DNA of 64,000 bases from the NCBI GenBank assembly GCA_963665285.1, contig OY762266.1, forward strand, positions 2,676,156 through 2,740,155. Reading direction: 5' to 3'. This document shows, one piece after another, positions 1 to 64,000 of this stretch (within the stretch, counting starts at the first letter, position 1; each line of letters starts with the position of its first letter). This DNA comes from Candidatus Poribacteria bacterium (GTDB lineage Bacteria; Poribacteria; WGA-4E; PCPOR2b). The notes beneath the pieces are model-generated. The model saw only the letters and a list, made by a program, of their open reading frames with translations, searched no databases and had not been told where the DNA came from. The position numbers and the translations under genes are program-made.

Positions 1-2
1 AA

Positions 3-479
3 GGGGCATATCTCGTCATCTGTCGCGGGGACAACCTGTCCACAAGCGGTTTAATCCTGATTACGCCGTTGGAGATTGAGGCGCAGGAGGGCACGGTGAG
101 CGGGCGGGTGCGTGTCAATGTACGAGATGTAGTCGCGGGGAAGTACCAATCGAAAGTCCACGTCAAAGCGGTTGACTCTGCGGCTGGGCGTTTCATCTCT
201 GGTGAAACTGATCTCCGCGGCATTTTCATCGCCGATGGCTTACGTGGCACGGCGACGGTCATCGCTCGCGATGCTGAGAATCGTTATGCGTTTCATCGTG
301 GGACAGCGTGGCTTGGCGAAGCACAACCGGCACGACGGGGCGTCAGGCACCGCAAGACCACGGACTATCGCCGGCACCTTGAACGTAAGAACCGGGCGAT
401 TCAATCCACAAACGTTGGGATGTTTGACCGACTGCGTCGGAGAGCTCGGGCTGGGGTCCAGGTGCAGAGTATCTATTAG
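3..479 (+). CDS. 3' end of a hypothetical protein whose start lies upstream of the window
   Basis: Frame 3 is open from base 3 to TAG 477-479, so the TTG at 69 in the ORF track is probably internal. No family recognised. Confidence 0.45.
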   Translation, partial: GAYLVICRGDNLSTSGLILITPLEIEAQEGTVSGRVRVNVRDVVAGKYQSKVHVKAVDSAAGRFISGETDLRGIFIADGLRGTATVIARDAENRYAFHRGTAWLGEAQPARRGVRHRKTTDYRRHLERKNRAIQSTNVGMFDRLRRRARAGVQVQSIY

Positions 480-637
480 CCCTTAGTGCTAGTCGGTGAG
501 GAGGTCGTTTCTATGAGGGTTTTGGGCGATACATCACCCCCATTTCCTTCAGTGCTGTTGGGGTGCGCCCCCATTACAAGGAGGATGCCCTTTCGGCACC
601 AATATTGTCAGACAAGGGGTATTATTTCGCTTCGACC

Positions 638-3064
638 CTAGTTGCCCGTTTTGCCATTTTGCAGGTGTAGTTTCTCTCTCTGCTCTGCTGTTACTCGATC
701 CGCATCCGCATCGGTGTAGACCACATGCGGCGTGATGAACACCATCAACTCCGTTTTCTCAACTCGCGTGTCCCTTCGCTGAAACAACTTGCCTAGCAGC
801 GGAATATCTCCTAGCACCGGTATCTTGTGGACAGTCTCCGTCTTGTCATCCTTGATCATTCCGCCGATGACCATTGTCTGCTTGTCCTTAATCGTCACAA
901 ACGCCGACGCTTCACGTGTGGAGATAATCGGGGCATCGAACAGCGTAAATTCAACCAGACTGTTGATCTGTTGATTGACATCAAGGGAAACCGTTCCGGA
1001 TCGGTTGATGCGCGGTGTAACGGTCAGAATGACACCGACATCCCGAAAGTCTGTGCTGGTCAGGATACCTCCTGTTGCGGTCTCCTGTGTACTGACAAGG
1101 AACGGCACCGCTTGGCCGACGTTGATAACCGCTTCCTGATTGTTTTTGGTCATGATGCGCGGTGTAGAGAGGATATTGACCTTAGTGTCCTTCGTCAGAG
1201 CGTGAAGCATTGTATCCAGTTTGCTGGATAAGATACCGTATTTAAGACCGAAAATCTCATCGGTCAGTCCGAAATCGGTCGTTCCCTCCTGCTGATAGGT
1301 TTTATCATTGAGAGTTGTGCCTTGCTCCCACATCCACTCGACCCCAAACGCGCTATCGTCATCAAGCGTCACCTCAATAATCTGTGCTTCAATGAGGACT
1401 TGAGGGAGCAACACATCAAGCTGTTTGACTAGTTTCTCAACGGCGGGAAAATTTCGGACAAATGTGGTAATTAGTAAGGCATTCGTCTCCTCATCGGCAA
1501 CAATTTTCACATTGCCTGTGAGTCCACGTGCAGCATCGGCGGTTTGTGCACCTGAACCTAGCGCGCCGGTAGCTGACGATCTGCCGCCAAACCCACCGCC
1601 AAATCCGCCCCCGAACCCACCAAACCCGCCACCAATGAAATTTGTGCGGGTTGCCGCTTGGCGTTCAAAGAGTTCAGTGGAAAGGAGTTCGTTGAGCACA
1701 CCTGCTACGTTTGCCGCATCCGCGTGTTCGAGGGTAAAAATCCGGGTGTCCTCAGCAAAATCCGCGATGTCCCGGTCAAGTTGTTCAATGAGCTTACCAA
1801 CAGCATCCATCTGCTCTGCGGTCGTTGTTACCATCACGGAATTGGTTCGTGCATCCGGCACTGCAACCAATTCCGGAAGACCAAGGACGCCCTCCCCGCT
1901 TTGCCCACTAGCCTGTTGCCGTTGTTGTTGCTCCTCAAAAAAACGTCTACCTCTGCCGCCACCAAATCCACCAAATCCGCCCCCAAACCCAGTGCCGGTG
2001 AAAATATTTCGTGCAGCACTGGAGAAGGCTTGGTTGAGTTCATTGGCGATCTCCGTCGCATCGCCGTATTTCAGGGAGAACACGCGGGTTTCCGGCTGAG
2101 AAAAACGTTGCGTGTCTAGCTCTGCAACAAGCCTGCGAATCGCTATGAGGTTTGGTTGGCTAGCAGAAACAATTAGTGAGTTGGTGTTTTCATCCGCGAC
2201 CGCTTTGACCTCGCCGAGCAGCTGTAGCGCACCGCCTTCGGTGGGGCTACTTTCTGCGGTTGTGGTTTCATCACCACCGCCACCACCTCTTCCAAATTGA
2301 CCTCGATCGCCGAACCCGCCGCGCCGTCCCCGTTGTTGTCGTTCCTGTTCGGCTGCGGCTTCGGCGTCCTGCGGTTTCTCATACAGTTTAGTGATGACTT
2401 CGGCTAACCCAGTCGCGTCCGCATACTGCAACGAAAACACCTCGATCTTGATCCGGTCCATCATTGAGATGTCAAGTTGCTTCACAATTTCCGCTAACCT
2501 TCTGATGTTCGCCGAAGATGCTGTGATAATTAATGTGTTGCTCCGGCCATAGGCGGTCATCACGCCGTATTGTGGGACAAAATCCTTGAGATCTTTGACA
2601 AGTTGTGTCGCATCCGCCGAAGCGAGAGGCATCACCTGCGTGGTAATAGTATCCTCAGATTTAATCTCCTCCGGGTCGCTGCCGACCTGTATTGGTGTCG
2701 CTTCCAGTTTTGCTTCTGACAGTGGAACGATCTTCAGACTGCGCCCATTAAGGATGCTCGTATATCCCTTGATTGCGAGGGTCGTGTTCAACACCGAAAA
2801 CGCTTCGTCCAACGGCATGTCGTCGGGACTGATGATGCTAACGCGCATATCCAGATCCGCCGATTTGACGATGGTGTAGCCTGTTGCATCGGAGATGAAT
2901 TCTAAGATATGGTCAAGTGAAGCGTCTTTGAATCGCATGGAGATGCGTTTCGACTCAGTTTGGCTGTCGGCAACTTCGTTCTCACCAATCACCGCAATAG
3001 ATGCTATGAGGAGAAAAAGCAGTAGACACCTGAAGCTAAATACCCATTTCAGAGATTTTGTCAT
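638..3064 (-). CDS. Secretin (GspD/PilQ family outer-membrane channel) with Gly-rich insertions
   Basis: 808 aa with an N-terminal signal/TM segment and repeated secretin N-domains. The C-terminal secretin core carries LSTPRIMTKNNQEAVINVGQAVPF and VPVLGDIPLLGKLFQ. Unusual GGFGGFGGG tracts sit between domains. Confidence 0.9.
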   Translation of the reverse strand: MTKSLKWVFSFRCLLLFLLIASIAVIGENEVADSQTESKRISMRFKDASLDHILEFISDATGYTIVKSADLDMRVSIISPDDMPLDEAFSVLNTTLAIKGYTSILNGRSLKIVPLSEAKLEATPIQVGSDPEEIKSEDTITTQVMPLASADATQLVKDLKDFVPQYGVMTAYGRSNTLIITASSANIRRLAEIVKQLDISMMDRIKIEVFSLQYADATGLAEVITKLYEKPQDAEAAAEQERQQRGRRGGFGDRGQFGRGGGGGDETTTAESSPTEGGALQLLGEVKAVADENTNSLIVSASQPNLIAIRRLVAELDTQRFSQPETRVFSLKYGDATEIANELNQAFSSAARNIFTGTGFGGGFGGFGGGRGRRFFEEQQQRQQASGQSGEGVLGLPELVAVPDARTNSVMVTTTAEQMDAVGKLIEQLDRDIADFAEDTRIFTLEHADAANVAGVLNELLSTELFERQAATRTNFIGGGFGGFGGGFGGGFGGRSSATGALGSGAQTADAARGLTGNVKIVADEETNALLITTFVRNFPAVEKLVKQLDVLLPQVLIEAQIIEVTLDDDSAFGVEWMWEQGTTLNDKTYQQEGTTDFGLTDEIFGLKYGILSSKLDTMLHALTKDTKVNILSTPRIMTKNNQEAVINVGQAVPFLVSTQETATGGILTSTDFRDVGVILTVTPRINRSGTVSLDVNQQINSLVEFTLFDAPIISTREASAFVTIKDKQTMVIGGMIKDDKTETVHKIPVLGDIPLLGKLFQRRDTRVEKTELMVFITPHVVYTDADADRVTAEQREKLHLQNGKTGN

Positions 3065-3843
3065 TGATCTAACTCCTCTCTTCTCCTCGCTCGCATCTGT
3101 TCGATAAGACTTTGTTCACCGTTATCGTCACCATCGGTCTGTGTATCCGAAAGCGCGCTCGTTTCGTTGGGGAGTTTCGATATTCTCGCTGCACCAGCGG
3201 TGTCAAGCCGTAGCCGCCCATCTATTCCGTATTCAATGCTCTCACCCAGCGCAAGTTGAACGGTCATCTCGTCGCGAGTTAGTGTGATGTGTTCGGACAT
3301 AATATCTTGCACGTGCACGTCCTTCAGGGTTTCACCGCGCCGCAGAAACACACCTTCATCCTGCTTCTGGTCCTCGACAACGGCAATCCAATCCGCACCA
3401 TTTTTCGCAATTCCAGTTAGAACCAGCGTATAGGTTGGCGGTGGTGGCTGTGTTTCAACAATCGGTTCAGGGGACACCGTTGGGGCGGGTTCTTCCGGCT
3501 GTCGAATCTCCTTTTTCCAACCGAGCGGTCGAAATAGGTCGTTTTCGGCGATAATTTCGTAATCCTTTAGTGCTGGGGGAAGCGGAAAAGCCCCCTCTGA
3601 TTGGGAGAAAAGGGGTTTGGAAGAAGATATTTTTTGCGGAAGTTGAACGAATTTGAGGACTGTATCGCTCTGTGCCATTTGGGAAATAATAAAATATGTA
3701 GTGAACCCCAAAATGGCAAGAACTAATAAGGAGACAATCTGCTTCCATTTTCTAGGGCGCCATTGGTTTCTCATGAAAGTCATCCTGTTCGTTTGGGATT
3801 GAGGTAAAACAGTGCCAGAAGACAACACCCTCAATATATCCAC
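3061..3843 (-). CDS. Membrane-anchored GspC/PilP-like secretin partner (hypothetical)
   Basis: Its stop overlaps the secretin start by 4 nt (ATGA). It has one TM helix, a Pro-rich linker and a C-terminal beta-rich domain ([21 protein letters not shown]...FLRRGETL) resembling PilP/GspC secretin-binding domains. The start (GTG 3843 or an internal ATG) is uncertain. Confidence 0.45.
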
Positions 3844-6011
3844 GGTCTCGCCTGTTTAATTGAGAGATTGCCATTATCGGTAATCTTGAACTCAATTTCC
3901 ATTGCAAACTTCCCCTTGCCCCCACCAGATCTATATAGGCCACGGAATCTGCTGTGTATTACGCCAAGATAGTTACGGAGTTCCCTCAAGTATTCGTCTG
4001 TCAGAATCTGTTTACCATCTGTCACTCGGTTGGACGAAGTCACAACCCTGTAGTTACGACTGTCCGACCAATCCAAGAGAATCTCTTCCGGTATCGACTG
4101 TGCTTCGGGATTGGTCACAAGGTCTTCACCAACCTGTGTGTTGAGGTAGTAATTGCCCTCAGTTTGGTAGAGGATGTCGTCGGTGACAGCCACACCGTTA
4201 GCCAACTCGCCGGCGAAGTTGGGATGGAGCAGGACCCCCATCGCAGCCGCAAAGTGATCGATGCGATAGAATTCACGCGCCTCGAAAGCTCGGAAGTTCC
4301 AGAGGCTTGCGAATACCTGCTTAACCGACTTCGAGAGGTGCTCTTCGTCCGGATGATGAGTGAACGAATCGTATAAACCCGCACCGCTGAAGTTGGGCAG
4401 GTCTTCGTTGTTAGTGCTGGAGCGGCATCGGATCGAGACACGTTCGGGGAAGGATTTTTGCACATCAGTAAGGACATCCATCATCCACGCAGGCATTTCG
4501 CCGGCCTCGATGTGTGTCCTAAACTTTTTCAACTCAGATAATCTTATGTCGTAGTCATCCCGAAACACAGAATCTTTGAGCAACACATCAACATACGCGT
4601 AGAAGTTGTTGTGCTTCATGAATTCGTCATAGAAGTAGAACGGTATCCCAAAACCGTCTGGCACGGTCCCTTCTGGGAATCCGAAGCCTCGCAGAGTCGC
4701 CATGTTCGCCGTTTTCACACCAAAACTCGATGAATCAGAAAACTTGATACCATTGAGGGGGCGAATCTTTCGGACGGAGAGGTCGCGTCCAGGGATCTGA
4801 GTCTGCTTTGGTCGCAGGTTGTCAAAATGGGCTTCAATCTCTTTGACCGTCGCTTCTCTAATTTCAAAACCGTCTGCGCCTACCTTATAGTAGACATACT
4901 TTCCAATAAGCGGGGCAATTTTACGGTTTTTCCACGCCTCAGAGATGAAAGCATTGGGAACGTTGTCCTGAATAGCACGGAGATTGACATGGGAAAGCGG
5001 GGTTTGGCGCACACCGGTGATGATTCCAGCCACCCGTGGCATCTCGTTTGGCAGCGTTTTATATAGGACGATATCGTGAGGTGTGGGTCGTTCTTGCATA
5101 TCCATCAATCGCAGACGACCAAACGATACTGCCGGGTTCAGTGGAAGGTAACCAATGCCAGCGTAAAGATCGTCTTCAAAATAGACAGGAAATTCCGCCG
5201 CATCATACAGATTTTGCTCTCGTTGAAAAATATCGATCGCTCCCCATAACGGGCAATACCCAAGTCGACCTTTTAGAATGGGCATTTTAGAGACGAGCAG
5301 ATCATGGGCGATTTTAATCATCTCAAACGGGTATGCATCCGAGGGTTCAAACTCAAAGGTGTAAACGCCAAATTCACCGTTGGGTGCCTTCGAGAGCGGG
5401 CGGTAGATAAGCACACCGCGCATCTGACTTCTGTCCCCTCGTGATAACCCAACAGCCGCCATGAATCGCATGTGAGCGCGATGGGTTTTGGTATTGATGA
5501 AGTAGAGTTGCGGCTGCCTTGTGCCGACATTTTCAACATTGAACTTCACGTATTCAAGTCCGACGAGATGGGTGTCCCTAAGCACCTCTAATCCTTGATA
5601 GGACAATTTCTTGAAGGTCTCGCGGTCGGGAATTGTGGCAGTACCATCGTGAAACTCAACCTCCTCAGGATTTAGGCGTCTGTTCGATCCGCCGCCGAAC
5701 CCTCGGAAGCCGCCCCCTCCACGTGATCTCCCACCTCTTCTATCAAACCCATCGCCCTGCACACCGTACATCTGGCGAATCTGGCTTTCACTGAGCTGGG
5801 TATCGGAGAAAGCTTCAAGGGCTATGACTTCGACGCGAATCGCTTTTTCATCGGCACTTAACTGACCATCGTTATTAAGGTCGAATCGTTTCATCTCCGG
5901 AGATAAGGTGTTCGGTCTATTTGGTCTGTTTTGCGATTGCACGTTTGTGGAAAGAAACACCCCAAGCACTATCAGGAATCCAGCAACAAGAGTGATGGCA
6001 TTTTTCATCAA
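3831..6011 (-). CDS. Exported PEP/pyruvate-binding (PPDK_N, ATP-grasp) domain protein
   Basis: Has a signal peptide and an EF-hand/dockerin-like [12 protein letters not shown]. An RGG/FGG tract follows. The C-terminal half carries [24 protein letters not shown] and ends in IKQARPW, typical of the PEP-synthase/PPDK N-terminal nucleotide-binding domain. Confidence 0.65.
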
Positions 6012-6020
6012 CTATTCTCC

Positions 6021-7283
6021 TTAGTCTCTCAGATCTAAACAGACTATCTCTTGGTGGTTCCGCAGGTAAAGTTTGCCGCCAGATAGCGTGGGAGCAGTCC
6101 AGCACCGCCCAGAAAGGACCTGCGTCTGTGCAACTTCGCGGTACGCTTCCGGGGTCGATTCAACGAGTGCGAGGTTCCCCTGCTCACCGAGAACAATGAG
6201 ATGGTCATCGGCATAGATGACTGTGCCTTGACCGAATCCGCGGGTCTTCCACTTTTCCTCGCCTGTGTCAGCGTTGACACACTTAAAGATGGTGTTTGAG
6301 AAACCATAGATGTAACCTTCATGAAGTACGGTTGTGGAAAAGCCATTAATCATCGTATGACTTCGCCACACCTCTTCAACGCGTATATCGTCATCTACCC
6401 CGACAATGCGTAGCGCAACCCCGGCATCACCACTACGCGAAGAGATAAAAACCTTATCAGGTGAGATGAACACCGGCGTTACACGATTGTCGCTATTTCG
6501 CCCACCATACCACGGATAACGCCAGTATACGCTCCCATCTTCCGGCGAAACAGCGAGGAGTTCATCCCGCGCGAAAAAGAGTGCCTGTCGGACACCGTTG
6601 ACGGTCACAAGAATTGGGGAGGAGTAGCTGGAAGGAGAAGTCGGCACTCCCCAAATACGTTCCCCGGTCCCTTTGTTAAAGGCGACAATGGCATTGTCGT
6701 TTGCACCACCGACCTCAACGAGCAAACGGTCATCCTCAACGGCGGGCGATGTCGAAAAACCCCAACGCGGCATTGAGCTCGAAAACGCTTTTGTGAAATC
6801 GTGACCCCAGAGCTCTTTCCCCGTATCTGCGTTGAGTGCGACTAACCGACCAAAAGCACTCAAGACATAAACTGTATCGCCATCAATCGTTGGTGTCGAG
6901 CGCGGTCCGTTTCCGCCCTGACGTTCCGCATAAAACCAATCGTCAAGATACCGCCAAAGTTCTTTTCCGGTTTCGGCATCGAGACATACGACAACCTCGT
7001 CCTCCCCTTTGGCGAACATGGTATAGGCACGTCCGTTTGCAACTGAGATCCCTGAAAAACCGTCGCCAAGCGGGATTCGCCACAACTCTTTTGGTCCCGC
7101 CTTGGACCACGCCTTGAGGATATCCGTTTCGAGAGATATTCCATCCCGATTCGCGCCTCGCCATTGATGCCACTCCGTTTGAACTGCCGCTTCGTGTTTT
7201 TCCGCTCCGACAATACTACTGCTCATAAGTATAATAGTGACATATAAAAATATGTTTGCTGAACGGTTAAATCTTCGTATCAT
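6021..7283 (-). CDS. PQQ-like beta-propeller repeat protein (BamB-like fold), exported
   Basis: Signal peptide. Repeated motifs (G.vy..s..g.l.alda.tGkelW) are typical of PQQ_2/PQQ_3 propellers. Confidence 0.8.
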   Translation of the reverse strand: MIRRFNRSANIFLYVTIILMSSSIVGAEKHEAAVQTEWHQWRGANRDGISLETDILKAWSKAGPKELWRIPLGDGFSGISVANGRAYTMFAKGEDEVVVCLDAETGKELWRYLDDWFYAERQGGNGPRSTPTIDGDTVYVLSAFGRLVALNADTGKELWGHDFTKAFSSSMPRWGFSTSPAVEDDRLLVEVGGANDNAIVAFNKGTGERIWGVPTSPSSYSSPILVTVNGVRQALFFARDELLAVSPEDGSVYWRYPWYGGRNSDNRVTPVFISPDKVFISSRSGDAGVALRIVGVDDDIRVEEVWRSHTMINGFSTTVLHEGYIYGFSNTIFKCVNADTGEEKWKTRGFGQGTVIYADDHLIVLGEQGNLALVESTPEAYREVAQTQVLSGRCWTAPTLSGGKLYLRNHQEIVCLDLRD

Positions 7284-7379
7284 GTTATCTCCTCAATGTG
7301 AATTTAGGATCTTTAAGTGGCACAGCTTTGAATGCAAATTGCGGATTTCAAACGTCTGGTGCATAGCATAGATTCCCGA

Positions 7380-7895
7380 TTATCCGCCCAGACCGCCAAA
7401 CCTACCACCACCTCCACCGCGTCTGCGACCACCGCCAAATCCGCCCTGTCGTCCCATTTCGGGTAATTTTAGTTCGGGCAGTTTGATATCGGTAAATTTC
7501 TCTTTCTGTTCTTCGTTGAGAACTTCGTGAATTTCTGCAACTAAGGTTTCAATCTGTTTTTGGAAAGCTGCGCGCTGCTGATAGAACGCCTGCATTTGAT
7601 TCTGAGAACCACCACGCCTCCCGCCGCTCCCGCGGCTACCAAAGCCCCCACCGCTGCGCATCTGATTCCGTCTCTCCGCGAACCCAGCTTCCAACGTCTC
7701 CTTCTCTAATTCATAATCCTCGACAATCTCATCAATCCGTTGCACCTTGGATTGTACTACCCTGCGCTGAGTTTCTGAGAGATTTAAGACGCTTGAAGTT
7801 TTTTCAATATCAAGCAACTTTGTGCCTCCACACGCAGATATGGCGAATATCATGAGGACAAAGATAAATCCGCTGAACAATGTTTGGAGGTTCAT
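7380..7895 (-). CDS. Periplasmic Spy/CpxP-like (LTxxQ-type) lipoprotein with RGG/GGF tail
   Basis: I chose the ATG at 7895, which has a GAGGGAG SD 6 nt upstream. The ORF-track start at 7964 has none. Lipobox-like ISACGG, LSETQ and LNEEQKEKF helices, and a Gly/Arg-rich C-terminus. Confidence 0.55.
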   Translation of the reverse strand: MNLQTLFSGFIFVLMIFAISACGGTKLLDIEKTSSVLNLSETQRRVVQSKVQRIDEIVEDYELEKETLEAGFAERRNQMRSGGGFGSRGSGGRRGGSQNQMQAFYQQRAAFQKQIETLVAEIHEVLNEEQKEKFTDIKLPELKLPEMGRQGGFGGGRRRGGGGGRFGGLGG

Positions 7896-7999
7896 TGGTA
7901 TCTCCCTCAACCTTAGGAGTGTTATGTTCAAGGAGAAGCGGCTAAAGGGAAGGTGCATCTCCACTGTCCCCTTAGCCGCTTCCTCAAATCGCCATACTA

Positions 8000-8614
8000 T
8001 TAATTACCTTGTGGCCTATCCGGTCGATTACCGCGACGACCCTCTCCGCCTCCCGTTCGTCCCCGACGACCGCCAAATCCGCCAAATCCACCATCATTGT
8101 TGACGATGCCGGCAATGGTCAACTGCGCTTCTTGACGCACAGTTAGCAGTTCAACGAGCTCCTTTTCCAATGTTTCAGCTGTTGCCTTCTGTACAGCCTG
8201 CTGCGCTTTGAAAGTTTTCAGTGCAGTCTTGATTTGCTTGCTATCTCCACTATCAACCGATGTGCGCAGGGCTTGTGTAAATGGGCGCAACTCTTGGCGC
8301 TGTTGCAGGCGATGCTGTGCAATGGCTTTGATTTTCGGCACGAGAATAGTAGCTTCTTCATCAGAAAGGTTCAAACCCTCAATAGCGCGTTCGGTTTGTC
8401 GTTCTGCCATCTGCGCGGGATCAAATTGTCCCCTGCGCCCCTCGCCTCGTTCCCCACGTCTCTGTTGCTGAAGATCGGAACGATCGGGACGTGTATCCTC
8501 TTGCGCTGAAATGAAATATGCACTTGACAGTACAAGACCGATGACAAATATGGCTACGAGTGAACGATTCAATTTAGGGCTTGATAGGTTCGGTTTCTGG
8601 AAAGTTAAAAACAT
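8000..8614 (-). CDS. Periplasmic Spy/CpxP-like helical protein with RGG/GGF tail
   Basis: GGAGGG SD. Signal peptide, LNLSDEE... helical repeats and a C-terminal GGFGGFGGRRGRTGGGEGRRG. Paralogous in architecture to 7380-7895. Confidence 0.5.
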   Translation of the reverse strand: MFLTFQKPNLSSPKLNRSLVAIFVIGLVLSSAYFISAQEDTRPDRSDLQQQRRGERGEGRRGQFDPAQMAERQTERAIEGLNLSDEEATILVPKIKAIAQHRLQQRQELRPFTQALRTSVDSGDSKQIKTALKTFKAQQAVQKATAETLEKELVELLTVRQEAQLTIAGIVNNDGGFGGFGGRRGRTGGGEGRRGNRPDRPQGN

Positions 8615-8933
8615 GATATTTCCCTCCGTAAGAAAAGTAGAATGAGTTTACTGCTGGTTTATGAAAATCGATTTTCGTCATGGTTAGGCAAACGATAGGA
8701 CAAAAAGTTCGACTTTTTTCTGAAAACGTCTGAATCTGATACAGTCGGTCTACTTACTGAGAGGGTTTCTGTAGAAAGCAAAAGCGGAATAGTATCGAAC
8801 TGATTCTCATCCATCAGTTCAGGCTATCCCCAATTAGGGAGCAGTAGCGGTAGGTGAATTTACTAATGGCAGCAAGTTTTATAGACTCAGAAAGGTGGGA
8901 GGGGCGTCTAAGTAGCTTGGATTATCTATTCAT

Positions 8934-8980
8934 AAAATGAAAAAGCCGTAGAGACACAATATACTGTGCCCCTACGGCTT
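8934..8980 (-). terminator. Rho-independent terminator after leuA
   Basis: Minus-strand stem AAGCCGTAG...CTACGGCTT followed by a U-run, starting about 20 nt after the leuA TAG stop. The loop contains a GTAGGGGCAC REP-like head. Confidence 0.6.
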
Positions 8981-9002
8981 TCTTGTTTATGGATTTCCGA
9001 TC

Positions 9003-10538
9003 CTATTCTTCGTAGCGCAGATGGACAATTTTGTTGATGGCATCAACGTAGGCTTTCGCACTCGCCTCAATAATGTCCGTGCTTGCGCCATGCCCAATGA
9101 TTACATTCCCGTTGTCCTGCACCTTGATCGTGACCTCACCGATGGCATCCTTTCCCTCGGTCACAGCACTGATGTTATAGTCTGTGAGTAGAAGAGGGAT
9201 CTTAGCGACCCGGTCAATTGCTTTGTAGGCTGCATCAACGGGACCATCGCCGGTGGATGCTTCTTCAACGACGCCTGCTTCGGTGCGGACGCCCACCGTC
9301 GTTGTTGGGGAGATTTTCGTTCCGCTGACCACCTGAATGTACTCCAATTGGAAGGTTTCGGGAATCGAGCGGACTTCGTCTCTCATGATTGCCTCAAGGT
9401 CGGCGTCGTGAACCTCTTTTTTCTTATCGGCAACTTCGAGGAAGCGCGCATAGATTTTTTCAATCTGTTCCGGTGTTACCTCATAACCGAGTGCACCCAG
9501 ACGGTGCCTAAGCGCGTTGCGCCCGGAGCGCGGACTGAGGATAATCTGACTCTCCTGCCAGCCAACATCTGCCGGATCAATAATCTCAAAGGTATTTCGC
9601 TGTTTGATAATACCATCTTGATGAATGCCAGAACTGTGTGCAAAAGCATTCGCACCAACAATCGCTTTGTTCGGCTGAACAGGTATTCCCATCGTCCGAC
9701 TGACACGACGGCTAATCGGAACGATTTCTTTCGCATTGATGTCGGTATAGTAGTCGCTGAAATGGTCTCGACGGGTTCGGATTGCCATCACAACCTCTTC
9801 AAGCGATGTATTGCCAGCGCGTTCACCGAGTCCGTTGATTGTGCATTCGACCTGCCTTGCCCCATTTTCAATCGCTTCGAGACTATTGGCAACAGCGAGT
9901 CCGAGGTCATTATGGCAGTGGACACTGATGATTGCCTGATCAATGTTCGGGACATTCGCTTTGATATCTGCGATAAGTTTCCCGAATTCAGACGGCACAG
10001 TCCAACCCACTGTTTCGGGGATATTCACAATCGTTGCTCCCGCCGCAATCGTCGCCTCAACCACTTCATAAAGATAGCTTGGCTCGGTGCGTCCGGCGTC
10101 CATCGGCGAAAATTCGATAGCCGCACCGGGGTGTCCGGCAGATAGGCTCTTCGCGTAGGTGACGGCGTTAATTGCCATTTGCAGCGTCTCTTCGGGAGAG
10201 GTGCGTGTGATACGTTCTCGGTGAATTGGTGATGTGCCGACAAATGTGTGAATACGAGGTTTCCGTGCGTCTTTAATCGCTCCCCATGCCGCAGTGATGT
10301 CCTTCTCAATCACGCGCGAAAGTGCGCAAATTTCCGGACCTTCGACCTCATTGGAGATGCGCGTCACTGCATCAAAATCGCCGGGTGATGAGATGGGGAA
10401 ACCGGCTTCAATAATATCGACGTTCAATTTTGCGAGGTGTTTCGCTATTTCCAGTTTTCCCTCAAGATTCAGCGCAGCACCGGGTGTTTGCTCGGCATCT
10501 CGCAGGGTTGTATCAAAAATATAAACTTTCTCAGACAC
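9003..10538 (-). CDS. leuA: 2-isopropylmalate synthase
   Basis: [24 protein letters not shown] and the C-terminal LeuA dimerisation/regulatory domain. I chose the GTG at 10538 (AAGGAG 9 nt upstream, giving [11 protein letters not shown]). An in-frame GTG/ATG near 10649-10655 with an AGGAGG SD would add about 37 aa. Confidence 0.9.
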
Positions 10539-10754
10539 TGTGTGATTCTCCTTTTTTGTAATTGTGCTATGTTCCGTCCTTTGTTTCAACGATTTCAAAT
10601 TGTCTTCGGTATCACGTAAATCCGGTTCTTCGGTAGCCGTCAACCCCACCTTCATCACCTCCTTTCGTGATGCATGTCGTGATACGTGAAACGTGATAGA
10701 GGATTTTCTTTTGACTCTTTGACCTACTCCTTTTAGACGCACTTATGTTTCACA

Positions 10755-11513
10755 CTACTTTTCAGCCAAAACAATCATCCGCTTTGAATCCCATGTGTAC
10801 TCGCTGCCATCATAGTCGCCGAATACTTGAATCGGTGTAAGACCTGCACGGTTGAGCATTTTCGTGAACTCAGGATAGAAATACAACCGCAAAGTTATGT
10901 GAATTTCTCGCTTGCCACCGTCAGGAGCGATGTAGGTACGGCATTCTTCGTTATTCCCTGTCAGGACATTGTAATCTCGTTTAGTAAGGGCAACTGTACC
11001 ATCTGAAAGTTCGTCCCAGCTTTGAGGGCGAAAATCGCGGATAATTCGCAGAGTATTGAGGAGATCGATGAGGAACTTACCCCCCGGCTTTAACGCTCTC
11101 GCAACGGCGTCGAGGACTTTCTGATTCTCCTCGTCGTCAAAGTAGCCAAAAGCTGTGAACATATTAATGACCGCATCAAACTCACCCTCAAACGGAATCT
11201 CCCTCATATCGGAATGAACGAACTGAATCTGCAAGTTGCACGCTGCTGCCGTATCTCTCGCAAGATCGAGGAAGGTATCTGAGAGATCCTGCCCGACCAC
11301 GGAATAGCCTGCCGCTGCGAGCTCAACTGTGTGCCTACCGTGCCCGCAGCAAAGATCCAAGATCCGCGCACCCCCGGTTGCACCGGGAGCAGCTTGTGGG
11401 AGATTCAGCGTACCGTTGATGAAATCCACCTCTCTTTGGGTTCGCTCAGGCGTAAGCCCCTGTGCATACTCCTTGAGATAATGTTCATCGTAGAAGGTTT
11501 TGTACCATACCAT
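10755..11513 (-). CDS. Class I SAM-dependent methyltransferase
   Basis: Motif I ILDLCCGHGRHTVELA followed by an acidic D in QDLS. About 250 aa Methyltransf_11/25-like layout. Confidence 0.8.
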   Translation of the reverse strand: MVWYKTFYDEHYLKEYAQGLTPERTQREVDFINGTLNLPQAAPGATGGARILDLCCGHGRHTVELAAAGYSVVGQDLSDTFLDLARDTAAACNLQIQFVHSDMREIPFEGEFDAVINMFTAFGYFDDEENQKVLDAVARALKPGGKFLIDLLNTLRIIRDFRPQSWDELSDGTVALTKRDYNVLTGNNEECRTYIAPDGGKREIHITLRLYFYPEFTKMLNRAGLTPIQVFGDYDGSEYTWDSKRMIVLAEK

Positions 11514-11556
11514 GAAGATATTCTCCCTACCCCCTCCGAATGGTCTTTCAAATCGT

Positions 11557-12621
11557 TCAAGCTAGGCTTTTATGTGCAGTCTTAAGCAATGAAGCGGTCG
11601 TGTCCCAATCAATACAACTGTCGGTGACGGAAACGCCGTATTCAAGCGTGGATCGATCAAACCCTGTTAAGTCAGAAGGTATTTTCTGACTTCCAGCGTT
11701 AATATTTGATTCCAGCATAATTCCCACAATCCCATCATTTCCGTCACGAATCTGTTTTAATATCTCCTCAAAAACAATAGGTTGTTTGCTGTAATCTTTC
11801 TCCGAATTTCCGTGACTACAATCTATCACAACATTTGGAGGCAGGTCCTCTTCTGTCAGCATCCCTTGTATATCCTGAACGCTTTGTGAGTCATAATTTG
11901 CGCCCGTATTGCTTCCCCTAATCACAAGATGGGTATATGGATTACCCGTTGTGCACACAACAGACGGAGCACCATATCCATCAATTCCCAGAAAAGAGTG
12001 TTCGCCATTTGCAGATAGAATCGCGTTGACCGCGACGGAGATGTCGCCCTGAGTGCTGTTTTTGAATCCAACGGGCATTGAGAGTCCTGAAGCAAGCTGT
12101 CTGTGTTGTGGCGACTCAGTTGTTCGAGCACCAATCGCCGCCCACGAAACCAGATCAGAATTATATTGAGGCGTGAAGGTTTCAAGATATTCTGTGGCAC
12201 ACGGCAACCCTATTTCAAGATTATCCATCAATATTCTGCGTGAGATATATAAGCCATCTTTGATATCTCCTGCTCCATTTAGATGTGGATCATAGATTAA
12301 ACCTTTCCATCCCAGACTGGTGCGGGGTTTTTCAAAATAAGATCTAACTATAACAACCAAGCGATCCGAGACAGCATCTGAAACCTCTTTCAATTTTGCC
12401 CCATAGTCATGGGCAATCTCTGCATCGTGGATGGAACAGGGTCCAACAATGACGAATTTTCGTGAATCAGTGCCATCCAAGATGTTTCTGATACTTGTTC
12501 TACCATATTGAACTGCCTGCGTCATCGCATCTGTTCTTGGGAGATCTGTGAGCAACTGCCTCGGGCTCATCAAGGTTTGATAGTCTTTGACATTTCTGTC
12601 AATTGTACCGTTGGTCTGCAT
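11557..12621 (-). CDS. aroG: 3-deoxy-7-phosphoheptulonate (DAHP) synthase, class I (AroF/G/H type)
   Basis: Length and motifs of class I-alpha DAHP synthases (GPCSIHD, KPRTS.GWKGL, IGARTTESQ-like). Start ATG 12621 with an AGGAGG SD 10 nt upstream. The isozyme (Phe/Tyr/Trp-sensitive) cannot be told from sequence. Confidence 0.85.
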   Translation of the reverse strand: MQTNGTIDRNVKDYQTLMSPRQLLTDLPRTDAMTQAVQYGRTSIRNILDGTDSRKFVIVGPCSIHDAEIAHDYGAKLKEVSDAVSDRLVVIVRSYFEKPRTSLGWKGLIYDPHLNGAGDIKDGLYISRRILMDNLEIGLPCATEYLETFTPQYNSDLVSWAAIGARTTESPQHRQLASGLSMPVGFKNSTQGDISVAVNAILSANGEHSFLGIDGYGAPSVVCTTGNPYTHLVIRGSNTGANYDSQSVQDIQGMLTEEDLPPNVVIDCSHGNSEKDYSKQPIVFEEILKQIRDGNDGIVGIMLESNINAGSQKIPSDLTGFDRSTLEYGVSVTDSCIDWDTTASLLKTAHKSLA

Positions 12622-12643
12622 TATTTCGCTGCCTCCTATAGAC

Positions 12644-12684
12644 AAAAAAAACGCCCACCATCGAACCTGTTTTCGATGATGGGC
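12644..12684 (-). terminator. Strong intrinsic terminator in the aroG leader (attenuator)
   Basis: Minus-strand RNA GCCCAUCAUCGAA / UUCGAUGGUGGGC forms a 13-bp stem with one G-U, followed by 8 U. It ends 23 nt upstream of the aroG ATG. Confidence 0.75.
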
Positions 12685-12714
12685 ATCAATGAATAACCGA
12701 ATGTGGGATAATCT

Positions 12715-12840
12715 CTACATCTTCGATGCGAAGTCTACCCGCCCACCATCGCAGCACAAATACAACAAAAAGAGATAGAGATAAAGGAAGTACAGTGTTG
12801 TTTGGTATGCGATGTGGGTATGTGGGTAGAAATTATTCAT
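12715..12840 (-). CDS. Candidate Tyr/Phe-rich leader peptide of the aroG attenuator
   Basis: 41-codon ORF MNNFYPHTHIAYQTTLYFLYLYLFLLYLCCDGGRVDFASKM with 6 Tyr and 4 Phe. Codons CDGGR contain a 12-nt copy of the terminator 3' arm. There is no clear SD, which lowers confidence. Confidence 0.4.
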   Translation of the reverse strand: MNNFYPHTHIAYQTTLYFLYLYLFLLYLCCDGGRVDFASKM

Positions 12841-12925
12841 GACTATTTCTTTTAGGTGTACCAATAGCCAAGTATCCAATCACTTGACCTTATTGGAGTA
12901 TGATTTCGTTAATATATCTGCCGTA

Positions 12926-13210
12926 TTAGTCAGCCGCCTGATCCACCGGCGCGATGCCGCGCGGTGCAGGAGCACCTCTTAGTAAACCCTCCGTGCTTAA
13001 ATCTTCATCAATGTCTGGCCAATGAATCCCACAGCCACCGCCGCATATCTGCCAATTTGCCCGTTGCCCTGGCGTCGCATGAAGGAGTTTAGGATACCAT
13101 ACCAACGGCACGATAATGGTACGTCCATCAATGAGGTTAACGCTTAAGGTGTCTTCAGTGACGTGTACATCTTTGACACCTTCACCCGGTTTAATGTCCG
13201 AAGTAGTCAT
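12926..13210 (-). CDS. DUF2442 domain protein
   Basis: 94 aa. The pattern ...V.V.L.DGR.I.VPL.WYP.L..A....R..W...G.G..I.WPDIDEDLS.EGLL is typical of DUF2442. Sits in the usual pairing downstream of a DUF4160 gene. Confidence 0.75.
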   Translation of the reverse strand: MTTSDIKPGEGVKDVHVTEDTLSVNLIDGRTIIVPLVWYPKLLHATPGQRANWQICGGGCGIHWPDIDEDLSTEGLLRGAPAPRGIAPVDQAAD

Positions 13211-13427
13211 GCCACGCCTCTAAAAGTTCTTGTTCATGTTCAGCTATTATCCGTTCTATTCTGCGGAGCTCTCTTGAGCTGAAGCTAAGATTGCGGGCGA
13301 AGCGAACAGGTTTAAGCCAGAACTTGGCTGAATTGGCATCACGAACCTAATGAACATGTGGTGGTTCATTAGGTTCGTGACTCCAGAAGTATATGCGATA
13401 CGGACCAATCCTCAGAGCAGTTGGCAT
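13191..13427 (-). pseudogene. DUF4160 family gene interrupted by an in-frame TAG
   Basis: Translates as MPTALRIGPYRIYFWSHEPNEPPHVH*VRDANSAKFWLKPVRFARNLSFSSRELRRIERIIAEHEQELLEAWHDYFGH, a single frame with TAG at 13347-13349. Overlaps the DUF2442 start by 20 nt. Missed by the ORF track because both halves are under 60 aa. Confidence 0.75.
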
Positions 13428-13503
13428 CGTTCAAAGCCTCGTCTGAATAACAAACGGTTATATCTTAACAAACCGATTGACAAGATGTCAAGATAATTTT
13501 CTG

Positions 13504-13532
13504 TTGACAACCCTTTTTCTGGGTGTTATAGT
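13504..13532 (+). promoter_or_regulatory. Sigma-70-like promoter for the 13623 gene
   Basis: TTGACA (13504-13509), a 17-nt spacer, then TATAGT (13527-13532). An upstream palindrome TTGACAAGATGTCAA (13477-13491) could be an operator. Confidence 0.5.
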
Positions 13533-13622
13533 TAAATTTGGAGCGTGGGTAACACAGATTAAGCAAGATTCTAAGGATTAAAGCATCAGAAGAATCCAAC
13601 AATCCCGATAAAGGAGTTTTCG

Positions 13623-15038
13623 TTGAACGCTGAAGAAAAGTGTCTATTTCTCAACAGTCAGATTCCCAAAGGGGGACTCTTCACCGGTGAGCAGAAGACC
13701 GTTCACCCCGATAGCAATGTAACGTGGCGGATTTCGCCGGAGCCATTTTGGATTCTTCAAGAACACTTGGACTGGCTTGAGGAACTTGGACCGCATCTAT
13801 TGCGGTTCTACAAAGCCTGTAACCTGCTCTATTCGCAGAGCGTACGTGGTATTCAGCCGGATTGGGTTGCAGCATACCTTGATCAGGGGAAGCCTGAGTC
13901 TGTGATAGAACTCGGACGGATGAATCGGTTCAAGAGTCAACTTCCGCAAGTTATTCGTCCTGACATTCTGCCGACTCCCGACGGCTTTACCATCACCGAA
14001 TTGGATTCTGTCCCCGGCGGTATGGGATTTACGGGCAGCCTATCAACCCAATACGCCAAACTCGACTACGACATCATTGGCGGCAGCAATGGGATGCAAC
14101 TCGCTTTTGCGGAGATGGTCAGGTCGCTAGCGAAGGTTGAACAACCAACAGTAGCGATTGTCGTATCCGATGAATCAGCGGATTATTGGGACGAGATGAA
14201 GTGGCTAGAATCGGCACTGCGAGAGGTAGGTTTGGCTGCCTACACAGTCAAACCCCGCGACGTGATTTTCACGGAAGACGCGCTGTTCCTTGAATCGGAG
14301 GAGGGAAGAACCCAGATTGATGTTCTTTACCGCTTCTTTGAATTGTTTGATCTGAAGAACATCCCCAAAGCAGAGTTGATGCTCTACGGTGCCAAAAGGC
14401 GAACCGTAGTGATGACCCCACCGCCGAAGACATACCTTGAAGAAAAGCTGCTGTTTGCCCTGTTTCATCATCCAGCTCTCCAACCTTTCTGGAAAAGAGA
14501 GCTTGGCAAGAAAACCTACCAATTTCTACCGAGCATCATCCCACAGACATGGCTGCTCGATCCGCGCGAACTACCACCACATGCCGTCATTCCAGACCTT
14601 GAGATCGATGGACTTCCTGTCACAAACTGGCGGCAAATCATCCCTGTCTCGCAACGTCAGCGTGAACTGGTCCTCAAGCCCTCAGGATTCTCCGAATTGG
14701 CATGGGGCAGTCGTGGGGTTTCAATCGGACATGATCTCCCCACCGAAGATTGGGAACATGTAGTGGAAAACGCGCTGATCGACTTTGGTCAAACCCCCTA
14801 TGTCCTGCAAAAATTCCATAGAGCAGAACGCCTCACCATGACCTACTACGATTTCGAGCAGCGCGAAGTTCAAAGAATGCCGGGGCGAGCGATAATCCGT
14901 CCCTACTACTTCACAATGGGCGACAAGGTACGCCTCGCTGGGATTCAAGCGACCGTCTGCCCCGAAGACAAAAAAATCCTGCACGGAATGGTCGATTCGA
15001 TTATCGCACCGTGCGCGGTTAAACCTGAGACATGGTGA
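13623..15038 (+). CDS. Hypothetical protein, possibly ATP-grasp-like (glutathionylspermidine-synthase or circularly permuted ATP-grasp type)
   Basis: TTG start with an AAAGGAG SD. The segment RPDILPTPDGFTITELDSVPGGMGF resembles the nucleotide-binding strand of ATP-grasp ligases. The assignment is weak. Confidence 0.3.
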   Translation: MNAEEKCLFLNSQIPKGGLFTGEQKTVHPDSNVTWRISPEPFWILQEHLDWLEELGPHLLRFYKACNLLYSQSVRGIQPDWVAAYLDQGKPESVIELGRMNRFKSQLPQVIRPDILPTPDGFTITELDSVPGGMGFTGSLSTQYAKLDYDIIGGSNGMQLAFAEMVRSLAKVEQPTVAIVVSDESADYWDEMKWLESALREVGLAAYTVKPRDVIFTEDALFLESEEGRTQIDVLYRFFELFDLKNIPKAELMLYGAKRRTVVMTPPPKTYLEEKLLFALFHHPALQPFWKRELGKKTYQFLPSIIPQTWLLDPRELPPHAVIPDLEIDGLPVTNWRQIIPVSQRQRELVLKPSGFSELAWGSRGVSIGHDLPTEDWEHVVENALIDFGQTPYVLQKFHRAERLTMTYYDFEQREVQRMPGRAIIRPYYFTMGDKVRLAGIQATVCPEDKKILHGMVDSIIAPCAVKPETW

Positions 15039-15062
15039 CATAACTGCTTTTGGTAACGGCTG

Positions 15063-16028
15063 TCACTCTCTGCGATAAGGTAGGGCAAGCGCGGCGGGTG
15101 GTCTAGCTTGTCCGACAAATCCAGCTAGCACAAGAAGTGTCAAAACATACGGCAGCATCAGGAAGAATTGGTAGGGAATAAATCCGAGGTCTGCGATTGC
15201 TTGCAAACGATCAGGCAGGGCATTGGCAAGCCCAAACAGGAGTGCCGCACCACACGCCTTGACCGGATGCCACTTCCCAAAGATGACTATCGAGAGTGCG
15301 ATAAAGCCACGACCGGCAGTCATCTCCGTGCTGAAGAACGGCACGTCCACCAACGAGAGATACCCACCGGCAAGTCCTGCCGTGAACCCACCGAAAAGGA
15401 CACATTTCGCCTGTAACCGAAGTACACTGACACCAACCGTATCTGCTGCCTTGGGGTGTTCACCACAGGCTTGGATAGCGAGACCGTGATGGGTGTGGAA
15501 CAGATAAAAATAGACAGCGGGAACAGCGAGAAATGTTATGTAGACGAGGAGATTTTGCTGAAATAGGATGGGACCCATAAAGGGAATGCTCGACAACAGC
15601 GGAATATGAAGCGGTTGGAAGATTGCCACCTTCAGTGCGTCCCCGGTTGCGCCAAAGATGCGGCGGTACAGCACCTCGACAAGTCCGAATGCCAAGAGGT
15701 TGATACCGGTGCCGGTCACAACCTGATCGGTCTTCAGCCGCAGTACCAAGGTCGCAAAGATGCTGGCTAAGATCACGCCACTCAATCCACCAAACAGAAT
15801 ACCGAGCCACGGTGCAAGCCCAGGGTTCATGCCTTGGATGTAGAATGAACCGAGCCAACCGGTAAACGCCCCCAGAATCATCATACCTTCCAACCCGATA
15901 TTGATGACCCCAGCGCGTTCAGCGATAATCTCTCCGAGGGCGACAAGTAGGAGTGGCGTTGCGTAGCGAACTGTTGCTTCGAGAATATATTCAATCATTT
16001 CGCGAAAAACTTCCTTTAGGGTCGGCAA
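15063..16028 (-). CDS. ABC transporter permease (simple-sugar/nucleoside, BMP-family type)
   Basis: Multi-TM protein with ATPLLLVALGEIIAERAGVINIGLEGMM, the signature N-terminus of RbsC/YufQ-like permeases. No ATPase or binding protein is adjacent. The start is TTG 16028 or ATG 15998. Confidence 0.75.
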   Translation of the reverse strand: MPTLKEVFREMIEYILEATVRYATPLLLVALGEIIAERAGVINIGLEGMMILGAFTGWLGSFYIQGMNPGLAPWLGILFGGLSGVILASIFATLVLRLKTDQVVTGTGINLLAFGLVEVLYRRIFGATGDALKVAIFQPLHIPLLSSIPFMGPILFQQNLLVYITFLAVPAVYFYLFHTHHGLAIQACGEHPKAADTVGVSVLRLQAKCVLFGGFTAGLAGGYLSLVDVPFFSTEMTAGRGFIALSIVIFGKWHPVKACGAALLFGLANALPDRLQAIADLGFIPYQFFLMLPYVLTLLVLAGFVGQARPPAALALPYRRE

Positions 16029-16031
16029 GAA

Positions 16032-17273
16032 CTACGATTGCAGAGAGAGCGCTTTGTCGATTTCCGCTTGATATTCGTAAACCTCGCAGTTCTCCACCTC
16101 GCTTATCCGTAAAGCACGTCCAACTCTGGAAGACTCAAATATCGCGTAGAGGGCTGCCACGTCCTTCAATCCACAGACCCCATCGACCTCAATCTCTCGT
16201 CCATTGAGAACCGCTTCCGCCAGTTCATAATATTCGAGTGCGATGAGTTTCCAGTCCACCGCGGGGTCTCCAGCCGAAACGCCCGATGGAAAGAGATATT
16301 TCGCGAGCGGTTCTAGGGAGAAATCGTCTACGGATGCAAGGATCTCCTCTTGATTCATCCCTTCCTGCCCCTTCTGCTGCATACTGATCTTGCCGCCACG
16401 TGTCCCAAAACCATTAATGCTCCCCCCATCGCCGAAGATGATCTCACCGCCAGAACTGCCGTGCCCACTAAGACCGACCAGCCAGTTCACAGTCGCCCCG
16501 TTCCCCATTCTGAACATCGCCAGCGAAGTGTCCTCTGCTGTCGCCGGAACTTCCGCGTCCATCGCCCGGTGCCGATTCTGGTAGAAGGTGTAAGTATCGC
16601 CGATGCTGTCGGGCTTTCGTCTCACCGGTTCAACCAACCGCACATCTCCGTAGACTTCCGCTATATCGCCGAGTTGATACCGGATCATGTGGGTAAAGTG
16701 AACCGCCATGTCGAGGATTGCGCCGCCACGTTCCTTAAGATGCCGCCAAGGGGTGATGAAGATGCTGTTACCCGGACCGAGCGCATGGAACAATGCCATA
16801 TAAGGTGTCCCTATCGCGCCTGTCTCCAACAGATAGCGGACGAGTCGAGCGGAGGGATCTCGTCGGAAATTCTCCGCCACCGACAGATGACGGTTATTTC
16901 GCTCTGCAGCTGCAATCATCTGCCGACACGCCTTTACCGTGATTGCCATCGGTTTTTCCACCATTACATGGAGTCCCAAGTCTAATGCTTGACACACAAC
17001 GTTATGATGCACCGACGGATCTGTTACCACGTCTACGGCGGCCAAGTCGGGCACAGTGCGAGCCATCTCCTCCAAGTCGGTGAAAATCTCTGGACGGACG
17101 CCCATCAATTTCTCCGCTTCCAGAGCGGCAAGCCCGGCATTCTCTCGGCGAATGTCACACACAGCACAGAGTTCAACGTTGGAGAAAGGACTGTGCACCA
17201 ACTCCCGCAAACCGTACAGATGGCGCGTCCCCATCCCGCCGCAGCCTACTAGCCCAAGCCTAATTTTGTCCAT
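16032..17273 (-). CDS. Gfo/Idh/MocA family oxidoreductase
   Basis: N-terminal Rossmann IRLGLVGCGGMG and EKPMA motif. GGAGG SD. Confidence 0.85.
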   Translation of the reverse strand: MDKIRLGLVGCGGMGTRHLYGLRELVHSPFSNVELCAVCDIRRENAGLAALEAEKLMGVRPEIFTDLEEMARTVPDLAAVDVVTDPSVHHNVVCQALDLGLHVMVEKPMAITVKACRQMIAAAERNNRHLSVAENFRRDPSARLVRYLLETGAIGTPYMALFHALGPGNSIFITPWRHLKERGGAILDMAVHFTHMIRYQLGDIAEVYGDVRLVEPVRRKPDSIGDTYTFYQNRHRAMDAEVPATAEDTSLAMFRMGNGATVNWLVGLSGHGSSGGEIIFGDGGSINGFGTRGGKISMQQKGQEGMNQEEILASVDDFSLEPLAKYLFPSGVSAGDPAVDWKLIALEYYELAEAVLNGREIEVDGVCGLKDVAALYAIFESSRVGRALRISEVENCEVYEYQAEIDKALSLQS

Positions 17274-17287
17274 ATTGCCTCCGCCAT

Positions 17288-17809
17288 CTACGGGGTATAA
17301 TTTGCCAGATCCGGTTCAATAGCCAACCCCTGCTCCAGATCGAAATCGACTTCGACGGAGTGCGCGTGATAGTCCTGATCGCCACGAACCGTTTGGTAGA
17401 CATCGTCCCCCTCCACACAGACAGGCATGGTATGCCAGACCTTGAGCCCCAAACAGACCCCCGTGCTCCCATCCGAATAGAAGGCGCGTACATCTTCAGC
17501 CTCTAGCGTGTCCTTCACAGGACCGACCAGAAACACTGTTGGCTGGTGCAGGCTTGGATAGAACGCCTGACCCGCGTCGGTGTGAAAGGCGAAGTGCGCC
17601 CGTTGCGGTCCTTCGGAGAGTGGCGTTTTTTCGAGTTCCGCGTTCGCTGATGCCTCAGAAAGAGCAGCGGTCACAGGATATGCAGCTGATCTCAGCCCCC
17701 CTTTTGCTATCTCCGGTTTGGCTTCCTCAAATGTTTCAATGACCTCCCCGAACGGTGCGAAGGCTTCGGGGGTCAGCGGTTCAATTTTGACTTTGAAGCT
17801 TTTCCACAT
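17288..17809 (-). CDS. Ureidoglycolate lyase/hydrolase-family protein
   Basis: N-terminus KIEPLTPEAFAPFGEVIE and its size match the AllA-like cupin family. Confidence 0.6.
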   Translation of the reverse strand: MWKSFKVKIEPLTPEAFAPFGEVIETFEEAKPEIAKGGLRSAAYPVTAALSEASANAELEKTPLSEGPQRAHFAFHTDAGQAFYPSLHQPTVFLVGPVKDTLEAEDVRAFYSDGSTGVCLGLKVWHTMPVCVEGDDVYQTVRGDQDYHAHSVEVDFDLEQGLAIEPDLANYTP

Positions 17810-17991
17810 AGTTCTAACCCTCCTCTCTTGTATAATGTGTCAGTCGAGTGTCCAAAATCGACATGAACTATTTCAATTCATGGTGCCAGGTTTCCTAACC
17901 TGTCTAACAGATTGAAAATCCGTTCACAAAAAGTCGTGTCCACAAGTCCAAATGGTATAATACGAATTTGCCTTCACACAGAGCGCAGGAA

Positions 17992-19068
17992 TCAATACAG
18001 GTCAGGTTTTGCAGCTTTTATACGATTAACAACACTATAGGCTTCTGCGCTCTTACTAATTGCGAGTGAGCGACCTGCCGTTTTCTTTGCTTCTGCCCAT
18101 CTCCCTAGGTCACACAACGCCGCCGCCCGTGAGGTTAACAGTACCGGATACGGTAAACTTTTATAATCATCTGTTTCGTCAAGTGCTTTCTGAGCAAATC
18201 CCCTAGCGCGCAATGTCGCGCATAGTATAGCTAAGGCTGGTTCGTTAGAAGGTTTCAGTTTAAGAATACGTCGAGCCAGTTTCTCTGATCTGCTATATTG
18301 CAACCAATCCCTAGCGTTGACAGCACGTTTAATTAGAAGGTGGACATCAGCTACGTTTTTGTCTGCTTCTTCAAGGACATCAGATAAACGGTTGTTGAGT
18401 TTTGCAATAATCGCGCTTGGCGGACTCAAGAAAGTTGTCGCTTCATGCCATGCGCTGCCATTCCACATGTAGCTTTTCCCCTCCAATTCAACCGTCATTG
18501 TATCGGTTCTATGAGGTTTTGATGTTTGATCAAAAATTACGGCTTCCTGAGATTGAAACAAAGTCAAAGGAGTCACTTGAACTTCCTCTTCTTCATAGAT
18601 AGTATCAATAACTAAATTCTCGTGATTCGCCGCGCGTCTTGATAATTGATCTGCGCGCTCATTACCGGGATTGCCATCATGACCTTTCACCCAAACAAAC
18701 TCAACCTCATGTTGCTGACACAATTTTAATAATTGCTTCCATAAGTCGGTATTAGGAACTTCGTTTTCCTTCCGTTTCCAACCATTTTCTTTCCATCTGT
18801 ACACCCATCCCTGTGATACGCTATCAACTAAGTATTTTGAATCCGAGTATATTGTTACTGCACACTCGGTTTTGAGAGCTTCCAATGCAGCTATAGCAGC
18901 CCAAATTTCCATGCGATTACTGGTTGTAAGCCGAAACCCCTCAGACAGCTCCCTTTTATGTTTGCCGTATAGAAGGACAACTCCGTAGCCCCCAGGTCCC
19001 GGATTATTGCTACAAGCCCCGTCTGTGTACGCGATAACTTTTTTGAATTCACTGTTTTTGGCTGCCAT
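17992..19068 (-). CDS. rnhA: Ribonuclease HI fused to a ~200-aa C-terminal helical (TPR-like) domain
   Basis: Residues about 8-150 carry YTDGACSNNPGPGGYG, TSNRMEIWAAI, GHDGNPGNERADQLS (the RNase HI DEDD core). The remaining ~200 aa have no recognised motif. Confidence 0.8.
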   Translation of the reverse strand: MAAKNSEFKKVIAYTDGACSNNPGPGGYGVVLLYGKHKRELSEGFRLTTSNRMEIWAAIAALEALKTECAVTIYSDSKYLVDSVSQGWVYRWKENGWKRKENEVPNTDLWKQLLKLCQQHEVEFVWVKGHDGNPGNERADQLSRRAANHENLVIDTIYEEEEVQVTPLTLFQSQEAVIFDQTSKPHRTDTMTVELEGKSYMWNGSAWHEATTFLSPPSAIIAKLNNRLSDVLEEADKNVADVHLLIKRAVNARDWLQYSRSEKLARRILKLKPSNEPALAILCATLRARGFAQKALDETDDYKSLPYPVLLTSRAAALCDLGRWAEAKKTAGRSLAISKSAEAYSVVNRIKAAKPDLY

Positions 19069-19106
19069 GATTTAGTCTATTCTCCCAGCCCAATAAATGC
19101 GTTAAC

Positions 19107-20114
19107 CTATAGTCGCATTGTCAGTGGCAACCCAAATTCTTCAGCAACTTGATTGAGTCGCTCTATATCTGCGGAGCTTATAGGCACGCCGTCACGTCTG
19201 TATTCCTGTTCCCTACGAGATTCAGGTGTTCCGGGAAGCGTTGCCTCATCATAACCCCGCAAAGGTGCCATAGTTTCTCGAACTCCACGCACCAAGTTAT
19301 CAACCCCGTTGCGGAACTCTTCCGGATCGGTGAACAACCCTATATCCATGACCACAATCACCCCGCCAGCTTGTCCACGGGGCCACTTCTCTTTTAATGC
19401 TTTTGCCCGTGCACTGTCTGTCCCAACAAAGGGACCACCGAGTCCTCTAGCAACACCGGTATAGCCCATAGATTTGAAGAATGCAGCTGGAATCACTTCC
19501 TGCAAGGCATCAAATTCCTCACCGCGCTGATAGTCAGCGAGAATGCAGGTTGCCATATCGGGGATAAGCGGCGGTTCGTCCCCACCGGGCAAGCCAAAAC
19601 AGAGTGGAGGATTGCCCCAATAGGCAGCAGGGGGGCGGTTGTTTGGGTCTGGTGGACCAAACTCACTAGAACCACCCTGAACGGAAAAGGCGGTACATCC
19701 CGCCTCCATCGCCCGACGGACGTAATGCCCAGCCGAACCGTAGTGACCGATGTGACAGGTTGCGCCGACAGCCACACCGTTTGCCTTCGCTTTGTCGATA
19801 GCGCTTTCCGTTGCCATCATCATTGGCGCGTAGCCTAAGCCGCCATCACCATCAACCAGGACAGCAGTGGGAGTCTCTTTGAGGATCTGGCAGTTGGGGT
19901 TGGGGTTGATTAAATTGTCCCGCAAGCTCTCGCAATAACCGGGAACCTGCCGGACACCGTGCGAGTGTACCCCTCGCAGGTCGCCGTTCGTCAGCAGTTG
20001 GGCGAGTTGCTCCGCGTGATCTCCACGCAAACCTGCAGCTTTGAAACACGCTCCAGCAAAGTCACGCAACCGCGTTTCGGAAATACGTTTAGATTCTTGG
20101 GGTGGACGGTTCAT
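19107..20114 (-). CDS. Ldh_2 family (malate/L-lactate/sulfolactate dehydrogenase-like) oxidoreductase
   Basis: SHGV..VPGY, VDGDGGLGY, HIGHYG motifs. AGGAGGG SD. Confidence 0.8.
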   Translation of the reverse strand: MNRPPQESKRISETRLRDFAGACFKAAGLRGDHAEQLAQLLTNGDLRGVHSHGVRQVPGYCESLRDNLINPNPNCQILKETPTAVLVDGDGGLGYAPMMMATESAIDKAKANGVAVGATCHIGHYGSAGHYVRRAMEAGCTAFSVQGGSSEFGPPDPNNRPPAAYWGNPPLCFGLPGGDEPPLIPDMATCILADYQRGEEFDALQEVIPAAFFKSMGYTGVARGLGGPFVGTDSARAKALKEKWPRGQAGGVIVVMDIGLFTDPEEFRNGVDNLVRGVRETMAPLRGYDEATLPGTPESRREQEYRRDGVPISSADIERLNQVAEEFGLPLTMRL

Positions 20115-20125
20115 TGTATGCCCTC

Positions 20126-21295
20126 CTATTCCTTTTGCTCTTTCTCGCTTAGTATTTTCATAACTTGATGATGCCCCATACCCTGACTTTTCAGTTTAGC
20201 ATAGGCTTTTTCATCAATGGCGTCGCGCTTGAGAAAACCGCGGATATCGTATCTGCCCGGTTTTTCTACCGGTAGCTTCCCCTCATCCACCATCAACTCC
20301 AATGGATGATCTTCCTCCTGCAGGGGCAGCTGGATAACGCGATGCTGTCGAGCAGATTCGTAGAGCGCCATCATGATCTCCACAGTCGCGCGCGCTTTTT
20401 TGCCGGTGCCACGGTGTTCGGGACCGCCTTCGATCCAAGCGATAAGTTCCCGCACCTGTGCGGCGTTGGTCTGCCCGCCGATTGGTCGAATTTCTTCCGA
20501 TTCTACACGCAGGGGCACCTGTTCCCAGCCGTTGGAGTTGGCGTTAAATAGTCTGACTCCGGCTTCGCTGACATCCAACATGCCCTCGGTGCCTCGGATG
20601 AGAAAGCCACCCGCTGCTGCACCCTCCATGCACAGGTCCGACTGTATAAAGAGCTGCAATCCACCTTCCATCTGCACCAGTGCCATGCAGCTGTCTTCGA
20701 TCGGCGTATCCCTTTCATACCGATCTGTATCCCGCTCTACCGCACCCATCACCCAGAGTGCTTGCGGATCTCCCAAGACAAAACGCGAGCCATCAATCGC
20801 ATGCGTACCACAATTGAGCAATCCCTGCACGATCTTGCAATTTACCAAGACTGGATCACCGATAGCCTTCTCTTGAATCAGCTCACGCGCCTTCTCCCAG
20901 CCGGGCGTAAAACGTCGCTGATGGCTAATTATCAATTTAGTGCCGCTCGCCTCGCAGGCATCAACCATGCTGTTTGCTGCGCCTAAGCTAGTCGCCATCG
21001 GTTTTTCGCAAATCACGGCTTTGACGCCGGCTTGCGCTGCTGCGATGGTGGGTGGTGGGTGCAGCGGATGCCAAGTGCACACACTGACGATATCTGGCTG
21101 CGCTTTTTCCAGCATCTCCTCAACAGTGGGGTAGCCCTGCGGAATGTTGTACTTTTCCATATATTCCTCGCGGGCCACTAACAGCGGATCAGCGACTGCG
21201 ACTACTTCCACATTGTCATTCAAATTATAGCCATCCATGTGGGCGTTGCCGATAGATCCACAACCGACAATTGCTGCGGTATATATTTTAGGCAT
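20126..21295 (-). CDS. Gfo/Idh/MocA family oxidoreductase
   Basis: AIVGCGSIGNAH Rossmann motif and EKPMA. Confidence 0.85.
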   Translation of the reverse strand: MPKIYTAAIVGCGSIGNAHMDGYNLNDNVEVVAVADPLLVAREEYMEKYNIPQGYPTVEEMLEKAQPDIVSVCTWHPLHPPPTIAAAQAGVKAVICEKPMATSLGAANSMVDACEASGTKLIISHQRRFTPGWEKARELIQEKAIGDPVLVNCKIVQGLLNCGTHAIDGSRFVLGDPQALWVMGAVERDTDRYERDTPIEDSCMALVQMEGGLQLFIQSDLCMEGAAAGGFLIRGTEGMLDVSEAGVRLFNANSNGWEQVPLRVESEEIRPIGGQTNAAQVRELIAWIEGGPEHRGTGKKARATVEIMMALYESARQHRVIQLPLQEEDHPLELMVDEGKLPVEKPGRYDIRGFLKRDAIDEKAYAKLKSQGMGHHQVMKILSEKEQKE

Positions 21296-21385
21296 CTATT
21301 GTTTCCTTTCCTCTTAGGGTAACGCGAGTTGCTAGTCGAATATCCATATGATTGTCGTTAACGAATCTTATTACTGACGGACATT

Positions 21386-22303
21386 TCAACGTTCGGGACG
21401 CCAAGCAGGAGCCACGTCAAACGCCTCATCGTTGGTAAGCTGGATGATATTGCCGCCGTCCGCGGTCATTACGTAGATTTCAAAATCTCCGTCACGGCCA
21501 GAGTCAAAAACAATCTTCGTTCCATCCGGCGACCAAGCAGGAGCCGTGTCAAACGCCTCATTGTTGGTAAGCTGGATGACATTGCCGCCGTCCGTGGTCA
21601 TTACGTAGATTTCAAAATCTCCGTCACGGTCGGACGCAAAGGCAATCTTTGTTCCGTCAGGCGACCAAGCAGGATTCCAGTCAGTCCGCTCACTATTGGT
21701 AAGCTGGATGACATTGCCGCCATCGGTATTCATCATGTAGATTTCGGAATCTCCGTCACGGTTAGAGTCAAAAGCAATCTTCGTTCCATCCGGCGACCAA
21801 GCAGGAGCCGCGTCGAACGCCTCATTATTGGTAAGTCTGAGGACACTGTCGCCGTCCGCGGTCATTACGTAGATTTCAAAACCTCCGTCACGCTCGGATA
21901 CAAAAGCGATCTTTGTTCCATCCGGCGACCAAGCAGGAAACCCGTCGCTCTCCTCATTGTTGGTGAGGTTGATGCGATTGCCCCCATCCGCGGTCATCAC
22001 GTAGATTTCGGAATCTCCGCCACGGTTAGAGTCAAAAGCAATCTTCGTTCCATCCGGTGACCAAGCAGGACCCCCGTCCGCCCCCACACTGTTGGTAAGT
22101 CTGAGGACATTACCGCCATCGGTGTTCATTACGTAGATTTCCCAATTTTCGTCACGGTTGGACGAAAAAGCAATCTTATCAATGATGGTGGCATCATCGC
22201 CATCGTCAATGGTGACATCATCGTCATCGTCATTACCACACCCCAACCAAATAACAGCACACAGCAACCCTACAATAACCAAGGACCATTGGAAACGTCT
22301 CAT
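21386..22303 (-). CDS. TolB-like PD40/WD40-like beta-propeller repeat protein, exported
   Basis: Six near-identical repeats (PAWSPDGTKIAF.S.RDGD.EIYVM..DGGN...LTN). I chose ATG 22303, which has an AGGAG SD and is followed by a signal peptide. Confidence 0.85.
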   Translation of the reverse strand: MRRFQWSLVIVGLLCAVIWLGCGNDDDDDVTIDDGDDATIIDKIAFSSNRDENWEIYVMNTDGGNVLRLTNSVGADGGPAWSPDGTKIAFDSNRGGDSEIYVMTADGGNRINLTNNEESDGFPAWSPDGTKIAFVSERDGGFEIYVMTADGDSVLRLTNNEAFDAAPAWSPDGTKIAFDSNRDGDSEIYMMNTDGGNVIQLTNSERTDWNPAWSPDGTKIAFASDRDGDFEIYVMTTDGGNVIQLTNNEAFDTAPAWSPDGTKIVFDSGRDGDFEIYVMTADGGNIIQLTNDEAFDVAPAWRPER

Positions 22304-22388
22304 TTTTATCTCCTTGACATAGTAATAGACATCATACTCACGCAAGTTGCTAGGGCGTGATGACATCTACATAAAACTGTTCGCAACC

Positions 22389-22722
22389 GTAGGGGCGAGG
22401 TCTCCTCGCCCATTGTCCAACGCGGGTTGGGAGCCTTAAATCATACGGATTGAGTTGATTGTCCCGATTTCCTGGTCTCGACTTGTCGGACATCGGGATG
22501 TTCCCCGATGGAATCGGGACAGGCGGAACAGCATAGGTCGAGATTCATATCTCGATTCCGAAACGCTGATTTTGGAAAATCGACCCAATGTAGGGGCAGG
22601 TCTTATGCCTGCCCAAAATACAGACAGATTCCCGATTGCAGGGTAACCACAAGGGTTACCCCTACGGAAGTACGCAATCGTCTCTGATGTCCGAGCAGAG
22701 GGTTGGGAGATCCAACCCCTAC
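22389..22722. repeat. Cluster of four REP-like GTAG-headed hairpins (BIME-like)
   Basis: GTAGGGGCGAGGTCTCCTCGCCC (22389-22411, +) and GTAGGGGCAGGTCTTATGCCTGCCC (22590-22614, +). In inverted orientation, GGGTAACCACAAGGGTTACCCCTAC (22641-22665) and GGGTTGGGAGATCCAACCCCTAC (22700-22722). A headed but poorly paired copy lies at 22845. Confidence 0.7.
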
Positions 22723-22950
22723 GGAGGATGATGCGTCTGTGCACCTCCCTCGATCATCTGGTTGCGATGAAATGTCGACAGAACCAGCAACGGAAACTTG
22801 CACAAGATTCGGGAATTGGACTTCCCTCCTACCAAAAACGGACGGTAGGGGCGTATCCTCCGAATCGCGACTGGCTTGACTATGGCTAACTAGCAACTTA
22901 GGTTAGGGTAACATAAATCCTGAAAGCCTAAACGATGCGAAGAGGTGTCA

Positions 22951-23703
22951 CTATGAAGTTGAGGAGATTCTCGGCAGCTTTCGCATCAACTGTTTTTCAC
23001 GTTCCGAAAACCCTGCCCAAACACTTTCAGGGATCGGGTTCCGTTCCCGGTGTTCTCGCTGCATCCAGCCACGGAGGCAGGCAAATACTGCAACGGGACG
23101 TGGCGTGTTTGTGCGATTGGGTGTCCCTCGATGCAGACAGCGGGGGTCACGGATGAGGACATCGCCGGCGTTCATGAGTAGTGGTTCAAGCGGGATTTCG
23201 CTATCTTCAATCCGACGCAACGCCTCCGCTTTTGGAAGCAGATGCGTTCCGCGGGCGACCTCAAATGGTCCGTGCGCCGGTGTGACATCAATAAAAGGAA
23301 AATTCACCGCCAGAATCGCAGGAGGGTGTTGTAAATCGGGATTTTCAGGAAAGAGGGGACCAACATCACCATGAATCTCCTGATATACCGAACCACTGAG
23401 TGGTGTGTCACTCGCATATTGGTCAATCACGAGATCCTCCCCTAGCACTTGGCTTGCAATAGCGATAACCGTATCGTCGTCAAAGAAGCAGGAATTATAC
23501 AACGGTGGCTCAAAAGGCAGTGTGATGTAGTGCCTGCATGGTCCGCGGTTCGGGTTTTCTGCATTCTCGGCAACATAATCGCGCAAGATTGGTGCAAAGG
23601 CTTCGTTGCAAGCCTCAATAGCGGGGATAGGAAACAGGTCCCGCAGAATACAGAAACCTTCTACCAAGATTTGTTCCGCCATTTCCTGAATATCCACTGA
23701 CAT
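22951..23703 (-). CDS. Phytanoyl-CoA dioxygenase (PhyH) family protein
   Basis: Fe(II)/2OG dioxygenase layout with H.D...H...R (IHGDVG, RGTHLLP, CLHRGTPN). The ATG at 23703 has a GAGGAG SD and avoids overlap with the upstream gene. Confidence 0.8.
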   Translation of the reverse strand: MSVDIQEMAEQILVEGFCILRDLFPIPAIEACNEAFAPILRDYVAENAENPNRGPCRHYITLPFEPPLYNSCFFDDDTVIAIASQVLGEDLVIDQYASDTPLSGSVYQEIHGDVGPLFPENPDLQHPPAILAVNFPFIDVTPAHGPFEVARGTHLLPKAEALRRIEDSEIPLEPLLMNAGDVLIRDPRCLHRGTPNRTNTPRPVAVFACLRGWMQREHRERNPIPESVWAGFSEREKQLMRKLPRISSTS

Positions 23704-23752
23704 CGCATGATTCTCCTCGTACTCTGCCTTGTATCTCGCTCTCTTCGCGTCT

Positions 23753-24766
23753 TCAGATCTTCGTCCGCCCTTGATAAATGAGGGGATGAACAATCCCAAT
23801 CTCGTCTATAGCAGCGTTGAGGTCGTCCGGGAGTGCCCCGCGGAGTGCAGCAGACATATTGAATTCGACCTCCCGAAGGTTACTGAAACCAACGACGATG
23901 GACTGTTGCCTTTGCTCTGAAAGCATCCACCGGATGCAGAGTTCTGCCATGGGAATACCAGCGTCTGCATAGATATCAAGGAACCTGAAATAGGATGCCT
24001 TGAAGGTCTCGTCCATCCAATCGGGAGGACTCTCCCTCCAAGCGTCTTGGGGGACAGCAAGCCAGCCTTTCATCAGCGGTGCACCAATCACAACACCCAC
24101 CCGTAGACCCTGAGCAGTCGGGAACAGGAATTCAACGGCATTCCTAAAAACCGGATTGAACTGATGCGCTGCCATGACAGAATCAACCTCAACCGCTTTT
24201 AGTATCCGCGTCAACACGCGTGCATTTTTAGCTGTCAGTCCGATGAAACGCGCCTTGCCGCTACGCTTTGCGTTTGCGAGAAATTCAACCGCCGGTGCGT
24301 TAGCGAAGTCGTAGTCTTTATCATCATCAATGAGTGCAGCCCAATCCACCGCATCTTCAGCATCGGGAATATCGTCAGTCCACCACTTCATGTAATCTGC
24401 TTCATGAATCTGGATGATGTCCACGTAATCGGTCTGAAGCCGCTTGAGGGAACCCTCAAATTGCTTCATGAGTTGGTCGGCACTGCGGTGTCCCTCCAAG
24501 CGGTATCGCTCAGGGTTTATAAATCCCACCTTGGTGGCAAGGATGACCTTGTCCCGCTTTCCCTTCAGACCAGCACCCAGCATTGTTTCATCTCTGCCAT
24601 CTCCGTAGTTTGCGGCTGTGTCGAAATAGTTCACGCCGTGATCAACTGCATAGTCCACGCAACGATCCACACCATCCTGCCCTTGCCCCGCCATGAAAGC
24701 AGAGCCAAGCCCAAGTTCACTGACGTTGAGTCCTGTCTTACCAAGTTTGCGTGTTTTCATTTCCAT
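23753..24766 (-). CDS. Aldo/keto reductase
   Basis: RKLGKTGLNVSELGLGS, FDTAANYG and other AKR motifs. The start is ATG 24766 or 24760. The longer ORF-track start is unlikely. Confidence 0.85.
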   Translation of the reverse strand: MEMKTRKLGKTGLNVSELGLGSAFMAGQGQDGVDRCVDYAVDHGVNYFDTAANYGDGRDETMLGAGLKGKRDKVILATKVGFINPERYRLEGHRSADQLMKQFEGSLKRLQTDYVDIIQIHEADYMKWWTDDIPDAEDAVDWAALIDDDKDYDFANAPAVEFLANAKRSGKARFIGLTAKNARVLTRILKAVEVDSVMAAHQFNPVFRNAVEFLFPTAQGLRVGVVIGAPLMKGWLAVPQDAWRESPPDWMDETFKASYFRFLDIYADAGIPMAELCIRWMLSEQRQQSIVVGFSNLREVEFNMSAALRGALPDDLNAAIDEIGIVHPLIYQGRTKI

Positions 24767-24842
24767 TGTTTGTGCTTGTATTGATTCACCCATGCCCTTT
24801 GGGTGTGGGAATATAAAAAGGATAGCTTCCAAGAAACCGGCT

Positions 24843-25232
24843 TCACCTAGTTAGGAAGTCACTGAAACTCTGCAATGCCTCTGTCATCTGCGGGGTGAAT
24901 GCAACTGCATCAGGATTAGCCACATACATGGAGTGGAGTAGATTCGCGAGATGATTTAAGTGTCGAATCACAGCAACACCCTCTGCATAGGACATATCGG
25001 GGATCAAGAATTTTTGATACCACTGTTGAATCGGCAGATCGCCCGGCGTCGCATAAAGCGTCAACCACGCCCATCCCTGATCTAGGTTCCAAGCTAGCTC
25101 GATCCACGGATCCGGCTCGTAGGTATCAGCGGGGATGCGCCGTATCCCTTCGGGAGGGATGTTGTCGGGGTTCCGAAATTCCGCCCCTGGTCCTGCAGTG
25201 GGCGCCGCAGCGAATGGTCGATTAATATTCAT
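24843..25232 (-). CDS. Hypothetical protein
   Basis: 129-aa ORF filling a gap in a co-directional gene string. No motif recognised. Confidence 0.4.
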   Translation of the reverse strand: MNINRPFAAAPTAGPGAEFRNPDNIPPEGIRRIPADTYEPDPWIELAWNLDQGWAWLTLYATPGDLPIQQWYQKFLIPDMSYAEGVAVIRHLNHLANLLHSMYVANPDAVAFTPQMTEALQSFSDFLTR

Positions 25233-25249
25233 GGAGGCATCGCTTTCAA

Positions 25250-25690
25250 CTATTGGTCACTAGGAGGTGCTTGCATTTTGTGGAGAACGACCTTACCGGA
25301 ACTCTTGATTTTCAACGTCTCCGCCAGATAGCCTTCGTTAATAGCAATCTTGAGCACACTCTCCTCTACGTCAAAACGTACCAAATAATCTCCGACCGGC
25401 ACATCGCCATAGTTTTCAACGTAGCGACAGTCGATCTTCTGTCCATCTTCAAATTCGACTGTGATAGCATCTTTCAACTTCCATCCGAGCGCACTGAATG
25501 CCGCGGGTTTAATATCGGTCACAACGTTGGCGTGGTTGTCAATCGCTGTGATTTGCCCCATAATTTCTTCAGGAGCTGCCTTTTCGGCTTCTGCCATTCC
25601 CTCCTCTGTGGCAGTCTTGCCGCTGCAACCTAGCCATAACATCGTCCCGACCATCAAAATCAGTGCATAAGACAAAACATTGTATTTCAT
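25250..25690 (-). CDS. Lipoprotein resembling the C-terminal beta-barrel domain of SAM hydroxide adenosyltransferase (DUF62)
   Basis: Lipobox LWLGCSG and AAGGAG SD. The body follows the pattern G.I..ID.....VTDI......LG.K.GD...V.F......C.YV..YGDVP.GD.L......E..L.IAIN.G. Confidence 0.45.
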   Translation of the reverse strand: MKYNVLSYALILMVGTMLWLGCSGKTATEEGMAEAEKAAPEEIMGQITAIDNHANVVTDIKPAAFSALGWKLKDAITVEFEDGQKIDCRYVENYGDVPVGDYLVRFDVEESVLKIAINEGYLAETLKIKSSGKVVLHKMQAPPSDQ

Positions 25691-25718
25691 AGAAAATCTC
25701 CTTGTTGTTTAGTGTTGT

Positions 25719-27194
25719 TTAGTCGACATCGTTGATATTTTTCGGATAGGGTCGTTGCCAACCTTCCTTACCGAACGCTGGATTACCAGCAAGATCCTTA
25801 GAATATACCCGCCTGCTCTCATGGGAGAGGCTCATTGAATTCATAATCTCTTGCGTCAGTTCGGTGTCCAATCTGGTATACTCTTCCTGATAGCCTTCCT
25901 CTTTCATCAGGTTACGTTGTTCATTCGGATCTTCCGACAGATTAAACAGCAACACCTCACCACTCGCGTATTTACATAGCTTCCACTGACCATCATAAAT
26001 CATCCAACCACCTCTGACCATGCCGATGACACGCTCCCTCTGATTGTTGCGTGGGATGTCGAGTTCGGGTAACGGCATAGAATCCATGTAGTCAGGGACT
26101 TTGCACCCACCGAAATGTAGCATCGTTGCGGTCACATCGCTCAGCTCAACTATATCGGTGCACGTCTTTGATTGGTCAGTCCACGGCAGACGAACCATAA
26201 GCGGCACACGGATGCTTGATTCAAAGAACGTGCCCTTGCCGATGAAATCGTGGTCGCCGAGGTAATCGCCGTGATCACTGGAGAAGATGATAATTGTGTT
26301 GTCTAACAGTTCTTTCTCGCGCAAGGCATCAAGGATTTGTCCCATTTCGTAGTCGATTTGCTTGACTAACCCCGCATAATGTGCGCGAATCTTTTTCTTG
26401 TGCGCTTCTGTGAACTCGGTGTAATCAACCCCGTTCCATGGTCCACGGTTGCCCTCGATATTTTGCCGACGAAGTCTTGGGGTATCCCCCTCTACTGCCG
26501 GAATAGAATCGGGCATGTCGGCTGGATCAAAGTCCTCTAAAAATTCAGCGTTGGGATCGTAAGGACAGTGGGGTCCCGGAAAACCGACCATCATCGCAAA
26601 GGGAGTCTCATCGCCGTAGTTGCGGATAAAGCGGCACGCCTCCTGCCCCACGAAGCGATCGACCGAATAGCCCCAAGGAATCTCGTTGATGATAGCCCCC
26701 TTGTTTTCGTGATAGCCGGGGTGCTCGTTTCCGTGGAGTTTTCGGTAGCCACCCTCTTTCAAGAAATGATAGTAGTCATCGCGGATCTCCAGCCACCGTT
26801 TATCTTCGGCAGCGACTCGGTACTGAAATCCCAGATTGATGTCCCACGGATAGAAGTGCATCTTGCCGATGGCGGTGGTGTAATAACCCTGCTTGGATAG
26901 GGTTTGGGGCCAAGTTTCTATTCCGCACGCAGCGAGGTCGGGGTTTAACCACTGACCGTTATCAGTTACACCGTTTTTGATTGCGTTGAGACCTGTTAGA
27001 AGCGACGCTCTAGCTGGCACACATATCGGTGAGGCAGAATAGGCCCGTTCGTAGCGCACACCGCTCTCTGCGATACTGTCGATATGCGGCGTATCAATGA
27101 AGGTAGCACCGTAACAACTCAGGAAATCCGCCCGCAGCTGATCGGGCATGATAAATAGAAGATTCGGCTTCTTCGCCGTTTGGGGTTCGGACAT
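25719..27194 (-). CDS. Sulfatase (formylglycine-dependent arylsulfatase family)
   Basis: PNLLFIMPDQLRAD and the C-x-P-x-R site SPICVPARASLLTG. Confidence 0.9.
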   Translation of the reverse strand: MSEPQTAKKPNLLFIMPDQLRADFLSCYGATFIDTPHIDSIAESGVRYERAYSASPICVPARASLLTGLNAIKNGVTDNGQWLNPDLAACGIETWPQTLSKQGYYTTAIGKMHFYPWDINLGFQYRVAAEDKRWLEIRDDYYHFLKEGGYRKLHGNEHPGYHENKGAIINEIPWGYSVDRFVGQEACRFIRNYGDETPFAMMVGFPGPHCPYDPNAEFLEDFDPADMPDSIPAVEGDTPRLRRQNIEGNRGPWNGVDYTEFTEAHKKKIRAHYAGLVKQIDYEMGQILDALREKELLDNTIIIFSSDHGDYLGDHDFIGKGTFFESSIRVPLMVRLPWTDQSKTCTDIVELSDVTATMLHFGGCKVPDYMDSMPLPELDIPRNNQRERVIGMVRGGWMIYDGQWKLCKYASGEVLLFNLSEDPNEQRNLMKEEGYQEEYTRLDTELTQEIMNSMSLSHESRRVYSKDLAGNPAFGKEGWQRPYPKNINDVD

Positions 27195-27226
27195 TTAATT
27201 TCTCCTCAAGAATTGCATTGTTCATA

Positions 27227-28429
27227 CTACGAAACAGGTCGACGCTTCCCTATTCCTTCTCGTTTCGCTATATCGGAAATGAGATGCGTTGGTCGCCGAC
27301 GGTTGGGATTGGCGATTGCCCGCGGCGTTTCCCCGCTCAACGTTTCTGCTGAACGGATATACAGACTCCGATCGGGGAGCGGGAGGTCTACACGCACATT
27401 GCCCCGGCGGTGTGATTCACGGATAGCGATAGCGAGTTCCAGCAGATGTCGTCCCATATCGCCAGAACAGTTGGGCGTTTTGCCCGTTTCAATACAATTG
27501 ATAGCATCCTTGACCTGTCCCACACCAGCACTCCAGATGCGTTGGGGACGTGGGAAGATATGCCGCACCGGCGTAGCTGGCGCGTCGTCAGTGACCTGTC
27601 CCAATTTCCACAACTCGAACTCATAGCCGTCATTGGCGTTGCGGAGGTGAATTGTGCCACGCTCACCAATTGCGTCAAGTGTCCATGTTGAAGCACCGCT
27701 CGGCAGCATGCGGCAGAATCCGCGGGCACCGTTTTCAAATGCCAGATAGGCGTTGCCGGCAAGGTCTGTACCAGCCTCGGCTTTCTCGTCGCTCTCTACC
27801 TCTCCCACAACCCAAGAAACACGTTCACTCCCACCTGCGAGAACACACATTGCACCGAGCCAGTGGACACCCATGTGCGACAGACTGCCCGAACCGTGCG
27901 CCGTTATTTGCAGCATTTTGCCCAGCACCCCTTCGTCGATAAGTGCCCGTGCCCTGCGGTAGTATACATCAGAGGCGCGCATCGCGTTCATCATGAGGAG
28001 GATACCAGCCTCACGGCAGCCCTCGACCATGGCATCGGCTTCCTCCAGAGAAGTCGCCATCGGCTTCTCCACCCAGATACACTTCACACCCGTTCGCCCC
28101 TCACGTACCATACGCACGATGTCCAATGTAATCTTTGCGCGTGGCGCAGCAGACGTGCAAATGCTCACGATGTCGGGCTTCTCGCGCTCAAGCATTTCCT
28201 CGTAGTTCTCATAAAGATGCGTGTCCGGAATGGTCCAGCGTTCACCAAATGCCTCACGTTGTTCGGCGTATAGATCGGCGGCACCGACCACCTGTACCTC
28301 CGGCACATCCATGTAGCTGCCCATGTGGCTGAACGGCACGAGCCAGCCATCGCCTATCACTTCATCGTCAATGGTATCCGCGATACGCCCTAAACCGATG
28401 AGGGCTGCTCGATAACGTCTGTCGATCAT
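27227..28429 (-). CDS. Gfo/Idh/MocA family oxidoreductase
   Basis: The ATG at 28429 (AGGAG SD 6 nt upstream) gives MIDRRYRAALIGLGRI. VEKPMA motif. The 60-aa extension in the ORF track overlaps the upstream gene. Confidence 0.85.
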   Translation of the reverse strand: MIDRRYRAALIGLGRIADTIDDEVIGDGWLVPFSHMGSYMDVPEVQVVGAADLYAEQREAFGERWTIPDTHLYENYEEMLEREKPDIVSICTSAAPRAKITLDIVRMVREGRTGVKCIWVEKPMATSLEEADAMVEGCREAGILLMMNAMRASDVYYRRARALIDEGVLGKMLQITAHGSGSLSHMGVHWLGAMCVLAGGSERVSWVVGEVESDEKAEAGTDLAGNAYLAFENGARGFCRMLPSGASTWTLDAIGERGTIHLRNANDGYEFELWKLGQVTDDAPATPVRHIFPRPQRIWSAGVGQVKDAINCIETGKTPNCSGDMGRHLLELAIAIRESHRRGNVRVDLPLPDRSLYIRSAETLSGETPRAIANPNRRRPTHLISDIAKREGIGKRRPVS

Positions 28430-28454
28430 ATCGTTCTCCTGTGTGGTGTGTTGT

Positions 28455-29957
28455 CTATTGAAGGATGGTTGGTGTAAACCCAGGGATCTCCGTGTCGAGT
28501 GGAAAATAGGGTCGCTTGAGATGCTTGTAGGGAAGATGTCGACATGTCGCCGGTGTTGCGCCGGGCGTGTCAAGGATGAAAGCTGCCTTGGCGGTTTCAC
28601 CGTAAGCAAGACGGTAGTTCATGGGGTTTTTGACAACGATGAACTTGGCGTCGGGTGGCTGCATCTCCATAGAACGAAACTGTTCATCCGCCCAATCATA
28701 GGTGCCGTGGGTGGCAACGAGCACCTGAATTGCGCCGATTGTCAACACCGCCGATGGCCCCATGTTACCCTCGACACCGTCCCAAATCCCACCGATATAG
28801 CGGAAACGACCGTCGGTCAGCCGGGTGACGGTGCCTGTCACGGTCACCGGTTCGCCCCAGCGGGGATCGAGTTGATGTCCTAGCGCAACGGCGACCTCCC
28901 GACCGACACCGGCGCGATGACAGGCGGCAGCAGCTTCTGGATCTGCCACAGGGACGAGTGAAGGGACAGTGACCTCTGCGTCGAGTAGCGCAGTCAATGT
29001 GGCAACACTATCGCCTGCTGCGCCACCACCACAACAATCTGCCGCTTCAACCAAGAGCACCGGACCACCATTCATCTTCAAACCTTTTGCAATAGCCTCA
29101 TCTGGGGTGTGGATATCGGGTTCAAGATCAAACCGCCGCGTCCAGTATTGCTCGGCAAGCTGATTTGCAAGCGATACCGCCGTCTCCATATCGTTATCTG
29201 TGATGACCAATGCACCGCTACCCATGTCCGGCTGATCCAAGTAGGGATGAACCAAGAAAGCACTAGTGGATACGACACCATCACGCCCCTCAAGCGCCTT
29301 GGCGGCGCACATAATTTGGGCAAAAGGGTCGTCACCTTCGGTCGAACCGTGGATTGCGCTAGTAATCACCGGCACCTTCGCCATCGCCATGGTAGGACGG
29401 CAGCGTTCCGTTAGGATATCCCAGAGCAATCGGGCACCGCGTACGCCGGTGGTGAAGGTATCACGGTGGGGGTAGGTCTCCCACGCAATCAACCCATCGG
29501 CGAAACGGACCATGTCGGCGGTGACATGTGCATGTAGGTCGAGTGTGACAACAATCGGTACTGCCTCCCCAACGATTGCCCGCACTGCTTTGATGAGATC
29601 ACCTTCTGGATCACCGAGGTTTTCGACCGTCGCAGCACCGTGCAGCGGCAACAGCACTCCATCAACAGGGGTGGAGGCGCGTAAGCTATCTAGAAGTTCC
29701 GTCTTGAGTTGCGTATAACACTCAGCGGTCAGAGGACCGCCGGGGCAGGTGCTCGCGTAAATCAGGGGAACGACCTCCGCTCCGCATTCGCGCATCACCT
29801 GCATCATCCCGCCTACCACACCGGCGTCAACTAGTAAGACCTCTTCCCCTCGACATAGCTCATAACGCTCAAACCACCCTATATCAATGGGCACTCCGCC
29901 AAATTCGTTGCATTCGGTGAGGATAGATCCAAGGGCAATGCGCGGTCCACTTTTCAT
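28455..29957 (-). CDS. M81 family metallopeptidase (MlrC-like)
   Basis: The N-terminus RIALGSILTECNEF, its size (~500 aa) and the two-domain layout match MlrC/DUF1485+MlrC_C. Confidence 0.7.
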   Translation of the reverse strand: MKSGPRIALGSILTECNEFGGVPIDIGWFERYELCRGEEVLLVDAGVVGGMMQVMRECGAEVVPLIYASTCPGGPLTAECYTQLKTELLDSLRASTPVDGVLLPLHGAATVENLGDPEGDLIKAVRAIVGEAVPIVVTLDLHAHVTADMVRFADGLIAWETYPHRDTFTTGVRGARLLWDILTERCRPTMAMAKVPVITSAIHGSTEGDDPFAQIMCAAKALEGRDGVVSTSAFLVHPYLDQPDMGSGALVITDNDMETAVSLANQLAEQYWTRRFDLEPDIHTPDEAIAKGLKMNGGPVLLVEAADCCGGGAAGDSVATLTALLDAEVTVPSLVPVADPEAAAACHRAGVGREVAVALGHQLDPRWGEPVTVTGTVTRLTDGRFRYIGGIWDGVEGNMGPSAVLTIGAIQVLVATHGTYDWADEQFRSMEMQPPDAKFIVVKNPMNYRLAYGETAKAAFILDTPGATPATCRHLPYKHLKRPYFPLDTEIPGFTPTILQ

Positions 29958-30002
29958 AGCGATTCTCCGGTTATATCCTTAACCATTTCCTGACGTTCAT
30001 AA

Positions 30003-30872
30003 TCATGCAGGGACACCAACAGGTTGACCTTCTCGACAGACAGTAGGGAAGTGTTCGCCGGCTTCAGCCATAGGTTCCCCATCTTCCAACGTTACAAACT
30101 GCTTCATTAAATGCTGACCACTTGCCACAAAACGTGATTCTCCGGTCATATAGTGAATGGCGATAGCCCGTCGTGGTCGATCTGAGCGGTTGAATGGCGA
30201 ACCGTGCCAAGTCAGCGAGTGATGGAACGACACCTCACCACTCTTGACAGGTCGGGGCTGCGGTGTCACAGCTTTGACTTCTGAATCATCGGGTGGAGAA
30301 AACCCTTGAATGTTCATAAATTCTTCGCGCTGTTCAAGGTGTTGTTGGGTGCGAAGGAACTCCATCTGATCGCCCCATTTATAGCTGCCGGGCACCATCC
30401 ACATACAGCCATTATCTTCGTCTGCATCATCCAAAGCGATCCACGCCGATACAGGGGTCATCGGAAGGATAATGGGCCATAGGGGAGCATCTTGATGCCA
30501 CCGTGTCGCACCACCGTGGTTAGGGGGTTTGTACTGGATTTGGTCGTGCCAGACCATCAGATTGGGCGCGTCCGTCAACTGGCTTATCCCCTTAACAATG
30601 GACGGGTGATAGATCAGTCCCTCAAAAGCTGAAGATGCCTCCCAAATATTGACAATCTGCCAAACAGCGAGTTCAGTGGATTCATCTCCCCGCCGGGACA
30701 TGTTTCGGAACGACACCGGTTGAGGTTCTTCATTGGAAAAGCCGTCGGGACCTTTCTCCAAGAGATGGTCTAAATCCGTCCTCAATCCCTCCAACTCGTC
30801 ATCAGTGAGGATGCGACCCCCATTGAGGAAGCCGTTGCGATGAAATTCGTCAATTTGCGATGGTGTTAGCAT
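30003..30872 (-). CDS. Phytanoyl-CoA dioxygenase (PhyH) family protein
   Basis: WHQDAPLWP, SFHHSLTWHGS.N.S...R: H-x-D ... H ... R dioxygenase pattern. Confidence 0.8.
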   Translation of the reverse strand: MLTPSQIDEFHRNGFLNGGRILTDDELEGLRTDLDHLLEKGPDGFSNEEPQPVSFRNMSRRGDESTELAVWQIVNIWEASSAFEGLIYHPSIVKGISQLTDAPNLMVWHDQIQYKPPNHGGATRWHQDAPLWPIILPMTPVSAWIALDDADEDNGCMWMVPGSYKWGDQMEFLRTQQHLEQREEFMNIQGFSPPDDSEVKAVTPQPRPVKSGEVSFHHSLTWHGSPFNRSDRPRRAIAIHYMTGESRFVASGQHLMKQFVTLEDGEPMAEAGEHFPTVCREGQPVGVPA

Positions 30873-30943
30873 AGTGATACATCTCCATTCGGCCGTGTGA
30901 TAATTGTGAAAAGCTCTTGGCTATACGGTGGATATCCCTCACC

Positions 30944-32851
30944 CTACCATGGAAGAGCAGCGGAGGGTTGATTAACAAAACATTCAGTTCCCAAATCAAG
31001 TGTAATTTCGGTCGCGGGGGGCAGCACAACCCGGAGGTGATTCGCCTCTATGGACGCGGTCCGGGTTTCTTCGGTTACAGGCGGCGCAGCGTAGTCTGCA
31101 ATTCCTCCCGGATACTCACTTGTGCGATGGGTATACCGAACCTCCGTGAATCGGTGTTCGCCAAATGCCCCTCCCTGAACCACCATGTCCCTTGTCTCAA
31201 AGGGACTGAGGTTGACCAACCGCACCACCGTCCGATTCGCTTCAAGCGTTTCGACGAGAGCGGCGGTATCTTCCGGCAGACCGGGGCGTTTTCGATTGAA
31301 GTCAAAATAGCGGAGGCGAGACATTAGGAGACCCCCGTTGTAAATCAGTTGGGGCGCACCCAACGTCAGTTGAATCAACGCCTCGGTTGTTACCGGGTTC
31401 GTTTGTTGCCAGCGGTGGGGATCGCTATGGGTGGTTGCCTCCTCGTCTCCGCGAACGAGGTCCAATCGTCGGCAGACCTGACGGTAACTAGCGCGTAAAA
31501 TCTCTTCAGGATAGGTTGGGTTATCACCCGCTAGAAAACGGACCCACGGCTGCTCGTGCCCCGCATCCTCTTTAGTGTGGAAGGAAAACACCTTATTCCA
31601 GTCATATCCACTAGCTTGACGAATCTCCTCAATCCGTTCCCAATCCTCTGATTCCATCGAAAGATTCCACAGCGACACCGGATAAATCGGTGACATCGGT
31701 TGGTAGTCGAACCAACCAGCATCCCCGTAGCGGTATGGGACGAGAAAGGTCTCGTGCTGTTCCTCCAACGCTGAGAACTGACCAATCCAGTGTTCGCCGA
31801 GGCTCATGTGTTCCAAGCGGACATCACGAATTTCGCCGCGTTCCACAATGCGATCCATCTGAATACGCGGCAGGTCCAAGTAGCCGGCGTCTTGGGTCAA
31901 GAGGTAAGCGTTAGATGCCGCAACCAGTGCTGCCATCTGGACATTGTAAAACCCGTGGGGCCAGGTCCAACCATAAAGCCCGCCATACCAATTCCCCTCA
32001 ATATATTCGCCGACCTGACCGGACAACCCAACATTGTCCGGAAGCAATCCATCATTCTGGCGAGCGCGTTCTATCCAAGCGTCCGTGTAGTCCAGCACCC
32101 AGTTTCGATATTTTTGTTCGCCGGTCAGCAAGTAGGTGTTGGTGACCAAGCTAGTAACAGCGAGGTTCGCAACCACATCTCCACGACTCATGCGTTGATT
32201 CATCGCTTCGCCCATGCGCCGTGCCAACGCGGGATCTTTCAGGTCGTCAATTTGGGTGATGCCGGGAATGTCGTAGTGGGGCAAACCGTATCGCGCCATT
32301 CCGGGGGAATAGTTATAGGAACGTCCTTCAGCCTCCGACATATCAGGACCGTCGCTGCCATTATAGGGAGAGCGGATGATTTTCTGACCCGGATCGTAGT
32401 TGAGGGCTTCAGGATCCTCGTTCATATAAAGTCCGGCAAATCGTCGCGCCCGTTCAAGGTGTTCCGAGCGATTTGGGGCAGCAGCGCAGAGCAGGTAGAA
32501 ATAGATGTCGCTCTCGGCTTGATGGAACTGATCATCGCGGCGGGCGTATTCCTTGTGAACCCGCCCCATCTGGGTCAACTGCCGGGTGACGGCGTTCCAC
32601 TGCCGCACTCCTAACTCTAACAGATCGTCCCCACCACCCAAGAGGTAAAGCAGGGGCCAATTGTAGAAACTCTCGTAGAGGTCGTCCTCGCTGCCGCCGA
32701 TATTTCCTTCCCAGATCAGGCTGCCATCCGGATGGGTGTACCGATCTAAAAATGGGTACACCGATTGGTCCATGAGATCAAACAGCTGTCGCTCTAGCAC
32801 CGCCCATGCAGGCGGTCCGACAAGCGGTGTCGTTGCTGTGATCGTGATCAT
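30944..32851 (-). CDS. Hypothetical 635-aa protein (possibly an alpha/alpha-toroid glycan-active enzyme)
   Basis: Long ORF with a GGGAG SD and consistent codon usage. No motif I can name. The fold guess comes only from its Trp/Tyr-rich helical composition. Confidence 0.5.
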   Translation of the reverse strand: MITITATTPLVGPPAWAVLERQLFDLMDQSVYPFLDRYTHPDGSLIWEGNIGGSEDDLYESFYNWPLLYLLGGGDDLLELGVRQWNAVTRQLTQMGRVHKEYARRDDQFHQAESDIYFYLLCAAAPNRSEHLERARRFAGLYMNEDPEALNYDPGQKIIRSPYNGSDGPDMSEAEGRSYNYSPGMARYGLPHYDIPGITQIDDLKDPALARRMGEAMNQRMSRGDVVANLAVTSLVTNTYLLTGEQKYRNWVLDYTDAWIERARQNDGLLPDNVGLSGQVGEYIEGNWYGGLYGWTWPHGFYNVQMAALVAASNAYLLTQDAGYLDLPRIQMDRIVERGEIRDVRLEHMSLGEHWIGQFSALEEQHETFLVPYRYGDAGWFDYQPMSPIYPVSLWNLSMESEDWERIEEIRQASGYDWNKVFSFHTKEDAGHEQPWVRFLAGDNPTYPEEILRASYRQVCRRLDLVRGDEEATTHSDPHRWQQTNPVTTEALIQLTLGAPQLIYNGGLLMSRLRYFDFNRKRPGLPEDTAALVETLEANRTVVRLVNLSPFETRDMVVQGGAFGEHRFTEVRYTHRTSEYPGGIADYAAPPVTEETRTASIEANHLRVVLPPATEITLDLGTECFVNQPSAALPW

Positions 32852-32875
32852 ACATCGCTCCCTACGAAATTACCT

Positions 32876-33757
32876 CTAGCCCGGATTCGACATCCCACCT
32901 ACTTCCCAATCTTTGGACAACGCCGTGCACTCGGCAGCGACCTGTTCCGCTGTCGCCTCCGTGCGCCCTGCCAGTGCCTCTATCGTCCACGCGCCATCAA
33001 AGCCGATGGCTGAAAGTGCTTGTCCTAGGGCTGACCAGTCAATGATGCCGTGTCCCGGCACCCAGTGGCAGTCATCCTTTCCATCCACATCCTGTATGTG
33101 CAGCGCGTAAAGCCTTTCCGAAGCGACCCGTGCCTGCTCCGCTGCATCGAGACCACTGATGCAGGCGTGACCCGTATCCAAGCATAGGCCTACATGTTCA
33201 GGTGGAAAGCCAGCGATGAATGCACGTAATTCCTCCATAGACTTCAGCGGACGGCACGGTATGCTTGTATTCGGTAAGTTCTCCAGCGCGATACGAACCC
33301 CAGTTTCCTCTGCAACCGCAACCAGTTCACTAACAGAACGGTGGATACGCTCCGCCGCTGCACCGACATTTTCTAGCGCATAAGGTGTTTCCTCAGGGGT
33401 AGTAGCACCTGTTGGGTGGACAATCGCAGTCCGCCCACCAAGCTCTCCGAGATACCGCATTGCATCCCCAATACGCGTGACACTGTCACGCCGAATCTCC
33501 TCAATTGAACTTGCCAAGTTCACGCCCGACATGGGTGTATGTATTGTGTGCGGGAAAATCTTAGTTCGCTCCAGTGCCTCGCGACACGGTCCCGCATCGT
33601 GTGAACCCGGCTGCTGCCACTCGTCGCCTTCAGCCATCAGTTCAGTCTCACTGAAACCCGCAGCAGCAATCGACTCAAGTGTTGCCGCGAGGTCATGTCT
33701 TGCTTTGTCCTCTGCATCAAGAAAGAAAAGTCCCGAAGCTAAACTATATGTAGCCAC
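32876..33757 (-). CDS. Sugar phosphate isomerase/epimerase (xylose isomerase-like TIM barrel)
   Basis: GTG start with a GGAGG SD. Has the HP, ENL, LDTGH and E metal-ligand pattern of AP_endonuc_2 proteins. Confidence 0.8.
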   Translation of the reverse strand: MATYSLASGLFFLDAEDKARHDLAATLESIAAAGFSETELMAEGDEWQQPGSHDAGPCREALERTKIFPHTIHTPMSGVNLASSIEEIRRDSVTRIGDAMRYLGELGGRTAIVHPTGATTPEETPYALENVGAAAERIHRSVSELVAVAEETGVRIALENLPNTSIPCRPLKSMEELRAFIAGFPPEHVGLCLDTGHACISGLDAAEQARVASERLYALHIQDVDGKDDCHWVPGHGIIDWSALGQALSAIGFDGAWTIEALAGRTEATAEQVAAECTALSKDWEVGGMSNPG

Positions 33758-33783
33758 TATAACCTCCTTGTGTGGAACGCAGA

Positions 33784-33807
33784 TCTGCGTTCCCTACGAT
33801 TTAATCT
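33784..33807 (-). repeat. REP-like hairpin (GTAG head on the minus strand)
   Basis: GGAACGCAGATCTGCGTTCCCTAC. A near-identical copy lies at 41278-41299 (AACGCAGATCCGCGTTCCCTAC). Confidence 0.6.
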
Positions 33808-33810
33808 ATC

Positions 33811-34491
33811 CTACGCTTCGTCAAGCATCTGTTGAACCCGCTCGGTAACGCCGTCGACAACGGCGTTGAGAATCTGCCCACCCTTGGGGATGGTTGCTAA
33901 TTTTGCGTTGTCATAATTAACCTCGCCCGTGCGGATGCGCTCAGGAAAAACGACCATTGCAAATGAGGTCTCAAACTCGCCTGCGTGGCCCGCACTCCGC
34001 TCCAACTCCAGATTCGCCTCATAAAAGGATTGCGGGGCGGTCTCCCAATAGGTCACATACGTGACACCCAAGTCATCGAGCCGCTTCATCACGTCGGGAG
34101 CGACGGGCTCAAGATTCTCTCGCTTGTTGCCGCCGTGCCCGTTGAGCACCATAACTTTCGGGACGCCCAATCGTTTCAGACTATTACATACATCGTGGAC
34201 ATACTCAAGATGGATCTCCGGGCGTATTGTCAACGCACCGCCCCGATTCATGTGATGCTCCGACACCGACATAGGAACGGTGGGAGTGACCAACACATGG
34301 GGATAAAAGTTCGTCGCAGCCCGTTTGGCAATTTCTGTGACACCAGCGGTATCGTGAATCATCGCCAGATGGTCTTGATGCTGTTCGGTGGCACCCGTTG
34401 GGACAATCGCACCTTTTATAGTGCCGCTGGAGATAGCTTCCCCCAGTTCTTTCCGTGTGAGTTCACCTAAAAATACGTTATTATCTAGCAT
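33811..34491 (-). CDS. Creatininase family amidohydrolase
   Basis: PTGATEQHQDHL and VLNGHGGN motifs. Confidence 0.8.
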   Translation of the reverse strand: MLDNNVFLGELTRKELGEAISSGTIKGAIVPTGATEQHQDHLAMIHDTAGVTEIAKRAATNFYPHVLVTPTVPMSVSEHHMNRGGALTIRPEIHLEYVHDVCNSLKRLGVPKVMVLNGHGGNKRENLEPVAPDVMKRLDDLGVTYVTYWETAPQSFYEANLELERSAGHAGEFETSFAMVVFPERIRTGEVNYDNAKLATIPKGGQILNAVVDGVTERVQQMLDEA

Positions 34492-34622
34492 TGATATCTC
34501 CTCTGATTTGTTAAAACAACAGTCATATAAGGATAAAAAAATAGCGCATATTGAGGATGGGAATTTGTTGGGCGGGAAAGAAGGAGGGAAGGTGGGTAGA
34601 TACCGCCTTCCCCCTCAATAAC

Positions 34623-35279
34623 CTACATTGCAAAGTTTCCAACGAAAACGTTGTTGGTGTCTTCGCCACAATTCCAAGTAACGGATAGAATTCTGTCTTG
34701 ATAGCTATAAGATGTCGATTTGCCGACGATAGGGGTATCAAGCTGCTCCAGCGGCTTGTACCAGATCTGGTGCGGCTGAGTGCAGTTTTGGCAAGGATAG
34801 CGCGAAACAGATAGTGTTAGCACCTGCCCAACCCGCAGATCATATTTCACATCTTCCTTAGTGAAAGCGATTGGCGCGCTCTCTGTTCTAACGATCTCGC
34901 CGAGTAGTTCGCCGCGTTTTGTGGTCATCAGATCGGTTAAGGCGACACGTTGTTCCGATGTCGCCCTTTCGTCAATATACAGGACACTGCGGCGTGTCTT
35001 GGTATCAATCGCAAGGTTGTTTTTGGCTGTTACTACTGCGACAACAGTCAATCCCTCCAACGAAACGCCTTTCCAGGTCCCTTGACGGATATTCCAAATG
35101 AGGGTCGCCTCCCTGCCCCCTTCGACGTACTCAGCACCGTAGTGACATGCCCCAACATAGACACTGACGGATCGGGCTTCCAAATACTCGCCCTGCACGG
35201 TTTCGGGCTGCGTAGCGAATGCACCGGCGACGGTCAGTAAAAGCGCGATTGCTGTTAAGGTCAAAATCTTGGTCTTCAT
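34623..35279 (-). CDS. Exported hypothetical protein
   Basis: ATG 35279 with an AAGGGAG SD and a signal peptide (MKTKILTLTAIALLLTVAGAFA). The longer ORF-track start would translate through a REP hairpin. Confidence 0.55.
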   Translation of the reverse strand: MKTKILTLTAIALLLTVAGAFATQPETVQGEYLEARSVSVYVGACHYGAEYVEGGREATLIWNIRQGTWKGVSLEGLTVVAVVTAKNNLAIDTKTRRSVLYIDERATSEQRVALTDLMTTKRGELLGEIVRTESAPIAFTKEDVKYDLRVGQVLTLSVSRYPCQNCTQPHQIWYKPLEQLDTPIVGKSTSYSYQDRILSVTWNCGEDTNNVFVGNFAM

Positions 35280-35310
35280 CTCTGGACTCCCTTCTAAAGA
35301 TCGAACGAAA

Positions 35311-35334
35311 GTAGGGGCACCCCTTGTGGGTGCC
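35311..35334 (+). repeat. REP-like hairpin GTAGGGGCACCCCTTGTGGGTGCC
   Basis: The same stem-loop occurs at 39769-39793 and 40146-40170. Confidence 0.7.
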
Positions 35335-35492
35335 GTGCTCTCATATGTGTGCAAGATGGCAGGCAGTTTATCACACTCAAGTTATGGCGTCAAGTGAAAA
35401 GAAAATCCGCAAGAGAGGGTATTAACCAATGGTGCGAGTTTGCAGCTGTTGATAACATGAAACGTGAAAACTACCTGTTAATATGTTCACTT

Positions 35493-35565
35493 AGCCCCAG
35501 CGGGGCGACATGTATATAGTACACAGAATAAACAAATGTCCTAAAGCCCCAGAGGGGCGACATGT
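35493..35565 (+). repeat. Composite double-hairpin repeat, copy 1
   Basis: AGCCCCAGCGGGGCGACATGT (35493-35513) and AGCCCCAGAGGGGCGACATGT (35545-35565), separated by 31 nt. The whole 73-nt unit recurs at 42877-42948. Confidence 0.75.
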
Positions 35566-35818
35566 GAACCGCCTCCCTGAAAACAAACATCATGATTGAT
35601 ACCCAGCTTTACATACACATGATTTTCACTGTTCATTGTCTGAATCATGGATTAAGCAGAAAACACGGAGACAAGATAACTCATGCTTCGCTCTAGTGAA
35701 GCGCAACGTCTATAGAAGCAGATTGCAGGTTAGGAAACCTACACCACGAGGGGATTAAACTCAAAACTGAACACTATCAATCGCAGCGTCGGTGCCAAGC
35801 CTAAGATAGAATTTTCGC

Positions 35819-35847
35819 TTGACGGAACCCATGAAATGTGATAGATT
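35819..35847 (+). promoter_or_regulatory. Sigma-70-like promoter of the molybdo-oxidoreductase operon
   Basis: TTGACG, a 17-nt spacer, then TAGATT. This leaves a ~125-nt 5' UTR before ATG 35978. Confidence 0.5.
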
Positions 35848-35977
35848 GTGTTCAGGATTTGTAACATCATTGAGCGATAAGAGCAGAAAAATTTCTGGAG
35901 TGCCTCATCAGTCATTAGTCGGTAGCAACTGGTTCTTAAGTTCGCTCGACTCTTGACCGCTAAGATAGGAGGACAAC

Positions 35978-36622
35978 ATGTCAAAAGAGAAAGAACAAAC
36001 TCAGGAAACGACTATATCCCGGCGGAGTTTCCTGAAAGGCGTGGGCACCGGCGCGGTCGCCGCAAGCGTTGCACCGACTGTTCTCATTGATGCGGAGACA
36101 GCGGCGGAAGCTCAGATGGGTGAAGAAATCACCCGCGCTAAAATCAAACTCAATATCAACGCCAAAGCCTATGAAGTTGAGGTTGAATCGCGCACGACAT
36201 TGTTGAGCGTCTTGCGAGACGGTTTCGACACCGGCGGCAATCACCTAGATCTGACCGGCGCAAAGCCCATCTGCGAGCGCGGCGAGTGTGGTGGGTGTAC
36301 GGTACAGGTTGACGGAAAGGCAGTTTACTCCTGTATGATGCTTGCCCTCGACGCACAGGGGAAGCAGATTACTACCGTCGAAGGGCTTGCCAACGGCGAT
36401 CAGTTACACCCAATCCAAGAGGCGTTTGTCCAGCACGATGCCTTGATGTGTGGTTTCTGCACGCCCGGTTTTGTCGTGGCTGCGAAATCGTTTTTAGATC
36501 AGAATCCGAGTCCAAGCCACGAGGAAATTAAGGAAGGGTTGGCGGGCAACATCTGCCGTTGTGGGACCTATCCCTTTATCTTTGAGGCGGTCAAAACGGC
36601 TTCACGTAAAATGGGAGGCTAA
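35978..36622 (+). CDS. Tat-exported (2Fe-2S)-binding small subunit of a xanthine dehydrogenase-family oxidoreductase (PaoA-like)
   Basis: Twin-arginine signal SRRSFLKGVG. Cys motifs CERGECGGCTV and CGFCTPG...CRCGTY. Confidence 0.9.
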   Translation: MSKEKEQTQETTISRRSFLKGVGTGAVAASVAPTVLIDAETAAEAQMGEEITRAKIKLNINAKAYEVEVESRTTLLSVLRDGFDTGGNHLDLTGAKPICERGECGGCTVQVDGKAVYSCMMLALDAQGKQITTVEGLANGDQLHPIQEAFVQHDALMCGFCTPGFVVAAKSFLDQNPSPSHEEIKEGLAGNICRCGTYPFIFEAVKTASRKMGG

Positions 36623-36625
36623 AAA

Positions 36626-38746
36626 ATGGCATCATGGGGAAAAGCAAAGGATTCGCGCTTGATTGGCAAACGCATCCAGCGTTTGTCAGGCACTGATAAA
36701 GTTACAGGCAAAGCGAAGTATACATTTGACATCCATCGTCCCGGCATGCTTTACGGTCATATTTTGAGGTCACCGGTTGCACATGCAACCATCACCAATA
36801 TAGACCTCAGCGCAGCGGAGGCACTGCCCGGCGTCAAAGCTGCCCTCCCGTTGATTGAACCGGGGAAAAAGGTGCGCTACGAAGGGGATGAGATCGCTGC
36901 GGTCGCCGCTACCACTCCCGACATCGCAGAGGATGCAGTTCGATTGATTGAATTCGACTACGATGAATTGGACTATGTCGTCGATGTTGAGGAGGCAAAA
37001 GCGGAAGGCGCACCCCAAATTCGTGACGATTGGAAAGGCAACCAAAGTGAACCGCGAGTTGACGAACGTGGCGATCTTGAGGCGGGGTTTGCTGAAGCCG
37101 CTGTCGAGGTTGAAGCGACCTACCACGCGGCGGTTCAAACGCATGTCTGCTTGGAGACGCATGGGAATATCGCCGAATGGGACGGGGATAACCTGACCGT
37201 TTGGGCTTCGACACAGGCAGTTTTTGGCACACGTCAAAACTTAGCCCGGCATTTTGAGCTGCCCGAAAACCAAGTGCGCGTCATCACCGAGCACATGGGC
37301 GGTGGGTTCGGCAGTAAGTTTGGTCCCGGAGTGGAAGGGATCACCGCTGCAAAGCTAGCTCGAATAGCGGGGGCACCCGTCAAGTTGATGTTGACCCGTA
37401 AAGACGAGCACCTTGTTGCCGGCAATCGTCCGTCAATGACACAGACGGTTCGTGCAGGCGCAACACAAGATGGTCGCTTCATCGCTTACGACATGAGTGG
37501 CTACGGCACAGGCGGTATCGGTAGTGGGGCAGGTTTTACCGGTCCCTATGTTTATCATGTGCCGAATTACCGCACTGAAAAGTCTGCCGTCGCGATCAAC
37601 GCAGGCAGTGCCCGCGCCATGCGTGCACCGGGTCATCCGCAGGGTGCCTTCGCAATGGATTCGTTGATGGACGAACTTGCTGAAAAGCTGAATATGGATC
37701 CATTAGAGTTCCGACGCTTGAACGGCGACAGCGATGCACGACGAAACAAGATTCGCCAAGCCGAATATACACTCGGCGCACAGGAAATCGGCTGGCACCG
37801 ACGCAACAGAATCCCCGGCTCCGGTACAGGTGTCAAGAAACGCGGCATCGGTGTGGGCTGCGGATTGTGGGGCGGTGGCGGCGGAGCAGGAACACAAGCC
37901 CGTGTAACCATCCACTCAAGCGGTGCTGTCGAAGTAGTCACCGGTACGCAGGATCTCGGCACAGGTATCCGGACGGTTATCGCCATTATCGTTGCGGAAG
38001 AACTTGGGCTGCGTCCCGAAGACATTACGGTCAAGATTGGCGATACCGAACCGGGATTGCCTTCCCGCGGAAGTGGGGGTAGCCAGACAATTGGCTCTGT
38101 AGCACCGGTGATAAAGACCGCAGCGATAGCAGCCAAGCGTAAACTCTTTGGGCATATCGCACCGCTTGTAGAAGCAATACCGGGAGATTTACGAGCCGCC
38201 GCCGGTCGGATTTACGCCGAATCAGATCTAAGGATGAGCGTTCCGTGGAAAGAGGCAACGGGGTATCTCGGTATGGAGACCATCTCCGAAGGTGGCGAGT
38301 GGGACGAAAACCTCCGCGTCGGCGATACCGCCGGTGTCCAGTTTGCCGATGTTGAAGTTGACACAGAAACCGGTATTGTCAAGGTCATCAAGGTCGTCGC
38401 GATCCAAGACTGTGGTTTGGTGGTCAACCGCTTGACAACCGAGAGCCAGATCAATGGTGCTGTCATCATGGGATTGGGCTATGCCCTGCTTGAGGAACGC
38501 ATCATGGACGACCAGACCGGCGTGATGATTAACCCGAACCTTGAGGATTACAAGGTCCCCGGCACGATGGAGATCCCTGAAATTGTATCCATCGCATACG
38601 ATACCGACCGGAAAATAACGGGAATCGGTGAACCTCCGACAATCCCGACAGCGGGAGCAATTGCAAACGCTGTCTATAACGCAATCGGTGTCCGTATCAG
38701 GGAAATCCCGATTACACCAGACAAAGTCCTCAACGCCCTCGGTTAG
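36626..38746 (+). CDS. Molybdopterin-binding large subunit of a xanthine dehydrogenase-family oxidoreductase (PaoC-like)
   Basis: 706 aa with Ald_Xan_dh_C and C2 domain motifs (GGGFG.K, GTQDLGTG, IGEPP). 3-nt gap from the small subunit. Confidence 0.9.
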   Translation: MASWGKAKDSRLIGKRIQRLSGTDKVTGKAKYTFDIHRPGMLYGHILRSPVAHATITNIDLSAAEALPGVKAALPLIEPGKKVRYEGDEIAAVAATTPDIAEDAVRLIEFDYDELDYVVDVEEAKAEGAPQIRDDWKGNQSEPRVDERGDLEAGFAEAAVEVEATYHAAVQTHVCLETHGNIAEWDGDNLTVWASTQAVFGTRQNLARHFELPENQVRVITEHMGGGFGSKFGPGVEGITAAKLARIAGAPVKLMLTRKDEHLVAGNRPSMTQTVRAGATQDGRFIAYDMSGYGTGGIGSGAGFTGPYVYHVPNYRTEKSAVAINAGSARAMRAPGHPQGAFAMDSLMDELAEKLNMDPLEFRRLNGDSDARRNKIRQAEYTLGAQEIGWHRRNRIPGSGTGVKKRGIGVGCGLWGGGGGAGTQARVTIHSSGAVEVVTGTQDLGTGIRTVIAIIVAEELGLRPEDITVKIGDTEPGLPSRGSGGSQTIGSVAPVIKTAAIAAKRKLFGHIAPLVEAIPGDLRAAAGRIYAESDLRMSVPWKEATGYLGMETISEGGEWDENLRVGDTAGVQFADVEVDTETGIVKVIKVVAIQDCGLVVNRLTTESQINGAVIMGLGYALLEERIMDDQTGVMINPNLEDYKVPGTMEIPEIVSIAYDTDRKITGIGEPPTIPTAGAIANAVYNAIGVRIREIPITPDKVLNALG

Positions 38747-38769
38747 AAGAAGGGGAAGGAGAGAAGAAA

Positions 38770-39744
38770 ATGGAAAATTTTGCCTACGTCAACGCAGCAG
38801 ATGTTGAGCAGGTTCCTTCGTTATTGAGCGACGACTGGAACGAAGCTAAAATGATTGCCGGAGGAACGGATCTTCTCGGTGAGTTGAAGGAATACATTGA
38901 AACACCGAAGAAGGTGGTCAACCTCAAATCTATCTCCGGTCTGGATGAGATTAAGGCGGATGCGTCGGGCTTAACTATCGGTGCGCTTGTGACACTCGCT
39001 GACATCGCTGCACACCCAACCATTCAGCACCACTACACTGTTCTGGCAGAAGCTGCCGACTCCGTTGCATCGCCACAGATTCGGAATGTTGGTACACTCG
39101 GTGGCAACCTATGTCAGCGTCCCCGCTGCTGGTACTATCGCCATCCCGACATTATCTGTCTCAAAAAGGGCGGCGATACCTGCTACGCGGTCGAGGGGTT
39201 GAACAAGTACCACGCAATCTTTGGTGGGGGTCCTGTCTACATCGTCCATCCGTCTGATACGGCACCGGCACTCATCGCCCTCGGTGCAACGGTGAAAATT
39301 GTCGGACCCAACGGAGAGAGGACGATGCCGTTAGAGGATTTCTTCGTCCTGCCCAATGTCAACCCGCAACGTGAAAATGTGCTTGAACCGAACGAGGTTG
39401 TTACGGAGGTGCATGTCCCCCAACCGAAGGCAGGTACAAAGAGCACCTACCTCAAAGTCCGTGAACGCGGTTCCTTCGACTTTGCGTTGGTAAGCGTTGC
39501 TGCTTTCTTCGAGATGAATGGGACAACCTGCAGCAAGGCGAATGTCGTCCTCGGTGGGGTCGCTCCTATCCCTTGGCGTTCCAAAGAAGCTGAAGCGGCG
39601 TTGAACGGCAAACGCATCACAGATGCGGTGGCAAAGCAGGCGGGTGAGGCAGCCGTAGCGAACGCAGAGCCGATGACCGACAACGGCTATAAGGTCCCAT
39701 TAACTCGGAACACTGTCAGCCGCGCTGCAATGGACCTCGCTTAA
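38770..39744 (+). CDS. FAD-binding subunit of a xanthine dehydrogenase-family oxidoreductase (CoxM/PaoB-like)
   Basis: AGGTDLL, RNVGTLGGNL and the CO_deh_flav_C tail. Confidence 0.85.
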   Translation: MENFAYVNAADVEQVPSLLSDDWNEAKMIAGGTDLLGELKEYIETPKKVVNLKSISGLDEIKADASGLTIGALVTLADIAAHPTIQHHYTVLAEAADSVASPQIRNVGTLGGNLCQRPRCWYYRHPDIICLKKGGDTCYAVEGLNKYHAIFGGGPVYIVHPSDTAPALIALGATVKIVGPNGERTMPLEDFFVLPNVNPQRENVLEPNEVVTEVHVPQPKAGTKSTYLKVRERGSFDFALVSVAAFFEMNGTTCSKANVVLGGVAPIPWRSKEAEAALNGKRITDAVAKQAGEAAVANAEPMTDNGYKVPLTRNTVSRAAMDLA

Positions 39745-39768
39745 TCATAGCTGCATCAAATCAGTATT

Positions 39769-39793
39769 GTAGGGGCACCCCTTGTGGGTGCCC
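39769..39793 (+). repeat. REP-like hairpin GTAGGGGCACCCCTTGTGGGTGCCC
   Basis: Lies 25 nt after the stop of the FAD subunit gene. Identical stem-loop to 35311 and 40146. Confidence 0.7.
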
Positions 39794-39854
39794 TCGAACG
39801 AAACCGCGTTAATTTTGGAAAATCTGCCTACATACCATCATAAGGAGAACGAAC

Positions 39855-40097
39855 ATGCTAGCAGAAAAAGGATCGTCCCTCTTGAATAAATCGATATGTC
39901 AAAACTTATGTACCAAGGCACTCTATACCCCCGGCGGGAACCTGCAAAACCTTGTCGAAACCAATCCGTTCTCAAACTACTGGTGCAACTGCACGATGAC
40001 GGTGGTGGGACCGGATGATCGGTTCGTTTCCCCAGAGAATTGCAATAGATCTCGCGTCTGCTTTAAGCCGATTGGGGGCACCCCTCCTGTTGCGTAA
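39855..40097 (+). CDS. Small conserved Cys-rich hypothetical protein
   Basis: AAGGAG SD. 80 aa with the pattern C..L.(S/T)K......P............YWC..TM...GPD...V.PE.C...R.C. I recall this pattern as a widespread uncharacterised family in PVC-type genomes. Confidence 0.6.
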   Translation: MLAEKGSSLLNKSICQNLCTKALYTPGGNLQNLVETNPFSNYWCNCTMTVVGPDDRFVSPENCNRSRVCFKPIGGTPPVA

Positions 40098-40149
40098 TTG
40101 GATTAAAGGAACTGGCTGAGGGAAAATGAGAGGAGACTAGACAGAATAG

Positions 40150-40177
40150 GGGCACCCCTTGTGGGTGCCCTCTTTTT
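40150..40177 (+). terminator. REP hairpin acting as an intrinsic terminator
   Basis: GGGCACCC-CTTGT-GGGTGCCC followed by TCTTTTT, 53 nt after the 40097 stop. The head here is ATAG instead of GTAG. Confidence 0.6.
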
Positions 40178-40224
40178 GTAGGGATAAAGCCCTAGCGCAA
40201 CAGAAAAAAGACTGGAGGCACAAC

Positions 40225-41052
40225 TTGAGCACAATTGATGCCATGATTCAGAAAGCGTTAGAAGGTAGTGTCGGAAAGGCACAAAAGCTGCCAAACATGG
40301 GGACACCGCACGTTGTGTACAAAACGGTGGCAGTGGACGATTTCGTCCTGACCCTGCAGCCATCTTGTCGGTCAAGGCGAACGGGTAAACCGATACCGGG
40401 TATCAATAAAGGTCACACCCAAGGCGAGCCGAGTCCGTTGCGTTTACTGGTAAACCCTTCCGATTCGGAAGCGGAATCGGTCAAGGCAGACCAAAATGTA
40501 GCAGCATTGAAGGTGTGCATTCCAGAAACCGCCACGTTGACCGAAATCAAGCGGATTCTACATACACGGACGCAAGGCAAGGAATGGGTTGTCCGCACCG
40601 CAGATTTTGCCGGTTGGGATTTGCGGGTAAAACACCGGCGTCTTGTGTATCAGCGCACACAGTGTGACCATTGCCACGGCTATTACGTTCACAGTTACAA
40701 AGGATATTGCCTATTTTGCGACGTGAGAGACAATTGGCACTCGTGCGAACTTTGCGAAACCATGGTTGAAGGTGAATACCGCTATTGTTATTCCCACGGC
40801 AGGGAGGCGTACAGCGAAGATCGGCCCACCAAGCATTTAGGCAGTTACGACACAGTCGGTACACGACGTGTGTGGCGCCACACGATAATTTCCCCAGAGA
40901 TGCGACAGTGGTTTGAATGGCGGCGCAGGTTGAGGGAGGGCAGCAACACGGGCTCAGTCGGGCAGCCGACGTTACCGCAGAAAACAGAGGAGATCAACAC
41001 GGCTGAAGTGGATGCTCTGATAGCTGAGATGGAAAAGATATTGAAGGAGTAG
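40225..41052 (+). CDS. Hypothetical protein with a Cys/His-rich zinc-finger-like cluster
   Basis: TTG 40225 with a GGAGG SD 6 nt upstream. The ORF-track GTG at 40159 lies inside the REP hairpin. Motif QCDHCHG...YCLFCD...HSCELCE...YCYSHG. Confidence 0.5.
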   Translation: MSTIDAMIQKALEGSVGKAQKLPNMGTPHVVYKTVAVDDFVLTLQPSCRSRRTGKPIPGINKGHTQGEPSPLRLLVNPSDSEAESVKADQNVAALKVCIPETATLTEIKRILHTRTQGKEWVVRTADFAGWDLRVKHRRLVYQRTQCDHCHGYYVHSYKGYCLFCDVRDNWHSCELCETMVEGEYRYCYSHGREAYSEDRPTKHLGSYDTVGTRRVWRHTIISPEMRQWFEWRRRLREGSNTGSVGQPTLPQKTEEINTAEVDALIAEMEKILKE

Positions 41053-41463
41053 CGCATGGTCTGTTCAACTGTAGAGGATTTCTAAATGCCCTGCATTTTT
41101 GATAATACAGTCAATTAAAGCACTTTACAATTGACTATCCGGATTCGCTATTTATGGTGGATTCAACAATTAACGATACATATTGTGGTGACCTCCAAAT
41201 ACAATATAGATAGTAAAAGTAGTAGGTACACGCCGTGTGCCGTAACTCCTTACGAAAATTTCTCTTTGTGTGTAGACAACGCAGATCCGCGTTCCCTACG
41301 ACATACCTATTACAATCCAATCGTGGCGCAGATTGCCTAATCTGCGAGGCTATCATAGGTTGGAAAACCTGTGTCACAAGTTTTTTTAAGTACCTTGCTT
41401 ACATCAACTGCGTAACTCCTAAAAGAAATAGTTTCCCTACTCTCTTAATCCATTATTGATATA

Positions 41464-41565
41464 ATAGACCGTGTGCTTGCCCAACACTACGACTTCACCG
41501 GCGAGGAATTAGACTTCATCATCAACTACGACATTAAATACCGGATGGGATTGGGAAATAACTGA
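41464..41565 (+). pseudogene. Relic of the 3' end of a restriction-modification-type DNA methyltransferase gene
   Basis: Encodes IDRVLAQHYDFTGEELDFIINYDIKYRMGLGNN*. The LT.EE..FI.NYDIKYRMG tail is typical of type IIG/BREX-like methyltransferase C-termini. No upstream coding body remains. Confidence 0.5.
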
Positions 41566-41917
41566 AAAGTTGAACGCATCACTCAAACGGACACGCAAAT
41601 CAATTAGGGAGATTGCCTCTACACGAGCGGGTCTTAGCCACCGGAGCGAAATAATTGACCTTTTGCTTGTAGCATGGTGTTCCGATATGTTAAAATGATA
41701 ATCACAGATTTATAGTTTTAGTGTTGGCATACAAGCATATATTCAACGATAACAAGGAGCCAGTAAATCCAAGTTCAGACAAAAAAAGTAGTACGCATAC
41801 GCCGTATGCCATAACCTTTATTAACCACCTTCCCTCAAAAATGAAAATCTGTGATAAAATGTGACAAATTGTAACATATAATTGATAATCCCTAAATCCG
41901 AATGAGGAGAAAACACA

Positions 41918-42667
41918 ATGGACAACCTCAAAAACGGTAAAGCACCGGTAGCTCTGCTAAAAGACAGACAGATATTGCCCCTTACACAAGAACAGGCATG
42001 GGCAGCATCGCTTTGGGACAAAAAAGACAAAGAGGAAATCGCCTCCGCCATCGGCGTACCACCTGAAATCCTTACTGAGTGGGAGAACCAACCGCTTTTT
42101 ATAGCGGAGATAGCCGATCTCAGCGCGGAGTTCGAGGCGGAAATCGAAGAAAAACAGGCCGCCGCACTCGTCTTTGACAATTCCTCGTATGCCGCAGCCG
42201 AAGCCACAATTGGGTTGGAAGAAGGCACAATAATGGAGTGGGCACAAGACGAGGAAAGCCTGTTTAATGAACTACTCGATCAGATGAAACGTGAAGTCGC
42301 AAACCAAATAAAGAAAGATCCCAATCCCGAAGGCTTGAAAAATCCCGATCCCGAAGACTTGAATGAAGATCAGATACGAGCTATACCGCTCATTATCGAA
42401 GGTAAAACCGATGCCCAAGTCGGCGAGGCAATCGGCAAAAGCAGAGAAACAATCAACCGATGGCGCAACCAAAACAAAGATTTTATCAAGGAATTAAAAA
42501 AAGCCCGTGATGCGTATCTCGATTCTCAAATCATCGCACTTTCCGCAACCGCGCGAAAGGCAATCACCGTCCTAGAGAATCTGCTCGATAGTGAAGACGA
42601 AAAAATCAGGACGCGAGTCGCAATCCATCTACTCAGGGCAACAGCATTACCACAACGAATAAAGTGA
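41918..42667 (+). CDS. Multi-HTH protein, phage terminase small subunit-like
   Basis: GAGGAG SD. Three homeodomain-like HTH units (e.g. IIEGKTDAQVGEAIGKSRETINRWRNQNKDF) and a helical tail LENLLDSEDEKIRTRVAIHLL. Confidence 0.45.
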   Translation: MDNLKNGKAPVALLKDRQILPLTQEQAWAASLWDKKDKEEIASAIGVPPEILTEWENQPLFIAEIADLSAEFEAEIEEKQAAALVFDNSSYAAAEATIGLEEGTIMEWAQDEESLFNELLDQMKREVANQIKKDPNPEGLKNPDPEDLNEDQIRAIPLIIEGKTDAQVGEAIGKSRETINRWRNQNKDFIKELKKARDAYLDSQIIALSATARKAITVLENLLDSEDEKIRTRVAIHLLRATALPQRIK

Positions 42668-42876
42668 AAATCAGTCAGAACTTACACACCTAAAATTGTA
42701 GTTGCCCGCCTGTCTCAATAATCGGGGACCTCGAGCGTTTAGCTGCGTAACTTCTACTATACTTTGGAGAATTTCTATCTGTTTCATGTTCTGTTTTCAA
42801 CTGTTTTCTGATTTTTCATTCAGTTTCTGCCGGGAACGCAACTCACAGAAAAAGAATTTCAGCCACAAGCAAGAGC

Positions 42877-42948
42877 AGCCCCAGCGGGGCGGAATGTCTA
42901 TAGATACATCAAGAACAAACTGTCTTTAGCCCCAGCGGGGCGACATGT
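42877..42948 (+). repeat. Composite double-hairpin repeat, copy 2
   Basis: AGCCCCAGCGGGGCGGAATGT (42877-42897) and AGCCCCAGCGGGGCGACATGT (42928-42948). The 30-nt spacer is homologous to the copy-1 spacer. Confidence 0.75.
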
Positions 42949-43055
42949 GTACCAATAAACCGATATTGATCTCAAAAGGGTTTCAATGAATCGAGACTAT
43001 TGCTCAACAACCTAAAAATTGTACAAACTTTAGTAACTTCTAGGAAGCTTCAAAA

Positions 43056-43484
43056 ATGAGACAGATGATAAAATACCGCGATTATCTAATCGAAGAACTT
43101 TCTGACCCCGAGGAGGCAACCGTCTATCTCCAAACCTCTCAAGAAGAATACCAGAAAGACGGTGACACCGTCGCATTTTTGTTAGCACTGCAAAGCATCG
43201 CTGAAGCGCAAGTGGAGAACAACGAACTCCTTTCCCAAGTCTATCTATTGAGTGGCAGAGTCCACCACTCACGAGGGGAGCATGACTGGGCGATTGAAGA
43301 CTACGACACAGTGATAAAACTGGCTAATACAGTGATAGAAACGGATCCCAATAATGTTGAAGCCTATATCCGTCGTGGCATAGCTTGCTGCCACAAAGGT
43401 GAGCATGACCGTGCTATTGGAGACCTTACCAAAGCGATAGAATTGAAACCCAATTATGCCGGCCCTATTACGATTGAGGTGTAG
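43056..43484 (+). CDS. Truncated paralog of the 48422 TPR protein (antidote-like N-domain plus about 2 TPRs)
   Basis: MRQMIKYRDYLIEELSDPEEATVYLQ...FLLALQSIAEAQ resembles the N-terminal part of HigA-type addiction-module antidote proteins. About 330 nt are roughly 80-85% identical by eye to 48590-48910. It ends after two TPR units. Confidence 0.6.
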   Translation: MRQMIKYRDYLIEELSDPEEATVYLQTSQEEYQKDGDTVAFLLALQSIAEAQVENNELLSQVYLLSGRVHHSRGEHDWAIEDYDTVIKLANTVIETDPNNVEAYIRRGIACCHKGEHDRAIGDLTKAIELKPNYAGPITIEV

Positions 43485-43535
43485 CTTAAATGTCTCAATG
43501 AGATTATCTTAAAACGGCTCAAGGAAGCAATTCAA

Positions 43536-43679
43536 GTGGCAAGAGAAAGGATCATCAAATACCCACCTAAACGAAGTAGACTCAAAAGAAGTGAGGTTAA
43601 ACGAGTAGCAGAGAGGGTTGTCCATGGCACGCGCGACGGTGGAGAGGCAGAACAGACGCGCCCACCGAAAAGAGGATAA
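43536..43679 (+). pseudogene. Short ORF homologous to the first ~37 codons of the 48422 TPR gene (gene-start relic)
   Basis: VARERIIKYPPKRSRLKRSEVKRVAERVVHGTRDGGE... aligns with MARERIVKDTPKRGKLTERQIQRAVEKVIYSRLGGGE... Its stop lies 3 nt before the XRE ATG. Confidence 0.5.
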
Positions 43680-43682
43680 ATC

Positions 43683-43958
43683 ATGGCAGACTATACCCCC
43701 AGTTCGGGAAACGTTTTTAAGGATTTGGAGCTTCCCTCACCCAATGAAAGGTTGGCAAAAGCGAAACTGGCATATAAGATCAACCGCTTGATTGCCGATC
43801 AGGAAATGATTCAAAAGGACGCTGCGGATTTTTTGGGAATAAGTCAATCGAAAATGACGGCCCTGAGAAACGGTGGATTGAAGAATTTTACCATTGACCA
43901 TCTGGTTTCTCTGCTGGGAAAGCTGGATCCTCATATTGAATTCAGCACCCAAGACTAA
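43683..43958 (+). CDS. XRE-family HTH transcriptional regulator (antitoxin-like)
   Basis: SGNVFKDLELP...KA.LA..I...I.....Q.DAADFLGISQSKMTALRNG.LKNFTIDHLVSLL..L, the classic short XRE/HigA-type protein. AGAGGA SD. Confidence 0.85.
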   Translation: MADYTPSSGNVFKDLELPSPNERLAKAKLAYKINRLIADQEMIQKDAADFLGISQSKMTALRNGGLKNFTIDHLVSLLGKLDPHIEFSTQD

Positions 43959-44058
43959 TTAAACGGAAAATTAATAATCAGATTTTTACCCGTTTCATCG
44001 CCAATGTCGATATTCAAGCACGAAACGCGGATTCTAAAATGCAAGCGAGGAGATAGTT

Positions 44059-45861
44059 GTGGCACTACATTACGAAAATTTGGATGAAAACACACGTTCG
44101 TTTATGTTGAGTGAGGTTGATTTAGACTTATCTCATGAGAAGCTTTATATGAGCCCACGCCTTAATGAGCCCGGAGAGCGAAATTATGTATCTCTTCTTA
44201 AGGAAGCTATAGAACACCATGATGACGCGTGGCTTGCCCAACAATTACGCAGTCACAGTTATATGAAAGAAAACGTACCACGTAAAAAGAAGGGTGATTT
44301 CACAACAGTTAGGGTTCCTAAGAATGCCCCTGATACTCTTAGTGAAGGAGAGTTTAACCGATATTATGCAAGAGGCGTATGTCTTCGTGTAATAGAGGAA
44401 GGCGTGGATCAAGTTGAGGTATGTCCCGGAAAACCAGTAAGTAGACTTCGACCAAAAGCTAAAGCTATCTTGGGAAAAAAGCTGCCTGCTGAAACACTGC
44501 TGAAAGATTTGAGGGAATCTAGCAGTGTGGAGTCCGCTCTTGGTTTGCAACGCGGATTAAATCCAAGCTTAACGGTTCGCATGGAAAGGGTCGAAGGTAT
44601 TACCAAGATAGTGGTGAGCAGTTTCAAGTCACTCGCGGAAAAGTGCAAAATAGACATTCGTCCGCTGACGATTATTGCCGGAGCAAATAGTTCAGGAAAA
44701 TCAAGCATCATGCAGCCGCTCCTGATGCTCAAGCAGACGCTGGAGGCACCGTATGATCCGGGACCGTTGTTGATTGATGGACCAATCGTTCAATTCACAT
44801 TAGCGGAGCAATTTTTATCCAAGTTAAGCGGTAAAAAAGGTGCGGAACGTTTTCAGATCCAGATTGAGACTGGTGAGTCTTATTCGGTGGGGACGACTTT
44901 TGGAAAGGGGCAAAACGGGGTTGAACTTATCGAAATGACAGTAGAAAGAAAGTCATTGGATCTACGCCGGCGTTTTACTTTATATCCTGAAATGCTCCCT
45001 GAAGAAATTAAGTCTTTGGCTGACAAAGATCCGAGGTTTAAGGATTTGGGCGAGGATTACGATGTCGTGAGGCGCTCACATTGTTTTTTGGAGTTAGAGT
45101 CTCAAGATGGTCATAAGGGCTTAAACTTTACCCATGAACTTGCGTTCCATATCGTTAGCAGCATTCACCTTCCCGGGTTACGAGGCAATCCAGAACGCAC
45201 ATACAAACTAACCAGCACTGGTCCCCGATATCCTGGCACATTTGAAAACTACGCTGCGAATATCATTCACGAGTGGCAGGAAACCGCAGATAAACGTCTG
45301 AAAACATTAGCTGATGGCCTTCATACACTTGGACTGACAGGGCAGGTCGGCACCAAAAAAATCGGCGACACCCGCATCGAACTTCAAGTCGGTCGCCTTC
45401 CCGGGGATAGAACTAGCACAAAAGATATGGTCAGCATCGCCGATGTGGGATTCGGTGTGTCCCAAGTCTTGCCTGTTTTAGTTGCTCTGATCGTCGCGAA
45501 GTCGGGACAATTGGTCTATCTCGAACAGCCGGAGCTGCACCTCCATCCCCGCGCACAGGTCGCGTTGGCGCAAGAATTGGCAGCTGCGGCGAAACGTGGT
45601 GTCCGTGTTGTCGCGGAAACGCACAGTTCGCTGCTAATTCGGGCAATTCAAGCACTTATTGCCGAGAGAAACCTCCCGCCAGCGTTGGTGAGGTTGCATT
45701 GGTTCAGCCGAGATGACAGCGGGGCTACCGAAATCGTCCCCGCTGAATTAGACGAAGTGGGGGCTTATGGGGACTGGCCAGCAGATTTTGATGATGTTGA
45801 CTTGAAGGCACAGAGCCGTTATATAAAGGCATCTCGATTGCGTCTGGCTGAAAGGGCATGA
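44059..45861 (+). CDS. ABC/SMC-like AAA ATPase (AAA_21/DUF3696-like) with an unrecognised ~190-aa N-terminal domain
   Basis: GTG start with a GAGGAG SD. Walker A IIAGANSSGKSS, Walker B LVYLEQPELHLHP and H-loop AETHS. The C-terminal tail LHWFSRDDSG...GDWPADFDDV resembles DUF3696. Confidence 0.75.
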   Translation: MALHYENLDENTRSFMLSEVDLDLSHEKLYMSPRLNEPGERNYVSLLKEAIEHHDDAWLAQQLRSHSYMKENVPRKKKGDFTTVRVPKNAPDTLSEGEFNRYYARGVCLRVIEEGVDQVEVCPGKPVSRLRPKAKAILGKKLPAETLLKDLRESSSVESALGLQRGLNPSLTVRMERVEGITKIVVSSFKSLAEKCKIDIRPLTIIAGANSSGKSSIMQPLLMLKQTLEAPYDPGPLLIDGPIVQFTLAEQFLSKLSGKKGAERFQIQIETGESYSVGTTFGKGQNGVELIEMTVERKSLDLRRRFTLYPEMLPEEIKSLADKDPRFKDLGEDYDVVRRSHCFLELESQDGHKGLNFTHELAFHIVSSIHLPGLRGNPERTYKLTSTGPRYPGTFENYAANIIHEWQETADKRLKTLADGLHTLGLTGQVGTKKIGDTRIELQVGRLPGDRTSTKDMVSIADVGFGVSQVLPVLVALIVAKSGQLVYLEQPELHLHPRAQVALAQELAAAAKRGVRVVAETHSSLLIRAIQALIAERNLPPALVRLHWFSRDDSGATEIVPAELDEVGAYGDWPADFDDVDLKAQSRYIKASRLRLAERA

Positions 45862-45862
45862 T

Positions 45863-46408
45863 ATGCAGTCAAGCAATTCCAAGCAGCTCGTTGTGGATGC
45901 ATCAGTTGCCGGTGCTGCCGGTGGCGAAGGGGCAACGGCTTTAGTATCAATCAACTGCACGGAATTTCTCTTAATTTTTTGGGACAAATGTCTGCATCAC
46001 GTCGTGATGACACCAGAACTTTACAAGGAATGGGATGAACATCAATCGGACTTTGCTGCTAGATGGCTGGCATCAATGATTTCCACAGGGAGATATTGTG
46101 AGGTCGAATCTTCTGAGAACCAAGTGTTGTGGACCAAAATCGAAGACGCAGCAGAGCAAGAAAATCAGATTCCAGTAATGCGGAAGGATTTTCACCTTCT
46201 TGAAGCAGCACGGATAAGTGACCAGACGATCATTTCGCTTGAAAAAAGGGTCCGGCGGCATTTCGCCTATGCCGCTCAGCATGTTGATGAAATCCAAAAC
46301 ATTGTTTGGGTGAATCCTAAAAAAGAAAAAGAAGAACCACTTGTTTGGCTTCAAAACGGTGCACCACCGGAAGATCATCGTAGGCTTCGCGCTTGGCGGA
46401 TTGTTTAG
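45863..46408 (+). CDS. PIN-like domain protein (tentative nuclease)
   Basis: The ATG is 1 nt after the ATPase stop. N-terminal LVVDASVA and DFHLLEAARISDQTIISLE resemble the first and last acidic-residue strands of PIN domains. The assignment is tentative. Confidence 0.4.
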   Translation: MQSSNSKQLVVDASVAGAAGGEGATALVSINCTEFLLIFWDKCLHHVVMTPELYKEWDEHQSDFAARWLASMISTGRYCEVESSENQVLWTKIEDAAEQENQIPVMRKDFHLLEAARISDQTIISLEKRVRRHFAYAAQHVDEIQNIVWVNPKKEKEEPLVWLQNGAPPEDHRRLRAWRIV

Positions 46409-46438
46409 TTCGACGCAGCATCTACATGAGACTCGGAA

Positions 46439-47077
46439 GTGACGCATCCAATTGAACGTATCACACAAAGGGATCCCAATTACCCAGCGCAGTTGCGAGG
46501 GTATTTGAAAGCAGAAGCCCCAGAAACTATTTGGGCGCGGGGAAATACCGCCCTATTGACGGATCGAGGTGCCAACTTAAACGGAGACATTTGGGCACTT
46601 TTCTGTTCTAGCAGATGTCCCGGTCAGATTATTTTGAAAGCGCATGAATTGGCTCAACAATTTCGGGAATCAAGAACACCTACCATCGGAGGGTATCATT
46701 CGCCGGTTGAAAAGGAATGTCTTCGCGTCCTGCTGCGCGGTTCACAACCGATTATCCTATGTCCCGCTCGGAGTATCGAAAATATGCGGCTGAGTCCAGC
46801 GTGGAAAGGGGGGTTAGCGGAAGGGCGTCTGTTACTCCTGTCTATCTTCGACAGCAAGCATCGGCGATCGACCGCAGCATTGGCGAACCAACGCAACGTA
46901 TTTGTCGCGGCACTTGCGGACAAGATATGTATCGCCCATGCCTCGGAGGGTAGCAAGACGCTGCAATTCGCACAGCAGGTATCGGAATGGGGCAAACCTC
47001 TTTTCACCTTTGACACCCCGGCAAACAGATCGCTTTTTCAATGCGGGGCGCAGCGGATAGAGGATGCTTGTACCTGA
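46439..47077 (+). CDS. Stand-alone DprA-like Rossmann (SLOG superfamily) protein
   Basis: DPNYPAQL...PETIWARGN..LL, then CSSRCPG, IGGYHSPVEKECLRVLL, QPIILCPARSI, ANQRNVFVAALADKICIAHASEGSKTL and GKPLFTF follow the DprA core order. It lacks the DprA SAM and DML1-like domains. GTG is the only in-frame start. Confidence 0.65.
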   Translation: MTHPIERITQRDPNYPAQLRGYLKAEAPETIWARGNTALLTDRGANLNGDIWALFCSSRCPGQIILKAHELAQQFRESRTPTIGGYHSPVEKECLRVLLRGSQPIILCPARSIENMRLSPAWKGGLAEGRLLLLSIFDSKHRRSTAALANQRNVFVAALADKICIAHASEGSKTLQFAQQVSEWGKPLFTFDTPANRSLFQCGAQRIEDACT

Positions 47078-47189
47078 AACATATAGAACTTACGCACATG
47101 GTCAAAAAATAGGTTATAATAACGCAAGTTGCTAGAGCGTATTGACATTGGTTCATGTTAAGAAAGCGTGCAACAGCAACCGAATCTTC

Positions 47190-47246
47190 GTAGGGGTTGG
47201 GTCCCCCAACCCTTACGGACTACGGGCGGGGAGACCCCGCCCCTAC
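47190..47246. repeat. Pair of REP-like hairpins
   Basis: GTAGGGGTTGGGTCCCCCAACCCTTAC (47190-47216) and GGGCGGGGAGACCCCGCCCCTAC (47225-47246, inverted). They are embedded between imperfect ~30-nt inverted arms at 47141-47172 and 47264-47294. Confidence 0.7.
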
Positions 47247-47314
47247 GATTTCGATTCGCGTTTTGCACTTTCTTTTTACATGAGCCTTGACATTTATGTG
47301 GAATCTTACTCATA

Positions 47315-47412
47315 AATCGATGCTAATATGGCAGGCCGGTAAACCTTAATCGAAGTTAATATGGCATCAGCAAACCTTAATCGATGCCAATATGGCAGGT
47401 CAGCAAACCGTT
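47315..47412 (+). repeat. Three tandem 31-34-bp direct repeats (iteron-like)
   Basis: AATCGATGCTAATATGGCAGGCCGGTAAACCTT / AATCGAAGTTAATATGGCATCAGCAAACCTT / AATCGATGCCAATATGGCAGGTCAGCAAACCGTT. Confidence 0.8.
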
Positions 47413-47653
47413 CACAGGCAACCACTTTAGCATAGCACACTTATGTAAAACCACTGAAGTATAGAGGCCATCGGGATTGGCGGCACACCCGCCAATTATG
47501 AATACCCCTATAGGCCATTGAAAATATTTTTTTTCACCTGTCAGGGCCCTGCCAAATCACCGAATCGTGCCGGTGGATTATTGAAACGGAGGTGTAGATT
47601 CCGATGAATCGGGAGATTCCGCTACACGGAAGGGGTTGGCTTTTACCGTTCAA

Positions 47654-47752
47654 CTGCGTAAGTCCCATGATTTAAAGAATTTTACGATTGATTATCTGAT
47701 TTCTCTGTTTAGAAGGCTGAATTCAGATTTGAAGAAACTACAGAATGAATGA
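47654..47752 (+). pseudogene. 3' relic of a second XRE-family HTH gene
   Basis: Encodes ...LRKSHDLKNFTIDYLISLFRRLNSDLKKLQNE*, matching LRNGGLKNFTIDHLVSLLGKLDPHIE of the 43683 XRE protein. The upstream HTH part is not recognisable. Confidence 0.55.
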
Positions 47753-47769
47753 AACTGACTTAGGAAATC

Positions 47770-48420
47770 ATGCAATCACCCCACTATAATGACAATGTTT
47801 TTCTCAATTGTCCATTTGATTCAGCGTATAAGCAGTTGTTTGATGCAATGGTGTTTGCCGTACATGATTGTGGTTTTATCGCCCGCTGTGCTCTTGAAGA
47901 AGGAGATGCAAGCCAAGTCCGGATTGATAAAATTTATGACATCATCGCGGACTGTCGTTATGGAATTCATGATATATCAAGAACGGAATTAGATGCAACT
48001 TCAAGTCTCCCTCGATTTAATATGCCTTTGGAATTGGGAGTTTTTCTTGGGGCAAAGAAATTTGGCATAGACGAACAAAAAAGGAAAAACTGCCTTATAC
48101 TGGACAAAGAACAGTACCGGTATCAACAGTTTATCTCAGATATTGCCGGGCAAGATGTTGAGGCGCATAACAACAATCCTGAAGCAATCGTAACAGTCGT
48201 GCGGAATTGGCTCCGTACTGCATCGGAATGTGAAACAATCCCAAGTGGAAGCATCATTTGGGAACATTACCAAGAGTTTATGGGAGATTTGCCTCAACTA
48301 GCTCAAGAATATCAATTAAAGGTTGAAGAACTAATTTTTAATGATTATACTTCGGTGGTTACGAGATGGTTAAGAAATAGACAAATTGCTTATCGCAACC
48401 TAGTTCGAGGAGGGAATTAG
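47770..48420 (+). CDS. TIR-like / nucleoside 2-deoxyribosyltransferase-like Rossmannoid domain protein
   Basis: N-terminal VFLNCPFD....LF.A.VF....CGF, then IHDISR and PRFNMPLELGVFLG. The N(V/M)xxELG plus a buried N-terminal strand recalls the TIR-like (PF10137-type) and NDT-like families. The C-terminal ~70 aa are unassigned. Confidence 0.45.
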   Translation: MQSPHYNDNVFLNCPFDSAYKQLFDAMVFAVHDCGFIARCALEEGDASQVRIDKIYDIIADCRYGIHDISRTELDATSSLPRFNMPLELGVFLGAKKFGIDEQKRKNCLILDKEQYRYQQFISDIAGQDVEAHNNNPEAIVTVVRNWLRTASECETIPSGSIIWEHYQEFMGDLPQLAQEYQLKVEELIFNDYTSVVTRWLRNRQIAYRNLVRGGN

Positions 48421-48421
48421 A

Positions 48422-50371
48422 ATGGCAAGAGAAAGAATCGTCAAAGACACCCCCAAACGAGGAAAACTCACAGAAAGACAAATTCAACGGGCAGTGGAGA
48501 AGGTTATTTATAGTAGACTCGGCGGTGGAGAAGTGGGGCGGACACACCACATCGAAAGACTTGCCGATCCTGAAAATGCGGTTGCCTACCTCCAAAACTC
48601 TCAAGAAGAATACCGAAAAAACGATGACGCGGTCGCATTTCTGTTAGCACTCCAAACCATCGCCGAAGCGCAGGCAGGGAACGACGGACTTGTTTCCCAA
48701 GTCTATTTATTAAGCGGCGACGTTCACCGCTCACGAGAGGAACATGACTTGGCGATTGAAGACTATAGCACCGTGATAAAATTGACTAACACAGTGATAG
48801 AAATGGATCCAAAAAATGTTGAAGCCTATTCCCGCCGTGGCATAGCTTACCATCACAAAGGTGAGTATGAATCTGCCATTGAAAACTTTACCAAAGCGAT
48901 AAAACTAGATCCAAGCATACCCCAACTCTATTTAGCACGAGGCATAACTTACAATCATGAAGGTGAATATGACTCCGCCATTGAGGATGCCACTAAAGCA
49001 TTAGAATTGAAGCTTGATAGTGCCGAGGCCTATAAGCACCGTGGTCTGGCTTACCAGAGCAGAGGTGATTGTGACCGCAGTAAGAGCGATTATGACCGCG
49101 CCATCGCAGACCTTACCAAAGCGATAGACCTAGCCCCTAATGATACCAATGTGTATTGTGGTCGTGGACATGCTTACCAGAGCAGAGGTGATTATGACCG
49201 CAGTAAGAGCGATTATGACCGCGCCATCGCAGACTTTACCAAAGCGATAGACCTAGCCCCTAATGATGCTAGAGCTTATAGCGGTCGCGGTTATGCCCAT
49301 CAAAGCAAAGGCGATTATGACGAGGCCATCAAAGATTGTACAAAAGCAGTAGCACAAGCCCCTAATGATGCTAAAGTTTATAATCATCGCGGAGTTGTCT
49401 ATTATCACAAAGGCGATTATGACGAGGCCATAACAGACTTTGATAGAGCAATACAACTCAACCCTGATTATGCCCAAGCCTATAATAGTCGTGCGGCTAT
49501 CTATTGTGAAAATGGCAAAGTTGATCTTGGCATCCTGGACCTTAATAGGGCGATACAAGTCAACTCGAATTATGCCCAATCCTATAGTAATCGTGGTATG
49601 GCTTACGGGGTCAAAGGCGAGTATGAGCATGCCATTGAAGACTTTACCAAAGTGATAGAATTGAATCCCAATGATGCTGATGCCTATTACAATCGCGGTG
49701 TAGCTTTCAGGATCAAGGGTAAGTATGACCATGCCATCGCAGATTGTACCAAAGCGATAGCACTGAATCCCAATGATGTCGATGTGTACGACCATCGCGG
49801 AGTGATCTACTATTACAAAGGTGAGTATGATTATGCTATTTTAGACTTTACCAAGGCGATAACACTGAATCCCAATTACGTCAACGTCTATTACAACCGT
49901 GGTCTAACTTATGTGTTCAAAGGCGAGTATAACCACGCCATCGCAGACTATACCCAAGCGATACAACTCAAATCAGATTATGCCAATGCTTATTACAATC
50001 GCGGTGTAATTTACTGCAAGAAAAACGAGTATGAATACGCTATTGAGGACTTCACCAAGGTAATAGAATTGAATCCCAATGATGCTGATGCCTATTGCAA
50101 TCGTGGCATAGCTTATAGAGCCAAGGGGGAGGTTAACCGTGCCATCGCAAACTATAATATGGCAATACGTCTAAACCCCGATGATGCGGATGCTTATAGC
50201 AATCGCTGGGAGGCGTCGTCACCCCCGGAAGCACACGAAGAAGCCAAATCAGATCAAGTGATTTCCAGAGACATGGGAAGAGATATTGTCACTTCATTTC
50301 ATAGTGAGTATAGAAACAGCCCAACTGAAAATCTACTAGAAGAGATTACCTTAAAGTCGATGGCCGCGTAG
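48422..50371 (+). CDS. Large TPR-repeat protein with an antidote-like N-terminal region
   Basis: The ATG is 1 nt after the upstream TAG. Residues about 48-95 (LADPENAVAYLQNSQEEY...FLLALQTIAEAQ) resemble the HigA-type antidote N-domain. About 14 TPR units follow (AY..RG.AY...G.YD.AI.DF.KAI.L.PN). Confidence 0.8.
   Translation: MARERIVKDTPKRGKLTERQIQRAVEKVIYSRLGGGEVGRTHHIERLADPENAVAYLQNSQEEYRKNDDAVAFLLALQTIAEAQAGNDGLVSQVYLLSGDVHRSREEHDLAIEDYSTVIKLTNTVIEMDPKNVEAYSRRGIAYHHKGEYESAIENFTKAIKLDPSIPQLYLARGITYNHEGEYDSAIEDATKALELKLDSAEAYKHRGLAYQSRGDCDRSKSDYDRAIADLTKAIDLAPNDTNVYCGRGHAYQSRGDYDRSKSDYDRAIADFTKAIDLAPNDARAYSGRGYAHQSKGDYDEAIKDCTKAVAQAPNDAKVYNHRGVVYYHKGDYDEAITDFDRAIQLNPDYAQAYNSRAAIYCENGKVDLGILDLNRAIQVNSNYAQSYSNRGMAYGVKGEYEHAIEDFTKVIELNPNDADAYYNRGVAFRIKGKYDHAIADCTKAIALNPNDVDVYDHRGVIYYYKGEYDYAILDFTKAITLNPNYVNVYYNRGLTYVFKGEYNHAIADYTQAIQLKSDYANAYYNRGVIYCKKNEYEYAIEDFTKVIELNPNDADAYCNRGIAYRAKGEVNRAIANYNMAIRLNPDDADAYSNRWEASSPPEAHEEAKSDQVISRDMGRDIVTSFHSEYRNSPTENLLEEITLKSMAA
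49049..49267 (+). repeat. Recent internal tandem duplication (123-nt period) within the TPR gene
   Basis: 49049-49144 and 49172-49267 differ at only 2 positions by eye. Both encode AYQSRGD(C/Y)DRSKSDYDRAIAD(L/F)TKAIDLAPND. Confidence 0.8.
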
Positions 50372-50428
50372 GAATGAATTTTGAGTTACGACTATGAAAC
50401 AATTCCAATGTAATCGGAGAGATTTTAG

Positions 50429-51517
50429 ATGAAAGCGTGGCGTTTCTATGGATTTAACGATATGCGGTTGGACGAGGTCCCCGACCCAGTTCGTCGTGAG
50501 GGGCATGTAATCGCGGAGATTCTCTGTGTGCAACCCTCCGTCACCGAAGCACAACTGGCTTACGGGATTCCGACCCTCGCTTACGAGCAGATTAAATACC
50601 GATTGGAGACCGAGGCACCGATACGGCTATTCGGGCACGAGTTCTGCGCCCGAATCGTGGAATCTGATGCGGATTCCCAATTCCGTCCGGGCGACCGTGT
50701 AGCAGCCCGCGCCAAGCTGCCCTGTGGCGAATGCTCTCTCTGCCTATCAGAGCGTGGGAACGACTGTCGGCGGGGTCCGATCATTGGATTTCAGCTGCCC
50801 GGCTGCTTCTCCGAGTTCGCCGTCCTACCCGAAATCGCTTTAACGAAAGTGGACGACCGAATTTCTGACAGCGAGGCGGCATGTCTGCAATCGCTCTCCG
50901 ACAGCCTTGCGGCGGTGGATACGGCAGAGATAAATATTGGGGATACCGTCGCTATCTTTGGTCAAGGCAGCATGGGATTGGAGTGTATGCAGGTCGCTCG
51001 TGCGAGCGGTGCGGGTCAGTTGATCACCGTAGATGTCCGAGAGGAAGCGTGCCAAGTCTCTAGGGAGTTGGGTGCTGACCACAGCATCGACGCGAGCCGA
51101 GACGATCCCGTTGAGGTGATTCAGGCGTTGACGGACGGAAACGGTGCCGATGTCGTTTTTGAATGCGCGGGTGGCAGTCCAAAGCAGGGTTTGTCGGGAA
51201 CGAAAACGCTTACACAAGCCATCGCAGCTGTCCGATCGGGCGGCAAATTAAACATCGTTTCGTGGTTTGGGCATCCGATGGAACTTGATGTTGACGCTCT
51301 ACGAGAACGGAGCCTCCGATGTCTGTTCCCGGACATCAGCACACTGGCACACTTGGAACACACGGTGCGGTTGGTCGCCTCCGGACGGATTCGATTGAAA
51401 CCGACCATCAAGCACATTTTATCTGGCATTGACTCTGTTCCCAAAGCCTTCGAGATTACCGCAAACAAAGGCAAATACGGTGCTATCAACCCGGCACAGG
51501 TGATAATGCACGAGTGA
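50429..51517 (+). CDS. Zinc-dependent medium-chain alcohol/polyol dehydrogenase
   Basis: GHEFCARI, the structural-zinc Cys cluster CGECSLCLSERGNDC, and Rossmann GQGSMGL. Confidence 0.85.
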   Translation: MKAWRFYGFNDMRLDEVPDPVRREGHVIAEILCVQPSVTEAQLAYGIPTLAYEQIKYRLETEAPIRLFGHEFCARIVESDADSQFRPGDRVAARAKLPCGECSLCLSERGNDCRRGPIIGFQLPGCFSEFAVLPEIALTKVDDRISDSEAACLQSLSDSLAAVDTAEINIGDTVAIFGQGSMGLECMQVARASGAGQLITVDVREEACQVSRELGADHSIDASRDDPVEVIQALTDGNGADVVFECAGGSPKQGLSGTKTLTQAIAAVRSGGKLNIVSWFGHPMELDVDALRERSLRCLFPDISTLAHLEHTVRLVASGRIRLKPTIKHILSGIDSVPKAFEITANKGKYGAINPAQVIMHE

Positions 51518-51525
51518 TTTATGGT

Positions 51526-51649
51526 GAATTCTAAAAATAAATAGACACTTTCGCCTCTCGGTTTCGATCCCGATTTATCGGGGGCCGGTAGGTGCGGTTT
51601 CCAACCGCACCGGTTTGGAGTGTCTCATTAATTCTAAGATCCACTATAA
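51526..51649 (+). mobile_element. MITE-like repeat, short copy (contains one REP hairpin)
   Basis: AATTCTAAAAATAAATAGACAC...GTAGGTGCGGTTTCCAACCGCACC...GGAGTGTCTCATTAATTCTAAG. The imperfect terminal inverted repeats are flanked by AATTCTAA on both sides. A second copy lies at 55576-55757. Confidence 0.55.
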
Positions 51650-51696
51650 TTTGCAAAAAACAGTTCTTCACACACAATTTTAGAGAGAAAAAACGA

Positions 51697-52473
51697 ATGA
51701 CCGACCCTCAAACGACAGATGCCCTCCAAGCACTCCTCCCACATTTCCGTGAGCACGGTTATGTGATTCTCAAAGACACCCTCACATCCGATGAAGTGAC
51801 GTACTTTCGTGAAATCTACGACCGTGACCGCAAGGAGTTTGGCAGCCCGAACTGCTGGCATCCCTTCTCCAACCAGATGCGAAACTGTAATGCGTTAGTT
51901 ACCTCACCGGAGTTTGACCAACTGCTCCGCCATCCCAAGATTCTGCCGGCGATTGAATTTCTCATGGGCGGACCCGTCTGTTTCGCCGAAATCTGCCTGC
52001 GCCACATGTCACCTTACGATGGTGAACCCCATCAACGGTTCCATCGTGATCGTCCGCATTGGGAGGCGCATCCGCTTCGCATGGACTACCTACAATTGAT
52101 GGTCTACCTCACCGATGTCGATGAAGGAACGCACTGCTTCTCCCTTTCGCCTGAGTCCGTGGATGAGCCGATTTTGGAGATAGCAGCGAACGTCGATCGC
52201 AATGGAAGCGTTGATATTCACGGACCGGCAGGCACTGTCGTGCTTTTCAACATTGCTGTTCCGCATACAGCAACGGTTCGCGTCACACAACGAGAGCGGA
52301 AAACAGTTCAAGCCTATTATGGGCACCGTTCTCGACCATACCTGAGCGACTGCTCTGTGATACCGCCCCGATTCTCGCGTCACGATCCAGATCCAGAGGT
52401 ACGTGCGTTTTACGGCAACCTTAACAAGACGACCCGAGCTTACTTGGCAGCCTTTGATCCCCCATCTGCATGA
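51697..52473 (+). CDS. Phytanoyl-CoA dioxygenase (PhyH) family protein
   Basis: FHRDRPHW, VPHTAT and R. dioxygenase pattern. I chose ATG 51697 because the ORF-track start would translate the MITE-like repeat. Confidence 0.75.
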   Translation: MTDPQTTDALQALLPHFREHGYVILKDTLTSDEVTYFREIYDRDRKEFGSPNCWHPFSNQMRNCNALVTSPEFDQLLRHPKILPAIEFLMGGPVCFAEICLRHMSPYDGEPHQRFHRDRPHWEAHPLRMDYLQLMVYLTDVDEGTHCFSLSPESVDEPILEIAANVDRNGSVDIHGPAGTVVLFNIAVPHTATVRVTQRERKTVQAYYGHRSRPYLSDCSVIPPRFSRHDPDPEVRAFYGNLNKTTRAYLAAFDPPSA

Positions 52474-52507
52474 ATCTTGAATCTCTCTACTGGAAAGGCA
52501 AACCGCT

Positions 52508-54124
52508 ATGAAGCGTAGACACTCCTTGGACGAACCCCGTGTTTTCATGTTCGATGACGGACGGCACGCTGCGAGCCTCTACCAATTTGAACCGCCCCTC
52601 GAACCATCAGACTTTACCTTCAACGTAGACCAACTGGCAGACAGCGGTGTGGACACCCTCATATACTTCGCGGTGCTTGAGGGAGGCATAGTAATGTATG
52701 ACAGCCGCGTCGCGCAGAAGTGGGGCGATAACGTCGTCAAATGGACGCACACGGTCTGGTATCGTGCCGGGCGAAACATCCATCAACTAGTCGCCGACGG
52801 CTATGACCCGCTGAAGCTGCTCTGCGATCGCTGCCACGAAAAAGGGATTTGGTTTATCCCCAGTAATCCGGTCACCCTCTCCGGCGGCGATAGGGCGATC
52901 GACGGCGGGCTGGGTCGTAAGTCCGACTTTGTGTACGAGCATCCAGAGTTTCAGGTGGGTGAGGAGGATGACCCGCGGGCATCGGACGCATCGGTGACGC
53001 GGTTCAGCTTTCTGCATCCGGAGGTTCGTGAGGAACGCTTTCAGGTCTCCGAGGAATTGCTCACCCGTTACCAAACCGATGGCATCGAACTGAACATGAC
53101 TGATTTCGTTCCGTTTTGTAGGTTCGATGAGGTTGAGGAACTCGCGCCGATTATGACCCAATGGGTACGCGACCTGCGCGCAGTGGCTCGGAACGCTGAA
53201 GCGGATCAGGGGCGTCGTAAACGGATCTATGTCCGTATCCCCGCACATCCAGACGCTTGGCGAGCCCTTGGATACGATGTTCCGCTTTGGGTGTCGGAGG
53301 GATTGGTAGATGGCTTAATTTGTCAACCCGGACTCACACAGGGACCCGTAGATCAAGATCCCGATCTCTCAGGCGCGGTAGCGTTGACTAATGGCACTCA
53401 ATGCCGGGTACTTGCATCCTTCCAAAACGTGCTCGGCAGGCAGCTGAAGCAGTACGCCACTCCACCGATGATATGGGCTGCCGCTGCGAATGCGTATGCC
53501 CAAGGTGCAGACGGTTTCGGGATAGGGGACGCCCACTGGACACCCAACGGTTGGCCCTGGACGCACGACGAGTACCAGACCCTGCGACTGTTAGGGCACC
53601 CCGAAATGTTGGCGACAGCCGATAAGCTCTACCGCGTCCGCTCCGAGACACAGGGTGTGACCAAAGGTGTGGGTTGGGCACCCGGTGTATCGACTTCCCT
53701 CCCACAGACATTGATTGAAGGGGAACCAGTCAAGGTACGTCTGCGGATAAGCGACGAACTCGAAAAATGGGGCGCGCTAGGAAGGGTTGAAACCGTTCAA
53801 CTACGAATACGCATGATGGGGATTGAGCCTTTGTTGAACGAGGTGCGAATTGAACTTAACGGACAACCGTTGCCGGATTCCATGCTGGATATAGAAGATC
53901 TGAACTATCGCCTGATAAGTACCGGTGCTGTCGGTCCCTACGGACAGATCTATAAATACCAACTGCCCCCTGCATATTATCCGAAGCCGGGGCATAACAC
54001 GGTGCGCATCACGCTGGTCAGGCGAGATCCGAATATCGAGAATCCCTTTGAGGTTTACGATGTCGATTGCGACATCCGATACCGTCTCCACCGTCACTTT
54101 GGGCGAGAACCGATTGATTATTAG
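52508..54124 (+). CDS. Hypothetical protein, possibly a glycoside-hydrolase-like TIM barrel (GHL10-type)
   Basis: 538-aa ORF in an operon-like string. Weak resemblance to family-10-like glycosyl hydrolase-like proteins (GVDTLIY, CHEKGIWFI). Confidence 0.4.
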   Translation: MKRRHSLDEPRVFMFDDGRHAASLYQFEPPLEPSDFTFNVDQLADSGVDTLIYFAVLEGGIVMYDSRVAQKWGDNVVKWTHTVWYRAGRNIHQLVADGYDPLKLLCDRCHEKGIWFIPSNPVTLSGGDRAIDGGLGRKSDFVYEHPEFQVGEEDDPRASDASVTRFSFLHPEVREERFQVSEELLTRYQTDGIELNMTDFVPFCRFDEVEELAPIMTQWVRDLRAVARNAEADQGRRKRIYVRIPAHPDAWRALGYDVPLWVSEGLVDGLICQPGLTQGPVDQDPDLSGAVALTNGTQCRVLASFQNVLGRQLKQYATPPMIWAAAANAYAQGADGFGIGDAHWTPNGWPWTHDEYQTLRLLGHPEMLATADKLYRVRSETQGVTKGVGWAPGVSTSLPQTLIEGEPVKVRLRISDELEKWGALGRVETVQLRIRMMGIEPLLNEVRIELNGQPLPDSMLDIEDLNYRLISTGAVGPYGQIYKYQLPPAYYPKPGHNTVRITLVRRDPNIENPFEVYDVDCDIRYRLHRHFGREPIDY

Positions 54125-54148
54125 GAAACAACTCTTGGAGGCAAGCTG

Positions 54149-55456
54149 ATGGAATCAACGACAGTTGCTGGATTGCGTGTGAGCACAGGAAGCGTGAATC
54201 TGCTTGCTGATGATTCAATGGTCGTCGCCGGCAGCATCCTGCCGAAGCATGTCACGGGTCAAGAAGGTGAGTTGAGGGCGGTCGCCACTGTGATTGAAAA
54301 ACCACCGACCCCCAAACTTGCCATTGTCGTTTGCGATGTTATTGTTGTGGGACGCGATGACGTTGATGCCGTGGTCTCCGAGATTGAAAGGACGACCGGC
54401 ATTCCCCCCGCTAACATCCTAATCAGTGCCACGCACACACATCACTCGCCGAGTACCATCGTCGTGCACGGCTACGGGCGTGATGAGGTGTTTTGTCAGC
54501 ACTTACGCGAAGGAATTGTCCGGGCTGTCCAACAGGCAGATGCTAACTTAAGCGACAACGAATCCTATTTCTACTTCCATCAAGGCGAAGAAAACACCAT
54601 CGGCGGTAACAGCCGTCTGTTGCTTGCTGACGGCACAATCTGGTGGGTGGGACCCCGTACAGACACGGTGCGCCCAACAGGTCCCTTCGACCCACAACTG
54701 CCGGTTTTCGCCTTTCGTGATGCTGATGATCAACTTCAGGCACTGATGTACAACCATTCCACCCATACGATCGGAACCTGCAACGGGGATGTCCGTTCAC
54801 CCAGTTTCTACGGCTTGGCGGCGCAGGAATTGGAAGCTGAGTTGGGTGGGAGCGTGTGCTTTCTGCCGGGTGCGTTCGGTTCGACGCACAATGTCACCGA
54901 GGTGCCACCTCCCGAAGCGGTCAAGCGACTCAAAGGGGCGATCACCGACGCTATGGAGCAGGCAAAGCCGATGCCCGTTGATAAATTGGCGTCTATCCAA
55001 CGTCCCTTTACGTTCAAGGTTCGGACGTTCGACGAAGTTGTAGAGGACGAAAAGGTATCCTCATACTGCCGTAAGCGTGTGCCGGATGGCGCAGATAGCA
55101 CTATCAATGTCTTCAGAAACATGCGTCAGACCCTCGCGCCCCGACAAGGACAACCCCGTCAAACTACGCTCCAAGCGATAGTCATCGGTGAAGTTGCCAT
55201 TGTCGGTGTGCCGGGTGAACTGTTTACAGGCTTAGGTGTCGATCTCAAGGAACGCTCTCCATTTCAGCACACCTACATTGTCTCGCTCGCCAATGACTGG
55301 ATGGGCTACCTGCCCGATCGGGAGGCACACACGCTCGGCGGCTATCAAACTTGGATGGGACTACACAGCTACGCGGAGGAAGGCACCGGTGAGCGGATGG
55401 TCGATGAGTCCCTCCGTATGCTCCAGCAACTGGCAGAGCAACAACAGCGGGAGTAA
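54149..55456 (+). CDS. Neutral/alkaline ceramidase-like hydrolase
   Basis: TGGAGG SD. The motif ISATHTHHSPS and the preceding VVCDVIVV strand match the N-terminal catalytic domain of non-lysosomal ceramidases. Confidence 0.6.
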   Translation: MESTTVAGLRVSTGSVNLLADDSMVVAGSILPKHVTGQEGELRAVATVIEKPPTPKLAIVVCDVIVVGRDDVDAVVSEIERTTGIPPANILISATHTHHSPSTIVVHGYGRDEVFCQHLREGIVRAVQQADANLSDNESYFYFHQGEENTIGGNSRLLLADGTIWWVGPRTDTVRPTGPFDPQLPVFAFRDADDQLQALMYNHSTHTIGTCNGDVRSPSFYGLAAQELEAELGGSVCFLPGAFGSTHNVTEVPPPEAVKRLKGAITDAMEQAKPMPVDKLASIQRPFTFKVRTFDEVVEDEKVSSYCRKRVPDGADSTINVFRNMRQTLAPRQGQPRQTTLQAIVIGEVAIVGVPGELFTGLGVDLKERSPFQHTYIVSLANDWMGYLPDREAHTLGGYQTWMGLHSYAEEGTGERMVDESLRMLQQLAEQQQRE

Positions 55457-55575
55457 ATTATAGTAAACACGAGAAATAAGGGGACATTTGCCAATAACTC
55501 CGAGCCGCTCGAAGTTTCTGAAGTCCCCCTGACAAGGGGGATTTAGGGGGTTGGTTGTGCATTGAAAGTGTGTCA

Positions 55576-55757
55576 GTAATTCTAAAATCTACTATAAATA
55601 CACACTTTCACTCCCGGTAGGTGCGGTTTCCAACCGCATCACATCGGCACTGTTTCCAACAGTGCCTACCAAACGTGTCTCGTTATCTGGTTTTCCCGTT
55701 TTCTCGTTTTCTCTGATTAGACACCGCACCGGTTTGGAGTGTCTCATTAATTCTAAG
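55576..55757 (+). mobile_element. MITE-like repeat, long copy with an ~85-nt internal insertion
   Basis: Same ends as 51526-51649. The interior carries GTAGGTGCGGTTTCCAACCGCA (55617-55638) plus an inverted second REP, GGCACTGTTTCCAACAGTGCCTAC (55646-55669). Confidence 0.55.
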
Positions 55758-55791
55758 GCCCACCATAAGAAAGGTTCAGAGAGATACCGAT

Positions 55792-56184
55792 ATGGTAGAT
55801 TATTCTTTTGACAGACAGATTGAACCAGCACAATTATAGGGTTTGCTCCGGCAGACGGGTTGGGCAAACCAGAGGAATATTGAGGGCATCCAGAAAATGC
55901 TCGAAGGGACACCCCTCACCTTGGGAGCGTGGGCAGGCGACCGTCTTGTCGGCTTTGCCCGAGTCATAACCGATGGTATCTATCGGGCATTAATCGACGA
56001 TGTGGTTGTGGAGGAGTCGAAACGTGGAACAGGTATCGGTTCAGAGTTAATGCGGCGGTTGATTGAGGAGTTAGCGGAAGTAGAGGAGGTCTTTCTGCAT
56101 TGCGGGGAACAGGTCGTTTCCTTTTACGAGCAGCATCGTTTTGAGCGTTCCTATGGTGTGGTAATGGATCTGAAAAAGGATTGA
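55792..56184 (+). pseudogene. GNAT family N-acetyltransferase interrupted by an in-frame TAG at codon 16
   Basis: ATG 55792 gives MVDYSFDRQIEPAQL, then TAG (55837-55839), then GLLRQTGWANQ...LVGFARVITDG.YRALIDDVVV.E..RGTGIGSELM in the same frame. The ORF track reports only the TTG-started 3' part. Confidence 0.65.
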
Positions 56185-56207
56185 ACCGTAACGAAAGGAA
56201 TGAATAA

Positions 56208-57203
56208 ATGGAAGAAAAGTCAAACGAACAGCACCCTTCGCATCTAGTCCGTTTCGGACCGACCGATCTGTACGTCTCCCGTCTCTGTCAGGGAACCGCA
56301 TTTCGGAATATGCCACGAGCGGCGGATAATTCCATGGGACTGCGTGTGCTGCAACACTGTATTGACGTGGGTGTGAACTTCTTCGATTCATCAAATGCCT
56401 ACGGATGGGGCGGGGCAGAAGAAACCTTGGGAAAAGCGATTGCAGGACGGCGGGATCAGGTAATCATTTGCACCAAAGTTGCGGCATCATACGCACCAGA
56501 AAAAGAGACTAGTCCGGGGAAGCCGGCGCGTTTTACCCGTGATTTTCTTTTTCAACAAGCAGAAGGCAGCCTCAGACGCTTGCAGACCGACTATATCGAT
56601 CTCTATCTGCTCCATCAGCCGGACAAGATCACCCCAGCAGCGGAGATTGTCGATTCAATGGATGCGCTGGTGCGGTCAGGAAAGATTCGATACTGGGGTG
56701 TCTCCAACCATAGCGTCGCACAGGTGAGCGAGTATGTCGAACTCGCACAAAGCACGGGCAGAGCACCCATTGCAGGCACTGAAGACTACTATAACATCGC
56801 TGGACAATCCTTGACGGACACAGGTGAATCCCGTGTGCAGCAAATGGAACAGGAGATGTTTCCGGTGTTGCGGGAATCAGGGTTGGGGCTCCTCGCTTTT
56901 AGTCCCTTGGATACGGGACACCTAGTGCCGGGGCGCAATATCGACTCGGATACACCACTAGCGAGGCTGATTGACGTGCTGGACGAAGTAGCTGAAGATT
57001 TGCACGTGAGCCGTGGAACGATCTGCGTCGCCTGGGTGTTGACCCATTCAGAGGTGACGAGTGTATTGGCTGGTACTGAAACCCCTGAACATGTCGAGGA
57101 CAATGTCGCCGGCACAGAGATAGTATTGCCCGACAAAGCTATTGAGACTTTGAACGCTGCCAGTGCAGCCTACAGAGAACAGCAGGCACAAAATTCGTCT
57201 TGA
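56208..57203 (+). CDS. Aldo/keto reductase
   Basis: FFDSSNAYG, YIDLYLLHQPD, RYWGVSN motifs. Confidence 0.85.
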   Translation: MEEKSNEQHPSHLVRFGPTDLYVSRLCQGTAFRNMPRAADNSMGLRVLQHCIDVGVNFFDSSNAYGWGGAEETLGKAIAGRRDQVIICTKVAASYAPEKETSPGKPARFTRDFLFQQAEGSLRRLQTDYIDLYLLHQPDKITPAAEIVDSMDALVRSGKIRYWGVSNHSVAQVSEYVELAQSTGRAPIAGTEDYYNIAGQSLTDTGESRVQQMEQEMFPVLRESGLGLLAFSPLDTGHLVPGRNIDSDTPLARLIDVLDEVAEDLHVSRGTICVAWVLTHSEVTSVLAGTETPEHVEDNVAGTEIVLPDKAIETLNAASAAYREQQAQNSS

Positions 57204-57283
57204 CCTATAACGTAGCAAAAGGATTCACTGTTTTTGAAAGAACAATTGTTAGAAATACCTACCCAAAAGTAACGGAGGAAAAA

Positions 57284-57940
57284 ATGAGACTTTTTCTGAT
57301 CGGTTGCGAATACAGTGGCACAACGACATTAGCCCACGCAATCAACGAATGGACCAAAGAGACGATGGATAAGGAATTCACCCTTATTCATGACCACTTC
57401 AAGTTGCCGGATACCAAGCCCCACGGACCGGAACTCACTGAGGAAGAAATCGCTCAGTTCGACGCGCTTAGTCCGCGGCTGACAGAGGTTATAATGCGAC
57501 ATAACCTTTACTATCACACACCTGCCACACCTTCGTCGGGAGAGGATTTCCTTGGAATCGGCATCCATATCGAAGAGGGGATATACGGACCCCTATACTA
57601 CGGTTACGGGGGACCGGGCGAGCTGGGCGATCGGCAAACGATAGCAAAAGGTCTTGAGCAGCGTATCCTCAACTATGCACCCGAAACCGTGCTTATTTTA
57701 GTGAAAGCGTCCCCCGAAGTTATTGCCAAGCGGATGAAAGAAAATCCCCATAAATACCCCGTTGTGCCTGAACAGGACATCCCAGATGTGTTGCAAAAAT
57801 TCGAGGATGCGCACCAAAATTCGTCGATTAAACACAAGATAACGCTAGACACCTCCACTGCAACGATCGATGAAACTGTCGCTGAATTTGTGGAAAAAAT
57901 CCGACCGCACTTAACCGAGGCTGAACTCATGAAACTTTAG
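57284..57940 (+). CDS. P-loop NTPase-like protein with a degenerate Walker A
   Basis: ATG 57284 with a GGAGG SD. LIGCEYSGTTTLA occupies the Walker A position but lacks the Lys (GK[ST] becomes GTT). NadR/AAA_28-like size. Confidence 0.45.
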   Translation: MRLFLIGCEYSGTTTLAHAINEWTKETMDKEFTLIHDHFKLPDTKPHGPELTEEEIAQFDALSPRLTEVIMRHNLYYHTPATPSSGEDFLGIGIHIEEGIYGPLYYGYGGPGELGDRQTIAKGLEQRILNYAPETVLILVKASPEVIAKRMKENPHKYPVVPEQDIPDVLQKFEDAHQNSSIKHKITLDTSTATIDETVAEFVEKIRPHLTEAELMKL

Positions 57941-57988
57941 CTTCCGCAAGGGAAGTAGGCGAACCCATACTGATAAGGAAAAAAGGCA

Positions 57989-59443
57989 ATGGTGGACAAA
58001 GCTTATCTCCTCAACCCCGGAGAAATCCGGGATTTTATTGTCAACGGGTATATCCAAATTCAAGCTGATTTTCCTACCGATCTTCACGGGAGTATTTACC
58101 AGCAGATTGAAGAGGTACTTGCAAAGGAAGGCAATCCGGGAAACAATTTGCTGCCCCGAATCCCCGATATTCAGCGGGTTTTCGAGCATCCGAAGGTCTG
58201 TGGCGCGTTGACAAGTCTGTTAGGTCCTGATTACCTTATGCACCCCCATCGTTACTGCCATCTCAACTCACCGGGGAGCGACGGACAAACTTGGCATAAG
58301 GATGATTATGTATTTGACCAGAAGGTGCGTCATCACCGCTTCCGCTGGGTGATGGCTTTCTACTATCCGCAAGATACTACCGAAGACATGGGACCGACGG
58401 GAGTCTTGCCAGGAAAGCAGTATTATAATACAGTATCTGACACAAATCCGACGCAAAGCACTGAGCAGGCGAAGGCACTTTGTGGGGAGGCAGGTACAGT
58501 AACAATTGTCAATTTCGATTCGTGGCATCGGGCGATAGCGAATCGTAGCGACAAAAAGCGGTACATGCTGAAATTTCAGTTCACACGGATGGGTGAACCT
58601 TCTCAACCTTTACAGGGTAACGGGTCTACGAACTGGCAATCCGCGGATGATGATAGGCATCAGGGGTTATCAAGACATGTCTGGAATTGGCTCTCTCAAA
58701 GTAATGGCGAGGATTCGATGCACATCGCATCCGACGAAAACGGCTCTATGTCACAACTGATAGCGGGGCTACAAGACACCAATGAGAGCGTTCGTCTGAA
58801 TTCGGCTTATGCGTTGGGCGGGATGGGAGAATCCGTTGTGCCGGCACTAATGCGAGCATTACGGGCTGAAGCAGAGGTTTTGGCGGAGAAAAACGTTGCA
58901 AAAACTGCAGCGAATCCACAAGGCGGCAATCCAGCAGAATTGTATTCCTCCCAAGCACTGACCGAGGTGGGGCAGTCCAGTGTACCGGCATTGATTTCGG
59001 CGTTAGCCGATGCGTCTTGGCCCACCCGTGCGGCAGCCGCAGATACGTTGGGCAATCTGGGCTCGCTTGCGGAAGAAGCGGTGCCGGGGTTGATTCAGGG
59101 ATTGCGTGATGAGAGCTCGTGGGTTCGCCGTAATGCGGCGGAGGCGTTGGGGACAGTTGCGGCACCTGCTGAGGATATTGCACCCGCATTGATACAGGTC
59201 TCAAGCGATTCGGAGATGCTGGTTCGACTTAATGCGGTGATGGCACTGGCAAAGATTGGTCAATCCACAGACGGTATCGTGCCAACATTGGCGGGAAGGT
59301 TAAGCGATGAGGATCGGTATGTTCGTTTCTATGCGGCTGCGGTGTTGCGCCAGATTGGAACGCCCGAAGCACAAAACGCTTTATGGGACGACCTGTTGAC
59401 CTCCCGCTGGTGTCCTATAACAACGGCGGAGAATCCTTATTGA
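57989..59443 (+). CDS. PhyH-like dioxygenase fused to C-terminal HEAT (PBS-lyase type) repeats
   Basis: N-terminal WHKDDY...SWHRAI.N.S...R dioxygenase pattern. The C-terminal ~230 aa carry repeated ...VR..AA.ALG..G..A.VPAL... HEAT units. Confidence 0.7.
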   Translation: MVDKAYLLNPGEIRDFIVNGYIQIQADFPTDLHGSIYQQIEEVLAKEGNPGNNLLPRIPDIQRVFEHPKVCGALTSLLGPDYLMHPHRYCHLNSPGSDGQTWHKDDYVFDQKVRHHRFRWVMAFYYPQDTTEDMGPTGVLPGKQYYNTVSDTNPTQSTEQAKALCGEAGTVTIVNFDSWHRAIANRSDKKRYMLKFQFTRMGEPSQPLQGNGSTNWQSADDDRHQGLSRHVWNWLSQSNGEDSMHIASDENGSMSQLIAGLQDTNESVRLNSAYALGGMGESVVPALMRALRAEAEVLAEKNVAKTAANPQGGNPAELYSSQALTEVGQSSVPALISALADASWPTRAAAADTLGNLGSLAEEAVPGLIQGLRDESSWVRRNAAEALGTVAAPAEDIAPALIQVSSDSEMLVRLNAVMALAKIGQSTDGIVPTLAGRLSDEDRYVRFYAAAVLRQIGTPEAQNALWDDLLTSRWCPITTAENPY

Positions 59444-59446
59444 GAA

Positions 59447-61207
59447 TTACGCGTCTACTTCTCCCTGCCACAGCCGTTGCATCTCTTCACAGGAAGCTAG
59501 GAGGGTGTCTAGCGTACCTACCCCCTCAACCCGTCCATCCTTCAGGACGATAATCCTATCCGCTCGGCGAAGTGCTGGACGGCGATGGGAAACAACAAGA
59601 CAGGTAGAGCGCTGTGTTTCAAAGACGCGATCCCACAGCACCCGTTCCGTCTCTACGTCCAGAGCAGAGGATAGATCATCGAAAACATAAAGCTCAGCAG
59701 GGCGGATAAACATCCGTGTCGCAGCGGCGCGTTGTATCTGTCCGCCCGATAGCTTGACTCCCCGGGGACCAACCACCGTATCCAGTCCGTTTTCGAGCGT
59801 CGGGAGGTCCTCCTCCATCACACCCAATCGAATTGCCCGGTTAAGCGCCTCCGGGTCATCCGATAGTCCCATGAGGATATTATCCTTGAGCGGTTCGCTG
59901 AAAAGTCGTGGGACTTGTGGAGTATACGCGCAATGGGGTGGGACGAAGAACGATTTTGGATCGTCCACCACCTCGCCATTCCAGTAAATTTCCCCGGACT
60001 CCTTCGGCAGCACCCCTAAGAGAGTTCGCAGCAGGGTCGATTTGCCAGATCCAATTCGTCCGGTGACGACGATAAATGACCCGACGGGTATTTGTAGATC
60101 GATTTCGTGAATCCCATTCTCCGACCCTTCGTGGCGGTAGGTCAGTCCTTTGACAGTTAGTTCGTGGAGTTGATTGGCGTCCGTCTCGACGGGGATCGGA
60201 ATAGTGGGAGAATCGCCTCGGAGGTAGACTGGACTATGTTGGACAAGTATCTCTGGTGACGTCTCGTCAATGACTCGCTCCATCCGATCAAAGGAAATTT
60301 GTGCGCGTGCGTGGTATGTCATCACTGTACCCAAGAGGGAACCGCTTCTGGCAACTTCACCAATATAGGTCATGAAAAGGGCAATATCTCCAACGGTAAA
60401 TTCGCCCGACCTTACCTTCTCCGCAGCGAGCATGAGAATCACGCCTGTTGCCACATTCCCAAGATTTTGATTAATCGAGCGTAGGAGTTGTTCAAACAGG
60501 TTATTTATCAGAGTGGACTTTCGCCGTGTATCGTTAAGCCCGCGAAAGTGCGAGATGACATTTGACTCCATCGTTGCGACCTTGATTGCCAATACCGCTT
60601 GGAACATTTCGTTGATGAAGTTTGTCGCCTCCCCCGTGGCGACCCGCTGTGCCAACTGATATTTATGGATATATTTCCTTGCTGCATCAATAATAATCAC
60701 GACGAAGATGGACGGGATAACCGTAACAAATGTAATCATCACGTTTATCTGTGCCATTCGGAGGATGGCGAGCACGGCAAAGATGAGGTTACCCCCCAAA
60801 TGAATGTATCGTTCCAAGTATCTAACGACCGCTCCCACATCATCGCGGAAACGATTGGTTACTTCGCCGGAGGTACTTGAAATGCGGCGCGGCGTCCGCA
60901 CGTTAAGCAGCGCATCCATTAGGTTTTTGCGAAGGAGTGATTCTACTGCGTACCACCAGCGGGGCCAAACGACTGCCGATCCAAACAAGGCGATCCGGTC
61001 GCCAATTTCGACAGCGATAAACAGTGCCACAAGGGTCCACGGGGTGAATCCTGCTTGTGCGTCGCCTGTGAGGGCATCAAAGAACGCTTTCATGACCAGC
61101 CCGGTCAGAAATGGAACAAGGTCATCCGCGCCCCGAAACAGTATCGTGAGCAGAAAAAGTCCCGGACGATAAAGCAGGAGTTTTATGGCAGCTTGCCCTG
61201 TTCTCAT
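59447..61207 (-). CDS. ABC exporter, fused permease/ATPase (MsbA/MdlB type)
   Basis: Six-TM N-domain. Walker [10 protein letters not shown], signature LSGGQIQR, Walker B LYVFDD. Confidence 0.9.
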
Positions 61208-61522
61208 GCGCTCTCCCTATATACTTCACACCACAAGTCCGGGATATGTCTACCCCAATCAATATTCTTGCTTATCATGTCGTCGTCTCCCACGGTTGCA
61301 ATACTAATACCGATAAGTCTTACGGTAACACATCTAGCTCAAAAAAAGCAAGATTTTCCCATTGTAATTTACCCTCCTTGACCAAGTCAACACTCGTATG
61401 ATAGCATAGCGTCATTCACAAATTATATCCTTTGGACGATAAAAAGGGACGGAAAGCCTAGCTCGTCTACATGTCAACCACTGCCCCGAAGAAGAGGAAA
61501 TTGAAAGAAAGGAACGCATATC

Positions 61523-62476
61523 TTGAAAGTTCTCATCACCGGTGCTGCGGGCTTCATCGGTTCACATCTCTGTGAAAGGCTGCTAGACCGTGGCGACGCG
61601 GTGATCGCCCTAGACAATTTCAACGATTATTATGACACAGAACGCAAGCGGGAGAACGTCCATCAATTACACAATCACTCCCGCTGTATCTTGTCCAAGG
61701 GTGACATCCGCGATGAGGTAACTGTCAATCGTATCTTCACAGAACACAGACCCGAGGCGGTTGTTCATTTAGCTGCCTACGGTGCTGTGCGCTACTCTAT
61801 CGGACGCGCTAGACTCTACACTGATGTCAACATCGGCGGGTCTGTCAACCTTCTGGAGATAGCTCGTGAGATTGGTGTCGAAAACTTTGTCTTTGCGTCT
61901 ACCTCATCGGTGTACGGAAACACAAAGCAGCTGCCTTTTGTTGAGACTGATCCCTGTAATCATCCCCTCGCGCCCTACCCTGCGAGCAAAAAAGCCGTCG
62001 AGTTGATGGGATATACTTATCACCATTTGCACGGACTGAATTTCACGGCGTTGCGTCTTTTCAATGTCTACGGTCCCCGTGGACGCCCTGATATGATGCC
62101 GTTCATCGTTACAGAGGGTATTGTTAATCAACGGGAAATTGTCCTGTTCGATGAGGGACAAATGAAGCGTGATTGGACCTATATAGATGACATCGTTGAC
62201 GGAATAATCACTGCGCTTGATAAGCCGCTGGGCTATGAACTTATTAATCTCGGACGAGGCGAACCGGTCCTCATGACAGATTTCGTAAAGATTATCGAAG
62301 GATTGGTTGGTCGCAAAGCAATTTTATCCACACCACCTGCCCCACTCAGCGAGCCAAAGATTACCTTCGCGGATATTGATAAAGCGCATCGTTTGTTGGG
62401 CTATAGTCCGCAAACTTCTCTGCCAGCGGGGTTGTGCAAGTTTTGGGAGTGGTATCAGGGTGCGATTATGGATTGA
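61523..62476 (+). CDS. NAD-dependent epimerase/dehydratase (UDP-glucuronate 4-epimerase-like)
   Basis: TTG start. VLITGAAGFIGSHL, NFNDYYD and YPASK catalytic motif. Confidence 0.85.
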   Translation: MKVLITGAAGFIGSHLCERLLDRGDAVIALDNFNDYYDTERKRENVHQLHNHSRCILSKGDIRDEVTVNRIFTEHRPEAVVHLAAYGAVRYSIGRARLYTDVNIGGSVNLLEIAREIGVENFVFASTSSVYGNTKQLPFVETDPCNHPLAPYPASKKAVELMGYTYHHLHGLNFTALRLFNVYGPRGRPDMMPFIVTEGIVNQREIVLFDEGQMKRDWTYIDDIVDGIITALDKPLGYELINLGRGEPVLMTDFVKIIEGLVGRKAILSTPPAPLSEPKITFADIDKAHRLLGYSPQTSLPAGLCKFWEWYQGAIMD

Positions 62477-62541
62477 TGCTTATAGGATTTACCGGAGATT
62501 AAAGCGCAAACGAAATCTGACAGACCTACGCTCGACACCGG

Positions 62542-63600
62542 CTATGTCAATGGATCAGGAATTGGGAGTTGATACTTTTGCATAACCTCTTGAATTTGAT
62601 GCCATGTGCTTTCTTCGACAAAGATTCCGTCCCGCCTCCGTTTTTCCTGTTCATCCCTACCACGTTCACCTGGGATGCGGATCGCCTCGACACCGGGTAA
62701 GTGCCTGGAAGACTTGATATAGTCAATGAAGCGATTGACCTCCGCGTTGAAATCTGACAAGTCCACAAAACTAGAGATGTTGATAACTGTGATGAACACT
62801 CCGTTGCCCACCCGTGAACCCTCTTGGCTGGTACATCCCGCTCCACTCAACGCTCCAGAAAGAATATCAACAACGATACTGAGTCCGAACCCTTTTTGCG
62901 CAGCGATCCCTCCAAAAGGAAGCAGCGCACCCGGCGGAGATCCATAAAAATCCTCGACGTTGGTTGTCGGATTTCCCGCCGCATCAATAAGCCACCCCTC
63001 CGGAGCAGGCTCCTTCCGATGCCGTCTCACCCGCACCTTTCCTGCTGCGACAACGCTCGTAGACATATCCAGCAGAATAGGCTCACGTCCTTCAACCGGA
63101 ATGGCACAAGCCAGCGGATTGGTTGAAAGCCGTCCCTCGATTCCCCCATAAGGCGCGACATTTTGACCGCCGCCATGGTCGTTCACCGTCAAGATCCCGA
63201 TCATATTCTCCGCCGCCGCAGTCAGTACATATCCCCCTAATCTGCCGGTCTCATTAGAACGGGAGATAGTAACTGTACTGACATCGGTCGCTTTTGCCTT
63301 TTCAATTGCTAATTTCATCCCATGTGTCGCAATTACGGGCCCAAATCCCCAATTTCCATCAAGTGCTGCCATCGAAGGGGATTCGCGTTTCACTTCGATC
63401 GCCGCCCCCGGTTGAATCAGGGATTCCTCAATTTCGAGAACATATTTTGGCAAATGAATGATACCGTGTGAATCATGTCCGACCAGATTGGCGTCAACCA
63501 TGGAGCGTGTCACAACTTCAGACTCTGCATCAGAGATATCCATGGCACGGAAAACTCTCCAGCATGTTTGCGCCAATACCTCCGCTGTGAAAACTGGCAT
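62542..63600 (-). CDS. Ldh_2 family oxidoreductase
   Basis: GHDSHGI..LPKY, LDGNWGFG motifs and a GGAGGAG SD. Paralog of 19107-20114. Confidence 0.8.
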   Translation of the reverse strand: MPVFTAEVLAQTCWRVFRAMDISDAESEVVTRSMVDANLVGHDSHGIIHLPKYVLEIEESLIQPGAAIEVKRESPSMAALDGNWGFGPVIATHGMKLAIEKAKATDVSTVTISRSNETGRLGGYVLTAAAENMIGILTVNDHGGGQNVAPYGGIEGRLSTNPLACAIPVEGREPILLDMSTSVVAAGKVRVRRHRKEPAPEGWLIDAAGNPTTNVEDFYGSPPGALLPFGGIAAQKGFGLSIVVDILSGALSGAGCTSQEGSRVGNGVFITVINISSFVDLSDFNAEVNRFIDYIKSSRHLPGVEAIRIPGERGRDEQEKRRRDGIFVEESTWHQIQEVMQKYQLPIPDPLT

Positions 63601-63794
63601 TATTGATCTCCTCCGGCTATTATCGATTGTGAATCAACAATTCTCAGATGATTCCATGTGTCCATTTCGTCAGGTAGATGTTCATTATAAAGGTACTGGA
63701 AAGGTTTGTCAATATCAGCAGTGGACGGACACCACTTTGGGATTGACCGTGTCTGACAGATCTGATAAGATACATTTCAGAAAGGAACCGTAAT

Positions 63795-64000
63795 ATGCCG
63801 GATCAGAAAGCTAGAATTGGATTCGTCGGCGTCGGCAACATGGGACAATGTGCCCACCTAAAGAATTATGCGAATCTAGATATCTGTCAGGTGGTTGCGA
63901 TCGCCGAGATACGTGAGTCCCTGCGTCGAAAAGTCGCTGCCCGCTACGGCATCCCCAATACCTATCCTACACACGAAGAGATGTTGAAAAACGAAGCGTT
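63795..64000 (+). CDS. Gfo/Idh/MocA family oxidoreductase, 5' part (runs off the window)
   Basis: ATG 63795 gives MPDQKARIGFVGVGNMGQCAHLKNY... (Rossmann GxGxxG). The frame is open to the window end. Absent from the ORF track because no stop is reached. Confidence 0.7.
   Translation, partial: MPDQKARIGFVGVGNMGQCAHLKNYANLDICQVVAIAEIRESLRRKVAARYGIPNTYPTHEEMLKNEA

Follow-up and report, generated by a model that had tools for sequence, protein, structure and literature searches.

Does the short, aromatic-rich open reading frame that precedes a DAHP synthase gene in this Poribacteria genome serve as the ribosome-read sensor of a transcription attenuator and, if it does, which genes would it control and which amino acids would it report on? 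We followed this question in a 64,000-nucleotide stretch of DNA (the window) and in the single-contig, 6.26-Mb genome from which it comes; all coordinates of the locus are window positions on the minus strand. We consider it highly probable, from the comparisons described below, that a four-segment, ribosome-mediated attenuator controls an aroF(-methyltransferase)-leuA unit.

The leader, its terminator and the genes downstream

The elements of the leader region, in the direction of transcription, are as follows.

12715..12840, minus: leader ORF, 41 codons plus TAG (ATG at 12840, TAG at 12717-12715)
12808..12829, minus: segment 1 (CUACCCACAUACCCACAUCGCA), predicted anti-antiterminator strand, codons 4-11, from the minimum free energy (MFE) fold
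12757..12795, minus: regulatory run of codons 16-28, L-Y-F-L-Y-L-Y-L-F-L-L-Y-L, placed for the most part in the apical loop of the 1:2 hairpin
12734..12753, minus: segment 2 (UGCGAUGGUGGGCGGGUAGA), partner of segment 1 or segment 3, from repeat search and folding
12713..12733, minus: small hairpin holding the last codons and the TAG stop, with compensatory changes at four pairs across genera
12705..12711, minus: UUAUCCC, alternative partner of GGGUAGA in the antiterminated fold, from the fold of 12756-12671
12672..12684, minus: segment 3, the terminator 5' arm and antiterminator 3' strand (2:3 pairing 100% over 242 cells)
12653..12665, minus: segment 4, the terminator 3' arm (terminator 98.7% paired)
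12644..12651, minus: U8 tract, read from the sequence

Of the 41 codons of the leader peptide, MNNFYPHTHIAYQTTLYFLYLYLFLLYLCCDGGRVDFASKM, 6 specify Tyr and 4 Phe; a 30-nt spacer separates the leader stop from the terminator stem, exactly as a first-pass annotation of this DNA had described. Its 13-codon core run comprises 7 Leu, 4 Tyr and 2 Phe, with no other residue. Among the 133,412 open frames of 25-90 amino acids in the 6.26-Mb genome, this leader is the only one with a 13-residue window made up entirely of L, Y and F, and just 0.35% of those frames carry at least six Y/F within 13 residues. Because half of the run is leucine, the leader's amino-acid specificity is not clean. The annotation had regarded the missing Shine-Dalgarno (SD) sequence as a weakness. 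The SD is indeed weak in the source genome (AAAGAAAUAGUC-AUG), but this seems to be a peculiarity of the window, since orthologous leaders at nine loci carry AAGAGG 4-5 nt before the leader ATG.

The terminator consists of GCCCAUCAUCGAA (12684-12672), a 6-nt loop, UUCGAUGGUGGGC (12665-12653) and the U8 tract (12651-12644), which ends 22 nt before the aroF ATG. Its stem is 13-16 bp long and its energy (3:4) is −23.9 kcal/mol; the coordinates of the 13-bp hairpin with 8 U, ahead of the DAHP synthase SD, were reproduced. The annotation had further proposed that the terminator 3' arm is repeated exactly inside the leader ORF and that this upstream copy can pair with the terminator 5' arm, and both proposals held. 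Within the window the 12-nt sequence CGATGGTGGGCG has exactly two occurrences, 12652-12663 and 12740-12751, and 12750-12740 can form 11 standard pairs with 12684-12674, mutually exclusive with the terminator. This arrangement of ORF, terminator and repeat is more than chance. The genome holds 290 strong intrinsic terminators, 104 of which precede an ORF; among these 104, only the terminator of the aroF leader has an upstream copy of its own 3' arm.

The annotation had described a three-part element that lacked segment 1. In our models the element is a full four-segment architecture (1:2, 2:3 and 3:4). In the MFE fold, segments 1 and 2 form a hairpin of −30.7 kcal/mol that places the Tyr, Phe and Leu codons in a 28-nt apical loop and in the upper stem, and a fold containing 2:3 has an energy of −31.1 kcal/mol. 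The leader folds better than all 200 shuffled sequences (z = −4.3). Within the antiterminated fold, UUAUCCC (12705..12711), which is conserved in genus g1, is predicted to pair with GGGUAGA.

When the RNA was folded at equilibrium with a ribosome mask, the terminator won whichever region was masked. Equilibrium folding was dropped as a test of the switch, since it cannot discriminate when the terminator is always favored, and the same result implies that the switch must be kinetic, with read-through resting on unproven kinetics, as in trp. The nascent transcript was instead folded only as far as segment 3, at the moment of its emergence. The mean P(2:3) was 0.00 when segment 1 was free; when segment 1 lay under or behind the ribosome, it was 0.95-1.00 at all stall positions from codon 5 through codon 27. 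The two alternative structures called for by the annotation (2:3 and 3:4) are predicted, as is 1:2, and masking segment 1 shifts the nascent RNA to 2:3.

The genes that would be controlled by this switch, and the terminator that follows them, are listed here.

11557..12621, minus: class I-alpha DAHP synthase, AroF-like (PF00793, 7e-78; TIGR00034, 422 bits; SD GGAGG at 12636-12632)
10755..11513, minus: SAM methyltransferase, optional and situated between aroF and leuA, from domain search
9003..10538, minus: leuA, 2-isopropylmalate synthase (TIGR00973, 689 bits)
8940..8983, minus: strong terminator with a 20-bp stem after leuA, from terminator prediction

The best PDB matches of the DAHP synthase are Tyr-sensitive E. 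coli AroF (6AGM, 1e-102) and Tyr-regulated yeast Aro4 (1HFB). In the alignment, FLG(212)I of the query lies opposite FVGI of AroF and FMG(226)V of Aro4, so that Gly212 corresponds to Aro4 Gly226. Hartmann et al. in 2003 are said to have found that Gly226 of Aro4 decides between inhibition by Tyr and inhibition by Phe, and we take Gly212 to be the equivalent position. The enzyme had been named aroG; its closest solved structures and the alignment at Gly212 point instead to a tyrosine-feedback type, for which "aroF-like" is the better label. A Tyr-type enzyme fits a leader dominated by Tyr. A second DAHP synthase, of the I-beta type, is encoded elsewhere in the genome, and no type II DAHP synthase was found in the genome.

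Downstream of aroF, leuA is found in every genus, and in locus L011 the two genes lie only 29 nt apart. The methyltransferase is absent or partial in L009, L011, L015 and L019 and in three of the four g5 loci (L021, L024 and L025). No terminator was predicted between aroF and leuA. The unit probably extends through aroF(-methyltransferase)-leuA, with leuA as its last gene. In most genomes leuA is also preceded by about 200 nt of conserved spacer that has a strong SD of its own and TCACG repeats, an arrangement suggestive of separate control of leuA.

Conservation of the element among relatives

Among 61 related genomes, 25 yielded an orthologue of the DAHP synthase; all 25 belong to one family, and the regions upstream of these genes were aligned. 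The leader, the repeat and the terminator lie upstream of the aroF-type gene in genera g1, g4 and g5; in the aligned regions from g3 and g7 they do not lie directly upstream of it. An in-frame start and a TAG stop are kept in all 23 distinct orthologous leaders, across three genera. The ORFs are 29, 39, 41, 42, 43 or 50 codons long, and their length differences are all multiples of three nucleotides; beyond the stop, the spacer (28-30 nt) differs by 1-2 nt. A deletion in L009 has joined the leader, still in frame, to the start codon of DUF2442. Such frame-preserving length changes, together with the kept start and stop codons, show what appears to be selection on translation of the leader.

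Pairing is conserved along with the frame. The antiterminator 2:3 is paired in 22 of 22 sequences (242 of 242 cells), and the changes that do occur in it are all one-sided transitions that are wobble-compatible with both partners. Across the relatives, pairing amounts to 98.7% in the terminator and to 88-89% of cells in the 1:2 helices, with the 1:2 helix weak or absent in genus g5. No two-sided compensatory change was found in 2:3 or 3:4 in the alignment of relatives, because the segments that form them are almost invariant; support for these helices therefore comes from complete conservation of pairing. Frozen segments are to be expected here, since segments 2 and 3 each have two alternative partners to fit. 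The search for aromatic-rich mini-ORFs upstream of orthologous genes, which the annotation had recommended, thus found them conserved in 23 distinct leaders from three genera, with pairing intact in 22 of 22.

An exact-pattern scan of the genomes of 185,579 species with the segment-2 region returned 22 matches, all in Poribacteria MAGs and apparently in genomes already analyzed, as judged by their identical leader peptides. More distant members therefore had to be sought with a covariance model.

A family of leaders with different codon runs

The chassis was searched for with a leader profile (nhmmer) and with a covariance model. In the source genome, the profile found two paralogous copies of the segment 2-3-4 chassis. 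Ahead of ileS is the leader VLYSLPAHRSIRETESRNIRLFIGIISIIISIPSCDGGLMQTT, with 8 Ile, and ahead of leuS the leader MYCPQLINNRFSSRISRFLNLTLLRLCLALALLRVVGGSAPD, with 10 Leu. The folding of both follows the same 1:2 logic. The reading frame through segment 2 differs in the leuS leader (RVVGG vs. CDGG), which argues for conservation at the level of the RNA.

The covariance model matched all 29 genomes of the family with 1-5 hits each, some of them echoes of hairpins on the opposite strand. Tyr/Phe-rich leaders precede the I-beta DAHP synthase in g2, g3, g6 and g7, and in g7 the order is leader, I-beta gene, aroF, methyltransferase and leuA. Other matches were a Tyr-rich leader before tyrS, a Thr/Ile-rich leader before thrS, Ile/Leu-rich leaders before cimA and a Leu-rich leader before a leuA-like gene. 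For 15 of 16 family members, the predicted partner of segment 2 is a stretch at codons 4-12. Within one genome, segments 2, 3 and 4 are nearly identical among paralogs; the shared parts are ..CCCAC.. in segment 1, GAUGGUGGGC in segment 2, GCCCAUCAUCGA in segment 3, and CGAUGGUGGGC in segment 4 followed by a U run. We think it likely that one ancestral chassis was duplicated and re-coded within the Poribacteria, with the codon run alone being swapped, and that at least five amino-acid groups are sensed in this way. That the codon run repeatedly matches the cognate gene while the RNA chassis stays constant is the strongest argument for the ribosome as the sensor.

Two other leader regions were seen in the source genome. 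The genes hisI-trpE-trpG follow a leader unrelated in sequence, MQTLNRQPQFQIVSHHWHWWWHRVEGSSVPLLR, which contains 4 His and 4 Trp and is accompanied by a promoter, an SD and a terminator; the presence of this leader implies that the organism uses leader-peptide attenuation more generally. The pheS gene is preceded by the T-box motif GGGUGGUACCGCG and a terminator, a putative T-box on the grounds of its sequence.

A further question is which of the codons in the aroF leader are read. In a multivalent variant of the attenuator, the seven interleaved Leu codons would be sensed as well, so that the leader would report on the supply of Tyr, Phe and Leu for a mixed aroF-leuA operon. The absence of any residue other than Leu, Tyr and Phe from the core speaks for this variant, as do the constant position of leuA after aroF, the close spacing of the two genes in L011 and the location of the strong terminator after leuA and not between the genes. 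The His/Trp leader of hisI-trpE-trpG is a parallel for mixed sensing in the same genome, and the Ile and Leu paralogs use varied filler residues (G, S, N, T, R and A) and not Leu throughout. However, all aromatic-type leaders, that of tyrS among them, have an LLYL motif just before segment 2, and Leu as a third signal was downgraded for this reason. The 1:2 helix also takes in part of the LLYL stretch (UUGUUGUA), Leu is the commonest residue anyway, and the spacer before leuA in most genomes, with its own SD and repeats, does not favor a simple mixed operon. We regard the sensing of Leu as possible but rather unlikely.

A different view is that the real switch is set by a protein, an uncharged tRNA or a small molecule that acts on the leader RNA, and that the ORF is incidental. 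The near identity of segments 2-4 among paralogs could reflect such a common factor, but the three-way pairing constraint is sufficient to account for a frozen sequence. Moreover, neither the aroF leader nor its paralogs gave an Rfam match, T-box included, at E values up to 10, and the frame-keeping lengths and conserved start and stop codons indicate selection on translation. Since only the codon run differs between paralogs, and it does so in accord with the cognate gene, a common factor could not provide amino-acid specificity. We judge this view improbable.

Still less probable, in our estimation, is that the 41-residue peptide is itself functional, as a small membrane protein or toxin, or acts through nascent-peptide arrest. 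The ORF is under selection and TTLYFLYLYLFLLYLCC forms a hydrophobic stretch of about 17 residues. Yet a comparison of g1, g4 and g5 found the peptide poorly conserved beyond the codon run and the part constrained by the RNA, paralogs replace the run by Ile, Leu or Thr, and the ORF overlaps the strands of the switch exactly as in known attenuators.

The upstream region, the proposed mechanism and related systems

Two features upstream of the leader bear on where its transcript would begin.

13462..13491, minus: sigma-70-like promoter, TTGACA-18-TAAGAT, from a promoter scan and a motif shared with relatives
12926..13427, minus: DUF4160 (in-frame TAG at 13349-13347) and DUF2442 cassette (Pfam DUF2442, 2.8e-23)

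The promoter at 13491-13462 is the only good promoter-like site on the minus strand, and it lies upstream of DUF4160, so that in the source genome the presumed promoter is about 650 nt from the leader, with two small genes between. In eight relatives without the cassette, the promoter motif TTGACAYCYTRTC and its flanks are found 71-123 nt upstream of the leader ATG; in relatives with DUF4160/DUF2442, the distance is 538-660 nt. Since relatives devoid of the cassette have the same promoter, DUF4160/DUF2442 is an optional insert in the 5' UTR, and the promoter at 13491-13462 most likely drives the leader. The annotation had been concerned about whether transcription starts upstream of the leader, a concern that is eased by this predicted promoter and its conserved distance in the eight relatives. 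The idea, also raised there, that the hairpin merely terminates the DUF4160/DUF2442 transcript, with the aromatic ORF and the repeat arising by chance, is exceedingly unlikely: although it is the first terminator downstream of DUF2442 and the scan found no promoter-like site above its threshold between DUF2442 and the leader, at least eight relatives without the cassette keep the promoter, leader, repeat and terminator, conservation of the element extends to three genera, copies of the chassis stand before cognate genes elsewhere, and both the repeat and the L/Y/F run are unique genome-wide.

Ribosome-mediated attenuation by the leader ORF, as the annotation had suggested, is strongly supported by comparative evidence: the conserved ORF and frame, the fully conserved antiterminator pairing and the paralogs re-coded to match their cognate genes. 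We propose that transcription would start at 13491-13462 and, in the source genome, first cross the DUF4160/DUF2442 cassette, after which a ribosome would translate the 41-codon leader. When charged Tyr- and Phe-tRNA are plentiful, the ribosome would reach the TAG and leave, allowing segment 1 (12829-12808) to pair with segment 2 (12753-12734). Segment 3 would then be free to pair with segment 4, and polymerase would stop at U8. When these charged tRNAs are scarce, the ribosome would stall on codons 17-27; because these codons lie in the loop of the 1:2 hairpin, the stalled ribosome would block that hairpin. Segment 2 would remain free and pair with segment 3 as soon as the latter is transcribed, no terminator would form, and polymerase would read into aroF and on to leuA. 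If there is no translation at all, 1:2 would form and transcription would terminate. The leader thus would most likely raise expression of the aromatic-pathway/leucine operon when charged tRNA is short.

This scheme departs at one step from that of the first-pass annotation, in which a ribosome reaching the stop codon would strip the antiterminator. Segment 2 ends 24 nt upstream of the leader stop and would not be covered by such a ribosome; in place of stripping, segment 1 would re-sequester segment 2 after the ribosome has passed. We infer the stalling of the ribosome, the kinetic choice between 2:3 and 3:4, the use of the promoter and the co-transcription of leuA from the sequence.

The scheme resembles the attenuators of E. 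coli trpL-trpEDCBA and pheL-pheA, which also use 1:2, 2:3 and 3:4 pairing, terminate when translation is complete or absent, and have a terminator that is thermodynamically favored over the antiterminator, so that the choice is kinetic (PMC11802643). Unlike in trpL and pheL, however, the regulatory codons of the Poribacteria leader are in the loop between segments 1 and 2 and not inside segment 1, the position of the stop beyond segment 2 would leave that segment unmasked by a terminating ribosome, and the leader, at 41 codons, is longer.

The first-pass annotation knew of no described leader with mixed Tyr and Phe codons before a DAHP synthase gene, but there is a precedent in C. glutamicum. 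In aroR-aroF, a Phe-Tyr-Phe leader controls a DAHP synthase gene (Neshat et al. 2014, as summarized in PMC11802643) and reportedly responds to Phe and not to Tyr. The two systems share a short, mixed Phe/Tyr ORF before a DAHP synthase gene, with stalling that raises, or in Poribacteria would raise, read-through. In contrast to the compact aroR tripeptide, the Poribacteria leader has 4-6 Tyr and 2-4 Phe over 12 codons, interleaved with Leu. The two come from different phyla and have no detectable sequence relationship; moreover, the Poribacteria enzyme appears to be of the tyrosine type, the operon would continue to leuA, and the chassis is shared with leaders of aminoacyl-tRNA synthetase genes. 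Since the mechanism has been textbook knowledge since trp and a Phe/Tyr leader of a DAHP synthase gene is known in Corynebacterium, the locus adds a lineage and not a principle.

Leader-peptide attenuators are likewise known or predicted for aminoacyl-tRNA synthetase genes, such as pheM-pheST in gamma-proteobacteria and trpS and leuS in Streptomyces (Seliverstov et al. 2005, PMC1262725). Copies of the Poribacteria chassis similarly appear to control ileS, leuS, tyrS and thrS through cognate codons. Unlike in those examples (PMC1262725), one chassis would serve both synthetase and biosynthetic genes, with at least five specificities in one family. We found no description in the literature of one chassis shared by synthetase and biosynthetic genes, and no paper on attenuators in Poribacteria. 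Rfam covariance models, among them Phe_leader, Trp_leader, His_leader and T-box, gave no relevant match in 11000-14500 at E values up to 10, and a permissive Rfam search of the ileS, leuS and hisI leaders returned no relevant family. The aroF leader appears to work like the Rfam leader families yet belongs to none of them by sequence.

T-box riboswitches contact tRNA directly, and their regulon consists of aminoacyl-tRNA synthetase and amino-acid biosynthesis genes. The Poribacteria chassis shares with them this regulon logic, a terminator/antiterminator output and paralogs that are re-specified by few nucleotides, but its proposed sensor is the translating ribosome, not direct contact with tRNA.

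The locus provides evidence on how entry into aromatic amino-acid synthesis is controlled in an uncultivated phylum of sponge symbionts. Natural variants of it occur as well: some carry a cassette inserted in the 5' UTR, L009 has the in-frame fusion, and the L004 allele has lost segment 2, the antiterminator strand. Its most interesting aspect is the modular re-coding of one chassis. Reuse of a switch with swapped codon runs amounts to a natural experiment on how the specificity of attenuators evolves, and an RNA switch whose codon run can be exchanged is a modular part for synthetic biology. If the proposal is true, the re-coded family in Poribacteria would play the part that falls to the T-box regulon in Firmicutes, but would be read by the ribosome.

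Neighbourhood of the aroF leader

Two minus-strand features of the window flank the leader and its gene for AroF-like DAHP synthase:
12926-13427, minus strand: a DUF4160/DUF2442 gene pair, an optional cassette of ~560 nt that separates the aroF leader from the promoter
10539-10755, minus strand: a conserved spacer preceding leuA, with TCACG repeats at 10661-10702

The DUF4160/DUF2442 cassette is missing from at least eight relatives, and in the window its DUF4160 frame is interrupted by an in-frame TAG at 13349-13347 (..PPHVH*VRD..). Downstream, AGGAGGUGAUG in the leuA spacer starts an in-frame extension of 39 codons (MKVGLTATEEPDLRDTEDNL...) upstream of the leuA GTG at 10538. This extension is kept across genera and deleted in L011, a locus from a relative in which aroF and leuA are separated by 29 nt; it could serve as a second start or as a control region of its own.

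Further observations come from related Poribacteria. In the L004 leader (genome G019), a natural 30-nt in-frame deletion takes out segment 2, the antiterminator strand, leaving 29 codons with a GTG start. We predict that the L004 allele terminates constitutively, barring an assembly error in G019, a 260-contig draft. An additional terminator-chassis copy lies at L084:300-420 in G007, ~6 kb upstream of that genome's aroF, and has similar matches in G008, G009, G010 and G011. It contains a short ORF, MLGKLLRLCYESGRVRTRMEEVEIFPH, with no clear codon run, and precedes a 173-aa protein that had no NCBIfam match.

Leaders of ileS, leuS and pheS

In G000, the genome containing the window, the attenuator chassis of aroF recurs as two paralogous copies:
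L051:298-409: Ile-rich leader before ileS
L052:261-377: Leu-rich leader before leuS

Neither leader matched an Rfam family. Separately, a T-box-like motif, AAUAAGGGUGGUACCGCGG, was noted from sequence upstream of pheS (contig C1, ~4594384, minus strand), where it is immediately followed by a strong terminator and then the start of pheS. G000 would thus regulate pheS by a T-box, in contrast to the leader peptides of ileS and leuS.

A His/Trp leader before hisI-trpE-trpG

G000 has few strong intrinsic terminators, defined as a hairpin with an energy of at most −11 kcal/mol ahead of a run of six or more T: only 290 in the whole 6.26-Mb genome. Several of the best are located in 5′ leaders. A further leader was found before a biosynthetic operon:
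L053:92-262 (G000 C1:2303192-2303362): candidate leader-peptide attenuator upstream of hisI-trpE-trpG (L053:293-2793)

In L053 the order is a sigma-70-like promoter, the SD GGAAGG, an ORF and then a terminator. The ORF encodes MQTLNRQPQFQIVSHHWHWWWHRVEGSSVPLLR followed by a stop, with four His and four Trp residues interleaved. We regard this leader as a second attenuator candidate in G000, unrelated to the aroF chassis. A mixed his/trp operon mirrored by a His/Trp leader is an unusual arrangement.

Follow-up and report, generated by a model that had tools for sequence, protein, structure and literature searches.

A two-gene ABC ATPase–PIN core with HEC-03-like architecture, probably a defence module, in a variable island of a Candidatus Poribacteria genome

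The window analysed here, a stretch of 64,000 nucleotides from a Candidatus Poribacteria bacterium (GCA_963665285.1 OY762266.1:2676156-2740155), contains four co-directional open reading frames (ORFs) located exactly where a preliminary description had placed them. As also described there, the GTG start codon of the ATPase ORF is preceded by a Shine-Dalgarno sequence, the ATG of the p181 ORF lies 1 nt past the TGA of the ATPase ORF, and the DprA-like ORF starts 30 nt past the stop codon of p181. The Shine-Dalgarno sequence is GGAG, 8 nt upstream of the GTG, in place of which the related locus L020 has an ATG. The features of the locus are the following:

43056–43645, + strand: relics of a TPR module, namely a TPR fragment of 142 aa and a piece of the 5' end of a TPR gene
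43683–43958, + strand: XRE/HTH_37 ORF, 91 aa
43959–44058, + strand: conserved leader of about 100 nt of the ATPase cassette, marking its left boundary
44059–45861, + strand: ATPase ORF, GTG start, 600 aa
44059–44598, + strand: N-terminal domain of the ATPase (about 180 aa), by sequence a fused member of a usually stand-alone family of about 177 aa
44599–45861, + strand: ABC ATPase core and C-terminal tail, assigned to the DUF3696/NsnB/HEC-03 group
45863–46408, + strand: p181 ORF, putative nuclease with PIN fold, 181 aa
46439–47077, + strand: DprA-like ORF, GTG start, 212 aa
47672–47722, + strand: relic of the 3' end of a second XRE gene, upstream of p216, 80% identical to 43878–43928
48422–50371, + strand: full-length TPR protein, 649 aa

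The setting is a low-GC variable island in a Candidatus Poribacteria-like genome. The relics, REP elements and TPR duplications reported earlier for this island were all found again: besides the XRE relic, positions 43124–43442 and 48586–48904 are 82% identical, the 5' fragment of the TPR gene at 43519–43645 is 71% identical to 48405–48531, and a REP-like palindrome at 47188–47248 has a second copy at 22389–22411. The GC content is 0.40–0.46 over 41–45 kb and 47–50 kb and 0.49–0.51 over 45–47 kb, and amounts to 0.51–0.57 in the flanking kilobases on both sides. The island neighbours include genes for a MmeI-like methyltransferase, a PLD-SNF2 helicase, SLFN/AlbA_2 and PIN-TPR-GreABC proteins, and HigB-like toxin-antitoxin (TA) genes. 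One and the same chromosomal site carries differing cargo in L001, L003–L005, L020, L033/L034 and the window. The ATPase-PIN module is probably among the cargoes of a recombining hotspot for defence genes, flanked by conserved xanthine-dehydrogenase-like genes on one side and ADH/PhyH genes on the other.

The ATPase carries the ABC core motifs that had been predicted, namely G208-ANSSGKSS (Walker A), L485-VYLEQPE (Walker B) and ETH522S (H-loop), and Pfam AAA_21 (3e-25) and AAA_15 (5.8e-22) match within residues 181–527. The best PADLOC match is NsnB (4e-51, 172.8 bits, residues 181–579, model positions 2–333 of 345), a match that may indicate similarity at the superfamily level only, because true HEC-03 ATPases reach 198.6 bits on the same model. 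The HEC-03 ATPase model matches in two stretches (1.2e-37, 128 bits), followed by PDC-M55A (1.6e-31), AriA (4e-24) and GajA (about 1e-9). For the proposed DUF3696-like tail, the Pfam match remains below threshold (E 0.056, 14.1 bits versus a cutoff of 22), although the closest plasmid homologues that have an annotation carry the name 'DUF3696 domain-containing protein'. Sequence comparison thus places the protein in the DUF3696/NsnB/HEC-03 group. Across phyla the motifs GANSSGKS, DVGxGVSQ, [LI]EQPExHLH, ETHS and DWPxDFDD are nearly invariant. The Walker B motif reads E-Q in every member, and the enzyme may therefore hydrolyse ATP slowly or not at all.

The protein encoded downstream, p181, had been called PIN-like from its sequence, and structure prediction confirms this at the level of the fold. 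Its AF2 model (pLDDT 83.3, pTM 0.81) was compared with the PDB by Foldseek and the top matches were all PIN domains (VapC, Nob1, HARP, Nmd4), the best one being 7vwo_A (E 9e-4, TM 0.52/0.63); no PADLOC model matched p181. Conservation extends to distant phyla for residues D12, E56, D109, D120 and E127, and the acidic tetrad D12, E56, D109 and E127 is kept in all 7 distant loci. Of the 120 closest homologues, at least 119 share E56, D109 and [DE]127, and position 12 is Asn in 96 and Asp in 24, the window copy having Asp. The PDB matches also include 5ed0, the D7N mutant of Shigella VapC, and the D7N substitution inactivates VapC. The presence of Asn at the first catalytic position in 96 of 120 homologues therefore suggests that many Poribacteria copies may be attenuated.

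The synteny set comprised 22 ATPase-bearing loci from about 7 lineages, 9 of them with an N-extended ATPase. The ATPase core and a p181 homologue adjoin each other in all 22, with gaps that range from -4 to 35 nt, 12 of the 14 Poribacteria loci having a gap of precisely 1 nt. The pair was found in Poribacteria, Chloroflexota, Chthonomonadaceae, Acidobacteriota, UBP9, Bryobacter and Burkholderiales, and outside Poribacteria it stands alone among housekeeping genes or beside SNF2/PLD helicases and another AAA_21 ATPase. p181, a putative nuclease, is an invariant companion of the ATPase and probably acts as the effector.

An ABC ATPase followed by a VapC-like PIN protein is the architecture of HEC-03 (Hma-embedded candidate 03), which protects E. 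coli from phages and for which both genes are needed (Payne et al., bioRxiv 10.1101/2024.01.29.577857), and by analogy with this validated system the window pair very probably represents a defence-type module, as had been proposed. The layout of an ATPase gene followed immediately by a gene for a VapC-like PIN-fold protein of about 170–180 aa is shared by the window, and bona fide HEC-03 loci found on Aeromonas and Rhodococcus plasmids (L035, L036), in which the PIN gene (169–177 aa) overlaps the ATPase gene, have the same order and sizes. The view that the system is undescribed is therefore not supported, yet it differs from HEC-03 in several respects. The plasmid members score 445 and 367 bits over their full length on the HEC-03 ATPase model versus 128 for the window ATPase, which is only about 27% identical to them and carries a 180-aa N-terminal fusion, while sister loci carry TPR modules. 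None of 29 members of the p181 family was matched by the HEC-03 PIN profile, even at E<=10, and hhalign of the p181 family against two real HEC-03 PINs gave a probability below 1%. Judged by sequence relationship, the window pair appears to be a distinct clade of HEC-03 architecture, related to but outside the HEC-03 core family and missed by the PADLOC models.

We consider that the functional unit is probably a two-gene defence module (44059–46408) in which an ABC ATPase from the DUF3696/NsnB/HEC-03 group is combined with a small nuclease of PIN fold. Analogy with HEC-03, PARIS, Septu and a predicted complex (NsnB4-NsnC2) suggests that an oligomer of the ATPase probably keeps the PIN protein inactive, likely via its conserved C-terminal DWPxDFDD tail. 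Upon sensing of an invader the ATPase might release or activate the PIN protein, which would then cut RNA (tRNA, rRNA or mRNA) and arrest the infected cell. The N-terminal 180 aa and the TPR modules of sister loci would serve as alternative sensor or adaptor modules, and XRE, where present, may repress transcription.

The locus has a single new feature, an uncharacterised protein family fused N-terminally to the ATPase. Residues 1–180, which probably form a sensor or adaptor, have no matches in Pfam, NCBIfam or PADLOC, consistent with the earlier view that this part is unrecognised; a search for it in the PDB gave no match, and its AF2 model was poor (pLDDT 54.5). Its homologues amount to 991 representative clusters and 2,864 proteins, and nearly all of the matches listed have about 175–180 aa and, where named by their source, are called 'hypothetical protein'. 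One homologue is encoded as a stand-alone gene in L014, and no fixed partner was found for the stand-alone relatives. From these sequence matches, the N-terminal 180 aa are a fused member of a widespread family of about 177 aa that normally stands alone. TPR modules occupy the corresponding place in other loci. TPR619 lies directly upstream of ATPase434-PIN177 in L003/L004, and an 868-aa TPR-ATPase fusion is followed by PIN in L033/L034. The 649-aa TPR protein of the window, behind which there is no ATPase-PIN pair, is homologous to these adjacent or fused TPR modules and has its N-terminus in common with two TPR-fused ATPases, P0051 and P0114. The ATPase-PIN chassis thus occurs with no N-module, with TPR adjacent, with TPR fused or with the N-domain. 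A more far-reaching reading, which we regard as rather unlikely, is that the family constitutes a new widespread sensor/adaptor fold (about 2,900 proteins, mostly solitary genes for about 177 aa in mobile or defence-like contexts) that Poribacteria have put into the ATPase-PIN chassis and that can be swapped with TPR. If this were true, the downstream 'third slot', occupied by the DprA-like gene here and by RNA ligase in plasmid HEC-03, would be a recovery or modulator factor, and the modular family of sensor, ATPase, PIN and accessory proteins would be broader than HEC-03 and parallel to Menshen.

Whether the genes flanking the pair belong to the same unit bears on the earlier proposal of a four-gene system, taken here as one of four obligatory components, with XRE as regulator, the N-extended ATPase as sensor, PIN as executor and the DprA-like SLOG protein as ligand sensor or partner. 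The XRE gene is matched by HTH_37 (Pfam, 6.5e-18) and precedes the ATPase gene in 5 of the 9 loci whose ATPase is N-extended (window, L020, L021, L022, L024), but it is absent from L001, L002, L023 and all loci without the N-domain, and in L003–L005 a gene of the same XRE family is paired with the 216-aa gene p216, both being intact. Homology among the N-ATPase loci starts right behind the XRE stop codon, which marks a recombination boundary, and the leader of about 100 nt is present in full length in 6 of 7 aligned N-ATPase loci (only its last 35 nt or so in L001) and is kept in L002, L021 and L023, where no XRE gene lies directly upstream; a covariation test of the leader gave no support for RNA structure. 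XRE is therefore a facultative upstream neighbour outside the conserved unit and possibly a regulator.

The DprA-like call also stands (PF02481, 4.7e-10, 39.4 bits versus a cutoff of 29.6), but the 212-aa protein is not a true DprA since it reaches only 32.7 bits on TIGR00732 (cutoff 191). It consists of the Rossmann-like (SLOG-type) domain alone, and over this domain it is matched by the DprA-like antitoxins PsyrA (8e-18) and ShosA (5.5e-6) of PADLOC. In contrast to PsyrTA, it is half as long as PsyrA, and the partners PsyrT (RecQ-like) and ShosT (PRTase) had no match among the six window proteins scanned with PADLOC. An intact DprA-like gene follows PIN in only 4 of 22 loci, namely the window, L024, L006 and, after two inserted genes, L021. 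It is a relic in L001, absent from L002–L005, L007–L013, L020, L023 and L033/L034, and occurs without the pair in L014–L016, behind an unrelated Schlafen/AlbA_2 gene. The expected co-occurrence of ATPase, PIN-like and DprA-like genes was thus found for the first two but not for the third, which is a facultative downstream neighbour loosely linked to the pair. Some observations favour the four-component reading. L024 repeats the succession of TPR fragment, XRE, N-ATPase, PIN and DprA with the same spacing (100 nt, 30 nt), and L021 has it too, interrupted by the two inserted genes. The pair-linked DprA copies are 90–92% identical to that of the window when the ATPases are only about 73% identical, and the third, downstream gene in the two plasmid HEC-03 loci examined is an RNA ligase, so that such modules may in general have a third slot for an accessory gene. 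An obligate four-component system is nevertheless improbable, only ATPase and PIN being invariant across the 22 loci.

It is likewise quite unlikely that the pair is a TA-like addiction module that stabilises the island and has no role in phage defence, the ATPase restraining a PIN toxin. PIN/VapC proteins are well known as TA toxins, and p181 has VapC toxins among its best structural matches. HigB/Gp49-like and VapC-like TA genes also occur in the island, and the D12N polymorphism resembles toxin attenuation. However, the partner is not a small labile antitoxin but an ABC ATPase of at least about 430 aa with strictly conserved nucleotide-binding motifs, the structurally analogous HEC-03 acts in phage defence, and the swapping of variable sensor-like N-modules fits immune sensing better.

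PARIS (AriA/AriB), Septu (PtuA/PtuB) and Gabija (GajA) follow the same general logic, in which an oligomeric ABC ATPase controls an effector nuclease, but their effectors are Toprim or HNH instead of PIN, and their ATPases belong to another clade and give much weaker matches. Menshen (NsnA-NsnB-NsnC; Millman 2022; Li et al. NAR 2025, PMC12065111) is closer. NsnB has an EN Walker B motif and a GxG signature, and NsnC, an inactive PIN lacking D-E-D-D with a C-terminal nuclease effector, is the partner clamped by the ATPase tails in the predicted complex (PMC12065111). The window ATPase shares the non-DE Walker B motif (EQ), the GxG signature and a putative C-terminal DUF3696-type tail, and its PIN-like partner is encoded directly downstream, as is NsnC. 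In contrast, p181 is a single PIN domain that by sequence keeps the catalytic residues and lacks any effector domain at its C-terminus, and NsnC models do not match its family. A ParB-DUF262 NsnA was not found among the window neighbours or in any of the 22 ATPase-bearing loci (Pfam lists and scans), and the task of sensing has apparently passed from NsnA to modules fused to the N-terminus of the ATPase (N-domain or TPR). That the locus is a Menshen system with NsnA lost or replaced is thus very improbable, even with NsnB as the best PADLOC match over the whole model, as true HEC-03 ATPases score higher on that model.

Taken as a two-gene ATPase-PIN module, the locus widens the range of the validated HEC-03 architecture and of its Menshen relatives by a divergent clade, which escapes the present PADLOC profiles, spans at least 7 lineages and is strongly expanded in sponge-symbiont Poribacteria. 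The four-gene picture is corrected to a two-gene core for cloning, with XRE and DprA as optional additions, and the orphan family of about 177 aa gains its first functional context. The natural swapping of modules at one hotspot would offer a concrete handle on how ATPase-PIN systems acquire their sensors.

Four co-directional open reading frames were found exactly where the preliminary description had placed them, in proposing that the genes for an XRE regulator, an N-extended ATPase, a PIN-like protein and a DprA-like protein form an undescribed four-gene defence system:

43683-43958, plus strand, XRE gene (91 aa; HTH_37, 6.5e-18)
44059-45861, plus strand, ATPase gene (600 aa, GTG start; AAA_21 and AAA_15 across residues 181-527)
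45863-46408, plus strand, gene for the putative nuclease p181 (181 aa; no match in Pfam or NCBIfam)
46439-47077, plus strand, DprA-like gene (212 aa; DprA Rossmann-like domain, above Pfam threshold)

Inspection of the sequence revealed a GGAG 8 nt 5' of the GTG of the ATPase gene, and this start is supported because the related locus L020 carries an ATG at the same position. The ATG of p181 is placed 1 nt past the TGA of the ATPase gene, and a 30-nt gap separates p181 from the DprA-like gene. A scan for promoters and terminators gave 11 versus 6.5±2.6 and 8 versus 4.7±2.2 in shuffled sequence, neither being above background.

Synteny was assessed by tblastn and HMM searches over every locus fetched for comparison (designated by L numbers). 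A p181 homologue lies directly 3' of the ATPase core in all 22 ATPase-bearing loci, and the gap between both genes, which ranges from -4 to 35 nt in these 22 loci, is exactly 1 nt in 12 of the 14 loci from Poribacteria, the two genes possibly being translationally coupled. Pair-bearing loci include Chloroflexota, Chthonomonadaceae, Acidobacteriota, UBP9, Bryobacter and Burkholderiales, and outside Poribacteria the pair stands alone among housekeeping genes or next to SNF2/PLD helicases and another AAA_21 ATPase. Neither the XRE gene nor the DprA-like gene is a constant companion of the pair, and the proposed four-gene unit is therefore not supported; what is conserved is a tightly spaced pair of ATPase and PIN genes whose nucleotide-binding and nuclease motifs are intact. 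Searching plasmids with p181 and phages with the ATPase gave no matches.

An AF2 model of p181 obtained with 29 homologues was confident (pLDDT 83.3, pTM 0.81) and its PDB matches were all PIN domains (VapC toxins, Nob1, HARP RNase P, Nmd4, PAE0151), the best with an E of 9e-4 and TM of 0.52/0.63, which bears out the earlier label "PIN-like". The p181 family has no Pfam model and matched no PADLOC model, and no match at E<=0.001 was obtained for the structural model in a viral structure library. The canonical acidic positions are occupied by D12 (after strand 1), E56, D109 and E127 (after strand 4), D120 is also invariant, and all five are kept in seven distant loci of other lineages. All of the 120 closest homologues have E56 and a D or E at position 127, and 119 of them have D109. 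Position 12 (45896-45898) is Asn in 96 and Asp in 24 of these 120, and both the p181 of the window and the homologues from all distant phyla have Asp here; the Asn may mean that many copies from Poribacteria encode an attenuated nuclease. Judging from these residues, p181 is predicted to be an active-type PIN, unlike the "inPIN" of Menshen NsnC, which is catalytically dead.

In PADLOC, the top match of the ATPase was NsnB of Menshen (4e-51; residues 181-579 on positions 2-333 of the 345 of the model), followed by the HEC-03 ATPase model (1.2e-37), PDC-M55A (1.6e-31) and AriA (4e-24). The motifs GANSSGKS, DVGxGVSQ, [LI]EQPExHLH and ETHS and the tail DWPxDFDD are near-invariant across phyla, and the E-Q Walker B with GxG signature parallels the EN and GxG of NsnB (PMC12065111). 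DUF3696 was matched in Pfam below threshold only, and the nearest plasmid homologues, of about 27% identity, carry this annotation. Two defining features of Menshen (NsnA-NsnB-NsnC) are lacking, which makes membership unlikely: Pfam lists and scans show no ParB-DUF262 NsnA at any locus, and the protein encoded downstream consists of one PIN of the active type, where NsnC combines an inactive PIN with an effector domain. The NsnB match indicates kinship at the superfamily level, since true HEC-03 ATPases reach 198.6 bits on that model. This ATPase-PIN clade would have escaped the Menshen survey, which took DUF262 as its seed. Also, the PIN systems DS-3 and DS-5 of DefensePredictor differ from the pair in architecture.

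HEC-03, an ABC ATPase with a VapC-like PIN, shields E. coli from phages and needs both genes (bioRxiv 10.1101/2024.01.29.577857). Two plasmid loci proved to be bona fide HEC-03, their ATPases reaching 445 and 367 bits with the model and their PINs about 1e-23, and these loci share the layout of the window, an ATPase gene followed by a PIN gene (169-177 aa, overlapping in HEC-03). The ATPase of the window, however, reaches 128 bits on the HEC-03 ATPase model, and no sequence similarity was detected between p181 and HEC-03 PINs. The two HEC-03 loci (L035 3947-6575 and L036 3992-6554) reside on conjugative plasmids from Aeromonas and Rhodococcus, two phyla, and in both a gene for an "RNA ligase family protein" lies directly 3' of the PIN gene; it may be a conserved third HEC-03 gene outside the published two-gene definition.

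Residues 1-180 of the ATPase (N-domain) gave no match in Pfam, PADLOC or PDB sequence searches, and a nitrilase identity was rejected, the matches being traced to one sequence of the alignment that carries an N-terminal extension of unrelated origin. An AF2 model from a low-diversity alignment of 18 sequences had a pLDDT of 54.5 and was therefore too poor for a fold search. About 25 ATPase homologues from Poribacteria have about 600 aa; among the matches listed, the remaining ones mostly lack the extension and have about 430 aa, and a few, of 854-868 aa, carry an N-terminal TPR array, which is homologous to a 649-aa TPR protein (TPR649) and a TPR fragment of the window. Sister ATPase-PIN systems include a TPR protein among their components, encoded either next to the pair on its upstream side, as in L003/L004 where a separate TPR gene lies directly 5' of the ATPase gene, or fused to the ATPase with the PIN gene 1 nt downstream, as in L033/L034. 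The N-domain family comprises 2,864 proteins from many phyla (991 clusters at 50% identity) and, among the matches listed, almost all are stand-alone proteins of about 177 aa, named "hypothetical protein" where the source gives a name. As this family is mostly stand-alone and TPR occurs in sister ATPases, the N-extension is a recruited domain, alternative to TPR. Stand-alone N-domain genes lie in mobile or defence-like neighbourhoods; no fixed partner was found in the neighbourhoods examined, nor was the family found at ATPase-PIN loci outside Poribacteria. In L014 (10001-12199), a stand-alone 179-aa N-domain protein, 71% identical to the N-terminus of the window ATPase, is encoded 25 nt 5' of a gene for a 544-aa protein with no significant Pfam match and with a D...ELK motif in its C-terminal part that resembles PD-(D/E)xK nucleases; here the N-domain adaptor seems to serve a different effector. 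The ATPase of L009 (9362-11257, Chthonomonadaceae) has a different N-terminal region of about 214 aa, counted from the first in-frame start codon (putative), with no Pfam match, which may be another independent recruitment.

The XRE gene lies 100 nt 5' of the N-extended ATPase gene in the window, L020 and L024 and 236 nt 5' in L021/22, and is missing from L001, L002, L023 and every locus whose ATPase has no N-extension. The leader of about 100 nt (43959-44058) is conserved at full length in 6 of 7 aligned loci, including L002, L021 and L023 with no XRE directly upstream; in L001 only the last 35 nt or so remain. Homology of the leader with XRE-bearing loci starts right past the XRE stop codon and therefore XRE abuts the cassette boundary. 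An inverted repeat, CGTTTCG...CGAAACG, about 25 nt apart, is present in the leaders of the window, L002, L020, L021, L023 and L024 and could be an operator; an RNA structure was rejected with a covariation term of about 0. In L003-L005, an XRE of the same family (71-79% identity) is located instead 18 nt 5' of a gene for a 216-aa protein, p216, and this conserved pair of genes spans 2582-3525 in L003/L004. The p216 of the window, 86% identical to the L003/L004 copies and 63% to that of L005, has no match in Pfam, NCBIfam or PADLOC, and the decayed 3' end of a second XRE (47672-47722) precedes its gene; within this island, XRE and p216 may constitute a two-gene module of their own. The DprA-like protein scores 32.7 bits versus the DprA equivalog cutoff of 191. 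Its gene lies directly 3' of the PIN gene in the window, L024 and L006 and, with two genes inserted between them, in L021; in L001 a relic with an internal deletion is left, and the gene is missing from the remaining ATPase-PIN loci; in L014-L016 it lies 3' of a Schlafen/AlbA_2 gene with neither ATPase core nor PIN gene nearby.

The nearest relatives of the window locus are from Candidatus Poribacteria, sponge symbionts, and a cyanobacterial origin was rejected on this ground. GC is 0.40-0.46 across 41-45 kb and 47-50 kb and 0.49-0.51 across 45-47 kb, and 0.51-0.57 in the kilobases adjoining this low-GC island, in and around which lie:

left flank, 706-aa Ald_Xan_dh-type gene and 324-aa FAD_binding_5 gene
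43056-43645, two TPR relics upstream of XRE
47770-48420, p216 gene, its own XRE decayed
48422-50371, TPR649 gene, directly followed by ADH, with no ATPase-PIN pair behind it
right flank, ADH (362 aa), PhyH and GHL10 (538 aa) genes

The same flanking genes bracket L001, L003-L005, L020 and L033/L034, and the cargo inside differs every time; this chromosomal site is a hotspot whose variable cargo is largely of the defence type. Across loci, the neighbours include MmeI-like methyltransferases, PLD-SNF2 helicases, SLFN/AlbA_2, PIN-TPR-GreABC giants and HigB/Gp49-like genes. The giants (PF20698, 1330-1392 aa) are encoded divergently, directly upstream of the N-extended ATPase, in L001 (1766-5758, minus strand) and L002 (1651-5829, minus strand). 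Pairs of a small ORF and a Gp49/HigB-like gene (112 aa), as in L003/L004 (3527-4118) and L033/L034 (5455-6004), lie in several genomes directly 5' of a TPR or TPR-ATPase gene and overlap its start; they are TA-like and embedded in the operon of the TPR/ATPase-PIN system. The relics and repeats mentioned in the preliminary description are real. A GC-rich REP-like palindrome (47188-47248) has a second copy 25 kb off (22389-22411; 0 expected by chance), and beside it, in the spacer 3' of the DprA-like gene, are three direct repeats of about 26-31 nt (AATCGATGCNAATATGGCA..., 47308-47409). At the left edge of the island, a 249-aa protein (41918-42667) with HTH_Tnp_1_2 and weak terminase-small-subunit-like HTH matches may be a mobile-element remnant. 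The TPR649 gene and the TPR relics point to repeated recombination between cassette variants.

On the model of HEC-03, PARIS, Septu and the predicted NsnB4-NsnC2 complex, an ATPase oligomer would sequester or gate the PIN, perhaps via the conserved C-terminal tail, and a signal sensed via the N-domain, TPR or ATPase inserts would change the nucleotide state, upon which the PIN would be released or activated, RNA cut and the infection aborted. XRE, where present, may repress the operon. One might speculate that the RNA ligase gene of the two plasmid HEC-03 loci, in the slot where the window has the DprA-like gene, hints at a general accessory position.

The ATPase-PIN pair has interchangeable N-modules and sits in defence islands. 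From the earlier reading, the defence-type architecture of ABC ATPase and PIN stands and the new four-gene system does not: the pair is a divergent, profile-invisible variant of a known architecture. New are the ATPase-PIN clade itself, the swapping of modules at one hotspot and the fusion of the N-domain to the ATPase, which gives context to a large orphan protein family.

Follow-up and report, generated by a model that had tools for sequence, protein, structure and literature searches.

TIR enzymes are central to the immunity of bacteria, plants and animals, and the key question in each is how they are switched on. Among described proteins, the TIR domains of Cap12/TIR-STING (SfSTING, 7UN8) and PycTIR (PF10137) are the best structural and sequence match of the protein considered here. 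The roles of the residues in the NADase active site of SfSTING have been described, and one of them, the Asp D110, works in trans by completing the active site of the neighbouring subunit (PMC9402430). A second system of relevance is Thoeris, through a defence island with six ThsB proteins in which a DUF2188 protein is a putative but untested effector (2025 preprint, 10.64898/2025.12.03.692087). DUF2188 has also been linked to the HicB antitoxin fold and to the HicB N-domain (PMC13621843).

The window analysed here is a stretch of 64,000 nucleotides from the genome of a Candidatus Poribacteria bacterium. We consider it somewhat probable that the window carries a rearranged form of a two-gene module, in which a TIR-like N-glycosidase and a regulatory peptide make up an autonomous toxin-antitoxin-like or abortive-infection pair. 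The organization of the locus, the fold and conservation of the TIR-like protein, and the origin of its unusual neighbour are described below, together with the other readings that the evidence brings to mind.

Gene order at the locus and nearby in the island

The locus consists of the following features:

47672-47752, plus strand: final 26 codons and stop of an HTH_37-type XRE regulator gene, a 3' remnant recognised by its translation, by BLASTP to the XRE at 43683, by the XRE of the relative L006 and by direct repeat D5
47770-48420, plus strand: gene for the 216-aa TIR-like protein, with its stop TAG at 48418-48420 (ORF, AF2 model, Foldseek, profile alignment to 7un8)
48409-48413, plus strand: GGAGG Shine-Dalgarno sequence for the 649-aa ORF, inside the 3' end of the TIR-like gene and 8 nt before the ATG
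48422-48550, plus strand: aa 1-43 of the 649-aa ORF, the part from the small partner gene, with the ~28-residue motif at 48434-48517
48551-50371, plus strand: aa 44-649 of the 649-aa ORF, the part from the TPR gene, with 13-14 TPRs; the junction falls at residue 12 of the TPR parent

A single nucleotide (48421) separates the TAG of the 216-aa ORF from the ATG at 48422 of the 649-aa ORF, and the two ORFs are physically coupled, as an earlier, sequence-only reading of the locus had described. The about 14 TPR repeats that it counted in the 649-aa protein are also borne out by Pfam, which finds 13 TPR_1 and 14 TPR_11 stretches. The 649-aa ORF is open throughout, without stops. Rfam gave no match within 40-51 kb of the window.

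The frame of the XRE remnant, which ends at 47752, reads ...LKNFTIDYLISLFRRLNSDLKKLQNE followed by the stop. The remnant had been taken for a decayed gene of the same regulator type as the one at the head of cassette 1, a nearby group of genes, and its matches to the XRE at 43683 and to that of L006 agree with this. It is identical to the C-terminus of the XRE at 43683-43958 at 11 of 21 aa (BLASTP, pairwise E 9e-7), with 80% nt identity to that gene over 51 bp, and direct repeat D5 ties it (47672) to 43878-43928. In L006, another Poribacteria genome, the orthologous TIR-like gene is immediately preceded by an intact XRE. The remnant is 69% identical to this intact XRE over 26 aa, and nt identity between the remnant region and L006 (82.5% over 103 bp) reaches into the start of the TIR-like gene. 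In some genomes the pair is preceded by an XRE regulator, or by an XRE and an M78 peptidase.

The same island also holds the following features, the last of which is the regulator of cassette 1:

43056-43484, plus strand: truncated paralogue of the TPR gene, 142 aa, keeping the native N-terminus (MRQMIKYRDYLIEEL...) that is absent from the 649-aa ORF; direct repeat D4
43536-43679, plus strand: second copy of the small-partner gene, orphaned and truncated to 47 aa, found by tblastn, with the motif at 43548-43625 (motif HMM E 9.3e-9)
43683-43958, plus strand: intact HTH_37 XRE regulator of cassette 1 (Pfam HTH_37, E 6.5e-18), homologous to the remnant at 47672

The orphan partner copy (43536-43679) stands just upstream of the intact XRE at 43683. 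The truncated copies at 43056-43679 are further copies of both parents of the 649-aa ORF, which indicates ongoing decay and recombination in the island.

A TIR-like protein family and its putative active site

The AF2 model of the 216-aa protein (pLDDT 94.4, pTM 0.91) has a TIR-like core with a flavodoxin-like alpha/beta fold (~aa 9-130) followed by a family-specific three-helix domain (aa 137-213), for which a profile search returned no PDB sequence match or related solved structure. Foldseek places the SfSTING/Cap12 TIR (7un8) and SPARTA TIR-APAZ first and nucleoside 2-deoxyribosyltransferases (NDTs) next, and also matches 8oz6, 8i87 and plant and MyD88 TIRs; the similarity to solved TIRs is moderate (E ~1e-3, TMq ~0.5). 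The best match in BFVD is a Cap12/Pycsar TIR. Sequence similarity in the PDB profile alignment to 7un8 is marginal (E 0.07; chain numbering offset +8). PF10137 (CAP12-PCTIR_TIR) has no match to the 216-aa protein even at E<=10, and gives sub-threshold matches in 27 of 65 family members, the best at E 4.2e-4. These results uphold the proposal, made from the letters alone, of a TIR/NDT-like fold, and suggest a distant relationship of the protein to the TIR domain of Cap12/PycTIR. The catalytic Glu motif is conserved.

The two motifs to which that proposal drew attention, VFLNCPFD and PRFNMPLELGVFLG, are both found in the protein and are the best-conserved blocks of the family alignment. Across 65 diverse members F11, N13, N84, E88 and G90 are invariant. 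N84, E88 and D124 are invariant in two alignments, and R82 is nearly invariant in one of them and invariant in the other. The weak profile alignment to 7un8 (E 0.07) pairs R78, N80, E84 and D110 of SfSTING with R82, N84, E88 and D124 of the 216-aa protein. R82, N84 and E88 are putative active-site residues, and D124 is predicted to act in trans. We infer that the protein is an N-glycosidase, most likely an NADase.

The 216-aa protein has at least 7,973 homologues at E<=1e-3 and is thus not the product of a chance ORF. Its family comprises about 2,850 clusters at 50% identity in many phyla, and is present on plasmids and viral contigs. It is unnamed and is recognised by none of the four libraries scanned (Pfam, NCBIfam, PADLOC 2023 and PHROGs), in which the 216-aa protein itself has no match. 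Cultured-phage genomes gave no match to the family, and its profile retrieved close Poribacteria relatives only from a 5.8-billion-sequence database. A canonical TIR_2 domain is fused in five of the ten long multi-domain members that were selected and scanned. Sponge-symbiont Poribacteria often have multiple copies per genome, with two in each of two chromosomes. The Poribacteria copies are situated in defence islands, in line with the sequence-only reading. Outside this phylum, 125 flanking genes fall into 112 Pfam families, and some loci lie among housekeeping genes. No recurrent defence partner was seen in a PADLOC scan of these neighbours, and neither a cyclase nor a CD-NTase is among the 25 most frequent neighbour families listed. 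The wide spread of Pfam families among the flanking genes, together with plasmid carriage, supports an autonomous pair.

The structural matches include NDTs (7o62 and 8qc0, Foldseek E 5e-3 to 1e-2) and, in BFVD, viral NDTs and CMP hydrolases, and the catalytic Glu of NDTs is at the same position. Along with the loci amid housekeeping genes, this could point to a housekeeping enzyme of nucleotide salvage, either a nucleoside 2-deoxyribosyltransferase or a nucleotide hydrolase, whose neighbours are incidental. We find this scarcely credible. NDT Pfam models have no match in the 65 members, and the distribution, patchy across phyla with several copies per Poribacteria genome, on plasmids and viral contigs, and in Poribacteria within defence islands, is not that of a salvage enzyme. 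The tight link of the gene to a fast-evolving small partner, described next, would also be unexpected.

The conserved small partner and the chimeric ORF

The conserved neighbour of the family, in almost all relatives, is a small basic protein (33-140 aa), whose gene adjoins the TIR-like gene on the same strand. It has no match in NCBIfam, PADLOC or PHROGs. The one constant feature of the partner is a motif of ~28 residues, [RK]x[IV]xxxPxxGx(L/V/F)(S/T)xxxIxxAVxxV, in which an extended basic stretch is followed by an amphipathic helix. A motif HMM, run on 1.5 million six-frame residues from 127 loci, gave 72 same-strand matches adjacent to the gene (E<=1); just two of 74 matches were elsewhere, one of these beside a disrupted gene. 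At E<=0.01 the motif is found in 58 of 118 loci, and in about half of the loci it is weakly significant. In most of the remaining loci a small basic ORF upstream contains a degenerate form of the motif; the partners of the most distant relatives, which are on viral contigs, are DUF2188 proteins that lack a clear motif. The motif, which most relatives encode beside the gene, had been overlooked by the sequence-only reading. No DNA-binding domain is recognisable in the partner.

The gap between the partner and enzyme genes is -8 to +24 nt in most pairs tabulated, and PGAP independently annotates both genes on Sphingomonas and Rhizobium plasmids. Pairs on such plasmids lie at NZ_CP117412.1 157837-158644 and NZ_CP148093.1 364029-365021. 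The divergence of the partner is correlated with that of the enzyme (Mantel r 0.66; 0 of 2000 permutations as high). Natural fusions of motif and enzyme were not found among the top 150 representatives, in which weak internal look-alikes occur at the helix of ~aa 137-149. The part of the partner outside the motif is interchangeable in nature, and can be DUF2188, a TGRF-type motif, a GIY-YIG-like segment or nothing. Many partners are just 33-60 aa long and consist of the motif and a lysine tail; natural minimal partners have 33-48 aa, and Poribacteria variants that end after about residue 45 occur too. When modelled alone, the partner is largely of low confidence, except for a helix at aa 18-32 and a small C-terminal beta module.

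The DUF2188 partners bring to mind the ThsB-rich island with its putative DUF2188 effector (10.64898/2025.12.03.692087). In a Thoeris-like pair the TIR-like protein would answer infection by making an NAD-derived signal, to which the small protein next to it would respond as the effector, and the fusion of some family members to TIR_2 fits such a scheme. Partners made of the motif and a lysine tail, however, offer no plausible domain for ligand binding or killing. Neither ThsB_TIR (PF08937) nor TIR_2 nor the PADLOC Thoeris model matches the 216-aa protein, and it is nearest to PF10137, the known members of which are NAD-depleting effectors. A Thoeris-like pair is in our opinion highly unlikely.

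The 649-aa ORF in the window is a local in-frame fusion of the partner's front end to a neighbouring TPR gene. Its aa 1-43 are the N-terminus of a conserved partner of 67-87 aa and are 91-97% identical to the N-termini of separate proteins of 60-87 aa (P0352, P0377 and others). At other Poribacteria loci the gene immediately downstream of the TIR-like gene encodes this same partner N-terminus. The chimera retains an intact motif at aa 5-32 (motif HMM E 1.6e-12). Free-standing TPR proteins that start with MREMRKYRDYLIERLADPEE... (P0326, P0331) are homologous to the chimera from their residue 12, and DNA homology to the paralogous fragment 43089-43388 begins exactly at 48551 (80% over 300 nt). 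Both parental genes are separate in the relatives L002 and L006. The TPR gene of L002 comes after an HI1419-type toxin. A likeness of the N-terminus of the TPR parent to HigA/HI1420-type antitoxins was considered and dropped, as there was no TIGR02684 match.

The same chimera is present in a second strain, the close relative L133, and the junction is otherwise unique; the 5.8-billion-sequence search found no protein spanning the motif and TPR halves. In the second strain the segment with the TIR-like and TPR genes is 98.7% identical, vs about 90-92% for the flanking genes, which suggests recent spread as a unit. Outside Poribacteria, TPRs are encoded by two of the 125 flanking genes. The pairing of a TIR-like effector with a TPR sensor, which the sequence-only reading took as its central observation, fails as a property of the family, given the unique junction, the rarity of TPRs among the flanking genes and the small partner found downstream in Poribacteria relatives. 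The TPR-sensor idea is a lineage-specific possibility only.

The chimera could itself be a working partner, in which the N-terminal motif docks the 14-TPR array on the enzyme, and a TPR sensor would then control a TIR-like effector without a STAND NTPase in this lineage. The intact motif and stop-free ORF, the good Shine-Dalgarno sequence and 1-nt spacing that have been kept, the highly similar segment in the second strain and the interchangeability of the rest of the partner are all consistent with function. Natural minimal partners of 33-48 aa and variants that end at about residue 45 indicate that the 43 retained residues could suffice. Yet the junction is confined to two strains, the parental genes are separate in L002 and L006, truncated copies of both lie at 43056-43679, and TPR genes seldom flank family members elsewhere. 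The 10 nt differences between the two strains are too few to show purifying selection. On this evidence a working chimera is rather unlikely.

Proposed control of the TIR-like protein and comparison with known systems

In the two-gene toxin-antitoxin-like or abortive-infection module that we favour, gene 1 (47770-48420) would encode a TIR-like enzyme in which E88 is the catalytic Glu and R82 and N84 contact ribose or phosphate. The enzyme may be active only upon pairing or oligomerisation of its subunits, with D124 supplied in trans as in SfSTING. The motif of gene 2 is predicted to bind the TIR-like protein and to control the enzyme. Most likely it would keep the enzyme inactive, in the manner of an antitoxin; alternatively, it may be a docking peptide that bears a small nucleic-acid- or ligand-binding module. 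The pair would move as an autonomous toxin-antitoxin-like or abortive-infection unit. The form found in the window probably arose by rearrangement, in which the XRE was cut to 26 codons and codon 43 of the partner was fused in frame, through a deletion, with codon 12 of the TPR gene, giving the 649-aa ORF with the motif surviving at its N-terminus.

The variable modules of the partner (DUF2188, TGRF-type motif, GIY-YIG-like) fit a role as adaptor or sensor at least as well as one as inhibitor. The ~28-residue motif might in general be a portable docking peptide, which plugs exchangeable sensors into a TIR-like NADase via its three-helix domain; the sensors would be these modules and, in the window, the 14-repeat TPR. 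We regard this generalization as tentative and rather doubtful. If true, it would represent a previously undescribed 'peptide-adaptor' logic of TIR activation, and the window would show a gene fusion giving rise to a new TPR-sensor/TIR-effector pair. Should the peptide inhibit or recruit the enzyme, the mechanism would be among the simplest TIR control mechanisms known. The locus also holds lessons for annotation: the striking TPR pairing here is an artefact of fusion during island turnover, small partner ORFs are easily missed, and a very large TIR-like family, with a conserved and very short partner peptide, lies outside the four scanned libraries.

The 216-aa protein shares with Cap12 and PycTIR an R-x-N-x-x-x-E-x-G catalytic block and a downstream (S/T)-D-x-x-G block. 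Unlike them, it is not fused to a STING, SAVED or cNMP-binding sensor; it ends in a three-helix domain of its own, and its small peptide partner comes from a separate gene. It resembles Evangelion (Eva01, DUF4062 TIR-like and AUX) in its compact N-terminal TIR-like core, strand-1 aromatic and catalytic Glu near 87-88, as well as in a short family-specific C-terminal region and carriage on mobile elements (bioRxiv 10.64898/2026.06.25.731849). DUF4062, however, has no match among the 65 members, and Evangelion is a single gene, whereas the TIR-like family has a conserved second gene. In Thoeris, too, a TIR-type protein stands beside a second gene, and DUF2188 is a neighbour in both systems; the enzyme here is not ThsB-like by any model, and in most cases the partner is a minimal peptide that lacks an effector domain.

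Type II toxin-antitoxin pairs offer a further comparison. The toxin fold is TIR-like, in contrast to the RES and HicA folds of RES-Xre and HicAB, and, unlike typical type II antitoxins, the partner is without a DNA-binding domain and the gene order is reversed in Poribacteria. The DUF2188 partners, on the other hand, resemble the N-domain of HicB (PMC13621843). The gene layout is that by which type II pairs are recognised, namely adjacent co-directional small genes that are tightly spaced, autonomous and mobile. As in RES-Xre/MbcTA and HicAB, the two genes are short, co-directional and either narrowly separated or slightly overlapping; they are distributed sporadically and autonomously, are found on plasmids, and include a toxin that is predicted to consume NAD.

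Locus anatomy and genomic setting

The predicted enzyme (below, the enzyme), a 216-aa TIR-like protein, and a 649-aa TPR protein are encoded on the same strand of the window. The ORF map and the raw sequence bear out both their coordinates and the coupling described in the sequence-only reading, in which the TAG stop of the first gene is followed after 1 nt by the ATG of the second:

43683-43958, + strand: intact HTH_37 XRE gene of cassette 1 (Pfam HTH_37)
47770-48420, + strand: enzyme ORF, 216 aa, stop TAG (ORF map, raw sequence)
48409-48413, + strand: GGAGG, 8 nt ahead of the ATG of the 649-aa ORF (raw sequence)
48422-50371, + strand: 649-aa ORF, ATG 1 nt past the enzyme stop (ORF map, raw sequence)

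Pfam recognizes 13-14 TPR units in the 649-aa ORF, in line with the roughly 14 repeats first counted. The frame with a stop at 47752 translates to ...LKNFTIDYLISLFRRLNSDLKKLQNE*, the C-terminus of an HTH_37 XRE protein resembling the intact XRE at 43683, and another Poribacteria genome (L006) has an intact 91-aa XRE gene immediately 5' of the orthologous enzyme gene; the proposed 3' remnant of an XRE gene is upheld by both. The window keeps the last 26 codons of the L006-type XRE (69% amino acid identity), and 82.5% DNA identity to L006 runs on from the remnant into the start of the enzyme gene. Since ORF map, raw sequence and XRE remnant all agree with what had been described, the observation is confirmed, and we regard this locus anatomy as all but certain. 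Between the DprA-like gene and the XRE remnant lie 690 bp with a tandem repeat of 33 bp (2.9 copies, 81% matches, 47315-47409) and two GC-rich hairpin-like sequences (about 47185-47245); Rfam has no match there or elsewhere in 40-51 kb.

Candidatus Poribacteria are sponge symbionts, and the close homologues of the enzyme found by sequence search bear this name. GC content is low from 41.0 to 50.4 kb (0.40-0.46 vs 0.50-0.55 in the flanks), a region bordered by a conserved gene (40159-41052) and an alcohol dehydrogenase (ADH) gene (50429-51517). The cargo between the same two flanking genes differs in other Poribacteria genomes (L001, L005, L006); the region is therefore a variable hotspot of integration or recombination. 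Poribacteria cargo around the enzyme gene has the make-up usual for defence islands: Eco57I-type methylase/restriction proteins, AAA_21 ATPases, HTH + M78-peptidase regulator pairs, an AbiJ_NTD4 protein, and a type II Thoeris pair. The Thoeris pair (L003, 3511-4910; ThsB_TIR E 2e-18, ThsA_Macro E 5e-48) lies ~1 kb upstream of the TIR-like gene and its small partner. An HTH gene and an IrrE/M78-peptidase gene are directly 5' of the TIR-like gene in L004 (4479-5863) and L005 (4582-5768).

Cassette 1 (43683-47077) has four genes, the first encoding the XRE (HTH_37). The others encode a 600-aa AAA_21 ATPase whose aa 181-579 match PADLOC NsnB (4e-51), leaving a 180-aa extension at the N-terminus unexplained, a 181-aa protein without hits, and a 212-aa DprA-like protein (PF02481; PADLOC PsyrA 8e-18). 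The ATPase, the ~181-aa protein and, optionally, the DprA-like protein adjoin the TIR-like+partner pair at five other Poribacteria loci (L001, L002, L003, L006, L021), and may constitute a system that is either separate or cooperating. The island's left edge (41918-42667) encodes a 249-aa HTH_Tnp_1_2 protein (domain E 8.6e-12), which may be a remnant related to mobility or packaging.

The TIR-like enzyme family

The enzyme has no match in Pfam, NCBIfam or PADLOC. Homologues at E<=1e-3 number at least 7,973 in a word-indexed search, and an exhaustive search of 50% representatives gave 2,853 clusters at E<=1e-3 and 473 at E<=1e-30; these representatives are mostly stand-alone proteins of 200-215 aa. 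Eleven residues are invariant in an alignment of 65 diverse members (F11, N13, R51, D68, S70, N84, E88, G90, S123, D124, and G127). An AlphaFold2 model built with this alignment (pLDDT 94.4, pTM 0.91) has a beta-alpha core (strands 9-13, 37-39, 64-68, and 107-112) followed by three long C-terminal helices (137-152, 160-180, and 190-213), a domain for which sequence search found no relative among solved structures.

Against the PDB, Foldseek placed the model (E 1e-3 to 3e-2, TMq 0.4-0.5) with the SfSTING TIR (7un8), SPARTA TIR-APAZ, nucleoside deoxyribosyltransferases, and the TIRs of plants and MyD88, in that order, and the first match among viral models is a Cap12/Pycsar TIR protein. Sub-threshold PF10137 matches occur in 27 of the 65 members. 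Model, Foldseek and PF10137 matches together vindicate the original TIR/NDT-like call. When the family profile was compared with the PDB, the only matches of note were the Cap12 chains 7un8 and 7un9 (E 0.07), an alignment weak but specific, in which SfSTING R78, N80, and E84 fall on enzyme R82, N84, and E88 (motif PRFNMPLELG) and D110 on D124 (motif SDIAGQD), once the numbering of the deposited chain is shifted by 8 residues. In SfSTING these residues provide phosphate/ribose contacts, the catalytic Glu, and an Asp from the opposing dimer mate (PMC9402430). The fold is thus TIR-like, and the SfSTING-type catalytic set is conserved. On alignment and model, the family is a new, distant branch of predicted TIR-like N-glycosidases. 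The 216-aa protein is likely to be an active N-glycosidase, and it probably hydrolyzes NAD+ and depends on oligomerization to do so.

A canonical TIR_2 domain precedes the TIR-like domain in five of ten Pfam-scanned representatives (P0130, P0204, P0219, P0258, and P0259), the ten having been chosen for length and multi-domain make-up. These natural fusions place two differing TIR types in tandem.

Origin of the TPR reading frame

At other Poribacteria loci, the ORF directly 3' of the enzyme gene does not encode TPRs; it is 60-110 aa long and starts MAR(E/G/R)R(I/T)VK..PKRGKLT...Q..RAVEKV.... A search of 5.8 billion proteins with residues 1-110 of the 649-aa ORF gave two disjoint classes of match: residues 1-43 match small proteins of 60-87 aa (e.g., P0352: MARERIVKDTPKRGKLTERQIQRAVEKVIYARLGGGEVGQTRHATTIKIGRDVKTGRFI...KKKK), and TPR proteins match from residue 44 on (e.g., P0326, MREMRKYRDYLIERLADPEEAVAYLQ..., from its residue 12). 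No protein among the 5.8 billion spans both halves, the maximum coverage being 73%. In the DNA, homology to a paralogous TPR fragment (43089-43388) sets in precisely at codon 44 (48551). Another locus, L002, has the parental genes apart and encodes, in this order, the enzyme, a 67-aa partner, an HI1419-type toxin, and a 398-aa TPR protein. The TPR pairing in the window is a local fusion.

The L002 toxin is of the RelE/ParE type (TIGR02683, E 2e-36) and is followed by the TPR protein in antitoxin position (6858-8362). The TPR parent of the chimera was a protein of this type. The N-terminus of the L002 TPR protein does not match the cognate HI1420 antitoxin model. Two fragments in the window (43056-43679) look like reciprocal leftovers of the chimera's parents:

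43056-43484, + strand: TPR N-terminal fragment, 142 aa, 80% nt identity with 48551-48850, shortly 5' of the intact XRE
43536-43679, + strand: orphan partner N-terminus, 47 aa, carrying the partner motif (E 9e-9), just upstream of the intact XRE

The chimera also occurs in a second strain (L133) and is therefore real, not an assembly error. The two strains differ at 1/651 nt in the enzyme gene and 10/1950 nt in the chimera, vs 85/1089 nt in the ADH gene and 63/639 nt in the DprA-like gene. Across 46400-50500 the comparison is thus a mosaic (enzyme+chimera 98.7% identical; DprA-like and ADH genes about 90-92%). A near-identical cassette between diverged flanks points to recent exchange by recombinational transfer between strains.

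The small partner, its proposed role and known systems

Neighbours were clustered for 126 family loci from genomes, metagenomes and viral contigs. Outside Poribacteria, one neighbour alone recurs: a small same-strand ORF immediately 5' of the enzyme gene, separated from it by -8 to +24 nt in most tabulated pairs. The upstream ORFs and the Poribacteria downstream ORF have in common a ~28-residue motif (e.g., RIVKDTPKRGKLTERQIQRAVEKVIY, RTIQSAPKRGNIPLAAIEKAVKAVL, and PRIQDSPKKSRIAGRIGRAVGKMAL). An HMM of the motif was run over the six-frame translations of all loci (1.5 million residues). At E<=1 it made 72 matches within 400 nt of the enzyme gene and on its strand, in 70 loci, and two elsewhere, one adjoining a gene split by an insertion. 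The HMM seeds came from about 15 loci, so the other matches are independent. At E<=0.01, 58 of the 118 loci with enough flank are positive, and most others have a degenerate motif in a small basic upstream ORF. PGAP calls both genes on Sphingomonas and Rhizobium plasmids, as adjacent hypothetical proteins.

Enzyme and motif co-diverge (Mantel r 0.66 overall, 0.57 outside Poribacteria; 0/2000 permutations as high), the partner evolving faster (mean identity 27% vs 52%). Beyond the motif, partners carry DUF2188, YjzC-like, or TGRF-type modules, alanine/serine-rich repeats, a GIY-YIG-like segment, or a lysine tail alone. The GIY-YIG-like segment (YKYHLK...GITNNLDRREKEH...) replaces the C-terminal module in one Poribacteria subgroup (L016, L018, L019, L020; about 6600-7000), its sole support being a weak Pfam MUG113 match (E 0.055). 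Modelled alone, the Poribacteria partner has low confidence (pLDDT 63.9; basic N-terminus below 50), with a helix (18-32) and a small beta module (44-79).

Larger flanking genes outside Poribacteria are mutually unrelated (112 Pfam families in 125 genes) and contain no recurring defence model. TPR occurs in two of the 125, and none of the 5.8 billion proteins searched spans the chimera junction; a TPR partner is not a feature of the family. The expected defence-island setting was found in Poribacteria, a conserved linkage to TPR genes was not, and the recurrent neighbour is instead the small partner ORF. The proposed effector with TPR sensor is upheld in part: the observed gene pair stands and the family-level sensor falls away. 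The small partner is near-universal, co-inherited and tightly spaced, the short motif being its only constant part, and the TIR-like+partner pair is autonomous, patchy and mobile in distribution. An upstream regulator is optional (XRE or XRE+M78; L004, L005, L006).

We propose that the enzyme would cleave NAD+ or a nucleotide N-glycosidic bond once its subunits pair, and that the motif would bind the enzyme and thereby control cleavage. Binding and regulation by the partner is the reading we lean toward; inhibition in particular is put forward tentatively. Among possible roles an antitoxin-like one is favoured because minimal partners have nothing but the motif, because PMC13621843 likens DUF2188, found in some partners, to the HicB antitoxin fold, and because the module has the behaviour of a toxin-antitoxin cassette. 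Since the extra modules are so varied, an adaptor or sensor role is a live alternative. If the antitoxin model holds, the 43 partner residues kept in the window should still work, given that the enzyme gene persists intact and with every catalytic residue in two strains; alternatively, the enzyme in the window is harmless without activation. On either view the TPR array counts as a passenger unless evidence to the contrary appears, and it is unlikely that the fusion created a functional TPR-sensor/TIR-effector pair.

The enzyme family is not described in Pfam, NCBIfam, PADLOC 2023, PHROGs or the literature searched. A ThsB-rich defence island with a putative, untested DUF2188 effector has been reported (2025 preprint, 10.64898/2025.12.03.692087), and an earlier paper on CBASS regulators shows DUF2188 operons with 'hypothetical proteins' under CapH/CapP-like control, to which the CapH/CapP-like HTH + IrrE/M78 pairs of L004 and L005 are parallel; neither describes the enzyme family or the motif. 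The system is less exotic than proposed, having no family-level TPR sensor, and more interesting in that a large TIR-like family without annotation comes with a peptide partner that is conserved. We rate it a predicted TIR-like NADase module whose putative control partner is new. Its architecture, though not its sequence, is like that of Evangelion (DUF4062 TIR-like + AUX; 10.64898/2026.06.25.731849), and its genetic behaviour, though not its fold, like that of NAD-targeting toxin-antitoxin pairs. Closest to it among known proteins are the TIR domains (PF10137) of Pycsar effectors and CBASS Cap12/TIR-STING, from which it differs in falling below the profile threshold, in lacking fused sensors and cyclase partners, and in having its own C-terminal domain and a peptide partner.
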